The notes under the pieces: generated by a model
The model's input: only the letters and a program-made list of their open reading frames with translations
Told to the model about the DNA's origin: nothing
Database searches by the model: none
Shown: positions 1-40,712 of the stretch, piece by piece
Layout of the letters: the number at the start of each line of letters is the position of its first letter
How positions within the stretch are numbered: position 1 is the first letter of the stretch
Virus record (IMG/VR): IMGVR_UViG_3300045988_118684
Span: 1-40,712 of that record
Strand: one strand, 5' to 3'
DNA from: a virus
Length of the DNA stretch: 40,712 nucleotides
Program-made: the position numbers and the translations under genes

Positions 1-119
1 AAAATATTGACGAGCCAGGCCAATCAAATATGTTAATGCAGCCAACATCTTCACAATATCTTAGCTTAAATTAGTCCCTTCCCCCACGCAAGCGGCGTCC
101 CCGTGCAAGCCGGAGAGTG
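1..119. repeat. Terminal direct repeat, copy 1
   Basis: Exact 119-nt match to 40594..40712. It covers the last 74 nt of the lipoprotein gene plus 45 nt downstream. Confidence 0.95.
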
Positions 120-130
120 TAGCTGAACAC

Positions 131-170
131 AAAATAAAAAACGCCTACCCCACCGAATGGGTAGACGCCT
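131..170 (-). terminator. Rho-independent terminator oriented on the - strand, just upstream of int
   Basis: The - strand reads AGGCGTCTACCC attcggtg GGGTAGGCGT followed by TTTTTATTTT. The wobble pairs are G.U only in the - strand RNA (A.C on +). Confidence 0.6.
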
Positions 171-238
171 TATAGATCCATGATTGTATGGTAGATGCAA
201 TAGCACCTGTCTGTATTGTATCACAAGGAGGTGTAAAT

Positions 239-1366
239 GTGGCCAGTATTAGTAAACGTGGCAAAAAATGGCAATATCGTGTCTCTTACAAGGATAATGA
301 TGGAACACGCAAGTATGTCAACAAGGGTGGCTTCCCCTCAAAAAAAGCTGCTGATATAGCGGCAATCGAAGTCGAACGTCAGCATAATCGCGGTGCAAAT
401 TTGGATCTTAACAAGATAACGTTAATCGACTACTGGGACAAATGGATTGAGCTGTACAAATCTGGTAAGCATTCTCGTATCACCGAAGCCCGGTATAAAA
501 CAATTCGTAAACAGTTATTAGCCTATTGGGGTGAAAGCCGTGAACTAAAATCAATTTCAAAATCAGACTGGCAGGCATTTATCAATGAGTTTGGCAAAAA
601 AAGGGCTAAGGATACAGTCAGCAAATTGAATGGCTATGTTCGCTCAATGGCTGATTCTGCCGTCGATGACCAAATAATATATACTAACTTCACTCATAAC
701 GTTGTCCTCACTGGTAATGAAGGCCAAGCAGGAATCATCAAATATTTGCAAGTAAAGGATTTGCGTAAGCTCGTCAATTACTGCCTAGAATTTGCAGACT
801 ACGAGCATATTGCTTACTACATCATCGCAACCGGGGCACTGACCGGAGCTAGGTATTCTGAAGTTCTTGGGCTCACGTGGGATCATGTTGATCTTAAAAA
901 GCGCGTTGTGCACATTACCAGAACGTGGGATCACAGATATGGCAGCGGCTTTGCTGCTACTAAGAACAAATCAAGTGTACGTGACATCGACATAACGAGA
1001 GAACTTGCAGACTTGCTTTTACGTCTCAAGAAAGAACAGCAAGAGGTCTACCTTGCTCAGGGATATCGTGATAGCAAACAACTATTATTTCGCAGCATAC
1101 GGCATAACATGCTATCGAGCACGGCAATTAATAAGGATCTAAGGACGATCGAGAAGACTCTCGACATTTCCCCCGCGATTACTTTCCATGGGCTTAGACA
1201 CACTCACGTTTCCTATTTGATTGCCAATCACGTTGACATTAACTATATTTCAAAAAGACTTGGGCATGCCAATACAATGATCACTCAAAAAGTCTACGCT
1301 CATCTTCTTGAAGATCAAAGAAAAGAGCAGGTATCCCAGACGCTACAAGCACTTTCGAGACTTTAG
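239..1366 (+). CDS. int: Tyrosine integrase with N-terminal arm-binding domain
   Basis: Motifs TGARYSEVLGL, TKNKSSVRDI, HGLRHTH, LGHAN and QKVYAHLL are present. The N-terminus (V)ASISKRGKKWQYRVSY is typical. A GTG at 239 lies 7 nt after AAGGAGG (225..231); the tracked ATG at 188 has no SD. Confidence 0.9.
   Translation: MASISKRGKKWQYRVSYKDNDGTRKYVNKGGFPSKKAADIAAIEVERQHNRGANLDLNKITLIDYWDKWIELYKSGKHSRITEARYKTIRKQLLAYWGESRELKSISKSDWQAFINEFGKKRAKDTVSKLNGYVRSMADSAVDDQIIYTNFTHNVVLTGNEGQAGIIKYLQVKDLRKLVNYCLEFADYEHIAYYIIATGALTGARYSEVLGLTWDHVDLKKRVVHITRTWDHRYGSGFAATKNKSSVRDIDITRELADLLLRLKKEQQEVYLAQGYRDSKQLLFRSIRHNMLSSTAINKDLRTIEKTLDISPAITFHGLRHTHVSYLIANHVDINYISKRLGHANTMITQKVYAHLLEDQRKEQVSQTLQALSRL
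294..321 (-). promoter_or_regulatory. Candidate antisense promoter inside the int 5' region
   Basis: The - strand reads TTGACA (316..321), a 16-nt spacer, then CATTAT (294..299). It points toward the int start and the terminator at 131..170. Confidence 0.3.
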
Positions 1367-1367
1367 C

Positions 1368-1557
1368 TTGTGCACATTTTGTGCACCGGAGGAAAAAAAC
1401 AACAGAAAATAAAAGGAAACAAAAATCCCGGAATGCCTTTATACCAGCATTCCGGGAAGCTATAGAAAGCATCTAGAAGCATAAAAACGGAGAGTAAGTG
1501 CGAAAACAAACGTATATATAATAGTAGAAAACCACATTTTGTGCATATTTTGTGCAC
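1368..1557. repeat. Cluster of TTGTGCA(C/T) / ATTTTGTGCA(C/T) repeats; candidate Int arm-type sites in attP
   Basis: TTGTGCAC is at 1368..1375. ATTTTGTGCAC is at 1376..1386 and 1547..1557, and ATTTTGTGCAT at 1536..1546 (tandem). The cluster lies between the convergent int and lysis genes. Confidence 0.4.
1395..1456 (-). terminator. Rho-independent terminator, - strand
   Basis: A 10-bp stem CCCGGAATGC/GCATTCCGGG (1427..1436 / 1447..1456) is followed on the - strand by ATTTTTGTTTCCTTTTATTTT. Confidence 0.6.
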
Positions 1558-1603
1558 AAAAATAAGCCCTCCACCCGCGTTAGCGAGCAGAGGACTTTTT
1601 GTT
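1557..1603. terminator. Probable bidirectional terminator after the int and lysis-side transcripts
   Basis: An imperfect stem AAGCCCTC...GAGGACTT (1564..1571 / 1590..1597) is flanked by an A-run upstream and a T-run downstream on both strands. Confidence 0.4.
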
Positions 1604-1613
1604 ACCTGATATA

Positions 1614-1838
1614 TCAATATTCTTCTCCGTCCCAGCCACGTAGACCAGGAGGACCGCAAACGGCTGATTTATGCTCCAAGGCCATTGTCACAGACTGAAC
1701 GGAGGCAACAGCATCTATAAGTTCATCAGTTGAATGCTTGTCTGAAGCGGAATCCAGCAACTCTGAAACGGCTCTCATTAAGTCACGTCTCACATAACTT
1801 TGCTCAATAACTCGTGCTTGACCAATTTTTTTAGACAT
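1614..1838 (-). CDS. Hypothetical 74-aa protein at the attP-proximal end, downstream of endolysin (moron position)
   Basis: ATG at 1838 is preceded by AAGGTGAG. The tracked first codon is a GTG inside the SD. No family was recognised. Confidence 0.5.
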   Translation of the reverse strand: MSKKIGQARVIEQSYVRRDLMRAVSELLDSASDKHSTDELIDAVASVQSVTMALEHKSAVCGPPGLRGWDGEEY

Positions 1839-1882
1839 ATGCACTCACCTTATTTAAATTTTTTGGTTTCAACGGCAACCCA

Positions 1883-3067
1883 TTACTTGATGTACAGGCT
1901 TTCACCTGGGTAAATCAAACTGTAGATTGACTTGCCATTGTTGGCTGCCAGTGTGTACATGCTGATGCCATACTTGCTGGCAATACTCCAGAAGCTGTCA
2001 CCAGAGCGGACTGTATAATACGTGTGGCTTACCAGCGAAGTATATCCAGACGAACGCGAGCCATAGCTCTCCCCACCATTCACGCCCAAGGCAACATAAT
2101 GATACCGACCGGAGTAGCTGAGGTACCGTGCCCAGACGTATGAACCGCGAATATACACATGATCATACACAAGGCTCTCACCCGGCACATAGCTGCCAAC
2201 TGCCGTGTATCCTGTACCAGCACCAGTGCGGATGTTAACAGTCGTGGAAGGCTTGAAAACACCAGTTTGCGCATAGTCGGAATCACTGGCTGCATTTGAT
2301 TTCGCTGGTTGGCTTGGCACCGGTGTTACAGGTGCTGACGGGGTTTCTGGTTGGCTCGAGTAGCCATTATCAGTGATACCAAGCAGATCAATGTTACCAT
2401 CGAGGCCTTGCGACAGCCCAAATGCGCTCGTGTACTGCCAAATAGCTACCCCATCCATACTCGGAAAATAACCGTAGTCTGGTTTGGTAGTTGGTAGATA
2501 ATCACGGTAAGCAGCAATCCAAAGGCTGTTAGGAAATTCTTTCAGAATACGCTGATAATCGACGTGTGCCAATGTATATGGCTTGTAACTGTAATACATG
2601 GGCGTGTAGCCTTCGGAATGAATGCGCCGCATACCAGCTAAAATTGCATCCGTATTAGCTGCCATATTCCCAGAAGCACCATCTTCGTAATCCAAAGCAA
2701 CGATGCTTCCCTTTGGCGTCTGTGCTTTGATACGAGGCATATAACGGTCAAGTGCTTCTAATCCCAACTGGCTACTTGCACCAACACCATACCAGATGTA
2801 GCTATGCACACGTTTTCCTGCCGCCTTGGCACTAGCAATTTGGCTATCATACGTCCACTGATCGATGTACGTACCACCGTAAGTTCCGCCAATCTGAGCT
2901 ATGACGAACTTGTCTTGATCTGTTCCATATCGTCCACTTGCTCCCTGATACTTCGCCCAATCCGGGCCCTGATCACCCTTGGCCGCATTGACCTGCGATG
3001 GCAGGGCAAAAGAAATAGCCGCTAAGAAGGCGACTACCAAGGTAATTAGTTTAGTTTTTAGTTTCAT
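1883..3067 (-). CDS. Endolysin: signal peptide + GH25 muramidase + SH3b-like + LysM
   Basis: ATG at 3067 follows TAAGGAGGAAACC. The N-terminus is MKLKTKLITLVVAFLAAISFALPSQVNA|AKG. GH25-like DWAKYQG..FVIAQIGG..AGKRVHSYIWY is present. The C-terminus carries LysM YTVRSGDSFWSIASKYGISMYTLAANNG. Confidence 0.9.
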   Translation of the reverse strand: MKLKTKLITLVVAFLAAISFALPSQVNAAKGDQGPDWAKYQGASGRYGTDQDKFVIAQIGGTYGGTYIDQWTYDSQIASAKAAGKRVHSYIWYGVGASSQLGLEALDRYMPRIKAQTPKGSIVALDYEDGASGNMAANTDAILAGMRRIHSEGYTPMYYSYKPYTLAHVDYQRILKEFPNSLWIAAYRDYLPTTKPDYGYFPSMDGVAIWQYTSAFGLSQGLDGNIDLLGITDNGYSSQPETPSAPVTPVPSQPAKSNAASDSDYAQTGVFKPSTTVNIRTGAGTGYTAVGSYVPGESLVYDHVYIRGSYVWARYLSYSGRYHYVALGVNGGESYGSRSSGYTSLVSHTYYTVRSGDSFWSIASKYGISMYTLAANNGKSIYSLIYPGESLYIK

Positions 3068-3077
3068 GGTTTCCTCC

Positions 3078-3500
3078 TTATTGCTGTGGAGCAACAGATG
3101 CCGGAGCTGACTCCGCCGGTGCTGCAGAAGACGTCTCTGGAACCACTTCACTAGCAGCAGTTACCTGGTCAGCCTCTTTATCCGCTTGCAGTGCCTTAAT
3201 CTGGTCCTCTAAGGACTTGATCTTAGCTGCCTTGGTGGTAATGAGTGCCGGGTAAGCTAACGCCTGTTGGCTGTCGCTGACGCCCTCTGTGGTTGGGTCA
3301 ACGGCAACCCCCACAATGGTCAACAGTGCAAATACTGCATTGATCACTGCGGTGAGCTCCTTGCCCAAGTTGGCAAAATCCCAGTTGTAACCGAAAACCG
3401 CTGCCACTGTTTGTACAACCAACAAAGCTGCCGGCACTAATGCCAGCCAGAATTTGACGCTTAATACTCGTACTTTCCAATTAATCTTCATACTGAACAT
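3078..3500 (-). CDS. Holin (phiLC3-type)
   Basis: The N-terminus MKINWKVRVLSVKFWLALVPAALLVVQ is present, with two TM segments, a DPTTEGVSDS motif and a charged tail. It lies directly upstream of the endolysin. Confidence 0.8.
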   Translation of the reverse strand: MFSMKINWKVRVLSVKFWLALVPAALLVVQTVAAVFGYNWDFANLGKELTAVINAVFALLTIVGVAVDPTTEGVSDSQQALAYPALITTKAAKIKSLEDQIKALQADKEADQVTAASEVVPETSSAAPAESAPASVAPQQ

Positions 3501-3505
3501 TCCTT

Positions 3506-3862
3506 TCAGTTTTTAATCCGAAGTTGCAAAACCTTGTTATATAGCGCTTCGCCCGTTCCGTTACCGCCCAGTGCTTTGTAGCTGCTGAAAAGGTAATTAA
3601 GATCGTCCAAGTCGTCCGTGCTGATATACCCCACCTCGATATGATGGTTACACAGCATGTAAACCTCATGATGAAGCAAACCGACAAGGCCTGAATCAAT
3701 TGCCTTTCCATGCTTTCGATGCATGCGCCATTGGCTTGCAAACCAACCAAACAAAGCTCCACCACCCAACTCCACAAACATATCTATCCAACTCTTGAAA
3801 TCCACATCTTTATACTTCCTTCCACAAAAATAGCCGCTAGCTTTTGCTGGCGACATAGTCAC
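3506..3862 (-). CDS. Hypothetical lysis-cassette protein with one hydrophobic segment
   Basis: ORF with the segment LGGGALFGWFASQW, positioned between XkdX and holin. The start (GTG 3862 or ATG 3856) is uncertain. Confidence 0.55.
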   Translation of the reverse strand: MTMSPAKASGYFCGRKYKDVDFKSWIDMFVELGGGALFGWFASQWRMHRKHGKAIDSGLVGLLHHEVYMLCNHHIEVGYISTDDLDDLNYLFSSYKALGGNGTGEALYNKVLQLRIKN

Positions 3863-3968
3863 TGCCTGTAATTTGTTTGTATTGGTCCTCCGTTATTTGC
3901 CGCCCCACGTACTGCTCTATCGGGCACCCCCAAGAATGGAGCATACTGCAAAATTCAAAGTCACTCAT
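3837..3968 (-). CDS. XkdX-family small protein (43 aa), absent from the ORF track
   Basis: Reads MSDFEFCSMLHSWGCPIEQYVGRQITEDQYKQITGSDYVASKS. The ITEDQYKQITG signature is present. The ATG overlaps the upstream stop (AATGAGTGA), and GGTGGA lies upstream. Confidence 0.55.
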   Translation of the reverse strand: MSDFEFCSMLHSWGCPIEQYVGRQITEDQYKQITGSDYVASKS

Positions 3969-4236
3969 TTTTTCCACCATCCTCAATCTTTGTCACGCGG
4001 GCATACAATGCAGCGATCATCTGCTGTTCTGGTGACGGTGTTGGCATTGCATCAGCCGGATAAAGATCAGTAACTCGCTGCTGATCGACAACAATTTTGC
4101 CATCAACTAGCTTAGAAGCACCTGCGACAATCTTTTTGAGTTCATTTTCGTCTATATCAACCACATTATCGCTTGTGTAGTCGGTACCCCATGCATGAAT
4201 GAAGCCATCTGCTTGTGTATCAAGTCTTACTTTCAT
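3961..4236 (-). CDS. Hypothetical protein downstream of Tal (91 aa)
   Basis: ATG at 4236 lies 8 nt after AGGAG. The tracked start is a GTG within the SD region. Confidence 0.6.
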   Translation of the reverse strand: MKVRLDTQADGFIHAWGTDYTSDNVVDIDENELKKIVAGASKLVDGKIVVDQQRVTDLYPADAMPTPSPEQQMIAALYARVTKIEDGGKNE

Positions 4237-4247
4237 ATCTACCACTC

Positions 4248-7200
4248 CTAATATTCATAAACGCCAACTAACACAACGCCACCTGCGGCACCGTCTGAAT
4301 TCTTTGTGTTTCCATCAATATGATCAGCATAAGCATATACATACTTCGAACAATTGGCATTGCCATAGTTCATGATGCTTAGAATTCGTCCAGCGCCTGG
4401 GTACTTAAGCACACTCGTTTTTGAGATCTCAGTTTCGCGGATTCCTGTACCAGAAAACGTTCCGTTTGAGTATTCACCCCATACTAGTTTCCAGCCATTC
4501 AGACAATCCGTAATCTTCTTTGAAGGGGTTACAGACTGAGCATCGCCAGACCATCCAAGAAGCGAAACCCCTTGCCACAAAGGATTTGAGACGTTATTCA
4601 ACTGATAAATTTTTTCTGCATCAAGGCTGCTTGTGTTGTAAGTAGCGTTGTCCCCCAAGCCACTAATTAAATCTGAAAGTTCCAAAACACCCATTGATAT
4701 CCTGCTAGTGTGCAGTTTGGTTGTTCCATCAGTTTGCGTAATGTATGACAACATGCCATCCGGGTTTAATTCAGTATGATATTTTTGGCCGTTTGGTTTG
4801 CCATTGGCATCTTCAATGCTTCCGTCAATAGAGTATGAAGTGCCATTCAGGGTCAAATTACCTGATGATAATATGCCTGATTCATTAATAACCGCGTGTG
4901 AAAAAGGAACATTAATCTTAGGAGAATTGATGATTGCGCTATTAATTGTCACGGCATTTAATTCAATGATATTCAGAACCGCCTGAGCGATTGATTCGGG
5001 AATCCATGAAGACCCATTCCAACGTTTCAAAGCAGTTACAGAGCTCATTGTGGCACCAACCCACCACAACGAATTCGTTACAATTGTTCCAGTAGGTGCT
5101 GCCGTTTGCACATAAGTCATTGGCACATTTTGGCTGCCCGGAGGACCTTGCGGGCCTTGTGGACCTTGTGGACCTGTGTCACCCTTCGGCCCAGTTGCGC
5201 CAGCTTGTGCTACCGAATAACCGACTTCATTGGTGCCGTCAGTATATGACCACGTTGTCCGTGTCCACATGAATTGTCCGGCGGCAACGCTTGGAATGGT
5301 TGTTGACCAGCCTGTGGTTGGTTTAGTGACACCATTTGACGAAACAGAATACTCGATAACGGTTGACTTAATACCTACTCCGTCTTTACCAGCAATACCA
5401 TTAGCACCTGTGTTACCATCTTTGGCATTGTAACTGACAGTGTAACCAGACTCGCCGGTGTTATCTGTATACAGCCAAGTAGTCTGTGTCCACAGATACT
5501 GCCCCTTGATTAACGTTGGAACTTGTGCAGTCCAACCAGTAGTAGGTGCTGTGGTGCCAGAAGTACTCTGCGCATACATAATCTGCGTTGACTTAATTCC
5601 TACACCGTCTTTACCTGCTACACCATCTTTACCTGTATCACCTTTCGGCCCCTGCACTAGTTGCCAGCTATAAACAGCTGGATTGGTGCTATCAGCTTGC
5701 GTGAAATCTGTATAACTACCAATGTATTTTCTAGCTCCGGGAGTATCGAGCGAAAAGTTCGTTTTGCCATCACTACTGTCAGCATATGCAATATGGAAGT
5801 ACGGCGTTTTGCCATCGGCACCGGCTTTGCCGGGCACCCCATCTTTGCCATCAGCACCGTCCGCGCCTTTAATGAGTGACCATCTATAGTCACTTGGATT
5901 GGTGCTGTCACCAGATGAAAAGTCGCTGTAGAAGCCAATATACGTGCGGTTAGAATCAGTGGTTGAGAAGTCGGTCTTGCCGTCTTGGCTATTTGCGTAA
6001 GCAAAGTGGGCATAAGCAGTACGCCCATCTGCACCATTTGCACCTGGCAACCCTTGATCGCCTTGCGGTCCTTTTGATCCATTGGTGCCTTGATAGGCCA
6101 CGCTGTAAGACGTGTTCTGTGTCCCATCTGTGTACAACGTTACTGTTCGCGACCACAAATAAGTCCCTTGTGATGCGGGCGGGATGGTTGAACTCCACGT
6201 ACCGGATGGTGCAGTGGTACCGTTAGTGCCAATCTGGTAGGTGACTGCTGATGATTTAAGCCCAATGCCATCAGCACCATTGGCTCCCATTTTGCCAACG
6301 CTGTAAGTTGTACTGGTTGATCCATCAGTCATGGTAATGATCGTTCGTGACCACAGATATTGATTAGCTGCAACATTCGGTACGGCATCAGACCATGTCC
6401 CCGTTGGGGCAGACACCCCAGACGATCCAGCCTGATAGGTCACAATCGACGATTGTATGCCAATACCGTCTTTCCCATCTTGTCCCTTATTCTGTTTTGC
6501 CAGTGCTTCAGCAAGAGCACGATATTCGGCGCTTACTTGACTAGCTTGAATCAAATAATCTCCAAGCGTTGCCGTCCCTGATTCATTTGAGTATGAATAG
6601 GTAAGCTCTAGGACTCTCGCAGAAAGAAAAAGCTGTTCATCTTCATCAACCAGATAAACAGTGTCGCCTATATTGACAGTATCAGGCAGCTTGGCAATGT
6701 CTACCTCGTAATTGACTGCTGGGTGATTGAATTTCTCCAAGTCAGATAGAACCGATTGTAGAAGCGTTGCTTGAGTAGTAGCTTCATAGGTTTTGTTGCG
6801 AGTGATGTGAGCGTCAACAGGATTGGTATTAGCGTTAGATAGCAAGCGGCTCCAAGTTCTAAGCGCTACTGGGTCTCTTAATACGCCATCACCGCCTAAT
6901 ACGTAACGGCCGTTGGGGTCGGTCCAGCGGTAGCCCTTGAGCGTGATAGGATCGTTACTGCCCTCTGGTGTACCTCCGGTACCAGCAATAGCAGTACACA
7001 AGTCAGCAATATCACTAGTCGTAACAATCTTATTAAGATCAGTGTCTACACGCAGATAAATGCCCTTGTTACCGCCGATGTGTTTCCTAATATCAATATA
7101 CTTTCCGATGACGGACAAGCCTCTGACCTCAAACCGGAAGCTTAGCTCTACGCCGAACTGTGTGGCAACTGACAGAATTCTGGCAAGAATAGATGAATCG

Positions 7201-7676
7201 TCTGAATCCCATTTCAAAGTCCGCGTTAGATCCGGAATCTCGTTGTAGCCGATCACAAATCCCGAATCACCAGCAAAAAGTTCAATATACTGAGCGATTG
7301 TCATGGCACTCGAGGCCGCGTAAGCACCAACGGTGCCATTAATTAAATCAATGCTGGCGTCCTCTGCCACAAACGTATTTGTGCCTGCTAGTGGATCATG
7401 CTCGGAACTCAGAATGGTTGTCCAAACTGACTCACCAGCACGGCCCTTGAACAAGACAAAATTACCCACCTTAGCCATTTCTTTGACCTGAGCCGACTGA
7501 TCTGGCGAAAAATGCAGCGTTGCACTGTAGGAGCGGTAGCCACCATCAACTGACTGATAGTCACCTTCTTGACCGCCAATATCATCAATAGCAATCACGG
7601 AACTAGACGTAAGTTCATCAGTTGACGCAATGCCAAGCTGATTGTATTTTCTGTCGGTAAAATAAAAATCAGCCAT
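4248..7676 (-). CDS. Tail-associated lysin/host-specificity protein (Tal) with modular repeats and collagen-like linkers
   Basis: The N-terminal ~380 aa is prophage-tail/Tal-like and follows Dit. It is followed by modules A-A-B-B-A-A separated by Gly-X-Y runs, including GPQGPQGPQGPPG. Confidence 0.85.
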   Translation of the reverse strand: MADFYFTDRKYNQLGIASTDELTSSSVIAIDDIGGQEGDYQSVDGGYRSYSATLHFSPDQSAQVKEMAKVGNFVLFKGRAGESVWTTILSSEHDPLAGTNTFVAEDASIDLINGTVGAYAASSAMTIAQYIELFAGDSGFVIGYNEIPDLTRTLKWDSDDSSILARILSVATQFGVELSFRFEVRGLSVIGKYIDIRKHIGGNKGIYLRVDTDLNKIVTTSDIADLCTAIAGTGGTPEGSNDPITLKGYRWTDPNGRYVLGGDGVLRDPVALRTWSRLLSNANTNPVDAHITRNKTYEATTQATLLQSVLSDLEKFNHPAVNYEVDIAKLPDTVNIGDTVYLVDEDEQLFLSARVLELTYSYSNESGTATLGDYLIQASQVSAEYRALAEALAKQNKGQDGKDGIGIQSSIVTYQAGSSGVSAPTGTWSDAVPNVAANQYLWSRTIITMTDGSTSTTYSVGKMGANGADGIGLKSSAVTYQIGTNGTTAPSGTWSSTIPPASQGTYLWSRTVTLYTDGTQNTSYSVAYQGTNGSKGPQGDQGLPGANGADGRTAYAHFAYANSQDGKTDFSTTDSNRTYIGFYSDFSSGDSTNPSDYRWSLIKGADGADGKDGVPGKAGADGKTPYFHIAYADSSDGKTNFSLDTPGARKYIGSYTDFTQADSTNPAVYSWQLVQGPKGDTGKDGVAGKDGVGIKSTQIMYAQSTSGTTAPTTGWTAQVPTLIKGQYLWTQTTWLYTDNTGESGYTVSYNAKDGNTGANGIAGKDGVGIKSTVIEYSVSSNGVTKPTTGWSTTIPSVAAGQFMWTRTTWSYTDGTNEVGYSVAQAGATGPKGDTGPQGPQGPQGPPGSQNVPMTYVQTAAPTGTIVTNSLWWVGATMSSVTALKRWNGSSWIPESIAQAVLNIIELNAVTINSAIINSPKINVPFSHAVINESGILSSGNLTLNGTSYSIDGSIEDANGKPNGQKYHTELNPDGMLSYITQTDGTTKLHTSRISMGVLELSDLISGLGDNATYNTSSLDAEKIYQLNNVSNPLWQGVSLLGWSGDAQSVTPSKKITDCLNGWKLVWGEYSNGTFSGTGIRETEISKTSVLKYPGAGRILSIMNYGNANCSKYVYAYADHIDGNTKNSDGAAGGVVLVGVYEY

Positions 7677-10015
7677 TACAAAAACGCCTCCTGAAATGCT
7701 ACTTCTACTTCATATGGCTGTGCCCAAGAAGAACGCTGAGTCAAAATCTGTGTGTCACCCGGAAGCAACCTGAATTTTTTCCAGTCATTATCGATGAGTT
7801 GAAGATCGGCATTAATCACGCCATTAACCAGTATCTGGCGGTTAGCAACATCAATCGTTGCAACGTCTCCAGCGCTAAAACGATTACTAAGATCATTCCA
7901 ATAATCAACGTTAAGCCATTCAATATCCATGTCATAAACGCCCATATCGGGATATGGATAGTTTTCAAACCGCTGAAACCAAAGCGTCGCTCCCGTGATT
8001 GGAAGCGACGCTTCATCTGATGTCAACATGATTGGCGGCATTATCAGCGGTGGATTTCTTGTAACCACTTCAGATGGCTTAATACCGCCTTGAACAATAC
8101 CAGCAAGCTGCAGATTGAGCGTACTACCAAGCTTAGTCAACTTGGCCTCATAATAGCGGCCATTGCTGAAAATACTGCGGTTAAGTGTCTGTTGGAAAAC
8201 TAATGTTGATCCCGCAAACACTTGGACATCGACATCATCTTTACCGGCATAATTTGATCTGATAATCACCTGATAGGCCACGCCCGTATCATTATCAAGC
8301 GTCATCTCAATGGCACCTAAGGCACTTACGTTGGAATTGAACTTGTAGCGCCATTTGGCCTGAAAGCTACCGGTATTGCTACCGTCAGAGGCATTTGTTG
8401 TCTTAAGATGCAGGGAAGGGCCTTCCCAATAATGTGAATTGGTTGGCAAGAAGACTGGCTCAACTGCTGAACCATCGTCATCCGCATACTTGACTGAACC
8501 TTCCATTACATTCTTCTGTGCCGCGATATAGTAGTAATGGCTGTTAGTTTGTCCAGTGTTATAAGCCGCACCAGCCGGTTCTTTATCGAAGCCTTCATAT
8601 CGAGCAACCTCTGATCGTTTTCGCTCAACGCCATCGGCTTCTTCTGGATTGCCAAACTGTAAAACACCACCTTGGCTATTGATTAAGGCAATCAAGCCGT
8701 TATCAGCATGCATAGTTGCCGTAATAACTGGCTCAACCGGATAGGTACCACCATTGTGAACCGTGATGGTATCGGCATAATATTCAGGATCCGCTGGGTT
8801 AGGCGACCATGGAGAAGCAGTGGTGCCTAGCTCAAGCTTAACCCAGACTTCGATGGTGGCATTCAGATTGTACATTTCAATATCAATCTGATTGGCTGTT
8901 CCCGTTAACGAACTTTTGGCGATTGTTTTTGGCACTGACGTATAAACGCCATTTCCGGTAATGGGAATCTGGTTAATTAATCCCGCCCAGTAATCTGTAC
9001 TTAGACCATCTTTAACATCAATATATGGCCCCATGCTATTAGTGGAGTCTACCTTCCCCTGATAATTGGTGACGATAACTTTAGCCACAGTAGTAATGGT
9101 CTTCCCTGACAAGTCTTCTGAAAGTTGCATATGAATGGGATACGCATCTTTTGAGGTCGTGTTGGATCCACTTGCGTGAGAAGCTATGGCAAAGTTCACT
9201 GGCACGTCCTTGTATGGTGTTGCCTTATCGCCTAGCTCTACTTTTGTTTCGCTCCAAGAATATGATCCAGATGCATTTCCATTAAAACAAGCAAGTTGTA
9301 AAAGTATTGTAGAGTAATCTATATTTTCGGGTGCAATGAATGTTATTGTGGCTTTCCCAGTTGCACTAAAGGCTACTGTAGAAATAAGATTTTGGCGCAC
9401 GCCATTGGCGTCTCCAGTCCAAGCTTGAAATAAAACGGTATTGTCTAATTGTTCTAGGTTCACACTAGCTGTATACTGCTTACCCGGTTTTCCATTAAAG
9501 TGGCCTATAGTTGTGATCAGCCAATCATCGCCAGTAGCAACCTGAGTGCCAACTGGATCTTCCAGTAATAAATTGCTTGTGTCCTTGTATGGCATGTTGT
9601 CAAACGTCTGCGTGGCTACCGAGTGGGCGATGCCATCGGGAACAGTGAATACTAGTTCTACCGTGGCAATGTAGTCAAAAGTACCGTCAAAGTCCTGACT
9701 CCCATCAAAAATAGCGTTGAAATATCTTCCCGGATAGTTTGACAACGTTAGCTGCTGAATAGTATCTGATTTCAAAGCATTAATTAATTCATCTTTAGTT
9801 TCAGCCACGGTAAGGTTCGTTTCTTGAGTCAAGATGGTTCCTTGGATAGTGATTTTTGTTTTAGCATTACGAGAATAAATCAGACTTTCACCATCTGATC
9901 GGCCTATTTGAGTATACTGATTGTCTTTGTATAGAAAGGGCATCGTCACGTTAGAAACAATAAAGTACGGTGATAAATCAAGACCACCATAATTCACTGT
10001 AATTTCTTTCTTCAA
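7676..10015 (-). CDS. Distal tail protein (Dit), enlarged form
   Basis: The N-terminus is siphovirus tail-component-like (MKKEITVNYGGLDLSPYFIVSNV). It lies between TMP and Tal. Its 779 aa compares with about 250-300 aa for a classical Dit. Confidence 0.75.
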   Translation of the reverse strand: MKKEITVNYGGLDLSPYFIVSNVTMPFLYKDNQYTQIGRSDGESLIYSRNAKTKITIQGTILTQETNLTVAETKDELINALKSDTIQQLTLSNYPGRYFNAIFDGSQDFDGTFDYIATVELVFTVPDGIAHSVATQTFDNMPYKDTSNLLLEDPVGTQVATGDDWLITTIGHFNGKPGKQYTASVNLEQLDNTVLFQAWTGDANGVRQNLISTVAFSATGKATITFIAPENIDYSTILLQLACFNGNASGSYSWSETKVELGDKATPYKDVPVNFAIASHASGSNTTSKDAYPIHMQLSEDLSGKTITTVAKVIVTNYQGKVDSTNSMGPYIDVKDGLSTDYWAGLINQIPITGNGVYTSVPKTIAKSSLTGTANQIDIEMYNLNATIEVWVKLELGTTASPWSPNPADPEYYADTITVHNGGTYPVEPVITATMHADNGLIALINSQGGVLQFGNPEEADGVERKRSEVARYEGFDKEPAGAAYNTGQTNSHYYYIAAQKNVMEGSVKYADDDGSAVEPVFLPTNSHYWEGPSLHLKTTNASDGSNTGSFQAKWRYKFNSNVSALGAIEMTLDNDTGVAYQVIIRSNYAGKDDVDVQVFAGSTLVFQQTLNRSIFSNGRYYEAKLTKLGSTLNLQLAGIVQGGIKPSEVVTRNPPLIMPPIMLTSDEASLPITGATLWFQRFENYPYPDMGVYDMDIEWLNVDYWNDLSNRFSAGDVATIDVANRQILVNGVINADLQLIDNDWKKFRLLPGDTQILTQRSSWAQPYEVEVAFQEAFL

Positions 10016-13000
10016 TTCGTATACCCCTTTCTTCTATTGGATAGCATGTTCTGAACACTCGTAATTTTTGACAGATAAGGATACTGAACTTGTGCAACTG
10101 CACGTCCATCCATATCAATCGTTGTATCGCGTTGCATCAGCGTCGACATCATAGACTGAATAGACATAAGCAACTTTTCAAGATTTTTTGTATCTAAAGA
10201 ATTGCTGACACTAACTGGCTGTTGACCAACCAACGATTGCGTCACCTGATTTGCTAGGCTAAGCGCTGTTGCATTTGCTGGAATATCTTTACCATTGGCG
10301 TATTGAGGTAATTTTGGAAACATTCTAGCCGTCATCCCTGCAGGGACAATTTGAGCATGCTTTTCAATTGGCCTAATCACATTGCGACCAAATGGAATCT
10401 CAATTCCACCATTAGGATGGAAAATAGCTTCACGGAACGTTGGACCTTTTTGATCGTTAACCATTGCGAGGCCACCGGCAAAATTGTTTGTGCCTTTTGC
10501 AAAGCCCATTGCGCTTCTGTCAGCAGCGCTCCAGCTTCGAGAGTCATCGTAAACTTTCGCATATTCTGCAATCAGCTTTATCTTTCTTTCCCCAGTTGGG
10601 AAACTATTGACAGAATCTGTAGCTTGTTTTGATGGGTAGGACGCGTTATCGATAGCCAATAAATTTTTGACTTTTTCTGGAAGACCGTTCCACAGTCCCA
10701 TTTGCTTTAGCGCAGAAACTACCGCTGCCCCCGTGCCATCTTGTGCTATCATTTGCTGAATTCTAGGATCAAGCGCCTGCCATCTTCCCATGCTATTAAG
10801 TGACTTGATAACTTCCACCGTTGCCGCATCACGTGCCAACAACACCGCGGTTTTCCAATCCTTGGTGTTCCACTGATTATTAGAGGCCATTGCAGAAATA
10901 ATGGCGGCCTTTGTTTCGTCATTAAGCTTAGCGTTTTTTTCAAGGAACTTTAGATCATCCCAACGTTTTTGACTAATCAAGGCGCTAGAAATCATTTCTG
11001 CGCCGTTTTCAGTCATCTTGCCTTCATGAACTAACAGCTTGATTTGATTCCACTTATTTGCGTTCTTAGTGGCCTTAGTAACCTCGTCTTGAGCATTGGT
11101 CTTCAATTGCCCTGTTTTGGGATCAAAAACAAGGTCATTCCAAGTCTCAGCCGCCGCTTTGGCCTTTCCACTAAGTTTTTCAATAGAAATGATTGTTGCA
11201 TTCGTTGCTTGCTCAGTTTTTTCGTAGGCATCTATAACGGCATCTGCCTGAGACTTTGTAAGTCCCATCGTACCCGTCAGATATTGTTTTTCCTCAGCAA
11301 GCCATTGCTTATGACTAACTCCTGTTTTCTTCGCATATTGTTCGCTAACCCTTGCTTCTGCAATAAGCTGCTGCTGGCTGGTTTCTGCAAACTGCGCTTG
11401 AAGATCAGAACGCGTCTGATAGTATGTGGCATCATCGATAACATGCTGATCATGCAGTTCTTTGAGTTGCGCAAAATAGGATTTTTCACTATCTCGAGAC
11501 TTTTTGAGTGCATCAGTCATACTAACATCAACATCTAGCAACGCTTTTGAGCTCATCTTGCCAATATCGCCAGTAAGCGCCGCAAGAACCTTTTTCTGTT
11601 TGCTAGATGATAAGCCAAGGGTTTTCACTTCAGACTCAGCCATTTGCACTTGAAGATTTTCAATTTCTCTCTTTTCGTCTTCAGTAATGTCGCGATGGTT
11701 TTTTGACGCATTTTTCGTAATGGCTTGAGCTTGGTTGTAATAGTCTTTCATCTGGGATAAAGCTTTGTTTTTGGACTTTTCGCTCTCTTGAAAATTATCT
11801 TCCAAGGTTGACCCCGCAAGACCTCCAATCTTTTTCGCTAAAGCGTCTACTTGTTTTGAATTGTCTGATAATCGCTTAGCAGTATCGTCCAACATAGTCT
11901 TAAAAGACTTGTCAATATCCGCCGCATTTTGAGACGCACTTTTTGAAGTATTGTTTAGTGAAGTCGTAACCTGTTGTTCCATATTCTGGAACTTGCTAGC
12001 TGCTTGATCGTTCACTGAACCAATGTCAGATCCCCATCTTGAAGCACGGTTGGACGACTCAACCATTTGTTTGCCGAAGCCTTCCCAAGCAACAACACCA
12101 ATCGTTGCCGCACCAGCTACAGCTATCATTCCAAGTCCTAACGGAGTCAATGCGCTTCCTAAAACGCCTGTTTCACCAGCGGCAACAGTCATTCTTCCGG
12201 CTAAATTTCCAATTAAGCCACCTGTATTGGTTGCGGCACCGCCAGCTTTCGTCAAGGTTCCTACAACATTACCCGTTGCATCTGTTAACTGACCCATAAC
12301 CGTCTTGGCTGCTTGCGACTTAGCACCCAATCCGGCTATTTTTGCAATAAGGCCAACTGATGAGGTACCTAATTTTCCAAGTCCTGTAGTTAATCTTCCA
12401 CCAATGCTAAGCACCGGGCCCATGGCAGCAGCCAACAACCCCCACTTAACAATGTTTTGCTGGACTTGTGGATTTAGTTTACCAAACCAATTAACAGCCT
12501 CAGTCAAGTCCTTGATAATAGGCTGCACACTAGGTAGAACTTTTTGTGCAAGCGTCATTCCTAAGTTTTCAACATTTTGTTGCAGAACTTTTAACTGATT
12601 TTGAGCAGATTTAAGGTTCTTTTCCGATAAGCTGCCCACATAATTCTTTTTCTCAGCCTTATCAACCTGACTATTCAATTCAGCTAACTGTTTGCTGTTT
12701 TGTGCGAGAATAATACCGGCTTGCTGACCAGTGGTACCAAAAAGACTGTTAAATACAGCTGCTTTTTTAGTCGCGCTCATGTCCTTGGTGTGCTGATTGA
12801 GTACGTCCATAATGGTGCTTAAACTCTTTAGGCTGCCATTAGAAGCAACAATTTCGTCTTTCTTAATGCCTAGAGCTCCAAGAACATCTTTTTTAGTTCC
12901 AATGTTCTTGATAGCGGTGTTCAAACTGACAATAACTTTACGCAGCCCAGTACCAGCCTTATCTGCTTCTACACCGTTGTTAGACAGAATACCTAAAGCA

Positions 13001-13992
13001 GATGCCGTTTCTGACAAGGTGAAATGAGCTTGGTGAGCAGTAGCACCAACATATGACATGCCAACACCAAGGGACTGGAAGTCCGTTGCTGTCAGATCGG
13101 CCGCATAAGCAAGCTCATTGACAGCTGTCTTGGTGTTTCTAGTCATCTTTGCAGTATTGCTTGATTTCATGCCAAATGATTCCAACGTTGACGATGCCAC
13201 AGAAACAACATCATTGAAATCATCGCCTGATGCCAAAGCACCTTGGAGTTCTGTTTTCATGGCAGCGATAGCTTGTTTAGACGTATAGCCACGTCGTACA
13301 AGTTCTTCATACCCTGCTGAAATCTTCTCAACAGATACGCCGTAATGATTGGAATACTGAATGGCGTCTGATTGCATCTTATTGACACCAGAAATGGCTT
13401 CTTTTGCTGACTCGCCACCGGTAGTAAGCAAGTTCGTAATGACTAGAAGCTGATTTTGAAATTTAATTGCTTTAGCAGTCGCAGCAACAAAAGCTGTAGC
13501 TATAGGCACAGTGATGCCAGTAGTCATGCTGTCGCCAAGTGACTTCATGCGATTGCCAATAGCTATCTGAGCGGTACCAAGTTTGTTAATTGCACCGGTG
13601 ACGCCGGTTGTTTTAACACTCATTTCGGCTTCTGCTTTGGCGGTATTGATGTACTGTTTAGCCAGTGATGCTAGTTTCGCTTGTTCAGCTTCAAAATTAG
13701 CCGCTAGTCTAGCGGAACTTTTTGTCATTTCGCCTTTTGAAGTCAGTGATCCATCATATGCCTTCTTAGACTCGGCCACGACCTTTGACTGCGCAGCAAT
13801 CATCTTGGTCAAGCCTTGTTCTTTAGCACTTAAGCCGTCTACTTTACTTCCAAAAGCGTCATAAAAAGAGGCCTGAGCTTTCATCTCAGACCCGAAATAC
13901 TTCAACTGTGACTTGGCATTCTTCAGACCGTTACCGAACTTGGTATCATCAAGCCCAAGCTCGATCATCATTTGACCTAATGGTTCTGCCAA
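10012..13992 (-). CDS. Tape measure protein
   Basis: 1326 aa, helical and Ala/Lys/Gln-rich with a Gly/Ala-rich hydrophobic central segment. The TTG start follows GGAAGGAGGAAACAAA. It lies after the G/GT chaperone. Confidence 0.9.
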   Translation of the reverse strand: MAEPLGQMMIELGLDDTKFGNGLKNAKSQLKYFGSEMKAQASFYDAFGSKVDGLSAKEQGLTKMIAAQSKVVAESKKAYDGSLTSKGEMTKSSARLAANFEAEQAKLASLAKQYINTAKAEAEMSVKTTGVTGAINKLGTAQIAIGNRMKSLGDSMTTGITVPIATAFVAATAKAIKFQNQLLVITNLLTTGGESAKEAISGVNKMQSDAIQYSNHYGVSVEKISAGYEELVRRGYTSKQAIAAMKTELQGALASGDDFNDVVSVASSTLESFGMKSSNTAKMTRNTKTAVNELAYAADLTATDFQSLGVGMSYVGATAHQAHFTLSETASALGILSNNGVEADKAGTGLRKVIVSLNTAIKNIGTKKDVLGALGIKKDEIVASNGSLKSLSTIMDVLNQHTKDMSATKKAAVFNSLFGTTGQQAGIILAQNSKQLAELNSQVDKAEKKNYVGSLSEKNLKSAQNQLKVLQQNVENLGMTLAQKVLPSVQPIIKDLTEAVNWFGKLNPQVQQNIVKWGLLAAAMGPVLSIGGRLTTGLGKLGTSSVGLIAKIAGLGAKSQAAKTVMGQLTDATGNVVGTLTKAGGAATNTGGLIGNLAGRMTVAAGETGVLGSALTPLGLGMIAVAGAATIGVVAWEGFGKQMVESSNRASRWGSDIGSVNDQAASKFQNMEQQVTTSLNNTSKSASQNAADIDKSFKTMLDDTAKRLSDNSKQVDALAKKIGGLAGSTLEDNFQESEKSKNKALSQMKDYYNQAQAITKNASKNHRDITEDEKREIENLQVQMAESEVKTLGLSSSKQKKVLAALTGDIGKMSSKALLDVDVSMTDALKKSRDSEKSYFAQLKELHDQHVIDDATYYQTRSDLQAQFAETSQQQLIAEARVSEQYAKKTGVSHKQWLAEEKQYLTGTMGLTKSQADAVIDAYEKTEQATNATIISIEKLSGKAKAAAETWNDLVFDPKTGQLKTNAQDEVTKATKNANKWNQIKLLVHEGKMTENGAEMISSALISQKRWDDLKFLEKNAKLNDETKAAIISAMASNNQWNTKDWKTAVLLARDAATVEVIKSLNSMGRWQALDPRIQQMIAQDGTGAAVVSALKQMGLWNGLPEKVKNLLAIDNASYPSKQATDSVNSFPTGERKIKLIAEYAKVYDDSRSWSAADRSAMGFAKGTNNFAGGLAMVNDQKGPTFREAIFHPNGGIEIPFGRNVIRPIEKHAQIVPAGMTARMFPKLPQYANGKDIPANATALSLANQVTQSLVGQQPVSVSNSLDTKNLEKLLMSIQSMMSTLMQRDTTIDMDGRAVAQVQYPYLSKITSVQNMLSNRRKGYTN

Positions 13993-14007
13993 TTTGTTTC
14001 CTCCTTC

Positions 14008-14489
14008 CTACATTGATTTGATAAAGTCGGCAAGCGAGACTGCCTTTTCTTTTTCTGGTTCACTTTGCAGCAGCACCTCTTGTAGCGTCTCCCAATCAGT
14101 TTTCATAATGTCATTGATCGTGAACCCCGGAACATTTGTAACAACCGAACGAATCATTTTGTAGATTTGATTTAATGCTTCTTTTCTGCTGATTCGCTCG
14201 CTGCCACTTTTTTTGGGTCAATCCCGAAAAGCTGCTGATTGAAGGTGTTAAATACTTTGTTGAAGTCCCAAGCGGCAACACCGTCTAAAATTCGTTGCTT
14301 AGTTACGCTTTTGTCTTCAAAACAAGAAGCCATAAATTCTGCGTTTTTTTCCATCCAATCTGATTCATCTAGATCAGGAAAGTTCTCGGGAGTTAGTTTT
14401 AAGCCTTCGATCAGTTTTAAGGCGGGCACGAATGTTTCTTGAAAGTGCTCAACCTTGCCATCTTTATTACGTAAATCAAGTTTTAGCAT
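14008..14489 (-). CDS. Tail assembly chaperone -1 frameshift product (gpGT-like)
   Basis: Slippery A AAA AAA is at 14214..14208 in the zero frame CCA AAA AAA GTG. The -1 frame stays open to TAG 14010..14008 and reads KKSGSERISRKEALNQIYKMIRSVVTNVPGFTINDIMKTDWETLQEVLL..ADFIKSM. Confidence 0.7.
14172..14489 (-). CDS. Tail assembly chaperone (gpG-like)
   Basis: ATG at 14489 lies 6 nt after AAGGAGA. It sits between the major tail protein and TMP and contains the A AAA AAA slippery site near its 3' end. Confidence 0.8.
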   Translation of the reverse strand: MLKLDLRNKDGKVEHFQETFVPALKLIEGLKLTPENFPDLDESDWMEKNAEFMASCFEDKSVTKQRILDGVAAWDFNKVFNTFNQQLFGIDPKKVAASESAEKKH

Positions 14490-14563
14490 GATAAGTCTCC
14501 TTATTTTAGATGCCGCCCTGAACTCAATCAGCATTGTTTATTTCTGAGGCGACAATTGTATTT

Positions 14564-14830
14564 TTAAGCAGCAGTTACGGTTACCGATGTGCTTGCTGTT
14601 TTGCTTCCATCGTGTGTCGTCACAGTGACGGTTGCAGATCCAGCCGAAATACCAGTTACAACGCCATTAGCATTGACAGTAGCGACTGCTGTGCTGCTTG
14701 ATGCAAAACTAACAGACTTGTCAGTTGCATCCGTTGGACTAACTGTAGCCGTCAATGCGGTGGTTGATCCAACTTTCACGCTCGCTGTTGCCGGTGTCAG
14801 AGATACCCCAGACACCGTTACGGGTTTGGG
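14564..14830 (-). CDS. Ig-like (Big_2) C-terminal extension of the major tail protein, reached by a probable -1 frameshift
   Basis: Heptamer C CCA AAC is at 14830..14824, followed by a 6-nt spacer and a 7-bp stem CGGTGTC/GACACCG. The downstream ORF is in the -1 frame, has no SD, and has a Big_2-like sequence. Confidence 0.6.
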
Positions 14831-15408
14831 GTTGCCTTTAAAACCTGCGCCTTCACCGTGCTAATAGCTGTTGCATCAGACCCGACATATTTAGCAACGT
14901 ACTCGCCTTTTTGATCACCATCATCAGGTGAACCGGCCGCAGTAAACGTATAGCTATCGCCTTCTGGTGCCTTCTTGTCAGCTGGATCTTGTGTATTCAA
15001 GGTCTCTTTGTCCTTGGCAAATTTGCCGCGGAAGAATCCTAAATAGGCACTGTCCCCAGCCAAACTTTCTGCTTCCAAAAGAACGCCGCAGTATGGTGGG
15101 TTAGTGTCATTACCCACATAGGTAATGCCTGCTTCGGTAGTTTTCTGGCCAAGGATCTTTGCTTCAGAATCAAATGGCAGATCAATCAAGGTAAAGTCCA
15201 CAGATACTTCACCAACACCCTCTTGAGAAATCCAATATTCAATATCTGATGCAGCCGTTTTCAACGGATTGCTTGCTAATCCTGAAATTTCGGCGGTAAT
15301 AGTACCACCTTTGTTTTGATCGCCTTGGATAACAATTGGATCACCATCGGGAACCCCTAATTTGTCAAACGGTTGAATGGTCATGCGTGGAAAATGTACT
15401 AAAGTCAT
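14818..15408 (-). CDS. Major tail (tube) protein
   Basis: 196 aa, with ATG 7 nt after AAGGAG. It occupies the canonical position upstream of the chaperone. Confidence 0.85.
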
Positions 15409-15422
15409 GTGATGACTCCTTT

Positions 15423-15800
15423 CTAATAGTTAGCGTCATAAAGCTGTGTGACAGTTCGATATCGCCGTGCATCGACATACCGTTTCGTGTCACTAAAAAA
15501 CTCGTCAAGCCCCTCGGATAATTGCGAGAAGCCTAACGAGTACATGTGTTTTTTGATTGCTTGTTGTATCTGCTTACACAGCATGCGATCACCGGATTGC
15601 ACATCAATCTGGTAAGTTAGCTGTTGTGCTAATTCTTTATCACTGGCACCAAAAGCAGCTGTTGGAGGAGATAACGGTTTGATGAGAACAAACGTTTCCT
15701 TAGAAGCTGCCTCTGGATAGTCGTAATACTTAATCGGGTACTGAGATACTAGCGGATCACCACGTATCTCTGTATAAATCGTGTTCAGCATGTCTTTCAT
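15423..15800 (-). CDS. Tail terminator / tail completion-like protein
   Basis: 125 aa. The call rests on position between the HK97 gp10-like gene and the major tail gene. Confidence 0.5.
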   Translation of the reverse strand: MKDMLNTIYTEIRGDPLVSQYPIKYYDYPEAASKETFVLIKPLSPPTAAFGASDKELAQQLTYQIDVQSGDRMLCKQIQQAIKKHMYSLGFSQLSEGLDEFFSDTKRYVDARRYRTVTQLYDANY

Positions 15801-16210
15801 AGCAGTTTCCTCAATTCAGCCGCTTCTAGCTCTTTAAGCTTTGGCTGCATTTCATCATAGGATGACCGAATTTTTCCTATGCCCCTTGGAGCATACGTTC
15901 GCCCGTTTCGGGTGTACCCAAATTCGTTGAGATGAACTAAGCGCCACCGTTGTTTTGAACCATCACCAGACCACCCAATCTTGATATTGCGAACCCCACC
16001 ACGAAGCCGTGGCTTTCCCGCAGTAATTTCATTGACCGTTGCGCCAGTGTCTCGATAGCTTGCTGCAGCTTGCTTAAGCTCAACAACTGCATACCGGCCA
16101 GCGATGGTTAACGCGTTGTTGACATATTTAGCAACCTTGCGATCACTAAATTTTTGACTTAGCTTGTTTTCTAAGTCTTCTAAACCTTTAACGTCCAAAG
16201 TTACTGTCAT
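15797..16210 (-). CDS. HK97 gp10-like head-tail joining protein
   Basis: 137 aa with the motif RLVHLNEFGY. The call also rests on synteny. Confidence 0.65.
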   Translation of the reverse strand: MTVTLDVKGLEDLENKLSQKFSDRKVAKYVNNALTIAGRYAVVELKQAAASYRDTGATVNEITAGKPRLRGGVRNIKIGWSGDGSKQRWRLVHLNEFGYTRNGRTYAPRGIGKIRSSYDEMQPKLKELEAAELRKLL

Positions 16211-16593
16211 TGCTTCGCCCCCAATACCAGCGTAATGAACCTGTTGGCTTCAAAATCATGGCGAACTTCTTCAATCTGCCATTCCTTAACTTCCTGATAG
16301 CGAGAATCTTCAATAAACGCTGTCATTTTGTTGTTAGGAATGAATTCACCCTTGGTATCGCGAATAATCACAGTGACGCCCAGGTCAACCTCATGGCTAT
16401 CAAGAACTACCTTGTCTTTATTGCTTGGCGAATAGGCATCGCAAAGACAAAAAAACACTTCTTTAGGCTCAATGTCTGTCGGCTCTGGTGAATCGCCAAC
16501 ATCTTGAGCATAGAAGTGGATCGGTATTCTTAATTTTCCACTATCGACTTTGGGAGGCTGATACTGAAAGCTTGGGCGACTAACCATTGTCAT
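16207..16593 (-). CDS. Head closure / head-tail adaptor protein
   Basis: The call rests on synteny. Likely starts are ATG 16593 or 16587, after GAGGAGG. The tracked start at 16605 overlaps the upstream gene more deeply. Confidence 0.65.
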   Translation of the reverse strand: MTMVSRPSFQYQPPKVDSGKLRIPIHFYAQDVGDSPEPTDIEPKEVFFCLCDAYSPSNKDKVVLDSHEVDLGVTVIIRDTKGEFIPNNKMTAFIEDSRYQEVKEWQIEEVRHDFEANRFITLVLGAKQ

Positions 16594-16870
16594 CGTCCTC
16601 CTCACCGTATGCTTGCAGGCTTAGGCCAATGATCGTAGACAGAAAGTTGTCTTCGAAAAATTCAGCCTGATCATTGTAGACATACCTAGTGCGTTCAATG
16701 ACAAGCTCTTTGAATTGGTTATTGGTGATATCAGACACTCCAGTCATGCGATTAACTGCATCGTACGAGGCTTGTAGCATGTTTTTAAGCTCAGCGTCTT
16801 CTGATGAGTGGTAAATGCTCATTCGAGCTTTAAATTCTGTCAAAAGCGATTCAACCTGATCATCATTCAT
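16580..16870 (-). CDS. gp6-like head-tail connector protein
   Basis: 96 aa and acidic, typical of the DNA-packaging/connector family. It is the first gene after the capsid gene. Confidence 0.7.
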   Translation of the reverse strand: MNDDQVESLLTEFKARMSIYHSSEDAELKNMLQASYDAVNRMTGVSDITNNQFKELVIERTRYVYNDQAEFFEDNFLSTIIGLSLQAYGEEDDDNG

Positions 16871-17015
16871 CTGGTGTCACCCCCGCAAGTTTCTGTAAAT
16901 CTGCCTTTAATGCATTGCTTGGGTAACTGATTCCCTTTGAATCGAGGTATGACTTAAGCTGTGCAACGGTGGAGTTGCTGTCTACCCCCGCTTCAACGGG
17001 GGATACTATTCCCCC
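16863..17015 (-). CDS. Probable -1 frame C-terminal extension of the major capsid protein (HeH-like motif)
   Basis: The -1 frame is open across 17039..16863 with no start codon until near its end. It reads GIVSPVEAGVDSNSTVAQLKSYLDSKGISYPSNALKADLQKLAGVTPDE. A G5 run at 17015..17011 is followed by a hairpin 6 nt downstream. Confidence 0.5.
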   Translation of the reverse strand, partial: GGIVSPVEAGVDSNSTVAQLKSYLDSKGISYPSNALKADLQKLAGVTPDE

Positions 17016-17031
17016 GTTGAAGCGGGGGTAG
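16982..17031. repeat. Perfect 22-6-22 palindrome spanning the capsid gene stop
   Basis: + strand reads CTACCCCCGCTTCAACGGGGGA TACTAT TCCCCCGTTGAAGCGGGGGTAG. Each arm can also fold alone as CCCCCG-N6-CGGGGG. Confidence 0.95.
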
Positions 17032-18175
17032 CACTTGGATCAGTAATATTAAGTGCATAGACAAGTGCAGCATTACTATCTGCTGGTGCACCATAGAAGA
17101 ACTGCTTAGCAGTGAACAGGATTGCATCCTGAATAGCCAATGTTTGATTAAAGTCAGAGATGTTTAAGCCACCAGCCATGTATGCGTCATAACGGCCTTT
17201 AACAAAAGCAATAGCCTTCCCATCTGGAACGTACTGAGATTCAATGATCTGAATGCCATATGGTAGCGCATATACCCACTGACCATTAACGTTTTGCATG
17301 GTCATTGCACGTTCAAAATCAAGCGAAGCACCCGGCTGTACAACCAAAATGGTGTTTCCACGTGCAACTACAGGCTTGCCGTTTGCTTTCTTGGACAGAG
17401 CCTTAATGATGGCCATCAGTTCAAACTTTGCCGTGTCAGCATCTTTGAGAGTTACAGTGCCTGCATCAGCCTTAACAGGATAGGTTGTCACGCCATCGGC
17501 TGTGGCACCTTTTGACGGATCGCGATCAAGCCCAATTGGCTTACTATTACCATCGCCATCGACAAAAGCAGATTCAGATGCGGCCGCAAACGCTTCGGTG
17601 ATTTGGGTAGTAACGTATGTGCGTACCCATGCCGGACCGAATGAATCAAGATCATTAGGCAGCACTACGAATGCCGTCAGTTTACTCATTTCTGCATCAA
17701 CAGACGTGAACGTAGCATCAAGCTGCCCTTGAATATCGCCAAAAATCTTGCCCCATACAGCGGCACCTGTAGCATCAGACTTCCAGATTTTCAAGCGCAC
17801 ACCGTTGTTCTGCAAACCAATCGCTTGCAGCAGAGGGTGATTAGAAGTCAGATCTTCGAAAATCTTGTCCACAGTGGTTTGTGGAATAAGCTGGTCGTTT
17901 TTGAACCCAGTATCAGTCGAGATATCATTGAAGAATTTAACTTCATCTTGTGTCATCTTCACATCACCGGTGTTGGCTGCAATGATGTTATCAATTTCCT
18001 CTTGGGTTTTATTCTTAAGTTTCTCTTGGAAGCTATTGAGATCAGTGGAAAGCGCGTCCATCATTTCACCAAAGGCCTTGCCTTGGGCCTCAGCGTCACC
18101 GCCACTTTTGACAATGTCTGCGAATGCCTTTTGTTTTTCCGCAAAGGTATCTAAATTCTTAAAGCTCATAGTCAT
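17006..18175 (-). CDS. Major capsid protein (HK97 fold family)
   Basis: 389 aa. It follows the ClpP-type prohead protease and portal. Confidence 0.9.
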   Translation of the reverse strand: MTMSFKNLDTFAEKQKAFADIVKSGGDAEAQGKAFGEMMDALSTDLNSFQEKLKNKTQEEIDNIIAANTGDVKMTQDEVKFFNDISTDTGFKNDQLIPQTTVDKIFEDLTSNHPLLQAIGLQNNGVRLKIWKSDATGAAVWGKIFGDIQGQLDATFTSVDAEMSKLTAFVVLPNDLDSFGPAWVRTYVTTQITEAFAAASESAFVDGDGNSKPIGLDRDPSKGATADGVTTYPVKADAGTVTLKDADTAKFELMAIIKALSKKANGKPVVARGNTILVVQPGASLDFERAMTMQNVNGQWVYALPYGIQIIESQYVPDGKAIAFVKGRYDAYMAGGLNISDFNQTLAIQDAILFTAKQFFYGAPADSNAALVYALNITDPSATPASTGE

Positions 18176-18196
18176 ATTTTTATGACTCCTTTCGTA

Positions 18197-18928
18197 TTAA
18201 AAAAGGAACCCTGCAAACTTGCTTTGCTTAGGTTCCTCATGGGGTTTCAATTTATTTGCAAGCTTTTCTGCTAATTCATCGGTGTCAATCTTCATAGCCG
18301 GTTCTGTTGGCTTGTCCTTGATTTCTCGATACTCCTTAAGAGCATCAACGATCTCTTTTGTCAGCATCGTTTTTGGTCCCGCTACCAAGGTAGGCTGTTC
18401 CTCAAACATAATTTCATCAACAAATCCAATATCTTTGGCCTGTTGTGCTGACATATACGTTTCGTCCGCCATTAGCTTGAGCATCTCATCAGCTGTTTTT
18501 CCGGTTTTTGATGCATACAAGTTAGCAAATTGTTTATCTTGCATTGAAAGAACATCGCTGTACTTGTCAAGATCACCGGAGTTTCCAGAAATGCCAGAGA
18601 CTGACACACGGTGAATCATGAATGTAGCCGTCGGTGCCATCATAATCTTGTCAGCTGACAGTGCTACTACTGTAGCTGCAGATGCTGCCTGACCGATAAT
18701 CTTAGCCGTTACAGTTCCGGGATAGTCTTTCAAAAGCGTCGCAATTGAGCTCCCGGCGGTAACCAATCCACCTGGACTATCAATTTCGACTACAACGTCT
18801 GAATTATCAGTCGGAAGCATTTCACGGATCGCGTTTGGAGCTACTAAATCCAGTCCCCATGACTTCATGACACTCGCAGTCTCATCATCAACAAGCTGAG
18901 TGTTAATTGGAATTACTGTCGTCATCAT
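18197..18928 (-). CDS. ClpP-like prohead serine protease
   Basis: VEIDSPGGLVTAG...IIGQAASAATVVAL...MIHRV is present. ATG ATG at 18928/18925 follows GGGAGGTGATA. The tracked start at 19033 lies inside the portal gene. Confidence 0.85.
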   Translation of the reverse strand: MMTTVIPINTQLVDDETASVMKSWGLDLVAPNAIREMLPTDNSDVVVEIDSPGGLVTAGSSIATLLKDYPGTVTAKIIGQAASAATVVALSADKIMMAPTATFMIHRVSVSGISGNSGDLDKYSDVLSMQDKQFANLYASKTGKTADEMLKLMADETYMSAQQAKDIGFVDEIMFEEQPTLVAGPKTMLTKEIVDALKEYREIKDKPTEPAMKIDTDELAEKLANKLKPHEEPKQSKFAGFLF

Positions 18929-20069
18929 TATCACCTCCCTTCGTTGCTTCCTCATAGTTCTTTGTGATGTAATATTTTTGGCCGCTTCCGTCTGGAATTG
19001 GATCATCGCCAAACCAGCTTCGCACAGTGTCACGATTGTATACGCCGCTTGATACTAGCTTGTCTATTGCATCGCTAAGATTAAGAGCATTAGGCTTATT
19101 CAGTCCCCAAACGGTGACCTTATCTTGATCATATGAAGACTGACTTACAGCCTTGGCATTTAACTCATCCTCAATTTTTTGATTAAGCGGAGCAATGCAG
19201 AAATTTAATAGTTCTTGTTGATTCTGATCAACCTCCGCCTGTGCACCGTGAATCAATGCTGGTGGAATTCCTAGAATTTCGGCAACGCTGTCAACTGCCT
19301 CTTTACGTGCAGCAGTAATGTCAGAAAATGCCTGATCTGCGCCACTATACTGGCTCGAAACTTCGTCGTACTTAATACCCTTTTGTAAAGGCACAATTGC
19401 AATGTCGTTGTCTCTGAATGCACTAAAGAGCTTATCAATAAATTTCTGAGCTGGATTCTCTTTCTTATTGCCATTCGCATCATCTTTAGGCGTTTGGCTA
19501 TCAAAACTTGTAACGCCTGAGAAATCCACCGTTGCTCTTAGCTGCTTGTTACGCATGGCAAAACTAATCATGCGGCTGAATAAATTAGCATAGTCGGACA
19601 GCAACTGATTTGTGTATGTGGTTAGGTTGTCGTTGTTGTATTTGATAAACCAAACGTCATCCATTCCAAACACACGCTGAAACTGATAGTCATTGACCAC
19701 CACTCCAGAAAACGTATCAGGATATACTGCCTTGACATTATGAACGTAGCTGTCAGCAATCAGTAGGTCGCCTGTATCGTCCTGAACGACCAGCACTTCA
19801 TTATCTGTGATGAGTTTAAAGATGAGTTCCTGCCAAAAACTTGTCGCTGTTTGGTTATAGTTTGGCCGGACATTCAGCTTGTAATAAAGCGCTGAATTTT
19901 TAGTTTTGAACTCGGACTGAGAAACCGTTCTAGCTAAAAAAGAAGCACACGTATTTAATGCATACTGTTTCAGGTAAACTTGCGTCTGCTGCCCGCCAAT
20001 TAAATCGAGATCATAGGCAAAGCTGGCATCTTTTCGTTGAGTAAACAGATCAAATAAGTTGAAGTTCAC
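18903..20069 (-). CDS. Portal protein (HK97 family)
   Basis: 388 aa. The GTG start follows AAGGAGGTG. It lies directly after TerL. Confidence 0.9.
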   Translation of the reverse strand: MNFNLFDLFTQRKDASFAYDLDLIGGQQTQVYLKQYALNTCASFLARTVSQSEFKTKNSALYYKLNVRPNYNQTATSFWQELIFKLITDNEVLVVQDDTGDLLIADSYVHNVKAVYPDTFSGVVVNDYQFQRVFGMDDVWFIKYNNDNLTTYTNQLLSDYANLFSRMISFAMRNKQLRATVDFSGVTSFDSQTPKDDANGNKKENPAQKFIDKLFSAFRDNDIAIVPLQKGIKYDEVSSQYSGADQAFSDITAARKEAVDSVAEILGIPPALIHGAQAEVDQNQQELLNFCIAPLNQKIEDELNAKAVSQSSYDQDKVTVWGLNKPNALNLSDAIDKLVSSGVYNRDTVRSWFGDDPIPDGSGQKYYITKNYEEATKGGDNDDDSNSN

Positions 20070-20083
20070 GCTTTCACCTCCTT

Positions 20084-21775
20084 TCAGAAGTCGAGGTCAT
20101 TCAAAAACGCCAGCGATTCGCTGACGTCCACATCGGATAATTCATTCACTCGATACAACGTATATTCAAAGGCCTTAAAGCCATCTGTCTTACGACGAGT
20201 TTCCTCTTTTTTCTCATAGGACTTGTTCCCATTTGCCTTGTTTACCTTTACCAGTACGTTCTGTGTGTTCCAGCGAAGCAAGGGGTTATCTCCCCAGATG
20301 AAACGTCCTCTTGGAAAACCATCGTCAATGATCGATGCCAACAAACCGTCAATAGAAGTGGGATTGCGAATGATATCAACTTCAAAATTGGCATCCTCGA
20401 ACATTTTCCGCATAATCTGAGCACGGTAGTTATCCATAACTACCTTTTTTATGTCGAATCGATGTGCCATTGCTTGTATCCACTCTAATGCATGTCTAGG
20501 ATCCATAAGTGGCTCGTCAACAACTTCGATAAGTCCCATTCTTTCCCAGTCGTGAAGTGGAATATTAAGACGCTGATTTGGTGTCGCAATTCTGTCCTTT
20601 CGACTGTATGCGTAATATTGATCACAGAAGCCCTTCCGTGCCCACTGCTTTTCAATGGTTACTAATTTATCTCGGTACCTAATCGTTACTGCAGCGGCAA
20701 TGAAATCTCGTACACTGGCAAAATCCACTGCCCCTATTGCCTCTCTGCCGTCTAAATCATGCGGAATCGGTTGATTAGTTGCTGCAATCTCTTCCCAAGG
20801 CGCAACACTACTGTTCATTGACGTGCTGGGATAGTCCATTCTCTTTGTTAAAAACTCCTCACGTCCGCTTGGTGCTTCTACTAATGCGTCGTAGTCTTTC
20901 TTGATTTGTCGATAAAGGGTCTTACCATACGATGACAACGGTTTTACAATCATTGGAACGGCTTTTTCCCACTTTTCTGGATCATCAATTTCAGACACAT
21001 CGTCGATTTTGCAAATCCAAGGAAATATGAAATCTGGCGCAGCCTTTCCACTCAAGACATTGGCTGCTTGCTTTTTCTTAGTATCAATGAAGCCATCGCG
21101 CACATAGCCATCGGTCCCAATATAAAAGACACGAGGATTTTGCTTTTTGCCAAGCCCTGATAAGTGGACTTTGACATTGCTGTCATCCTGATATTCATGA
21201 ATTTCATCGAAGATAACGAAACCATCTCGTAAACCATCTTTCGTGTTGCCGTTAGAAGTTCGATATCTCAAAGTAGAATTGGTCTTTTTAGCTTTTATGA
21301 GACCGTTTGTCCAGTAGAATGCGGGTCTAAGCTTTGGTCGATTTGATTCCATTACATCGTGAATTTCTTCAACCGATATTTTTGCCTGGTCTTCGCTGTT
21401 AGCAACGATTGAACCGTTATATGAAGGTATACCGTTAAATTCTGATATCAAAAACGTCCCTAACGCCGAAATCAATCCGTTCTTACCAGAGCCACGACCC
21501 ATCATCCACAAAAAGTCTTCATAATAATTGGTCCCGTCTTCGTGGTACAAAAAAACGAACGCAATCAAGAACTTCTGGAACGGCTGAAGTTTGAAAAACC
21601 ACTTCTCACTGAACTTAATGCAGTTCTCAATCTGCTCGTTGTCAAAATGCAGTGTGTCGTCAGATAGCACAGACTTTTTTAGATAATCAACAAGCTGAAT
21701 ACGTTCCTTATTAAACAGCAAGTGCCCTTCTTCATAATCCTTGATGTAATCATCAACATACTTGTTATGAATCAA
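20084..21775 (-). CDS. terL: Terminase large subunit
   Basis: 563 aa with Walker A MGRGSGKNG, Walker B-like VIFDEIHEY, and a C-terminal nuclease region. The TTG start overlaps the TerS stop. Confidence 0.95.
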   Translation of the reverse strand: MIHNKYVDDYIKDYEEGHLLFNKERIQLVDYLKKSVLSDDTLHFDNEQIENCIKFSEKWFFKLQPFQKFLIAFVFLYHEDGTNYYEDFLWMMGRGSGKNGLISALGTFLISEFNGIPSYNGSIVANSEDQAKISVEEIHDVMESNRPKLRPAFYWTNGLIKAKKTNSTLRYRTSNGNTKDGLRDGFVIFDEIHEYQDDSNVKVHLSGLGKKQNPRVFYIGTDGYVRDGFIDTKKKQAANVLSGKAAPDFIFPWICKIDDVSEIDDPEKWEKAVPMIVKPLSSYGKTLYRQIKKDYDALVEAPSGREEFLTKRMDYPSTSMNSSVAPWEEIAATNQPIPHDLDGREAIGAVDFASVRDFIAAAVTIRYRDKLVTIEKQWARKGFCDQYYAYSRKDRIATPNQRLNIPLHDWERMGLIEVVDEPLMDPRHALEWIQAMAHRFDIKKVVMDNYRAQIMRKMFEDANFEVDIIRNPTSIDGLLASIIDDGFPRGRFIWGDNPLLRWNTQNVLVKVNKANGNKSYEKKEETRRKTDGFKAFEYTLYRVNELSDVDVSESLAFLNDLDF

Positions 21776-22083
21776 AGCAGATCATCAGGATCATATCCCG
21801 TACCCTTTCCATCAATGCCAGGCGGAGCGGACAATCCCATGTCCTTGCCAAGTGAAATTAGGCTTGCATTGATCTTGTTCATATCAGCCAAAGCAGGATT
21901 AGATTTAGTGAAATGCTGACTGCCATTCTCAATTTCAATAATTGGCTGCTTGATAGCTTCTTTTTGAAGCTTGTAGAACATGTCAACCATTGAAACATAT
22001 CGATCCACCTTCTCAGTTTCAATTGGATTAGTCTTGTCTATCTGAGACAAGAGCCTGTTTTTAAGCTTATCTAGCTTGTCCAT
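21772..22083 (-). CDS. terS: Terminase small subunit (P27 family-like)
   Basis: 103 aa containing NPALADMNKINASLISLGKDMGLSAPP. It lies upstream of terL. Confidence 0.8.
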   Translation of the reverse strand: MDKLDKLKNRLLSQIDKTNPIETEKVDRYVSMVDMFYKLQKEAIKQPIIEIENGSQHFTKSNPALADMNKINASLISLGKDMGLSAPPGIDGKGTGYDPDDLL

Positions 22084-22222
22084 GGATTATCACCTCCCAT
22101 TTTTGGTATAGGGTACCCCCCCTCGCGCGAAAAAAAGAAACATTTTTGCGGAAGTCGAGCCCGTCCACCGGTCCCCGAATTTCAAAATGGCATTGAATTT
22201 TTTGACCCGGGGGTATGTTATT
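22084..22222. other. Candidate cos region
   Basis: A 139-nt non-coding gap between HNH and terS, containing GC-rich blocks (GGTACCCCCCCTCGCGCG, GAGCCCGTCCACCGGTCCCCG, GACCCGGGGG). The HNH plus P27-terS arrangement is typical of cos packaging. Confidence 0.35.
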
Positions 22223-22558
22223 TCACCATCTCTCATCGTTGGCATACGGATTTTTTGGTCTCCCCAATCGTTTATAATTGAATCGTCCGTGTCGCTTGTT
22301 GTGACAGTCGCGGCAGAGTGTGCGCAGGTTATCTGGTTCAAGGGCTAGGTCTGGACGTTCCTCTAGCGTCTTGATGTGGTCAATCTCCAGTGTCATGTCA
22401 TTGCCAGTAGTCACGCGTCCTTCCGCTTTGCACCATTGGCATTCATAGTGGTCACGTTCAAGAACTTGTTCGCGCAATGCTTTCCATTCAGGTGAACGAT
22501 AGAAGTGTGCACGACCAGCGTGGCTGTGAACATCTCCCGTATAAGATGTGTTAGTCAT
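22223..22558 (-). CDS. HNH endonuclease (packaging-associated)
   Basis: Contains YECQWCKAEG...EIDHIKTLEE...NLRTLCRDCHNKRH. Confidence 0.9.
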   Translation of the reverse strand: MTNTSYTGDVHSHAGRAHFYRSPEWKALREQVLERDHYECQWCKAEGRVTTGNDMTLEIDHIKTLEERPDLALEPDNLRTLCRDCHNKRHGRFNYKRLGRPKNPYANDERW

Positions 22559-23000
22559 CTTTGTCAGTCAACGAGCGTTCGCCGGTCTTGATCTCCTTAG
22601 GCATGTTATAGCCATCTTGTTCGTAATGCTGAATGTCGTGGATGTTATCAATATCGATACGAACATGCGGAGTGCTTGCGTGCCGTGATGACCGCTCCTG
22701 CTTGTGATGATAGTCATTCAGTGCTTTGTCTAGCTCTGCAATAAATGATTCGCTGAATCCTGCATGATCTGGTAGCTCAACGCTTTCGATATCAGGCAAC
22801 TTAGCATCACATAGACCATACGCAGTTAAGGTTGGCGAAACTTCCGGTGTCGTGTCAGCCTTGATGTTTTCGACCGCGTTCTTGATCTTGTCAAGTTTGG
22901 CCATAAGCGGATCGATGTTTGTATCTAACGTAACGGTTATCTTATCGATTCCTTTTTTACCTGAGAAGTGTTCTTTCAGTCGTTTCACTACTTTAAGCAT
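22551..23000 (-). CDS. Hypothetical protein (149 aa)
   Basis: A long ORF whose stop overlaps the HNH start (ATGA). No family was recognised. Confidence 0.6.
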   Translation of the reverse strand: MLKVVKRLKEHFSGKKGIDKITVTLDTNIDPLMAKLDKIKNAVENIKADTTPEVSPTLTAYGLCDAKLPDIESVELPDHAGFSESFIAELDKALNDYHHKQERSSRHASTPHVRIDIDNIHDIQHYEQDGYNMPKEIKTGERSLTDKDD

Positions 23001-23012
23001 GTGTAATTCCTC

Positions 23013-23336
23013 CTAAGATAATATGATTGCCGAATAGGAACCGATACCGTCAATGTTTATACCAGTAACATCCCATCCTGATTTCGTTAGCAAACTGATT
23101 ACTTCATTAACAACTGCCGGATTGTACTTGGAAACGCCAATTGAGATTGGGGATGTAGTATTAATTCCTTGATTAATGGCATCGTTCACATCAGCAATCA
23201 GACTGTCTTTGTATTTCTTAGTTGCATTGGCACGAGTTGGCAGTGATCCTTCCATTTTTGGTAGCACTGGTGCTGGTGGAGGCAACTGACGGTGAGACAA
23301 TTGCCTACTTTGGCCTTTAGCATTATCGAATAGCAT
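23013..23336 (-). CDS. Hypothetical protein (107 aa)
   Basis: An ORF in the operon context. No family was recognised. Confidence 0.55.
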   Translation of the reverse strand: MLFDNAKGQSRQLSHRQLPPPAPVLPKMEGSLPTRANATKKYKDSLIADVNDAINQGINTTSPISIGVSKYNPAVVNEVISLLTKSGWDVTGINIDGIGSYSAIILS

Positions 23337-23338
23337 GT

Positions 23339-23668
23339 TTATCCCTCCGTGTATTGTTTAATCTTGTCAACCCGCAAGTCGCACCATTCATCATGTGTGC
23401 CGTCTGCTTTGTAGATTGTTACGACTGGCATTGAACGATAGCCTAGCTTGCGGAACCGCTCGTAGTCGTCCGCGTCTGCTGTGATGGTTTGCACTGGCAT
23501 GACTCGTGACAGCTTGAATACTGTTCGCCGGCACTTTTGGCAGTGAGGCTTCGTGTAGATAATTGCTTGCATGTGCTTTTCTTCTCTCGATAGTTTCTCA
23601 ATGATTGCTTGCTCTGTGTGGCTTACATATCCATAACCGACTCGCTTCATCGCATTAATTGAGCTCAT
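23339..23668 (-). CDS. NrdH/glutaredoxin-like redoxin
   Basis: Contains IIYTKPHCQKCRRTVFKL...GYRSMPVV (a CxxC thioredoxin-fold pattern). GAGGTG lies 6 nt before the ATG at 23668. Confidence 0.65.
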   Translation of the reverse strand: MSSINAMKRVGYGYVSHTEQAIIEKLSREEKHMQAIIYTKPHCQKCRRTVFKLSRVMPVQTITADADDYERFRKLGYRSMPVVTIYKADGTHDEWCDLRVDKIKQYTEG

Positions 23669-24872
23669 AAGTACACCTCAATCGCGTGTCGTCATAAACG
23701 AACGCATACAGCAGATGTTTGCCCGTGGTGAAGCCATTCTTAATCTCATAGGGATCATTTGGCTTTGCTGTTCCAAGCTGGCGCCACATAATGCCACGAT
23801 CATCTTTAAACCGCTCGCTATGATAGTGGCCTGAGTGAAGTTCGTATGTTTTTGCCAAATTGAATATCTTCTTGTACTCAAATGGAAAAAGTCCTGTCAG
23901 CTTGTCCTTGGCTACATCTCCGTGGGCGAGCATAATGCCAACATGCCCTAGCAAGTATGCACAGCGCCAGTCGGTTGCCGGATTACTGTCATTAAGATCA
24001 ACGTGTACTTGTGGATAGCGATCTATCAGCGCATAAAGAAAAGCGTATTCGAGATCACCTGAATGGTTACCGAACACGCTCTTGATTGAGACGCGATTGC
24101 TATATTCAATTGCCAGCGGAACAATTTGATCAAACAGCTTCACTGCATCATGGAATGCCTGACGCATGTTTGCGTGATCTAGTTGTGTCCCTCTAACCGT
24201 TTGTGTTGCATGAATCTGATCACTATGGAACAGATCTCCCAATTGCTCGATCACAATCTCGTTGTAGCCGTCCATGATGATCTCTCTAAGTTGGCTCACC
24301 ATGTCTTTTAGATCGGCGAATGTTGTCCAGCCAAAATGCAGGTCAGGCAATGGGATGACTAAGTTGCGATCGCCCGATTTCTTCATGCCGTAATTGACCG
24401 GAATGATTTTGTCGTTGAACGCTTCAGCCATTTCACTTATCGATAACCCTTGTTTCGGCTTTACGCGAATATGAATGCTGTATTGCGGAACTGTGCCGTC
24501 TTCGGTACTATGCTGCTCATACACTTTGTAGTCGCCTAACACCATCTCGAACTTATCAGGATCGTATCCACACAACTCCATCAAAGTTCGTGGGTCTTTA
24601 TTTGGCTCATGCTTGAGTCTCATTAAGGCCGTGACCGTTTGGCTACCATCAGCATTAAGGGCGACTTTTCTATCAACGGGTTTGCTATTTCTATCTGTTT
24701 TCGCTGAATCGTATTCGTTCTTGACTGGTTTTTGGAACTCGACACCAAGCCGTCTTGCTTTACCTTGAAGCGCATCATAGCTAATCCCGAGTTTGTCGGC
24801 CGTCTCTCGTCTGGTAAAGCCTTCAGAGGCGAGCTTCCTAATGCCACTGATTTGTTCATCTGTCCATTGCAT
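23655..24872 (-). CDS. GcrA/Myb-like HTH fused to a calcineurin-like metallophosphoesterase
   Basis: The N-terminus is QWTDEQISGIRKLASEGFTRRETADKLGISYDALQGKARRLG. Phosphoesterase motifs PDLHFG, GDLFHSD, GNHSGD and SGHYHSE are present. Confidence 0.65.
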   Translation of the reverse strand: MQWTDEQISGIRKLASEGFTRRETADKLGISYDALQGKARRLGVEFQKPVKNEYDSAKTDRNSKPVDRKVALNADGSQTVTALMRLKHEPNKDPRTLMELCGYDPDKFEMVLGDYKVYEQHSTEDGTVPQYSIHIRVKPKQGLSISEMAEAFNDKIIPVNYGMKKSGDRNLVIPLPDLHFGWTTFADLKDMVSQLREIIMDGYNEIVIEQLGDLFHSDQIHATQTVRGTQLDHANMRQAFHDAVKLFDQIVPLAIEYSNRVSIKSVFGNHSGDLEYAFLYALIDRYPQVHVDLNDSNPATDWRCAYLLGHVGIMLAHGDVAKDKLTGLFPFEYKKIFNLAKTYELHSGHYHSERFKDDRGIMWRQLGTAKPNDPYEIKNGFTTGKHLLYAFVYDDTRLRCTYELN

Positions 24873-24997
24873 CTACTCGCCTCCGAAAATATGTATAAAA
24901 ATAGCACCTCACGAAAAGTGAAGTGCCATGGTTTTGCTCGCTCTCCCAGTGTCAGATGGGGTCATCGCAAGCTGTGTCCGGTCGCTAAACTGGACAA

Positions 24998-25061
24998 TGT
25001 GGCATGCGGGAATCGAACCCGCCTGACTATCTCAGCCAGTCCATTTGCCACGCCTTGCCAC
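24998..25061 (-). other. tRNA-like fragment (T-arm + acceptor 3' strand); not a canonical tRNA
   Basis: The - strand reads GCGGG TTCGATT CCCGC ATGCCAC A (25022..24998). The possible 5' partner GTGGCAA occurs twice (25061, 25051). No D-arm or canonical anticodon loop could be folded by eye. Confidence 0.3.
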
Positions 25062-25160
25062 AGCTTTATCATCACCATGGCTCGGAGGAAAAATGCGGTG
25101 TCTCAGGTTTCTCACCTTTGGCACAATACAATCATATGACGGAAAAACAGTTAAAAGGTC

Positions 25161-25598
25161 TCACAAAGGTCTCATCTCGATTTCAACCAATGGACAAATC
25201 TCGGCGAATGCGATTAGCGCTTCTCGTTTTGTTCGATAATACTGGGCTTTTGATAAAAACAGCTTGTCCATTATTTGCTGGTCAGTATATCGTTTGGTTA
25301 AGTAAGAACTTGTTAGTATAAGCCGATGATTCGCTGAATCCAGAGATTCGATAGCACCTTCGCAGCACGCTATATAGTATAGCTCGTCAGCGTACGATAC
25401 GAGCTTTTCCTCGGCTTTGTTTCCATAGCTAGGTGACTTGGGCATGCCGTCCATTACGGGGCTTCTGAGCGCTATTTTGGTGCGTTGAGCGAGCCGCTTG
25501 TGATGCCAGTAGTTCCCCAAGACCTCTTTGGCGTTTTCAATTGTTTTGTCATGATCAATTGGGCTAAAATATCTCGTTGCTCGCACCACCGCGTCCAC
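25161..25598 (-). CDS. arpU: ArpU-family late transcriptional regulator
   Basis: About 145 aa, containing SPVMDGMPKSPSYGNKAEEKL. The tracked GTG at 25598 abuts the SD, so GTG at 25589 (8 nt after AAGGAG) is the more likely start. Confidence 0.8.
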   Translation of the reverse strand: MDAVVRATRYFSPIDHDKTIENAKEVLGNYWHHKRLAQRTKIALRSPVMDGMPKSPSYGNKAEEKLVSYADELYYIACCEGAIESLDSANHRLILTSSYLTKRYTDQQIMDKLFLSKAQYYRTKREALIAFAEICPLVEIEMRPL

Positions 25599-25604
25599 TC
25601 CTTA

Positions 25605-25613
25605 TGGTATAAT
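25605..25613 (+). promoter_or_regulatory. Extended -10 promoter (TGGTATAAT) on the + strand, antisense to the arpU SD region
   Basis: It is the same 9-mer as the cI promoter at 39123..39131. It lies 25 nt upstream of a + strand terminator. Confidence 0.35.
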
Positions 25614-25637
25614 TAAATTTGTAAAAGTTTGGGGGAT

Positions 25638-25668
25638 AAGCGTGCCTTCGTGGTGCGCTTTTTTATTT
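25638..25668 (+). terminator. Rho-independent terminator oriented on the + strand inside the - strand operon
   Basis: AAGCGTGCC ttcgt GGTGCGCTT is followed by TTTTTATTT. The two wobble pairs are G.U only in the + strand RNA. Confidence 0.55.
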
Positions 25669-25923
25669 GCTTTCAGAAGGCCGAATTAGCTCCCATGGAT
25701 CAATCCCAGCTCCATATGCGATTTTGTCCAAAGTGTTGAGTGAAACACTGCCATTCCCAGATATTGCGTATTCAAGCGTGTTTATTGGTATGCCAATCTC
25801 TTTTGCATATTCAGACTGTGTCTTGCCAAGCTCATATATATTGTCCCTAATGTTTTTGGCCAATGCTTGTTTGCTATCCAAATTATTCGCCTCCGTCCTC
25901 ATTTTCGGTGTACCAGTCGTCAC
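25663..25923 (-). CDS. XRE-type HTH protein
   Basis: Contains KTQSEYAKEIGIPINTLEYAISGNGSVSLNTLDKIA. The start is uncertain; an internal TTG 8 nt after GGAGG is possible. Confidence 0.65.
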   Translation of the reverse strand: MTTGTPKMRTEANNLDSKQALAKNIRDNIYELGKTQSEYAKEIGIPINTLEYAISGNGSVSLNTLDKIAYGAGIDPWELIRPSESK

Positions 25924-26101
25924 TGTTTAATAGCCAATAGCTTATTTCCCTGGCTTGCTTGTAGATTGGGTCAACACGTGTAGTCATCGCGTCAGTCGTC
26001 CATTTAGACCAGGCAATGTCGTGTAGTAGCTTAGTTGCAAGCTCGGCCTTGGCACACAGCTCGCCTTGAAGATAAGCGTCAACGTCCTTACTTTTACTCA
26101 T
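25883..26101 (-). CDS. Hypothetical protein (72 aa)
   Basis: An ORF in the operon context. Confidence 0.5.
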   Translation of the reverse strand: MSKSKDVDAYLQGELCAKAELATKLLHDIAWSKWTTDAMTTRVDPIYKQAREISYWLLNSDDWYTENEDGGE

Positions 26102-26165
26102 GTTGTGCCTCCAGCAGCTCCGGATTCTCCCTGAACTTAATCTCTCGGTTCATTTCTCCGCCCCT

Positions 26166-26288
26166 TTACTTATTTAGCCAATGAAGGAATGCAAACAGTA
26201 TTGCCGCAAGGACAATGCAGACGATGAGCAAACTCATATTTATCTCCAATGGAGACGCATTCCATATTCCGTTTATTATCTGTTTCAT
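26166..26288 (-). CDS. Small protein with C-terminal TM helix (40 aa), absent from the ORF track
   Basis: GGAGGCGGAGAA precedes the ATG at 26288. The sequence is MKQIINGIWNASPLEINMSLLIVCIVLAAILFAFLHWLNK. Confidence 0.35.
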   Translation of the reverse strand: MKQIINGIWNASPLEINMSLLIVCIVLAAILFAFLHWLNK

Positions 26289-26394
26289 TTCTCCGCCTCC
26301 ACTTTCACGATTTCGCCATGTTCCACATTGCTAAATACATCCTGACTTTCCTTTCGCAACGCCGCTTGGTGTATGTCTTCATGGTGATGTACTC

Positions 26395-26604
26395 CTACTC
26401 AAATTCGATTGCTGGTGTGTTCAGGTGCTCAATCAAGCCAAGGCGTTCCAACCGCTCATGGTTGAGACGCTCGCAGTATAAATCTGCTTCGTACTGAGAA
26501 CTGAATTCCTTGATTTTGGTTTCGCCATTGCGGCCAACAATTTTGAATTTCATTTTTTTATCAATCCTCTCCAGTTGGCTCATTTCTTTAAAATGTTTAC
26601 TCAT
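26395..26604 (-). CDS. Hypothetical protein (69 aa)
   Basis: An ORF with the start/stop overlap junction GGAGGACGGAGAATGA. Confidence 0.55.
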   Translation of the reverse strand: MSKHFKEMSQLERIDKKMKFKIVGRNGETKIKEFSSQYEADLYCERLNHERLERLGLIEHLNTPAIEFE

Positions 26605-26954
26605 TCTCCGTCCTCCACTTTCACAATTTTGCCTGTTTCCTCAACAATCCAAGCTTCCAGCAACCAAGCACGGGCGAAAGTATCGTAATGATGAATTATC
26701 CACCGATGATCCTTTCCATAGTCACGATACTGTGAGGCCAAAATTGAATTACAGGTTGGTTTCATTTTGGTAATCATGCGTCCCACAGCTTTGGGAATCA
26801 CCGGCAGATCATATGGCAAGGCGTCGTCATACAAAACATTCAATGGTGTTGTGATATTTACACGGTAGTTTTCATCATCATTTTCTTTGGAAATTAGATC
26901 TTGATATGCCTTTAGCAGTTGCTCAAACACGTCCCGCTTCGTCTCATCGCTCAT
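26601..26954 (-). CDS. DUF1642-like early protein
   Basis: Contains VIPKAVGRMITKMK...FARAWLLEAWIVEE, a pattern remembered from DUF1642 phage proteins. Confidence 0.5.
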   Translation of the reverse strand: MSDETKRDVFEQLLKAYQDLISKENDDENYRVNITTPLNVLYDDALPYDLPVIPKAVGRMITKMKPTCNSILASQYRDYGKDHRWIIHHYDTFARAWLLEAWIVEETGKIVKVEDGE

Positions 26955-27156
26955 CGTCAGTCACCACCAGAAAATCAAAGTCATGTGTAAGAGCTGGTAA
27001 TGCTTTTTCAATTGTCTTCTGTCCCTCCACGTCTAAATCATAGGTAACTAAATTTGCACCGTCCGTTACTTGTTGAATTCCCATAAATAGGGTATCAAGG
27101 TCAACATCATTGCTACATTGAAGCACAACTGTTTGATGCGTCATTTCACTTTTCAT
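26944..27156 (-). CDS. Hypothetical acidic protein (70 aa)
   Basis: An ORF in the operon context. Confidence 0.5.
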   Translation of the reverse strand: MKSEMTHQTVVLQCSNDVDLDTLFMGIQQVTDGANLVTYDLDVEGQKTIEKALPALTHDFDFLVVTDDER

Positions 27157-27700
27157 CGTCAGTCACCTCCACAGGCTTGAGTATTTTTACCCAGTTTGGG
27201 GCAGAATCGTACTCGTCTTTAGTGACCGTGTAGCCGTGTTTAACAGCATAATCTTGACTTGGGGCAGTGTTGATATACCAGATTCCATCTTCCATATAGG
27301 AATATCCTTGGTGCTCCCCAAAGCCTTCCATTTGGAGCAAATACCGTTTTTCCTTTGCCACGGTGTAGCCATTGACGAGGGCACGCATTAGGCGGAGTTC
27401 TTCATAAGACGTGCCGTTAGCTCCAGGATCAGGATGAGCGTTCATGCTGATATAATTTGCCGGATAGCTGTCCGTCTTAGCCCTGTCTAGTATTTTGGCT
27501 TCCTCCTTGCTGACCACCTCTGGATTCGGCTTCTCGATCAGCTCGACCACGTGACCACCATACACATGGGCAAGTATGTCAGCGTCATGTTGGTCGAAAA
27601 AGTCGCCGTCATCGCGGCTCCAATAATGGCAACCTTTGGCCTCAATGCAAAGCCACTTTCCTTCATCGTTCTTTACCGCGTACAGTTTTTCTTCGCTCAT
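27146..27700 (-). CDS. DUF1642-like early protein (184 aa)
   Basis: Contains LRLMRALVNGYTVAKEKRY, similar to the paralogue at 26601..26954. Confidence 0.5.
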   Translation of the reverse strand: MSEEKLYAVKNDEGKWLCIEAKGCHYWSRDDGDFFDQHDADILAHVYGGHVVELIEKPNPEVVSKEEAKILDRAKTDSYPANYISMNAHPDPGANGTSYEELRLMRALVNGYTVAKEKRYLLQMEGFGEHQGYSYMEDGIWYINTAPSQDYAVKHGYTVTKDEYDSAPNWVKILKPVEVTDDEK

Positions 27701-27807
27701 TTTTCGTCCTCTACTTTCGTAAGCTTGTACAAAGTTCCTTTGATGTCCACGTAAACTGGCTCACCGGTCGCTTGGCTGATGTAAACATCGTCTACTTCTG
27801 ACTCCAT
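27697..27807 (-). CDS. Small protein (36 aa), absent from the ORF track
   Basis: CGGAGG lies 7 nt before the ATG at 27807. The sequence is MESEVDDVYISQATGEPVYVDIKGTLYKLTKVEDEK, and its stop overlaps the next start (ATGA). Confidence 0.35.
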   Translation of the reverse strand: MESEVDDVYISQATGEPVYVDIKGTLYKLTKVEDEK

Positions 27808-27830
27808 TGGTCGGCCTCCGTTACATTCAT

Positions 27831-28409
27831 TCAGCGTTGTCTGTATATAGCACGTTTCTGCTCTGGCATACCGGATCTTTTCGCCGGTGGTAGAACTCCT
27901 TTGAGACGCAATCTACGAATCTTGGCTTGAATAGTGCCAACGTTTCGATTTAATATTTTCGTCAATTTGTCGTAATTTGCTGTCACGCCAAAACTGTCAA
28001 ATTCGATATTGTTGATAAGGAGTAATAAGTCTGATTCATTCCACTTTTTTACCAGAATAGGGCCCTGCTTTCGGCAAATAGATTCAATGCCGTATTTGGT
28101 TCTGCCCATCATTTGAGCTATTTCTTCGTGAGTGTGTGTTGATCGAAGTTTCATGATCATTTGCTTTTCTCTTTTGCTATAGAAGCTTCCATACTTTTCT
28201 ATCTGGTTTTCTTTGCAAAACTTCGGCAATTCGCCACGATGTCTGAGCTTATTTGCAGCGTGTTTAACGCCCAGCACGGTTCTCCCAAACATGTCGGCGA
28301 GTTCTTCATAGTTGAGGATGGCATTTGTATCAGCTGCCATAATCACTTCATCTTTAAAGCGATCAAGTTCTTCAGGCGTCCAATTTTTGTTTACTCTGTC
28401 TTGTTTCAT
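27831..28409 (-). CDS. Protein with three Myb/GcrA-like HTH repeats
   Basis: The three repeats are NWTPEELDRF..LADMFGRTVLGVKHAANKLRHRG, YSKREKQMI..IAQMMGRTKYGIESICRKQG, and KWNESDLLLL..LTKILNRNVGTIQAKIRRLRLKG. Confidence 0.6.
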   Translation of the reverse strand: MKQDRVNKNWTPEELDRFKDEVIMAADTNAILNYEELADMFGRTVLGVKHAANKLRHRGELPKFCKENQIEKYGSFYSKREKQMIMKLRSTHTHEEIAQMMGRTKYGIESICRKQGPILVKKWNESDLLLLINNIEFDSFGVTANYDKLTKILNRNVGTIQAKIRRLRLKGVLPPAKRSGMPEQKRAIYRQR

Positions 28410-28418
28410 ATCATTACC

Positions 28419-29342
28419 TCACAAAGCGGCCATTAATTGTCCGATCTTTGCATCTGCCGAAGTCTCTGTATCTTTCAACAAATGGATATATACCTTCTGG
28501 GTTGTCAGCGAGCTAGAATGGCCTAACCGTTTTGCGACGGCCTGTAAGTTGATGCCTTTGCCAATCAGCAACGATGCATGTGTATGCCGCAATCCATGCG
28601 CCGATATAACGGGAACGCCAGCATTCTCACAATGACGTTTCAAGATGTCATTAATGGTCTCGTTGTATATACGCTTCCCGTTTGGTACAAAAATTGGCTT
28701 ATCTTTCGGCAAATTTTGGATCAGCATTGCAAACTTCGCTGCAGTTTTGTAGTCAAGCGCAATCGTTCGCACAGATGATTTATTTTTTGTAGGGGCAAAC
28801 TTACCTGTAGCGCTTTTGTAATCCCAAGTTTTGTTAATCCTTAGTGTCAAAGAGTCCAAATCGAAGTCTGCCGGTGTTAGCCCGAGAGCTTCTGCAAATC
28901 TCAGTCCCGTCTTGGCAAGCAGTAAAATCATGTAATCGTAATCTAGCTCTTTTCCCAAATTGAGATCTTGGAGAAGTTTTTCTAATTCTTCTGGCTGCAA
29001 AAACTTAATCTTGTGTTCTCTATGCCTAGTGCCGCCAATAACTGCACGCAAGGTTGGATCTCGCTTGATCAGTCCTTCGTCTAGAATGTCCTGAATCACG
29101 CATTTGAGCTGGTGATGAAAATCCATGCATGTTTGATGCTCATGTGTTTCTGCATACTGGCTTAGAAGCTGCTGATAGCTTCTACGGGTAAGCTGTGTCA
29201 CCTTTAGTTGTGGCGCTAACATTTTGAGCATTCGCTCGGTGTTCTCCCACTTGCGATAGGTCACTGGGGTCACATAATTTTGCTTGTATGTCTCAATCCA
29301 CTTTTTGAAATAGGTCTGAAATAACTGTTCATTTCTCTTCAA
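28419..29342 (-). CDS. Second tyrosine recombinase, lacking the arm-binding domain
   Basis: Motifs GLRFAEALGL, TKNKSSVRTI, HGLRHTH, LGHSS and QKVYIHLL are present. It is a paralogue of Int but begins at the core-binding domain. The TTG start lies 6 nt after AAAGGAGG and overlaps the upstream stop by 14 nt. Confidence 0.85.
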   Translation of the reverse strand: MKRNEQLFQTYFKKWIETYKQNYVTPVTYRKWENTERMLKMLAPQLKVTQLTRRSYQQLLSQYAETHEHQTCMDFHHQLKCVIQDILDEGLIKRDPTLRAVIGGTRHREHKIKFLQPEELEKLLQDLNLGKELDYDYMILLLAKTGLRFAEALGLTPADFDLDSLTLRINKTWDYKSATGKFAPTKNKSSVRTIALDYKTAAKFAMLIQNLPKDKPIFVPNGKRIYNETINDILKRHCENAGVPVISAHGLRHTHASLLIGKGINLQAVAKRLGHSSSLTTQKVYIHLLKDTETSADAKIGQLMAAL

Positions 29343-30039
29343 GTTTGTCCTCCTTTCCCGCTGCTAATTTCTGAATGGCTTCGTTGTATCTTTCTGGTAT
29401 CTCTGTTGATTCAATGTGATTTTGTTCAGGCTCTAGCCATTGTCGAATATCAAATTCTTGTTCAACGTCTTTGCTGTGCGGCATCACATTTACTGTGCTG
29501 AAATGCAAATAGTCGTCTTCATCGTTTTGAATGAAATATACTTGTCTAGCAGCACGTGTCAGACTGTCACCATGAACAATTGTTGCGTTCATGCCGCGAA
29601 TGGCACAGTTGAATATCAAAAACGGCAACGTGCTATCGCCAAGCTCTTCCAAATGGTAAAAATACATGCTTGGCCGGTAGTCCCACGGCTTGTGCTTCAA
29701 ACGGTCTTGTTGCCATCGTTGAATCATCATTGATCCAGTACCAGCAGCAACCTCGTAATACTCGCTACTGTCATGCGAGCCTACCAGCATGTTCACGAGC
29801 TTGCTGATGCTTTCAGGGGTGAAATCTTGTTTCTTGTCTTTTCGGTCAGCTTGAACGCTCATGAAATATTCTGAGAACCAGTCATGCGATACGTCTGTAT
29901 TGACATCTAGGAATTGCTTAAAAAGCTCGTTCCGCTTTTGCTGATCCATGACAATGCCCATCAATGCTGCTGGCGCCTGCTGTGCCTCACGAACGCCTAA
30001 CAGTTTGTGAACGACATCTGCTGTGAATTTGGTCGTCAT
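29329..30039 (-). CDS. N6-adenine MTase-like protein without a recognisable catalytic NPPF/DPPY motif
   Basis: QDFTPESIS, YYEVAAGTGSMMIQ and GMNATIVHGDSL occur in HsdM-like order. The protein ends about 65 aa later with no (N/D)PP(F/Y/W). Confidence 0.6.
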   Translation of the reverse strand: MTTKFTADVVHKLLGVREAQQAPAALMGIVMDQQKRNELFKQFLDVNTDVSHDWFSEYFMSVQADRKDKKQDFTPESISKLVNMLVGSHDSSEYYEVAAGTGSMMIQRWQQDRLKHKPWDYRPSMYFYHLEELGDSTLPFLIFNCAIRGMNATIVHGDSLTRAARQVYFIQNDEDDYLHFSTVNVMPHSKDVEQEFDIRQWLEPEQNHIESTEIPERYNEAIQKLAAGKEDKLEEK

Positions 30040-30050
30040 TTTCTCGCCTC

Positions 30051-30434
30051 TTATAGTTGTTCTTCCGTGAATAGTCCAGTGTGATAGTCATATCTGGCAA
30101 TCGTGATCGGTATTTTGTAGCGAATCATGAACAGCAACATTCGAAGCCTAGCATCAGTGGTCAAAGTCGCGTCTCCGCCTTTAACGTCAACAACTTTTGT
30201 CAACTCATCACCGTCATAGAAGCAGTAGTCTGGTGTATATATGCGTGCTGAATAGCGTTTGCCATTGATCTTGAATGCCGACAAAATCTCAAACGATTCC
30301 TGAATCGTTACCTTCTGTGGCTTGTTGCGTATCAGCATGTAATAGGCGCCTTCTGCTTTGCTTGCGAATCGAATGCCATCGATCACAACTGGCTGCGCAT
30401 TGTACTTGCCTCTGCGTCTCTTGTGGATAACCAT
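30051..30434 (-). CDS. DUF1064 protein (nuclease/resolvase-like)
   Basis: Contains KYNAQPVVIDGIRFASKAEGAYY...YTPDYCFY..VVDVKG. Confidence 0.7.
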   Translation of the reverse strand: MVIHKRRRGKYNAQPVVIDGIRFASKAEGAYYMLIRNKPQKVTIQESFEILSAFKINGKRYSARIYTPDYCFYDGDELTKVVDVKGGDATLTTDARLRMLLFMIRYKIPITIARYDYHTGLFTEEQL

Positions 30435-30436
30435 GG

Positions 30437-30886
30437 CTAACGACTCGCAATCTCTTCATGGCCGTTGTTGCGGCGTGGCAACTTGATCTCAAACTCGCTT
30501 GCCACTCGCTTCACGAACGTTGTTGACTTCCCGATCCGTTTTGCAACGTCAATCAGCGTGTCACATTGTGAGGCCGCTTCTGCAATCCCACGTGCGTATT
30601 TGGCACGGGCTTCTTTTCGCTTCTTTGAAATCTTTGTGAGTCCATTGTTGACTGAGGTCTTCAAAATGTCGCTGTCATCAACACCGGACACCGCACGTTT
30701 CTCGATAATCGCTTTCTTTGATACAATGATTCGGTTGTTAAACTCTTGTTTTTCGATTTTTGAGAATGCTTCGCTTTCAGAGATGTCTACCATTGCTGAA
30801 TTTTCGTAGCGCTTAATCAATTCAGCCTTGAAATCACGCCACACTTTGTCGCCCTGTTTGTATAAACGCACTGTTACTTGTGTCAT
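30437..30886 (-). CDS. Hypothetical protein with C-terminal HTH-like region
   Basis: An ORF in the operon. The C-terminal region reads DTLIDVAKRIGKSTTFVKRVASEF. Confidence 0.55.
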   Translation of the reverse strand: MTQVTVRLYKQGDKVWRDFKAELIKRYENSAMVDISESEAFSKIEKQEFNNRIIVSKKAIIEKRAVSGVDDSDILKTSVNNGLTKISKKRKEARAKYARGIAEAASQCDTLIDVAKRIGKSTTFVKRVASEFEIKLPRRNNGHEEIASR

Positions 30887-31161
30887 TGCTTATCCTCCTG
30901 ACGTAACTCGATGTATTCTTGCTCGCTGATTGGCTGTTTTAGTTTTTCCAGCGATATCCCCATAGCTTTGGCTATTTTTGTAAGTGTGATCCTCATTACC
31001 TCTTTGCCACTAAGAAAACTAGCAACTGTGATGCGACTCACGCCAGCAATCAAAGCAAAGCGGTATATTGGCAAGCTGTGATGATCGTCAAGAAAGTTGC
31101 GAAGTCGTTCACGTGCCCAGTCTTGGCCTGCATTGTTAGTTTCGCTCGTGTGCTCAATCAT
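30883..31161 (-). CDS. HTH DNA-binding protein
   Basis: Contains IYRFALIAGVSRITVASFLSGKEVMRITLTKIAKAMG. Confidence 0.55.
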   Translation of the reverse strand: MIEHTSETNNAGQDWARERLRNFLDDHHSLPIYRFALIAGVSRITVASFLSGKEVMRITLTKIAKAMGISLEKLKQPISEQEYIELRQEDKQ

Positions 31162-31490
31162 GCTTTTGCCTCCTGCTTAATTAATGGCGTTTCTGAAAAG
31201 TCCAGTGTTGCGAAGTGATTGGCAAGCTCAATCAGTTTATGCAAGCTACCCGAAACTTCGCCATCGGCATATATGCTATCTGACGCTTCATGAATCATGC
31301 GTGTGTTGGCCTGCACAATGCCCCCAACAAGCACGATGATGTCTTGCCACTGTGCTTCAGTAACGTTTAGGCAACCACTGTCATAATCGCGTTCAACGTC
31401 CGCTACTGTTTGATCCAAGGCCATTCCATAGGCCCACAGTCGCTTATCCAAACGTTGCAAATATCTATTCGTCATTTCTTCGGCTGTCAC
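31158..31490 (-). CDS. Hypothetical protein (110 aa)
   Basis: An ORF whose ends overlap both neighbours by 4 nt. Confidence 0.55.
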   Translation of the reverse strand: MTAEEMTNRYLQRLDKRLWAYGMALDQTVADVERDYDSGCLNVTEAQWQDIIVLVGGIVQANTRMIHEASDSIYADGEVSGSLHKLIELANHFATLDFSETPLIKQEAKA

Positions 31491-32269
31491 GATCTTTTCC
31501 CCCTTACGTCGGTTAGCTTTTCAAAATTTAATGTGCAGTCTTTTGATTTTGGAATAATTCGGCTGATTAGTTTGCTGTTGTACATGTGCTCAAGCTCGCT
31601 CATCTCGTTGTTAGTTGTGATGATTGTTGATAGACGAGGACTGTTGCTTTCAAAATCAAGACGGGCATTCGCAACACGATACATCAGCTCTTGCATGTCA
31701 CGTCTCACTGGCTTGATGTCGAGTTTCATACCGCCTTCTGTCCCGAAGTCGTCCAACAACAGCACGTCAGCCTCTTTCATTGCCCGCTCAATGCCTGCCA
31801 AGCGCTTGCGAACGTCTGGTGCATCGTATTGTAAGCCCATTAGGTTACTTAGCTCTGCTGTTGAGATAAACAGCCCTGACTGGCCTTCATTCCGTAGACT
31901 CGTCAGCATCGCCAAAGCAAGTGATGTCTTTCCTGTTCCACGAGGGCCAAATAAAATCACGTTTTCAGGCGTTTTTTGCATTTGTTTTGCCAACTTGTAT
32001 GCCCTATTTCCCAGATCTCTTGATTTCTGCAAATCCGTCTGCATTTCAGGCCGCCATTTGTCGAACGTAAACTTAGCCAGAACGTTTCCGGGGAAGACTG
32101 AGTAGCGATAAATGGCACGTGCCTTTTTACGGTTCAATGCGGCCATAGAGCGTTCGTAGAAGCGCCGTTCAATCTCGGCCTGAGTTGGCAGCTTGCTAAC
32201 GTCCATCCCTCGCTTTTCGATGATTTTTTGAACATCACGATGAGTGAACATGCCTTTAGTCTTCTCCAT
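31487..32269 (-). CDS. DnaC/IstB-like AAA+ helicase loader
   Basis: Walker A LFGPRGTGKTS and Walker B VLLLDDFG are present. It follows the replication organizer. Confidence 0.85.
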   Translation of the reverse strand: MEKTKGMFTHRDVQKIIEKRGMDVSKLPTQAEIERRFYERSMAALNRKKARAIYRYSVFPGNVLAKFTFDKWRPEMQTDLQKSRDLGNRAYKLAKQMQKTPENVILFGPRGTGKTSLALAMLTSLRNEGQSGLFISTAELSNLMGLQYDAPDVRKRLAGIERAMKEADVLLLDDFGTEGGMKLDIKPVRRDMQELMYRVANARLDFESNSPRLSTIITTNNEMSELEHMYNSKLISRIIPKSKDCTLNFEKLTDVRGKRS

Positions 32270-33053
32270 ATCCCCAGTTTTCCTTTCTAGGTCTATTCGG
32301 GTTAAGCCGTTTTGCGCTGTAGTTGCGGTTGGCCTGTGCCGCCATCATGTCAAATTTAGATCGCAGTTTTGCCGCGCTTAGAATGTTTGCTTGCCAGAAT
32401 GGATTGAACTGACACCAGTCAATCATCTTGTGGATCTTCTCAAACGGGCGATGATCTAACTCGTGCATCTTTCGAATGTCATCAGCCCATGACTGTAAGC
32501 TTGGTTTCCGGTGCTCAGGGTTGTTGCCTTTGATCTTTTCCCAGAGATAAACAGCCTCAATCATTTCAGGAGAGTCGTCAGCATATTCACGCTTGCGTGA
32601 ATGCTGACTATCTTCTTTCTTTGCATTCTTTGCATTCTTAGCATTCTTGATTGTGGACAAGCGATGGACACTTGATGGACAGTCGATGGACACTTGATGG
32701 TCACCGTCTTGATATGTTGACCACTCAATCACTGTAATGACGCTGTATTGCGGGGTTGATTCGATGGACAACATTTGCTCTTTTTCAAATTGCTTTATCC
32801 ATCTCCACAACGTACGTGCGACAATCCGATGGTCACGCTTAACGCCTTCGTTGAACTCAAACGCCAGTGCGTCGCGTCCCGTGACGAATTGTCCGCTGGA
32901 CACGTCCACCTGCTGACCGTTGAACAAAAACCGATTACCTTCGTGAGATGCCTTCATCAAAATCAGTAGCCAAAGCTTTAGCTGATTCGCGTCAGTCCAT
33001 ACGAAGGACTGGCGTATTTTTCGGTATACTTTTATCCAGCCTCCGTCTGCCAT
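32256..33053 (-). CDS. Replication initiator / replisome organizer (DnaD-like C-terminus)
   Basis: The N-terminus is GWIKVYRKIRQSFVW..LKLWLLILMKASH...GQFVTGRDALA. The C-terminus contains FNPFWQANILSAAKLRSKFD. Iterons lie inside the gene. Confidence 0.8.
   Translation of the reverse strand: MADGGWIKVYRKIRQSFVWTDANQLKLWLLILMKASHEGNRFLFNGQQVDVSSGQFVTGRDALAFEFNEGVKRDHRIVARTLWRWIKQFEKEQMLSIESTPQYSVITVIEWSTYQDGDHQVSIDCPSSVHRLSTIKNAKNAKNAKKEDSQHSRKREYADDSPEMIEAVYLWEKIKGNNPEHRKPSLQSWADDIRKMHELDHRPFEKIHKMIDWCQFNPFWQANILSAAKLRSKFDMMAAQANRNYSAKRLNPNRPRKENWGYGED
32621..32703. repeat. Iteron array (candidate ori) inside the initiator gene
   Basis: TTGCATTCT occurs three times in tandem (32621..32647). 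(T/G)GATGGACA-type 8-mers start at 32652, 32663, 32674, 32685 and 32696 with an exact 11-bp phase, and one more copy lies at 32762. Confidence 0.6.
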
Positions 33054-33067
33054 GTAATCACCTCAAA

Positions 33068-33508
33068 TCAGAATGGATAATCATCATCATTAATCGGTGG
33101 CTGACTAGCTGGCGGTTGAGTGTAGTTGGCTGGTTGATTACCAGCATGTCCTTGATTAGTCGGCTGAGTTGGTTGTCCCTGCGATGAACCTTTAGGCTCC
33201 AAGAGTGCAAAATTCTCAACGATGACCTCAGTTACGAATACTTTCTGTCCTTGAGCATTGTCGTACGTACGCGTTTGAATATGACCTTCGATGCCAACAA
33301 GTGAACCCTTGTGCGTGAAGTTGGCAAAATTCTCAGCAGACTTACGCCAGATTGCACAATTGATGAAGTCAGTTTCACGTTCCCCATTTGCGCTGCGAAA
33401 TTGGCGATCAACAGCAATAGTAAATGAGCCAACTGCTGTTCCGCTTTGTGTATATCGAAGGTCAATCGGTTTAGTTAATCTGCCTGTTAGAGCAACTGAA
33501 TTAAGCAT
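33068..33508 (-). CDS. ssb: Single-stranded DNA-binding protein
   Basis: OB-fold N-terminus MLNSVALTGRLTKPIDLRYTQSGTAVGSFTIAV, a Gln/Pro-rich linker, and the acidic tail DDDYPF. Confidence 0.95.
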   Translation of the reverse strand: MLNSVALTGRLTKPIDLRYTQSGTAVGSFTIAVDRQFRSANGERETDFINCAIWRKSAENFANFTHKGSLVGIEGHIQTRTYDNAQGQKVFVTEVIVENFALLEPKGSSQGQPTQPTNQGHAGNQPANYTQPPASQPPINDDDYPF

Positions 33509-33522
33509 TTTTTAGTCTCCTT

Positions 33523-34197
33523 TTATTCGGTACTTGTTTTGTAATGTGGCTGAATTCGTTTAAGTTCGTCAGCCGTCAGTTTGATTGGCTTAATGTGATA
33601 TTTTTGGATAAACGACATGAGGCCGATCGTGTGCTGCTCTACATGATGAATGCGGCAAAGGGACATGTAGTGATATTGGCTCTCGTCAATCTTGTTACGA
33701 TTGCGTCCCATGCCAACTGTCTCGTAATGCGCCAAGTCAGCGGGCTTTCCGCAGATAACACATTTACGGAAACGGAGGCAGAACCATTGGCGTGCATAGT
33801 CGTTGGGTATCATGTCCCACGTGCGCGTCTTGAATGGCACATCGTTTCGGAAACAAAACTCTAAGATTGTGTAGATCATGTTGCTGGCAGTTGTCATCGA
33901 GCAGTCGCTCAGCGAATATGGTTCAATTGCAAAAATCTCACGTGTATACGACTTCATGAGGCATTCGATCATGTCCACCGTGTCACCGTTCCAGTCTGAT
34001 ATGTCATGCATCAGTGCAAATATCTTTTTGCGTTGGTCTGGGCTAATATGGCGCCCATCATCGACTTCTAACTCAACTGATGGTCGTTTACCCGCGGCAA
34101 GCTTAGACAGCGTATACAAGCTCACAGAGTCATCAGCAGTGATAGTAATCTGCTGGCCTGAAAGCTTATCCAGTCTGCCGTTTATCTTCATGCTCAT
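33523..34197 (-). CDS. HNH-motif nuclease-like protein of the recombination module
   Basis: Contains CVICGKPADLAHYETVGMGRNRN...LCRIHHVEQH. It lies between erf and ssb. Confidence 0.55.
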   Translation of the reverse strand: MSMKINGRLDKLSGQQITITADDSVSLYTLSKLAAGKRPSVELEVDDGRHISPDQRKKIFALMHDISDWNGDTVDMIECLMKSYTREIFAIEPYSLSDCSMTTASNMIYTILEFCFRNDVPFKTRTWDMIPNDYARQWFCLRFRKCVICGKPADLAHYETVGMGRNRNKIDESQYHYMSLCRIHHVEQHTIGLMSFIQKYHIKPIKLTADELKRIQPHYKTSTE

Positions 34198-34949
34198 TCA
34201 CGTTCGCCACCTGCCAACTTTCTGAGTTCTGCTTCAAGCAAGTTTTTGACACCAGCAGCGGCTTTAGGAGTTAATGTTTCAACACTCGTTGCTTTGCTGC
34301 CGAATTTTGCATTCGCTAAGCCTATCCATATTTCAGCAAGTTCATTAACCGTTTTTGGCTTTGGATCGCCTTTTTTGTTAGTGGCCGGCAAAGCTTTAAA
34401 CTGTTGAACCATCATGTCTTTGATAGCTTTAACGGTTGCGTGATCAAGAATGGCACTTGGCCGAATAGACTGCTTGTTTTTGGTTATTGGACCATTGCTT
34501 GCTGAGCTGTCATTTGCATCAGGGTCAGAGTCTTCGGTGTCAGTGATGTTGAACATCTGCTTGTAAAAATACTTTTGTGCTGAAGTGCTGGCCTTGACCA
34601 TGGCTTTTTCGCCAGTGTCCTGACCGCTGCCCGGGATGGTAAATGTCATCTCATCATGACCATCAGTGACAGTGAATGTTCCCATCAAATCAACAAAGTG
34701 ATTATTGCCACCTTTGCCCGTTGTGCGATCATACTGGTTGACAATCTCATAACTGAATTTTATGACCAGACCGGCTTTGATCAGTGCCGGTTTCACAGCA
34801 TCTTTGATGGCGCCTTCGCTCTGAAAACTATAATGTTGAAACGAGTTCTGACCATCTTTCTTGATAACACCAACAGCCTGCTGGGCTATCAAAATGCGGT
34901 CAACAAGAGACAGACTGTCTTTTACCGTGTCATTTTCTTTCTCGGCCAT
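34194..34949 (-). CDS. erf: Erf-family single-strand annealing protein
   Basis: Contains KKDGQNSFQHYSFQSEGAIKDAVKPALIKAGL. The call is supported by synteny with DUF1351 and SSB. Confidence 0.75.
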   Translation of the reverse strand: MAEKENDTVKDSLSLVDRILIAQQAVGVIKKDGQNSFQHYSFQSEGAIKDAVKPALIKAGLVIKFSYEIVNQYDRTTGKGGNNHFVDLMGTFTVTDGHDEMTFTIPGSGQDTGEKAMVKASTSAQKYFYKQMFNITDTEDSDPDANDSSASNGPITKNKQSIRPSAILDHATVKAIKDMMVQQFKALPATNKKGDPKPKTVNELAEIWIGLANAKFGSKATSVETLTPKAAAGVKNLLEAELRKLAGGERE

Positions 34950-35836
34950 TACTTAGCCTCCATGGTGATAAATTCAATGCCTTGTTTTGTCATAAAATCC
35001 GCTACGCTTTTAGCTTCATCAAAAGTGCCAACAACCTCGAATCCGTAGTGTTTGACTTCTGGCTGCTTAACCACTTCACCCGTGTTGGTATCAACAACTT
35101 TGTCGCCAACCTTTTTCTGATGCAGCGCATCAATAGCGGCTTGTGCTTCGGCACGTTTCTTAGCTTGTTCAGTCTCACGCTTTTGCCGCTCAGCATAGGC
35201 ATCAACGCGAGCCATAACATCTAGCTGTGAAGCACCTTGATCAATCTGTGCAACCCACCCGCCAGCATCTAAGCCCATGGCTTCTGCATATTTGGTAACA
35301 GCCTTCTTCGCTGCGGCAACTTCTTCACGCTGTTTGACAATATAATCAGCCGCATCTCCGATTTGCCGCGTGCGTTCAAGCTTGCTTAGACTTTTGTTGA
35401 GCCACTTGTCGTTGAACTCGATATCTTTCGGGTCAATCCCACGTGACTGTGCAATTTCTGTAATGTCATCAAGTACTTGCTCTTTACGTTGTTCGGCGTC
35501 TAATCGTTCTTGTTCTTTGATCCCATCGTTGATGGCTGTTTCAACCGCTGAAATATCGCTAATCATGCCATCGATGACGGATTTGAACGCATCGTACGGT
35601 TTGTTGTATTCGCGTTTTATTTCAATACGTTTGTCATTAAGCGCTTTTGACAGCTTGCGCAAGTCAGAACGAGACGCTTTCGCCTCTTTCAAAGTTCCTT
35701 CAGTGATTACAAGTCCACGGTATTTTTCGGCATATAGCTTGATATTGGCCGCAAGCTCGTCTGCATGTTGTAGAGTCAGCACCGATGGCTTATAATCAAC
35801 TTTGAAGTCAGTAAGTGACAATGTGTTATTTTGCAT
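34949..35836 (-). CDS. DUF1351 protein (recombination-module accessory)
   Basis: 295 aa and helical, containing LVITEGTLKEAKASRSDLRKLSKALNDKR. It lies directly upstream of erf. Confidence 0.65.
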   Translation of the reverse strand: MQNNTLSLTDFKVDYKPSVLTLQHADELAANIKLYAEKYRGLVITEGTLKEAKASRSDLRKLSKALNDKRIEIKREYNKPYDAFKSVIDGMISDISAVETAINDGIKEQERLDAEQRKEQVLDDITEIAQSRGIDPKDIEFNDKWLNKSLSKLERTRQIGDAADYIVKQREEVAAAKKAVTKYAEAMGLDAGGWVAQIDQGASQLDVMARVDAYAERQKRETEQAKKRAEAQAAIDALHQKKVGDKVVDTNTGEVVKQPEVKHYGFEVVGTFDEAKSVADFMTKQGIEFITMEAK

Positions 35837-35853
35837 TATGAATTTCCTTTATA

Positions 35854-36057
35854 TCAGTCGTTGGTGTGCATACCAGCGGCTTTTTTCATGGCTTGCTTGA
35901 TAATGAATAGGATTGCGTGTGCGCCATCTTCCTGACCCATGGCGTACGTTTGATGAGGGTCTGTGTTGTTCGGGCCATAGTCAGTGGCAACCTTGTGATA
36001 TGCCGCGATCTGGTGGTTCGCTTCGGCTAGAATTCGTTCGTATACCTCATTGGTCAT
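35854..36057 (-). CDS. Hypothetical protein (67 aa)
   Basis: An ORF with AAGGGG 8 nt before the ATG. Confidence 0.5.
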   Translation of the reverse strand: MTNEVYERILAEANHQIAAYHKVATDYGPNNTDPHQTYAMGQEDGAHAILFIIKQAMKKAAGMHTND

Positions 36058-36061
36058 TACG

Positions 36062-36214
36062 TCATCCCCTTAGTTTTGCTAGTCGTGCACGTAGCTTCTC
36101 GTTCTCGACAAGTAGCATCTTTGCAATTGGTGTGTGGTTGCCACGAATAATGTCTAACGTCAATTTGTTGTGCTCGTTCAGCAAATCACCAATGGTTCGT
36201 TCTGCTTCATTCAA
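36062..36214 (-). CDS. Possible small coiled-coil protein (50 aa, TTG start), absent from the ORF track
   Basis: GGAGG lies 7 nt before the TTG. The sequence is NEAERTIGDLLNEHNKLTLDIIRGNHTPIAKMLLVENEKLRARLAKLRG. Confidence 0.3.
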   Translation of the reverse strand: MNEAERTIGDLLNEHNKLTLDIIRGNHTPIAKMLLVENEKLRARLAKLRG

Positions 36215-36299
36215 TCCACTGCCTCCAATTTCCGCTGTGACCTAAGCAGTGACCAACGATCACGCCGAAGCCGCCAGCAATTAGTAAATAGCCAATCAT
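36207..36299 (-). CDS. Possible 30-aa membrane peptide, absent from the ORF track
   Basis: The ATG overlaps the upstream stop (TAATG). The sequence is MIGYLLIAGGFGVIVGHCLGHSGNWRQWIE. Confidence 0.3.
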   Translation of the reverse strand: MIGYLLIAGGFGVIVGHCLGHSGNWRQWIE

Positions 36300-36655
36300 T
36301 ATTTGCCCTTCTCTCTAAGTGACCTTGAAATCTCTGGGAACCATTTGTCTAAGAAGTCGAGCCATGGTTTCGGATGAAACAGATACCCCTTTTTGCCAGG
36401 CGGTGGATATGAAACCACGGTATCTTGCAAGAACTTGTGAAAGCGTGGGACGTTCAAGATATTGTTAACTACCCACGTGTTGTTATGCCCTTCGACATAG
36501 CTTGTTGCGGTGGTGAGCGTCCACATGCCTCGTGCTGCTAGCTTGCGTTTTAACTCTTGGTTCTCCTTGGTCATCTTTGCCAGTTCTTCTTCATCGACCG
36601 CTAAATACTTTTTGTTTGAAATCTGATCATCTTCAACAACCTGCAACAGTGGCAT
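36299..36655 (-). CDS. DUF771 protein
   Basis: Contains NILNVPRFHKFLQDTVVSYPPPGKKGYLFHPKPWLDFLDKWFPEI. AAAGGAGG lies upstream of the ATG. Confidence 0.65.
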   Translation of the reverse strand: MPLLQVVEDDQISNKKYLAVDEEELAKMTKENQELKRKLAARGMWTLTTATSYVEGHNNTWVVNNILNVPRFHKFLQDTVVSYPPPGKKGYLFHPKPWLDFLDKWFPEISRSLREKGK

Positions 36656-36720
36656 GGCATTTCCTCCTTTCCTGTGATCGCCTCCTGACGGATAATGAAA
36701 CCCGAAAGGAGGTGATAAAA

Positions 36721-36969
36721 ATGAAACTTGATTCTGATAAGTTGACTGCCATCATCGAGACCATTAACGATGACCTCTACGCCACAGATTTAACGACGGA
36801 GAAGCTGCAAGAACGCGTGGCCGCTTATACCGATGATGATGGCAAAATGGGTATAGGTGACTTCGCACAATGGATGATGCAGGAGAGCCGCGACTACACA
36901 ACGATTTACACTCGCCGTCTTATAGAAGCCCTTGCCGCCGCCGGCTATCTGAATGATCCGGGGAAGTAG
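36721..36969 (+). CDS. Hypothetical acidic 82-aa protein, counter-oriented
   Basis: ATG at 36721 follows AAAGGAGGTGATAAAA. The tracked start at 36532 is antisense to DUF771. The gene has its own terminator at 37056..37082. Confidence 0.65.
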   Translation: MKLDSDKLTAIIETINDDLYATDLTTEKLQERVAAYTDDDGKMGIGDFAQWMMQESRDYTTIYTRRLIEALAAAGYLNDPGK

Positions 36970-37055
36970 CTGCTTGACTAATGATTCTGCGATCTGCCTC
37001 GTCGGCTAATAACCATATAACCTCGTTAAGGGCTTTTCTCGCTTGGCTATATGTG

Positions 37056-37082
37056 AGGTGCTGTTTACGCAGCACCTTTTTT
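37056..37082 (+). terminator. Rho-independent terminator, + strand
   Basis: AGGTGCTG tttacg CAGCACCT is followed by TTTTTT. Confidence 0.65.
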
Positions 37083-37196
37083 AATTCTTCAATAGTCTTT
37101 TCAACATTTGAATTCGTTTGTGGTTCTTTCAATGTGTTTCCTTCTTTCTTTTGGCCCCCCCTTGGCAGATAATCTGGTGGGAAGGAGGTGATATAA

Positions 37197-37553
37197 ATGA
37201 ATGATGAATACGAACGTCTTACAAACGATGCAAAGTATTTGCTGTTACAGCTATCGTCAAAATACTTGGAAAGTGTTACTGATGGAAAATCAAAGAGTGA
37301 TGCAACAACAATGGGTTCTACACAGCAAGTCCGTGATGACGTTATGCCTCAGTGGTCCCTACCGGATGTTTCGTTTACGATGGCTGAGCTTCGAGACGCT
37401 GGTTTTATGAAACTCTGGCCGGGCGACGGTTGTTATTACAATTCGTTCATCACCACACAGGCTATTGCGTGGCGTGAACAAAAGTTTGGCAATGATGTCA
37501 AAAAGGTTCTTGATGCCATTACTGGTGTCAAAAAACTAATTCCGTTCTTTTAG
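37197..37553 (+). CDS. Hypothetical 118-aa protein, counter-oriented (possibly winged-helix, YjcQ-like)
   Basis: The ATG follows GGAAGGAGGTGATATAA, nearly the same SD context as 36721. The family guess is weak. Confidence 0.6.
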   Translation: MNDEYERLTNDAKYLLLQLSSKYLESVTDGKSKSDATTMGSTQQVRDDVMPQWSLPDVSFTMAELRDAGFMKLWPGDGCYYNSFITTQAIAWREQKFGNDVKKVLDAITGVKKLIPFF

Positions 37554-37753
37554 CCGTATGGGATCCAGTCATTAGCCGTGAGATCATCGCTGTATGGCAC
37601 CCATTTTTGTCCTGGATCTTGTCCTATTGATGTCATGAGGAACCCAGCGTTTGTATTGGTCGGTATAAGAATCATCGGACGAGGGAACCACACCTTACGA
37701 GTAATCCCTCGTTTTTGCGTCTCCGCTTTCTTAATCGCTTGGTTGATATACAT
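37550..37753 (-). CDS. Small protein, DUF2829 (Tad2-like) candidate
   Basis: AAGGAGAAGGA lies upstream of the ATG. The sequence contains INQAIKKAETQKRGITRKVW...KWVPYSDDLTANDWIPYG, which resembles the remembered DUF2829 pattern (..GKK..R.GW ... W.P...DLLA.DW). Confidence 0.45.
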   Translation of the reverse strand: MYINQAIKKAETQKRGITRKVWFPRPMILIPTNTNAGFLMTSIGQDPGQKWVPYSDDLTANDWIPYG

Positions 37754-37921
37754 TATTTTTCCTTCTCCTTATCATTTTGTTGGTAACAGCCTAGTGACGA
37801 AGGCTAACGGCGTTGCTGCAATCAAGAACCTTAATCTGGAGAGTGATGCTATGAAAGTTATTAGTAAGGCAACGCTCTCTGCTCCAAATATCAATCCAGC
37901 ACTTGGTGATCCTCGATAAGC

Positions 37922-37945
37922 AACCGCCCTCATGGCGGTTTTTCT
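37922..37945 (+). terminator. Rho-independent terminator, + strand, in the gap after the antirepressor
   Basis: AACCGCC ctcat GGCGGTT is followed by TTTTCT. On the - strand the hairpin is not followed by a T-run. Confidence 0.55.
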
Positions 37946-37972
37946 ATGCCGTATGAAACTTGGCTAGTTCGT

Positions 37973-38743
37973 TCATACCGTCATCCTCTTTCTCTCAATA
38001 ACTGGAATAACGTCATTCTTCTTTAGCTCTTCATACAGAAATACATGTCCCTTTTGTGTCCACTTGGTGTTTGGCTTGACATCATCACGGCCATCTCGAT
38101 GTTTGAATGCAACGGGAACTGTATGCGTATATCCGTGGTTCTGATACTTGCTGTACAAATACCAACTGCCTGATTGATTGAACTGAATGCCAAGGCTGTG
38201 AAGCAACTGATTAAATGCTGATGCGGACATGCCATAGTTCTTAGCAATCGAGGTAGTTGTTACTAGGCCTTTATTCGCAAGAATTAAGTCGTAGTAGTCT
38301 GCCTTTGGTTGTAATTCATTAACACGCTGTTCTGCGATCAACCGTCCTGTACGCTCTTCTTTCAGTTTCGTTGCCAGATTGATAATGAAGTCTGGATTAT
38401 AGATGGCCTTCTCAATCGTTTCAGGCGTCATGTACGCACCATGCTTACGGATTGATGGGAGAACTTCATGCGTTACCCAACGGTTAAAACGTTTGGCCGC
38501 TGGTTTTCGACTAGCACCAATCAGTTTGTATAGCCCCGGTTCGCTGATGAAATTGGTCTCGCCTGATAAGCCCCCTAAGTTAAACTTAGTCACCTCATCG
38601 CCGTCTAATGATTTCAACGCTACCGTTGTGTTTGTTAGTTTCAGTGCATTCGTAACATCCGGTGCTGAAAACCAGATAATGCCGTTTGAGCTGACAGTCC
38701 GAATTTGGTTATCCTCGAACTGAAATAGTTGTAGTTCGTTCAT
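37973..38743 (-). CDS. Antirepressor (Bro-N + KilA-C/ANT domains)
   Basis: Contains FEDNQIRTVSSNGIIWFSAPDVTNALKL...EPGLYKLIGASRKPAAKRFNRWVTHEVLPSIRKHG, with a C-terminal ANT-like region. Confidence 0.9.
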   Translation of the reverse strand: MNELQLFQFEDNQIRTVSSNGIIWFSAPDVTNALKLTNTTVALKSLDGDEVTKFNLGGLSGETNFISEPGLYKLIGASRKPAAKRFNRWVTHEVLPSIRKHGAYMTPETIEKAIYNPDFIINLATKLKEERTGRLIAEQRVNELQPKADYYDLILANKGLVTTTSIAKNYGMSASAFNQLLHSLGIQFNQSGSWYLYSKYQNHGYTHTVPVAFKHRDGRDDVKPNTKWTQKGHVFLYEELKKNDVIPVIERKRMTV

Positions 38744-38745
38744 AT

Positions 38746-39000
38746 CTATACCGCCTCCTTTACCGGGTACTTCGGTTTTTCCGAAGTTGGTGACAAAAAA
38801 ATATCCCCAACCGAAATCCCTAAAGCCTTTGCAATAGCCTCTAAGTTCTTATAACTGGCTCCGCGAAGACGATCAATATCACGCTCATAGTTATTAATCG
38901 TTTTCACTGTTAAGCCAGACTCAGTCGCCAGCTCATTGACTCGCATGTCTCGAATTCCGCGCCATTGACGAAGCGTAAATTTCTCAGGTTTTTCGTTCAT
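38746..39000 (-). CDS. cro: Cro-like XRE HTH regulator
   Basis: 84 aa, containing RVNELATESGLTVKTINNYERD. It is divergent from cI across the operator region. Confidence 0.8.
   Translation of the reverse strand: MNEKPEKFTLRQWRGIRDMRVNELATESGLTVKTINNYERDIDRLRGASYKNLEAIAKALGISVGDIFLSPTSEKPKYPVKEAV
38769..38787. promoter_or_regulatory. Distal operator copy inside the cro 3' end
   Basis: ACTTCGG TTTTT CCGAAGT is a perfect 7-bp inverted repeat. It matches the operator at 39040..39058 in 18 of 19 positions. Confidence 0.5.
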
Positions 39001-39032
39001 TGCTGTTTTCTCCTTTCGTTCTTTATGTCTAT

Positions 39033-39061
39033 ATAATACAGTTCGGTTTTTCCGAAGTCAA
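39033..39061 (-). promoter_or_regulatory. Lytic (cro) promoter
   Basis: The - strand reads TTGACT (39061..39056), a 17-nt spacer, then TATTAT (39038..39033). The spacer is the operator AGTTCGGTTTTTCCGAAGT. Confidence 0.55.
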
Positions 39062-39120
39062 TAATAAAATTCTGTTTTTCCGAAATTAAATTCGGAAATA
39101 TATTTCCGTTTTTCCGAAGT
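39040..39120. promoter_or_regulatory. Operator array of the genetic switch
   Basis: AGTTCGGTTTTTCCGAAGT is at 39040..39058. TTCCGAAATTAAATTCGGAA is at 39078..39097. The perfect palindrome CGGAAATATATTTCCG is at 39093..39108. TTCCGTTTTTCCGAAGT is at 39104..39120. Confidence 0.55.
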
Positions 39121-39122
39121 GG

Positions 39123-39131
39123 TGGTATAAT
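39123..39131 (+). promoter_or_regulatory. Extended -10 promoter for cI (TGGTATAAT)
   Basis: It lies 30 nt upstream of the cI ATG. SD GAGGAGG is at about 39146..39152. Confidence 0.5.
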
Positions 39132-39160
39132 GTTCCTATAGAAATGAGGAGGAACTTGAC

Positions 39161-39943
39161 ATGTTTGCAAAAAATCTAAAGTATCTGCGTGCAAAACGCG
39201 GCTATGATCAGCAGACATTCGCTGAAATGATCCACCGAAGCGTTTCTACCGTCAGTGAATGGGAGTCTGGCAAGTATACTCCAAAAGCGGGAATCCTTGC
39301 TGATATTGCCAATATGTTCGGTGTAAAGTTAGACGACATGATGAATAAAGACTTGTCGAAGAGTGCTGACAACACCGTGATTGAGAAAACTACAAATACA
39401 ATGCGAAAACTCCACCCTGCACGTCAGCGGAAAGTCTACACGTACGCGGAAAATCAGCTCAATGAGCAGCAAAATCCAGATAACGTTGTCAGCTTAGATG
39501 AAGTGCGTGTAGAACGTAATCTCGATGAACCAGAGTTAAATGTTGAGGTTGATGGTATTGTGGCCGCTGGATATGGTGCCTTTAATGATGATCGCGATGA
39601 ACCAATGGACACAGTTAAGATTCCAGACAGTGCTATTCCGTCTCACTACGATTACTGTTTTAAAGTTGTCGGCGACAGTATGTCTCCCTACTACGAGGAT
39701 GGCGAGTTTGTCTTTGTTCAAAAAACACAAGATGTTACTAACGGTATGATCGCTGTAGTTGACATTGATGACATGACATTCATCAAAAAGCTGATATTCG
39801 AGCAAGACCGTCTGTGCCTTCGGTCATTGAATGATGACGTAGATGAAGAAACTGGCGAACGTATCTACCCAGATTTCTACGCTGACGACACAGACAATAT
39901 TGAAGTGATTGGTAAAGTTGTCGGATCATACGCATTCAAATAA
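39161..39943 (+). CDS. cI: cI-like repressor: XRE HTH + S24 (LexA-like) autopeptidase
   Basis: The N-terminal HTH is QQTFAEMIHRSVSTVSEWESGK. A putative cleavage site VAA|G is present. The Ser-Lys dyad context is GDSMSP...FIKKL. Confidence 0.9.
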   Translation: MFAKNLKYLRAKRGYDQQTFAEMIHRSVSTVSEWESGKYTPKAGILADIANMFGVKLDDMMNKDLSKSADNTVIEKTTNTMRKLHPARQRKVYTYAENQLNEQQNPDNVVSLDEVRVERNLDEPELNVEVDGIVAAGYGAFNDDRDEPMDTVKIPDSAIPSHYDYCFKVVGDSMSPYYEDGEFVFVQKTQDVTNGMIAVVDIDDMTFIKKLIFEQDRLCLRSLNDDVDEETGERIYPDFYADDTDNIEVIGKVVGSYAFK

Positions 39944-39995
39944 TCTTACGTCCAAACCCTGATCGACGTTAAAAGCTGCTTTGGAGGAATTCACT

Positions 39996-40667
39996 ATGAA
40001 AAAATCTTTGTTGGCTGGGCTATCTGTACTGTCTGTTTTTTTGCTTTCGTCTTGCGGAAATAGCTCTAATTCCTCCGCTAACGCCAATAGCAAAACGCAA
40101 AAATCAGAGGCTTCAAAAACGTCAAAAACTACCACTAAGCGAGTACATGGAAAATTAACTAAGGTTGGAACTTATTCAGTCAGAAATGGTGTAAAAGCTA
40201 CTTTGGTTAAAATATTTCACCCAAGTCAAAAACTTACTTTTAAAGAAGATCATAAGAGCATAGATGTCGGTTTTGACGATATAAAAATTATTGAAAATGA
40301 TATTCAAGATTCGTCAATTAAAAAGGATCTAGAGGATGTCTATAAAACAAGCATTTCTGGCAACAAATTTTATACCGTTCAAATTGACTTCAATTTAACC
40401 AACAAAACTGGTAATGATGCATACTTGGAGGGTCTCAGCACCCTAACTATAGGAAACAGAAGCCTTAGTGACGGTCAATTTTACGATCCCACTCCGGGTG
40501 TAACAGTATCGAATAACGCTACTTATTCAAACAGCATTGTCGCTGTCGTTGACAAAAATGAAACAAACTTTTCTAGGCTTGGAATTGCTTTCGAAAATAT
40601 TGACGAGCCAGGCCAATCAAATATGTTAATGCAGCCAACATCTTCACAATATCTTAGCTTAAATTAG
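39996..40667 (+). CDS. Lipoprotein between cI and int (superinfection-exclusion candidate)
   Basis: The ATG at 39996 follows GGAGGAATTCACT. The signal peptide plus lipobox is MKKSLLAGLSVLSVFLLSS|C. The mature part is beta-rich. Confidence 0.8.
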   Translation: MKKSLLAGLSVLSVFLLSSCGNSSNSSANANSKTQKSEASKTSKTTTKRVHGKLTKVGTYSVRNGVKATLVKIFHPSQKLTFKEDHKSIDVGFDDIKIIENDIQDSSIKKDLEDVYKTSISGNKFYTVQIDFNLTNKTGNDAYLEGLSTLTIGNRSLSDGQFYDPTPGVTVSNNATYSNSIVAVVDKNETNFSRLGIAFENIDEPGQSNMLMQPTSSQYLSLN

Positions 40668-40712
40668 TCCCTTCCCCCACGCAAGCGGCGTCCCCGTGCA
40701 AGCCGGAGAGTG
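40594..40712. repeat. Terminal direct repeat, copy 2
   Basis: Exact 119-nt match to 1..119. Confidence 0.95.

Follow-up and report, generated by a model that had tools for sequence, protein, structure and literature searches.

The major capsid protein gene of this virus probably ends in a programmed −1 ribosomal frameshift cassette, which would tail some of the capsid subunits with a helix-extended-helix (HeH) domain. We analysed a single stretch of 40,712 nt, hereafter the window, and the locus is a Lacticaseibacillus prophage. An earlier reading of the sequence alone (the sequence-only reading) had proposed that a −1 shift appends a HeH module of about 50 residues to some subunits. That proposal is supported by the selection acting on the HeH domain, the lack of a usable start codon for it, the in-frame fusions and textbook slippery heptamers found in relatives, and the spacing of a downstream hairpin.

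Organization of the capsid gene junction

The features of the junction, in window coordinates, are the following.

17006..18175, minus strand: major capsid protein gene, 0 frame, 389 aa, HK97-type (from the ORF list, Pfam and homologues).
17006..17008, minus strand: 0-frame stop TAG, with the heptamer immediately 5′ (from the sequence and junction tables).
17009..17015, minus strand: proposed slippery heptamer G_GGG_GAA, non-canonical (from the sequence and junction tables).
16863..17015, minus strand: −1 frame extension, consisting of the linker G-G-I-V-S-P-V-E-A-G-V-D-S-N-S followed by HeH; stop TGA at 16865..16863.
16887..16970, minus strand: HeH/LEM (helix-extended-helix) domain, TVAQLKSYLDSKGISYPSNALKADLQKL (from Pfam, AlphaFold2 and a PDB match).
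16985..17002, minus strand: putative stimulatory hairpin CCCCCG-TTGAAG-CGGGGG, 6-7 bp, 6 nt (TAGTAT) 3′ of the heptamer; conserved.
17010..17031, minus strand: 5′ palindrome arm, within the capsid coding sequence and including the heptamer; lineage-specific.
16982..17031, both arms: perfect 22-6-22 inverted repeat; arms 17031..17010 and 17003..16982, 100% complementary, with a 6-nt spacer.
16580..16870, minus strand: next gene, 96 aa, with weak similarity to head-tail connectors; ATG at 16870.

The capsid ORF matches the Pfam family Phage_capsid (PF05065, E=1.8e-15), and its product has 533 homologues at E≤1e-20. The ORF ends in ACG_GGG_GAA_TAG. An apparent gap of 135 nt separates its stop from the ATG of the next gene, which resembles Phage_connect_1 at a level under the Pfam cutoff (E=0.0029). 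This gap, the open −1 frame, a C5 run at 17028..17024, GGGGGAA at 17015..17009, the hairpin and the palindrome had all been described by the sequence-only reading, and all are present where it placed them. The ATG of the 96-aa gene lies just inside the 3′ end of the extension ORF, an 8-nt overlap (ATGAATGA), which means that the region is filled with coding sequence and a true gap is absent. The slot occupied by the extension lies directly 3′ of the major head gene and 5′ of the head-tail connector genes.

Two assemblies made from separate samples, ENA ERZ28650318 and Logan SRR4305404, contain the same sequence, palindrome included, and one of them may be the source of the window itself. This agreement speaks against an assembly artefact. 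Elsewhere in the window, the tail tube gene carries the canonical −1 site C_CCA_AAC leading into a Big_2 domain, and the tail chaperone gene carries the canonical −1 site A_AAA_AAA.

The −1 frame encodes a conserved HeH domain

The −1 frame is open from 17039 to 16863 (58 sense codons and TGA), with TGA at 17042..17040 just before it. The sole ATG, GTG or TTG in this frame is a GTG at 16880..16878, five codons ahead of the stop, and none of these start codons stands ahead of the HeH domain. The extension would add about 47 residues to the capsid protein.

The guess that the extension contains a HeH-like motif was confirmed by profile search. Residues T24-L51 of the −1 peptide, encoded by 16970..16887, matched PF12949 (HeH/LEM) at 40 bits (gathering cutoff 28.9; E=3.1e-10); the in-frame fusion relatives score 44 bits with the same family. 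The peptide also matched residues 87-120 of PDB 2OUT (E=2.8e-8). AlphaFold2 modelled the extension as a helix, an extended linker and a helix, with helices at 17-27 and 37-43 and pLDDT of 85-88. In a Foldseek search with the 50-residue model, SAP, HeH/LEM and Rho_N domains ranked top, all with E>0.01, to be read as consistency evidence only.

The −1 ORF is kept open in 34/34 close-family junctions and in 12 junctions of the PM411 type or L051; related loci with the frame kept open number about 45, which bears out the conservation raised by the sequence-only reading. In one of these, L012, the ORF is short of its last five residues only. With the hairpin left out, variable sites are distributed 6/2/14 over the three codon positions, and synonymous to non-synonymous codon differences stand at 73:60 in the HeH frame versus 15:101 and 35:90 in the other frames. 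Within the GGGGGAA group, five codon columns vary synonymously only and none with an amino-acid change, a signal that amounts to five codons and could have its source in recombination with canonical-heptamer relatives. Pooling both non-canonical groups gave 8 synonymous versus 6 non-synonymous columns, whereas the two remaining frames gave 3:11 and 2:14. Judged by these comparisons of sequence, the −1 ORF encodes a genuine HeH domain, conserved and under purifying selection.

HeH domains fused to capsid proteins in relatives

The extension aligns with the C-termini of natural in-frame capsid-HeH fusions. These single-ORF proteins of 430-445 aa, from Latilactobacillus, account for 11 of the 120 best homologues, and their alignments span 98% of the conceptual trans-frame product. 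Latilactobacillus phage TMW 1.1365 P2 and L. curvatus prophages have a homologous capsid protein (52-54% identity) whose C-terminus carries the same linker and HeH, matching both PF05065 and PF12949. They differ from the window in that no recoding is involved and HeH is therefore carried by every subunit, whereas the frameshift in the window would presumably give sub-stoichiometric HeH. The existence of such fusions indicates that the HeH module works as part of a capsid protein.

More widely, HeH domains placed behind capsid genes, reached by a −1 or +1 shift, in frame, or as a separate gene, were found in Lacticaseibacillus, Lactiplantibacillus, Latilactobacillus, Leuconostoc, Streptococcus, Enterococcus, Lactococcus and Listeria phages. 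Listeria B025 gp6 (56 aa), which occupies the same slot, had no Pfam match and is not HeH. A degenerate pattern of the junction searched against species-representative genomes gave 31 matches in unrelated taxa, a chance-like outcome; the one relevant match was in Lacticaseibacillus zeae, of the GGGAAAC type.

The slip site

The 0-frame stop abuts the heptamer in 22/22 distinct HeH(−1) junction sequences examined. The heptamer ahead of the stop has the consensus G_GGR_RRN, and a GC hairpin begins 5-6 nt 3′ of it. At this position the junctions carry G_GGA_AAC (n=15), G_GGG_AAA (n=12) or G_GGG_GAA (n=7, window included), and the PM411 group has the canonical G_GGA_AAA. The sequence-only reading had allowed entry into the −1 frame anywhere within 17039..17009. 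The heptamer held up as the probable point of entry; the C5 run did not, being unique to one sub-lineage. As a conserved slip site it was rejected, since it is missing from the 99%-identical relative L032 and from every other relative. In several relatives the −1 frame opens just 3-4 codons ahead of the stop, which confines the shift to the stop-adjacent heptamer. A minor additional P-site slip on C_CCC may occur in the window alone. Transcriptional slippage was also rejected because neither the G5 nor the C5 run is long enough for it.

GGGGGAA is indeed not a textbook heptamer, as had been remarked. Upon −1 re-pairing on G_GGG_GAA, the P-site Gly tRNA moves from GGG to GGG with perfect pairing, and the A-site Glu tRNA, moving from GAA to GGA, needs a middle G·U pair. 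Given this requirement, and a heptamer that departs from X_XXY_YYZ, the efficiency in the window could be low or nil. We infer from the sequence that slippage takes place on G_GGG_GAA itself, and the same holds for its efficiency and for its mode, tandem or P-site-only. In Enterococcus, G_GGG_GAG stands ahead of HeH in two unrelated capsid contexts; the hairpin of this cassette is unconvincing, and an in-frame ATG is present.

A conserved hairpin within a lineage-specific palindrome

The segment 17008..16975, which contains the hairpin and its flanks, folds at about −13.9 kcal/mol (z=−3.3). The hairpin is found in 34/34 close-family junctions, with two different loop sequences, and other GC hairpins at the same spacing occur in the PM411 group, in L051 and in Listeria A118/A500. 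Across lineages this makes four unrelated GC hairpins, each starting 5-6 nt 3′ of the heptamer, a spacing in line with the roughly 5-9 nt expected of −1 frameshift cassettes. The mean MFE is −13.5 kcal/mol for the 22 HeH(−1) junctions versus −6.0 for 14 junctions without extension.

The 22-6-22 palindrome is the sole long perfect inverted repeat within the 40.7-kb window. Folded as RNA, the repeat makes a stem of 22 bp whose loop holds the stop codon, at −50.4 kcal/mol versus −18.9 ± 2.8 for shuffles (z=−11.2); it exceeds chance expectation. The palindrome noticed by the sequence-only reading is thus real, but as a conserved signal only the 3′ hairpin stood: relatives conserve the 3′ half of the palindrome alone, and their 5′ arm is missing or far shorter. 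Over about 880 nt, the window and L032 differ solely at 17029, 17027, 17026 and 17024, and all four changes extend the pairing. Such clustered, pairing-extending changes fit templated quasipalindrome mutation. The 5′ arm is recent, sub-lineage-specific and outside the conserved signal, and most likely of templated (quasipalindrome) origin.

A Rho-independent terminator was rejected: the palindrome received no terminator call and lacks a T-tract, and AGACAGCAACTCC follows the stem. The covariance models of Rfam 15 gave only two chance-level matches, at 21 and 13 bits versus cutoffs of 142 and 50.

Comparison with known systems

Addition of a domain to capsid proteins by frameshifting is already established for T7 10B, A2 gp5B and Listeria PSA, A118 and A500. 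In T7, a −1 shift late in gene 10 (10A/10B) yields ~10% longer product, and the C-terminus lies on the capsid surface. T7 10B resembles the product proposed here in being a minor capsid species, lengthened at the C-terminus through a −1 shift close to the stop. It differs in its slip site and extension, which are unrelated, the T7 extension having no recognised domain.

The closest precedents for the window are Listeria A118/A500 (−1, G_GGA_AAC, HeH) and PSA (+1, HeH). According to a review (Atkins 2016, PMC5009743, citing Dorscht et al. 2009 and Zimmer et al. 2003), the coat genes of A118 and A500 use −1 and that of PSA +1 frameshifting. The cps genes of A118 and A500 end in GCG_GGA_AAC_TAA, and their −1 frame encodes HeH. 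With the junctions described here they share G_GGA_AAC followed by the stop (a heptamer that 15 of the window's close relatives also have), a GC hairpin 6 nt downstream, a linker plus HeH/LEM, and a head-tail adaptor as the gene after the extension. They differ in capsid family (~280-300 aa, versus the 389-aa Pfam Phage_capsid protein) and in the heptamer, which in the window is G_GGG_GAA and not G_GGA_AAC. Because an ATG in the A118/A500 extension overlaps the stop, RefSeq lists that extension as a gene of its own. The cps of PSA likewise has a recoded C-terminal extension, in which we found HeH (MKVVELKEELDKRGITYNTSDLKSDLILKL), on an HK97/ClpP-type capsid protein, and its record annotates ribosomal slippage. 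Its shift, however, is +1 at ACA_CCC_UCC with a pseudoknot, versus −1 at a G-rich heptamer. PSA-like +1 designs are also present in Leuconostoc phiMH1 and Streptococcus Javan478.

Phage A2 of Lactobacillus casei had been put forward as the precedent by the sequence-only reading, and it is apt for the mechanism but not for the cargo or the heptamer. As described by Garcia et al. 2004, cited in PMC5009743, A2 gp5A/gp5B comes from the same host group and has a −1 shift near the capsid stop that gives a longer species. That shift occurs at C_CCA_AAA, one codon ahead of the stop, and the extension, of 85 residues, reads as an Ig-like (Big_2-type) domain, not HeH. On the two marks of the A2 type, an Ig-like Big_2 extension and C_CCA_AAA, the capsid gene of the window does not fit and its tail tube gene does, the latter being a near copy of the second A2 frameshift (C_CCA_AAC leading to an Ig-like domain).

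TP901-1 MCP3 (ORF37) and FluMu gp35 (PDB 2OUT) share the HeH motif and the slot right after the major head gene. MCP3 differs in having its own ATG (TAATG overlap), and its knock-out lowers plating efficiency only, according to Stockdale 2015 (PMC4493119). That paper also recounts that Popovic et al. 2012 linked MCP3 with the packaging chaperone gpFI and suggested that a −1 frameshift attaches it to the head protein, and that no second capsid band was found by western blot in TP901-1. HeH is thus not always linked to the capsid protein. Lambda gpFI is also a small protein in the slot after the major head gene but belongs to a different Pfam family (PF14000). The literature searched for HeH, capsid and frameshift contained no description of HeH as capsid frameshift cargo.

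Proposed mechanism and alternative explanations

Under the frameshift model, most ribosomes would read ACG_GGG_GAA and stop at TAG 17008..17006, and their product would be the 389-aa capsid protein. A minority would slip back by one base on G_GGG_GAA (17015..17009) and continue in the −1 frame to TGA 16865..16863. During the slip, the hairpin at 17002..16985, 6 nt downstream, would be positioned at the mRNA entrance of the ribosome. The translating ribosome would melt the 5′ arm before it reaches the slip site, leaving the 3′ arm free to form the local stimulatory hairpin. The longer product would carry a flexible linker (IVSPVEAGVDSNS) and a HeH/LEM module of about 30 residues at its C-terminus, with a predicted trans-frame junction peptide ...ASTGEIVSPVEAGVDSNSTVAQLK or ...ASTGGIVSPVEAG.... 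A tandem slip, or a stop-site slip after Glu, would give ...ASTGE-IVSPVEAGVDSNSTVAQLK, and a P-site slip on G_GGG would give ...ASTGG-IVSPVEAG.... The two further canonical −1 sites in the same structural module of the window lend support to this model, as a matter of genomic context.

By analogy with other HK97-fold capsids, the capsid C-terminus would face outward. With low confidence, and in keeping with literature proposals for lambda gpFI and the free-standing homologue TP901-1 MCP3, HeH may serve as a capsid-tethered nucleic-acid-binding module that aids DNA packaging or prohead-terminase docking. The gpFI link was not reproduced by profile comparison, which counts against the packaging role too: hhalign of the extension versus gpFI gave 3.9% probability for the single sequence and 0.8% for a 13-sequence profile that is shallow (86-98% identity) and leaves room for remote homology, and gpFI matched SAP at a sub-threshold 18 bits.

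The HeH peptide could instead be free-standing, a 48-aa product not joined to the capsid protein and started by termination-reinitiation at the ATA (17009..17007) that overlaps the capsid stop. RefSeq/PGAP at NCBI does list a 48-aa 'HeH/LEM domain-containing protein [Lacticaseibacillus]' beginning M-VSPVEAG, and TP901-1 has a separate HeH gene with a genuine ATG after its capsid gene, as do A118/A500 according to their annotation; the missing second capsid band of TP901-1 points the same way. We nevertheless consider this quite improbable. ATA is a very poor initiator and has no Shine-Dalgarno sequence at a workable distance. L051 and 15 close relatives carry CTA in its place, which cannot initiate, and all of them retain the ORF. 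What is conserved is the slip heptamer and the hairpin, and the in-frame fusions show HeH functioning within the capsid protein. It is unlikely, though somewhat less so, that the signal has decayed, GGGAAAC having drifted to GGGGGAA with loss of the shift, so that the HeH ORF is a recent relic and the stem acts at the RNA level only, as a stabiliser, RNase III site or translational barrier between capsid and connector. The non-canonical heptamer fits this account, as does a perfect 22-bp stem of −50 kcal/mol that buries slip site and stop, and in a young lineage an unexpressed ORF could remain intact. Against it stand the 5 to 0 excess of synonymous codon columns in the GGGGGAA group and the G_GGG_GAG that precedes HeH in the two Enterococcus contexts; a role for the stem in RNA finds no T-tract, terminator call or Rfam family, and the ribosome opens the stem before the site.

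That the 50-nt palindrome is a DNA-level element, a protein-binding, recombination or cruciform site overlapping the capsid gene incidentally, is very improbable despite its perfection and uniqueness in the window. Its 5′ arm is missing from the 99%-identical relative and all others, the exact palindrome is absent from the IMG/VR and JGI metagenomes searched, and the four clustered changes fit a mutational by-product. In-frame capsid-HeH fusions in relatives would suit a broken gene, in which an ancestral fusion acquired a disabling, or artefactual, stop and frame change. The comparative data effectively refute this reading: about 45 independent contigs, with capsid identities of 50-99%, share the frame arrangement, heptamer, stop and hairpin are conserved throughout, and a sequencing error is opposed by the identical sequence in two assemblies from different samples.

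Implications

The proposed capsid-HeH frameshift leaves current understanding standing. It identifies the cargo of Listeria-type capsid frameshifts as a HeH/LEM domain, and the same cargo in all frames and many genera suggests a widespread, mobile, capsid-associated module with putative DNA-binding function. Annotation pipelines err at such loci, leaving a gap or calling a 48-aa gene from ATA, which affects prophage completeness calls and proteomic databases. The series GGGAAAC, GGGGAAA and GGGGGAA, with shared hairpin and cargo, offers a natural experiment on the tolerance of A-site mismatches at bacterial −1 sites, and the four-base clustered change offers a clean case of quasipalindrome-templated mutation in a coding region.

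A more speculative scenario, to which we give only a slim chance, is that the hairpin drove successive templated mutations from G_GGA_AAC through G_GGG_AAA to G_GGG_GAA, with shifting retained through the A-site G·U pair. The same process would have built the 22-bp stem that hides slip site and stop, and this stem would be a tunable attenuator, or a switch working through RNase III or stability, for the ratio of plain to HeH-tagged capsid protein or for expression of the downstream connector genes. If true, this would be a natural case in which a frameshift signal reshapes its own site of slippage.

The -1 frame behind the capsid gene

The window is a Lacticaseibacillus (casei group) prophage whose early genes share 92-96% identity with A2-like phages, and no close representatives of its capsid module were found among deposited phages. 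The HK97-type major capsid gene (Pfam Phage_capsid, E=1.8e-15) is followed by an apparent gap of 135 nt, from its stop to the ATG at 16870 of the next gene. The sequence-only reading had described this gap as open in the -1 frame, with no start until 5 codons from the end, behind a perfect 22-6-22 palindrome. The coordinates bear this out, the sole ATG/GTG/TTG of the frame being a GTG 5 codons short of its end, and the palindrome arms were verified. The elements of the junction are:

18175..17006 (-), capsid gene, 389 aa, 3' end ...GCT_ACC_CCC_GCT_TCA_ACG_GGG_GAA_TAG
17039..16863 (-), open -1 frame, closed by TGA 16865..16863
17015..17009 (-), G_GGG_GAA, proposed slippage site
17031..17010 and 17003..16982, inverted repeat arms, 22 nt each, 100% complementary, 6-nt spacer
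17002..16985, 3' hairpin CCCCCG-TTGAAG-CGGGGG

Two assemblies from different samples, one of which may be the window's own source, agree exactly over the junction, which argues against an assembly artefact.

The -1 peptide, TVAQLKSYLDSKGISYPSNALKADLQKL, in which a HeH-like motif had been guessed, matches Pfam HeH/LEM (PF12949) at 40 bits against a curated cutoff of 28.9 (E=3.1e-10), and a profile of such extensions retrieved PDB 2OUT (FluMu gp35, residues 87-120) at E=2.8e-8. The AlphaFold2 model of the extension (pLDDT 85-88) consists of a helix (17-27), an extended linker and a second helix (37-43); SAP, HeH/LEM and Rho_N domains top its Foldseek list, with no single match significant.

Junctions were compared across 66 IMG/VR loci with capsid identities of 99-38% and annotated phages; loci with capsid identity of at least 93% form the close family (34 junctions, window counted in). 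In 20 distinct sequences from this family, first, second and third codon positions account for 6, 2 and 14 of the variable sites outside the hairpin. The ratio of synonymous to non-synonymous codon differences is 73:60 in the HeH frame, against 15:101 and 35:90 for the two alternative frames. On sequence grounds, the -1 frame is coding and encodes a HeH domain.

Conservation of the junction

The order heptamer, TAG, TAT and hairpin CCCCCG...CGGGGG was observed in 34/34 close-family junctions, the heptamer being GGGAAAC in 15, GGGGAAA in 12 and GGGGGAA in 7. All 34 also keep the HeH open reading frame in the -1 frame, with one locus (L012) short of the last five residues only. At approximately 54% identity, a group that includes Lactobacillus phage PM411 has G_GGA_AAA followed by TAG or TAA, 6 nt and CCCCGG-ACA-CCGGGG, with HeH again in the -1 frame, which opens just 3-4 codons upstream of the stop. 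A further, different hairpin accompanies G_GGA_AAC_TAA in locus L051. The mean fold of the 42 nt from the stop codon is -13.5 kcal/mol for 22 distinct junctions with HeH in the -1 frame versus -6.0 for 14 extension-less ones. The conserved design, G_GGR_RRN directly followed by a 0-frame stop, with a GC hairpin after a spacer of 5-6 nt, is the standard bacterial and phage layout for -1 programmed frameshifting.

The extension could instead be initiated independently, as its own gene, at the codon overlapping the capsid stop. This is unlikely: that codon is ATA in the window, yet CTA in 15 close relatives and in L051, and no suitably placed Shine-Dalgarno sequence was found at the extension. 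RefSeq/PGAP presents 16863..17009 as a separate 48-aa "HeH/LEM domain-containing protein" starting from ATA (NCBI Lacticaseibacillus proteins), and the extension is left unannotated in PM411, phiMH1 and several Javan phage records. Annotation as a gap or as an ATA-started gene is probably wrong, a systematic misannotation of a frameshift product.

Two lineages carry an in-frame capsid-HeH fusion (TMW 1.1365 P2, 445 aa; L040, 433 aa). Moreover, a single ORF of 430-445 aa encodes 11 of the 120 best database homologues; these 11 span 98% of the conceptual trans-frame product, and 10 of them contain both Phage_capsid and HeH (Pfam). Such fusions speak strongly for HeH as part of the capsid polypeptide. 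Given these fusions and the conserved heptamer, stop and hairpin, the earlier proposal that -1 recoding adds HeH to the capsid appears essentially right, and production of the trans-frame protein from the window locus is predicted with good confidence.

The survey also revealed other capsid ends. Locus L038 (2640-3000) has G_GGA_AAA_TAA followed by a non-HeH -1 frame of 113 codons (...SFTLAEKDVPEHKVGDKIYFYVQSF...); the slip site seems to be conserved while the cargo domain behind it is exchanged. Loci L060-L065 (~2590-2680) end in ATT_CCC_AGC_TAA, with a +1 frame open from 27 codons upstream to 23 codons downstream (ANAGSLNVSASPNAKSANISWEV...) and then a hairpin GCCGGC...GTCGGC; here +1 recoding may lead into another domain. 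The exact phage A2 motif, C_CCA_AAA_GCG_TAG, ends the capsid genes of L037 and L039 (~2620-2700), where the -1 frame, just 16 codons long, may be vestigial or may encode a very short extension.

Proposed slippage at a non-canonical heptamer

At G_GGG_GAA, tRNA-Gly would re-pair from GGG to GGG, and tRNA-Glu (anticodon UUC) from GAA to GGA via a central G.U pair. For GGGGAAA, the corresponding shift of tRNA-Lys would be from AAA to GAA, with G.U at the first position. If such G.U re-pairing takes place, A-to-G drift at heptamer positions might be tolerated. Within the GGGGGAA group, the extension varies at five codons, all of them synonymously, which supports the view that non-canonical heptamers are still functional.

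A near-identical cassette, G_GGG_GAG_TAA-ACACGCCTAGCGCTCGA-ATG...HeH with an identical linker, occurs in two Enterococcus-type prophages behind unrelated capsid genes, one of 395 aa and Phage_capsid type (L070:2970-3123, Enterococcus innesii) and one of 291 aa beside Phage_scaffold (L071:2470-2629). HeH module and junction appear to travel together from one capsid family to another. Since this cassette has an ATG and no good hairpin, it is weaker evidence for working non-canonical sites.

The palindrome

The non-canonical G-rich heptamer is one of two local peculiarities of the window, the other being its self-extended palindrome. No second long perfect inverted repeat exists in the 40.7-kb window, and the RNA fold of the palindrome is -50.4 kcal/mol versus -18.9 +/- 2.8 for shuffles (z=-11.2). 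Its conservation is limited to the 3' hairpin, the 5' arm being capsid coding sequence. Only 17029, 17027, 17026 and 17024 distinguish the window from the 99% identical L032 across ~880 nt (locus positions 2130 to 3011); here GCAGCT became ACCCCC (17024..17029 vs L032:2647-2652) and lengthened the complementarity. L032 and the window are set apart from L035 and L029 by a previous cluster of changes, GGTGGCTCG to GCTTCAACG, which grew the arm from 7 nt to ~14-16 nt. Templated quasipalindrome mutation characteristically leaves clusters of substitutions that make an inverted repeat perfect, and the four changes look to be a clean natural example of it. The capsid C-terminal tail passed from AAAGGSGE through AAAASTGE to ATPASTGE, and tolerates these palindrome-driven changes.

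A translating ribosome would melt the 5' arm before the slip site, freeing the 3' arm to refold as a local stimulator. A regulatory effect of the long stem, through attenuation, RNase III cleavage or stability, is conceivable. Neither a terminator call nor an Rfam family match was obtained at the palindrome, and both assignments were rejected.

Known systems and the role of HeH

The window is predicted to carry a Listeria-type capsid-HeH recoding, an already-known kind, in a Lacticaseibacillus prophage. The closest precedents are Listeria A118 and A500, where a hairpin of -19.7 kcal/mol lies behind the GCG_GGA_AAC_TAA end of cps and the -1 frame encodes MTVAELKEELANRNIEFASNAKKAELVALL; the PSA cps record annotates ribosomal slippage, with the added segment MKVVELKEELDKRGITYNTSDLKSDLILKL. 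Coat-gene frameshifting, -1 in A118/A500 and +1 in PSA, has been treated beside Ig-like extensions (Atkins 2016, PMC5009743). Comparison of the peptides shows the capsid cargo of these three phages to be HeH. As in PSA, a CCC codon precedes +1-frame HeH in Leuconostoc phiMH1 (L079:1440-1610, ACG_CCC_AGC) and Streptococcus Javan478 (L080:1450-1611, TTG_CCC_TCA_TAA).

MCP3, the HeH protein of lactococcal TP901-1, starts at an ATG of its own within a TAATG overlap. Its knock-out lowered plating efficiency and nothing more, and a second capsid band was not seen (Stockdale 2015, PMC4493119). As related there, Popovic et al. 2012 considered MCP3 a relative of gpFI, the packaging chaperone of lambda, and proposed its attachment by frameshifting. 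Comparison of our shallow profiles did not reproduce the gpFI-HeH relationship (probabilities 3.9% and 0.8%), and a packaging-related role is therefore only a literature-based hypothesis, which we regard as rather doubtful. It derives from the nucleic-acid binding general to SAP/HeH motifs and the outward-facing C-terminus of HK97-fold capsid proteins.

Other predicted recoding sites in the window

The A2 capsid and tail genes carry C_CCA_AAA_GCG_stop and Ig-like -1 extensions of 85 and 80 residues. As an analogue, proposed in the sequence-only reading for the capsid gene, A2 holds for the tail tube gene of the window, which closely parallels the second A2 frameshift (C_CCA_AAA_GCG_TAG into an Ig-like domain), but not for the capsid gene, which differs in heptamer (G_GGG_GAA) and cargo (HeH). 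The relevant features are:

15408..14818 (-), tail tube gene, Phage_TTP_1, end ACC_CCA_AAC_CCG_TAA
14830..14824 (-), canonical heptamer C_CCA_AAC
14817..14811 and 14798..14792, hairpin CGGTGTC / GACACCG, 6-nt spacer after the heptamer
to 14564, tail tube -1 frame, Big_2 Ig-like domain (Pfam, E=3.9e-17)
14534..14172 (-), tail assembly chaperone gene, Phage_TAC_19
14214..14208, A_AAA_AAA, with the -1 frame open to 14008

The chaperone site is the usual G/GT-type frameshift. With the capsid, tail tube and tail chaperone sites, one structural module thus holds three -1 recoding sites.

Follow-up and report, generated by a model that had tools for sequence, protein, structure and literature searches.

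A conserved early-operon module of temperate Firmicutes phages combines an hsdS-invertase-like recombinase with a truncated HsdM-type protein and a multi-HTH protein

The window analysed here is a whole stretch of 40,712 nucleotides of DNA of a Lacticaseibacillus phage (IMG/VR record IMGVR_UViG_3300045988_118684). Its early operon, on the minus strand, holds three coupled genes, hereafter MTL (236 aa), REC (307 aa), and HTH (192 aa). These genes, two downstream neighbours, and the integrase of the phage are as follows:

29329..30039, minus strand: MTL, 236 aa, truncated fragment of an HsdM-type (gamma-class N6) methyltransferase
28419..29342, minus strand: REC, 307 aa, TTG start, arm-less tyrosine recombinase with core-binding and catalytic domains
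27831..28409, minus strand: HTH, 192 aa, predicted array of three Myb/SANT-like helix-turn-helix units
27697..27807, minus strand: small 36-aa ORF, at the downstream edge of the REC+HTH insertion
27146..27700, minus strand: DUF1642 gene (Pfam DUF1642, E 3.5e-7), part of the context and possibly linked to MTL
188..1366, plus strand: Int, canonical arm-bearing integrase, 392 aa, outside the module and listed for contrast

The coordinates and spacing of the three genes were confirmed. REC overlaps the stop region of MTL by 14 nt, its TTG start is preceded by a strong Shine-Dalgarno sequence (AAGGAGG), as had been described, and the ATG of HTH lies 9 nt beyond the REC stop. Synteny in related (pro)phages, on which the preliminary description of this DNA had made its reading depend, was recovered many times, and the trio is a real syntenic unit. 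Among the (pro)phage loci that were retrieved, about 100 have it, from Lacticaseibacillus, Listeria (B025 gp42-44), and Enterococcus faecalis. All phage-borne REC homologues with at least 41% identity in IMG/VR are in an operon with MTL (about 65 loci, and more in a further set), and this link spans at least three host genera (Lacticaseibacillus, Listeria, and Enterococcus) and several unassigned lineages. The genes occur in three orders: MTL-REC-HTH, HTH-MTL-REC (locus L038), and REC-MTL-HTH (L072). Their coding regions overlap or almost touch, and L072 encodes a 604-aa protein made of five HTH units fused to REC. The module lies at different genome positions in B025, where it is about 1 kb past a cro-like gene, and in the window, where DnaD/DnaC-like loaders and a DUF1064 resolvase-like gene are found just upstream. 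The upstream neighbours are a C5-methylase, directly adjacent, in E. faecalis prophages, and PcfK (annotated as AcrIIA9 family) and PcfJ in Listeria phage B054. Downstream, the DUF1642 gene is the regular neighbour in Lacticaseibacillus and in B025 (gp45). Some prophage copies carry a frameshifted REC (L036/L107 and L160). Overall, the trio is a conserved and dispensable unit within the early lytic operon of temperate Firmicutes phages.

REC belongs to the tyrosine recombinase superfamily, with matches to PF00589 (E 8e-26) and Phage_int_SAM_5. The complete residue set that had been read from the window was borne out: R148, K186, H249, R252, H275, and Y285 are invariant in 29 of 29 aligned relatives, and lineages diverged to 40-50% identity retain every catalytic residue. 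The alignment of REC with Int (30% identity) begins only at Int residue 82, Int being about 80 residues longer at the N-terminus, in agreement with the earlier remark that REC lacks the arm-binding region. The suggestion that the two are clear paralogues was overstated, since this identity makes REC a superfamily relative only. REC also departs from lambda-type integrases by its location inside the early operon and by its lack of flanking non-coding DNA. The tree places Int among the arm-bearing Ints of other phages and not in the REC/invertase family; the split between arm-bearing Ints and the joint group of phage RECs and invertases of restriction-modification (R-M) systems recurs in 156 of 200 bootstraps. 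The closest cellular relatives of REC (50-57% identity) are the invertases found at hsdS loci of phase-variable type I R-M systems: among the best 80 genomic homologues, 60 adjoin hsdS (with or without hsdM) and none adjoins MTL. The likeness to the hsdM-recombinase core of such loci, noted from the window alone, thus goes beyond analogy. A grouping of phage RECs with R-M invertases from the genus of their own hosts appears in 1 of 200 bootstraps, which leads us to reject a recent capture of REC from a host R-M locus; they make up an old, long-branched grade outside the tight R-M clade. By sequence, REC belongs to the EfiA-like (clade 4) invertases of hsdS invertons and is predicted to be a catalytically intact 'simple' tyrosine recombinase of this family.

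MTL matches the Pfam profile N6_Mtase only over positions 11-121 of 311 (E 3.8e-10) and phrog_1071 over its full length (E 1e-105). Its motifs X, I, II, and III (QDFTP, G100xG102, E131E132, and G157D158) are invariant in 40 homologues, as is N172. When compared with the gamma-class N6 methyltransferases (HsdM type, PF02384), MTL retains the SAM-binding motifs; motif IV is degenerate, and motifs V-VIII, the target-recognition domain, and the C-terminal half are missing. An hhalign alignment with HsdM residues 173-304 (probability 83%) places the 'ANPPY' of HsdM opposite 'VMPHS' in MTL, which ends about 45 residues further on. No member of the MTL family has a PP[YF] motif, so the missing catalytic motif reported for the protein of the window is a feature of the whole family. 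The AF2 model (pLDDT 88.8) contains strands 1-5 only, and its best PDB fold matches are PacII M and HsdM (E about 3e-3, TM 0.4). Fold searches gave little past 'truncated class-I methyltransferase' for MTL and 'tandem HTH' for HTH, and the defence models of PADLOC-DB gave weak matches only (MTase_II, E 5e-5, for MTL) and none for REC. The family measures 200-245 aa everywhere, with equal lengths in the presence and absence of REC, and we rejected the idea of a gene interrupted by the cassette. The candidate MTL remnant gp63 of B054 was also rejected, as it shows no similarity. These features describe MTL as an HsdM-type SAM-binding half-domain that is predicted to be incapable of adenine methylation.

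The AF2 model of HTH has three three-helix units (pLDDT 74.5), and the protein matches phrog_323 (E 8e-30). Its original description as three Myb/GcrA-like repeats stands in part: the model has the three units and relatives pass the Myb and GcrA cut-offs (B025 gp44, Myb 25.9 against 24.4; L038, Myb 30.6 and GcrA 27.9), but all Pfam matches of the protein of the window are under threshold (Myb, 13.5 bits). Some HTH partners score on HTH_17 (38.5 bits) and on Phage_Cox (26.5 bits, for a cut-off of 27.5). The family comprises 154 clusters, all of them multi-HTH arrays. Allelic variation falls in the C-terminal units, the N-terminal one being conserved; at least two alleles (51% identity) are found behind 98% identical RECs. 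We thus regard HTH as a probable multi-Myb DNA binder with variable distal repeats.

REC and HTH together are a clean 1.5-kb indel behind MTL, between flanks that are otherwise 93-99% identical. Among the 70 MTL loci with enough downstream sequence, 34 have REC and 36 lack it. The specific coupling of MTL to REC that had been supposed was not upheld, because about half of the closest MTL-bearing phage loci are without REC+HTH. Homology with the REC-less phages stops at about 29349 and restarts at about 27711, and in these phages the homologue of the 36-aa ORF directly follows MTL. The insertion junctions lie at GGAGG ribosome-binding sites, GGGAAAGGAGG/ACAAAC... and ...TAACGGAGG/CCGACCAATG (slashes mark the junctions). 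Beyond this site the two junctions have nothing in common, neither a core nor an att-like repeat, and the cassette is free of non-coding DNA.

Searches for inverted and direct repeats, between 25 and 32 kb and over the whole window, returned chance-level matches only, apart from a terminator-like hairpin at 16982..17031, and no lox-like dyads were found in or beside the module in three genera. Within 6 kb on either side, k-mers specific to REC-bearing loci or to one HTH allele occur only inside those genes. DNA inversion or resolution within the phage, two of the roles first put forward, are therefore implicated by no inverted, direct, or lox-like repeat. The two substrates named at the time fared no better. 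ARAGORN finds no tRNA-like gene at the supposed tRNA-like fragment (24998..25061) or anywhere else in the window, and Rfam gave no match; the DNA around the palindrome at 16982..17031 is unmatched in any phage record, including that of R9.1, despite its nearly identical REC. Sequences typical of hsdS are equally lacking: the window has 0 matches to the inverted repeat TGGGARCWGYGTAAGYT with up to three mismatches and 1 match to CAGYGTAAGTT with up to one mismatch (1.4 expected), and comparisons of hsdS regions with B025 and the window (blastn-short) gave chance matches only, with no hsdS-like DNA. Both hsdS and hsdM are absent from all phage loci of the module, and no EfiA-type hsdS inverton of Lacticaseibacillus was found among the plasmid matches.

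We place the target of REC in trans, on the host, because the phage has no detectable site pair or lox-like site, the cassette is an accessory indel, and relatives have counter-defence neighbours. The reading that we tentatively favour, while giving it well under an even chance, is that the module is an accessory device for counter-defence and works in trans on the DNA of the host, with the hsdS repeats of type I R-M systems as the likeliest substrate. REC would perform a site-specific DNA rearrangement, HTH would be its targeting or architectural (Xis/Cox-like) partner, and MTL, without catalysis of its own, would be a partner subunit that binds SAM or mimics HsdM. On the host chromosome, the most plausible target would be short inverted repeats of the hsdS type within a phase-variable type I R-M locus, and the module would, during lytic growth, subvert or re-set this defence of the host. 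In E. faecalis, experiments mapped hsdS inversions to inverted repeats such as TGGGAACAGTGTAAG, at loci encoding an EfiA-type invertase (PMC7672463), and we found this motif also in L005-L007. The choice of host hsdS as a possible target is drawn from homology and context, and we make it with low confidence. Phage RECs stand apart from the R-M invertases of their own host genera, and a shared site specificity is therefore not assured. Furthermore, hsdS flipping would not obviously come in time to protect the infecting genome. The distant resemblance between MTL and HsdM (the hhalign probability given above), the frequency of MTL without REC, the frameshifted prophage RECs, and the lack of a Lacticaseibacillus inverton among the plasmid matches also count against this reading.

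The alternative that survives best, although rather unlikely in our view, is that REC acts on the DNA of the phage itself, either at a single Cre/lox- or Xer/dif-like site, cyclising or resolving replicating genomes, or by inverting a segment, with HTH as an architectural protein. A simple recombinase expressed together with replication and recombination genes (the DnaD/DnaC-like loaders and DUF1064) would suit this role, a single site would evade repeat searches, and the HTH-REC fusion and the Xis/Cox-like scores would suit a reaction that depends on an accessory factor. On the other hand, no repeat pair other than the hairpin at 16982..17031 exceeds chance, there is no lox-like dyad in or beside the module in the three genera, and the sequence linked to REC or to HTH alleles is confined to the genes themselves over 6 kb on each side. 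The near-identical phages devoid of REC+HTH are also unexpected for a function in the replication cycle.

MTL could instead be the functional core, a decoy, HsdM-like or SAM-binding, by which type I restriction (or BREX) would be relieved, with REC+HTH as an unrelated passenger in a hot spot of accessory genes. MTL alone is indeed widespread (at least 582 IMG/VR loci), its motifs for SAM binding do not vary, and it adjoins orphan methylases in E. faecalis and Streptococcus-like prophages. It is common without REC, including in virulent Streptococcus thermophilus phages, and its role may therefore be independent. Yet a mere hot spot would not keep the link between REC and MTL across three gene orders and at least three host genera, and we hold this explanation to be improbable.

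The clean presence/absence pattern, exactly at the 3' end of MTL, might also be that of a selfish mini-element, either REC+HTH or the whole trio, spreading among phage genomes by site-specific insertion next to or with MTL. That phage REC is always beside MTL, and that the module changes position between B025 and the window, would fit such an element. However, the junctions share GGAGG and no core or att-like repeat, MTL lies between REC and HTH in L072, the cassette has no non-coding DNA, and the overlapping coding regions suggest co-expression rather than cargo; this makes the selfish element very unlikely. Slightly less probable still is a second specificity of integration or excision, for an alternative attachment site or for the mobilisation of satellites or islands. 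REC would be suited to this as an intact tyrosine recombinase whose partner may be Xis/Cox-like, but it lacks an arm-binding domain, no attP-like non-coding region accompanies it, its gene is in the early lytic operon at a great distance from the lysogeny switch, and the window and B025 contain no hsdS-like DNA. Moreover, B025 and B054 each carry a separate canonical Int with a mapped attP beside it, which agrees with the initial view that the trio is separate from the integration module. The idea of REC as the sole integrase of B054 was rejected on the same grounds, since gp38 with attP is present. Finally, a decaying, functionless remnant of a captured type I R-M fragment is hardly credible: MTL and REC both have homologues in R-M inverton loci and a few prophage RECs are frameshifted, but lineages at 40-50% identity keep all catalytic residues and SAM-binding motifs, and the phage RECs are no recent captures from the R-M loci of hosts.

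Returning to an action in trans on host DNA, a stronger version of this proposal is that phages use their own specificity-flipping recombinase, a dead HsdM mimic, and an HTH array lytically, rearranging or disabling a phase-variable type I R-M system (or a similar methylase shufflon) of the host. As a corollary, the invertases of R-M invertons would have been domesticated from the phage module, because phage RECs are a basal grade in the tree. We consider this bolder version distinctly unlikely. Phase-variable type I R-M is both a widespread bet-hedging defence and an epigenetic switch. That phages of at least three genera carry a member of the invertase family tightly tied to an HsdM-derived fragment offers a testable handle on how phages confront these systems and bears on the origin of inverton invertases. 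If the action on host R-M were true, a virus would be manipulating a defence switch of its host by site-specific recombination. Independently of function, the current labels mislead: the 'DNA methyltransferase' (phrog_1071) should be unable to methylate adenine by the canonical route and the 'site-specific integrase' is not the integrase of the phage, a point of importance wherever lifestyle or methylation potential is scored in prophages.

Parts of the module are already annotated in GenBank and PHROGs (phrog_1071, phrog_1, and phrog_323). Listeria B025 gp42-gp43-gp44 is the same module (MTL 53% and REC 44-45% identical, a D5-like/Myb HTH, then DUF1642), as are WBM89936-89938 of Lacticaseibacillus phage R9.1 (REC 98% identical) and, without MTL, gp64-gp65 of Listeria B054. 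Their annotations go no further than 'DNA methyltransferase / site-specific integrase / transcriptional regulator' or hypothetical protein. The full-text literature that we searched contains no description of the module, nor of a function or unit for the genes of B025, B054, and R9.1, and within this literature the first impression of an undescribed system seems correct for the module taken as a whole.

Several known systems share some of its traits. Ocr, Ral, and the T3 SAM lyase are early, accessory anti-restriction factors tied to type I R-M or to SAM. The module is likewise early, accessory, and conceptually linked to R-M or SAM, but it has no relationship with them in sequence or fold, and we know of no truncated HsdM-like protein with a demonstrated anti-restriction action of this kind. 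The lambda Int/Xis and P2 Int/Cox pairs also associate a recombinase with a small HTH DNA-binding partner, whereas REC has no arm-binding domain, its partner is an array of three to five HTH units, and the module, which lacks an attP, is away from the lysogeny junction. Cre/loxP of phage P1 and Xer/dif are, like REC, arm-less tyrosine recombinases encoded by phages besides or instead of an integrase; unlike them, REC has no lox- or dif-like dyad nearby, travels with two partner proteins, and is dispensable among close relatives. The closest parallel is with the hsdS invertases, such as EfiA of E. faecalis (clade 4, PMC7672463), which are 50-60% identical to REC, have the same arm-less build of about 305 aa and the same catalytic residues, and are also encoded beside a gene of the N6_Mtase family. 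The phage loci differ from these invertons in that they are devoid of hsdS, inverted repeats, and hsdR, the adjacent methylase is an apparently dead fragment, and the Myb-HTH protein of the phage stands in the position of hsdS.

Our ORF analysis of the window, the genome of a temperate Lacticaseibacillus siphophage of the A2/Lrm1/BH1 type with most of its genes on the minus strand, gave the same coordinates as the preliminary description for three closely packed ORFs. These encode a truncated HsdM-type N6-methylase fragment (MTL), an arm-less tyrosine recombinase (REC), and a triple Myb-like HTH protein (HTH). They are listed here with the two genes that follow:

29329..30039, minus strand, MTL, 236 aa
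28419..29342, minus strand, REC, 307 aa, TTG start
27831..28409, minus strand, HTH, 192 aa
27697..27807, minus strand, small unannotated ORF, 36 aa (MESEVDDVYISQATGEPVYVDIKGTLYKLTKVEDEK), with its own GGAGG site
27146-27700, minus strand, DUF1642 gene, downstream of the module

As previously described, a strong ribosome-binding site (AAGGAGG) precedes the TTG of REC, and the first 14 nt of REC are shared with the 3' end of MTL; 9 nt separate the REC stop from HTH. The trio is placed after genes for DnaD/DnaC-like loaders and a resolvase-like DUF1064 protein, ahead of the DUF1642 gene. In consensus scans, sites resembling promoters or terminators were not in excess, and the minus strand had no convincing terminator from ~37 kb to 26 kb, which places the trio within a long early operon. 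Downstream of the module, Lacticaseibacillus and Listeria alike have a DUF1642 gene (gp45 of Listeria phage B025), despite the different genome positions of the module, and DUF1642 is possibly linked to MTL as a pair.

The synteny that the preliminary description had proposed to check by tblastn is present in Lacticaseibacillus, Listeria, and Enterococcus faecalis loci, which share all three genes. Lacticaseibacillus phage R9.1 carries them with a REC 98% identical to ours, and in B025 they correspond to gp42 (MTL, 53% identity), gp43 (REC, 44-45%), and gp44 (Myb-like HTH). Among the 79 IMG/VR loci fetched with REC and annotated, the order is MTL, REC, HTH in ~28 Lacticaseibacillus and ~31 Listeria loci, HTH, MTL, REC in L038 and L040, and REC, MTL, HTH in L072 and L073; HTH is missing after MTL and REC in L045, L054, and L074. 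Two of the loci (L037, L039) are of R-M type, and ordinary integrases make up the weakest matches. Fetching with MTL gave a further set, which added E. faecalis prophages with the full trio and one locus (L148) with only MTL and REC. REC and HTH without MTL were found only in Listeria phage B054. The REC of L072 and L073 is part of a fusion:

L072/L073, 559-2373, 604-aa ORF, five HTH_28/HTH_17-type units N-terminal to REC

Downstream of the fusion lie an MTL with Ser at the N172 position, a 250-aa Myb/HTH_17 protein and, further on, what by eye are a putative dUTPase (144 aa) and a putative primase-helicase (804 aa). Coding regions overlap or are at most about 10 nt apart in all lineages. Because the linkage outlasts permutation of gene order and a domain fusion exists, the sequences argue for functional coupling of the trio rather than chance adjacency.

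The domains recognised in REC are PF00589 (E 8e-26) and a core-binding domain of SAM-like type. The complete residue set of tyrosine recombinases reported earlier was recovered, since R148, K186, H249, R252, H275, and Y285 are invariant across 29 aligned relatives. In prophages L036/L107 (IMGVR_UViG_2898225294_000002) and L160, a frameshift or stop has apparently broken REC into two ORFs, which shows its decay in some lysogens. The alignment with the canonical arm-bearing integrase of the phage (Int, 188..1366, plus strand) begins only at Int residue 82, with 30% identity. REC is thus arm-less, as proposed, but it is a superfamily relative of Int and not the clear paralogue previously suggested.

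The top non-phage matches of REC in the phage database are bacterial contigs with the arrangement hsdS-REC-hsdS'(inverted)-hsdM (L005, L006). Homologues of ~305 aa and ~55% identity number in the thousands, and two proteins picked from them (L. plantarum and Bifidobacterium) are also in hsdS/hsdM-type loci. The 80 best matches among species-representative genomes come from many phyla and have 50-57% identity; 60 of them have an hsdS neighbour, with or without hsdM, and none adjoins MTL. Judged by sequence, the REC family is that of the 'epigenetic inverton' invertases. The E. faecalis enzyme of this family was named EfiA (clade 4), and hsdS inversions in its locus type were mapped at inverted repeats such as TGGGAACAGTGTAAG (PMC7672463). 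We detected this motif independently in L005-L007. L005 (OR846613.1, 'Enterococcus phage Efs 1-1-1') and L006 (OR846726.1, 'Listeria phage LM 4-11-1'), both GenBank records marked UNVERIFIED_ORG, contain a full type I R-M locus of the phase-variable kind (hsdM, hsdS, invertase, and an hsdS' in inverse orientation), to which L005 adds a membrane-protein gene, apparently chromosomal. Both appear to be bacterial contigs under a mistaken phage label.

In a bootstrapped NJ tree of the family (200 replicates), phage RECs and R-M invertases split from arm-bearing Ints in 156 replicates, and a tight clade of R-M enzymes (mean identity 64%) appears in 114. Phage RECs, never monophyletic (0/200), make a long-branched basal grade and are therefore old phage lineages. 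Their recent capture is ruled out, since they group with R-M enzymes of the host genus in a single replicate of the 200.

The model of HTH has three three-helix units (pLDDT 74.5). Its Pfam scores are sub-threshold, relatives exceed the thresholds of Myb, GcrA, and HTH_17, and one almost reaches that of Phage_Cox. An exhaustive HMMER search gave only 154 clusters, all multi-HTH arrays. At least two HTH alleles (51% identity) occur behind 97-99% identical RECs and part ways beyond the initial ~40-55 codons, a pattern consistent with one end being conserved for interaction and the other varying in DNA recognition. The fusion in L072, the profile scores of Xis/Cox type, and the allelic repeats at the distal end suggest that HTH would target or shape the recombination reaction of REC.

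Repeat pairs in the window, inverted or direct, are at chance level except for a perfect, GC-rich 22-6-22 hairpin (16982..17031), which overlaps the 3' end of the minus-strand gene 17006..18175 and resembles a terminator or an element that stabilises RNA. This palindrome and a tRNA-like fragment had been offered as REC substrates. Neither proposal found support: megablast of the 136 bases around the hairpin matched no phage record, R9.1 included, and the window has no tRNA or Rfam element. We found no lox-like dyads in the module in three genera, no hsdS inverted-repeat motifs or hsdS-like DNA in the window, and, within 6 kb on either side, no k-mers outside these genes specific to REC-positive loci or to one HTH allele. 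The site of REC is possibly a single distant phage site or a host site. Of these, we consider action at a single site within the phage genome unlikely; the target would rather lie beyond it, most plausibly in host hsdS-type repeats.

The Pfam N6_Mtase match of MTL is confined to profile positions 11-121 of 311, and phrog_1071 ('DNA methyltransferase', 223 positions) is matched end to end. The SAM-binding motifs QDFTP, GxG, EE, and GD are invariant in 40 homologues, none of which has a (N/D/S)PP(Y/F) motif, in agreement with the reported lack of the catalytic motif. With hhalign, MTL 55-187 aligns on HsdM 173-304 (probability 83%), where 'VMPHS' faces the 'ANPPY' of HsdM. The AF2 model (pLDDT 88.8) is limited to strands 1-5 and only weakly matches the HsdM and PacII-M structures (E about 3e-3, TM about 0.4). 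The partial match, missing motif, and half fold indicate a SAM-binding half-methylase, which should not methylate adenine. Orphan methylase genes also occur near MTL in relatives:

L149, 3207-3947, C5-cytosine methylase gene directly upstream of MTL, E. faecalis prophages
L137, 2924-3406, small class-I methyltransferase gene two genes upstream of MTL, Streptococcus-like prophage lineage

MTL may be part of a methylation or anti-restriction gene neighbourhood. In B054, the surroundings are of anti-defence type: genes for PcfK (annotated as AcrIIA9 family) and PcfJ (1475-3255 of the fetched locus) come directly before gp63-REC-HTH. The surroundings in these relatives are typical of counter-defence; PADLOC gave no defence-system match for the trio itself. 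MTL is found without REC in Streptococcus pyogenes prophages, S. thermophilus phages (including CHPC isolates), and Oenococcus phages. That it is an independent decoy, with REC and HTH as passengers, seems to us less likely still than a single phage site.

The flanks of REC and HTH are 93-99% identical to REC-less Lacticaseibacillus phages, with homology stopping at ~29349 and restarting at ~27711. The insertion point is exactly between the MTL stop and the 36-aa ORF; this ORF is the cassette boundary, and its homologue directly follows MTL in REC-less phages (BH1 gp46 position). The two junctions have only a GGAGG ribosome-binding site in common, and the cassette contains no non-coding DNA. 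Where the sequence downstream of MTL is long enough to tell (70 loci), REC is present in 34 and absent in 36. That REC and HTH form a selfish cassette is improbable in our estimate. A second integration specificity is slightly more so: a canonical Int with mapped attP exists both in B025, where the trio lies ~1 kb past the cro-like gene, and in B054, and the extra recombinase is thus not their integrase. The comparisons show a module that is conserved, transcribed as a unit with its operon, and dispensable. We give hardly any credence to its being a decaying remnant.

In the module, a simple recombinase that is intact and belongs to the hsdS-invertase family is co-expressed with a dead SAM-binding fragment of HsdM type and a DNA-binding multi-HTH protein that varies. 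We tentatively propose that HTH would guide REC, with MTL as a non-catalytic partner, to host hsdS-type repeats, and that this could undermine type I R-M systems of the phase-variable kind. Taken whole, this mechanism is possible but short of probable, and the remaining probability goes to roles unlisted here or without recombination. The host-target hypothesis is open to direct test, which makes the module worthy of note. Full-text literature searching returned no paper treating the trio as a unit or giving its function, and its components are individually annotated in public records. The family of hsdS invertases and the type of locus in which they lie are known; a phage-borne variant of them appears to be new.
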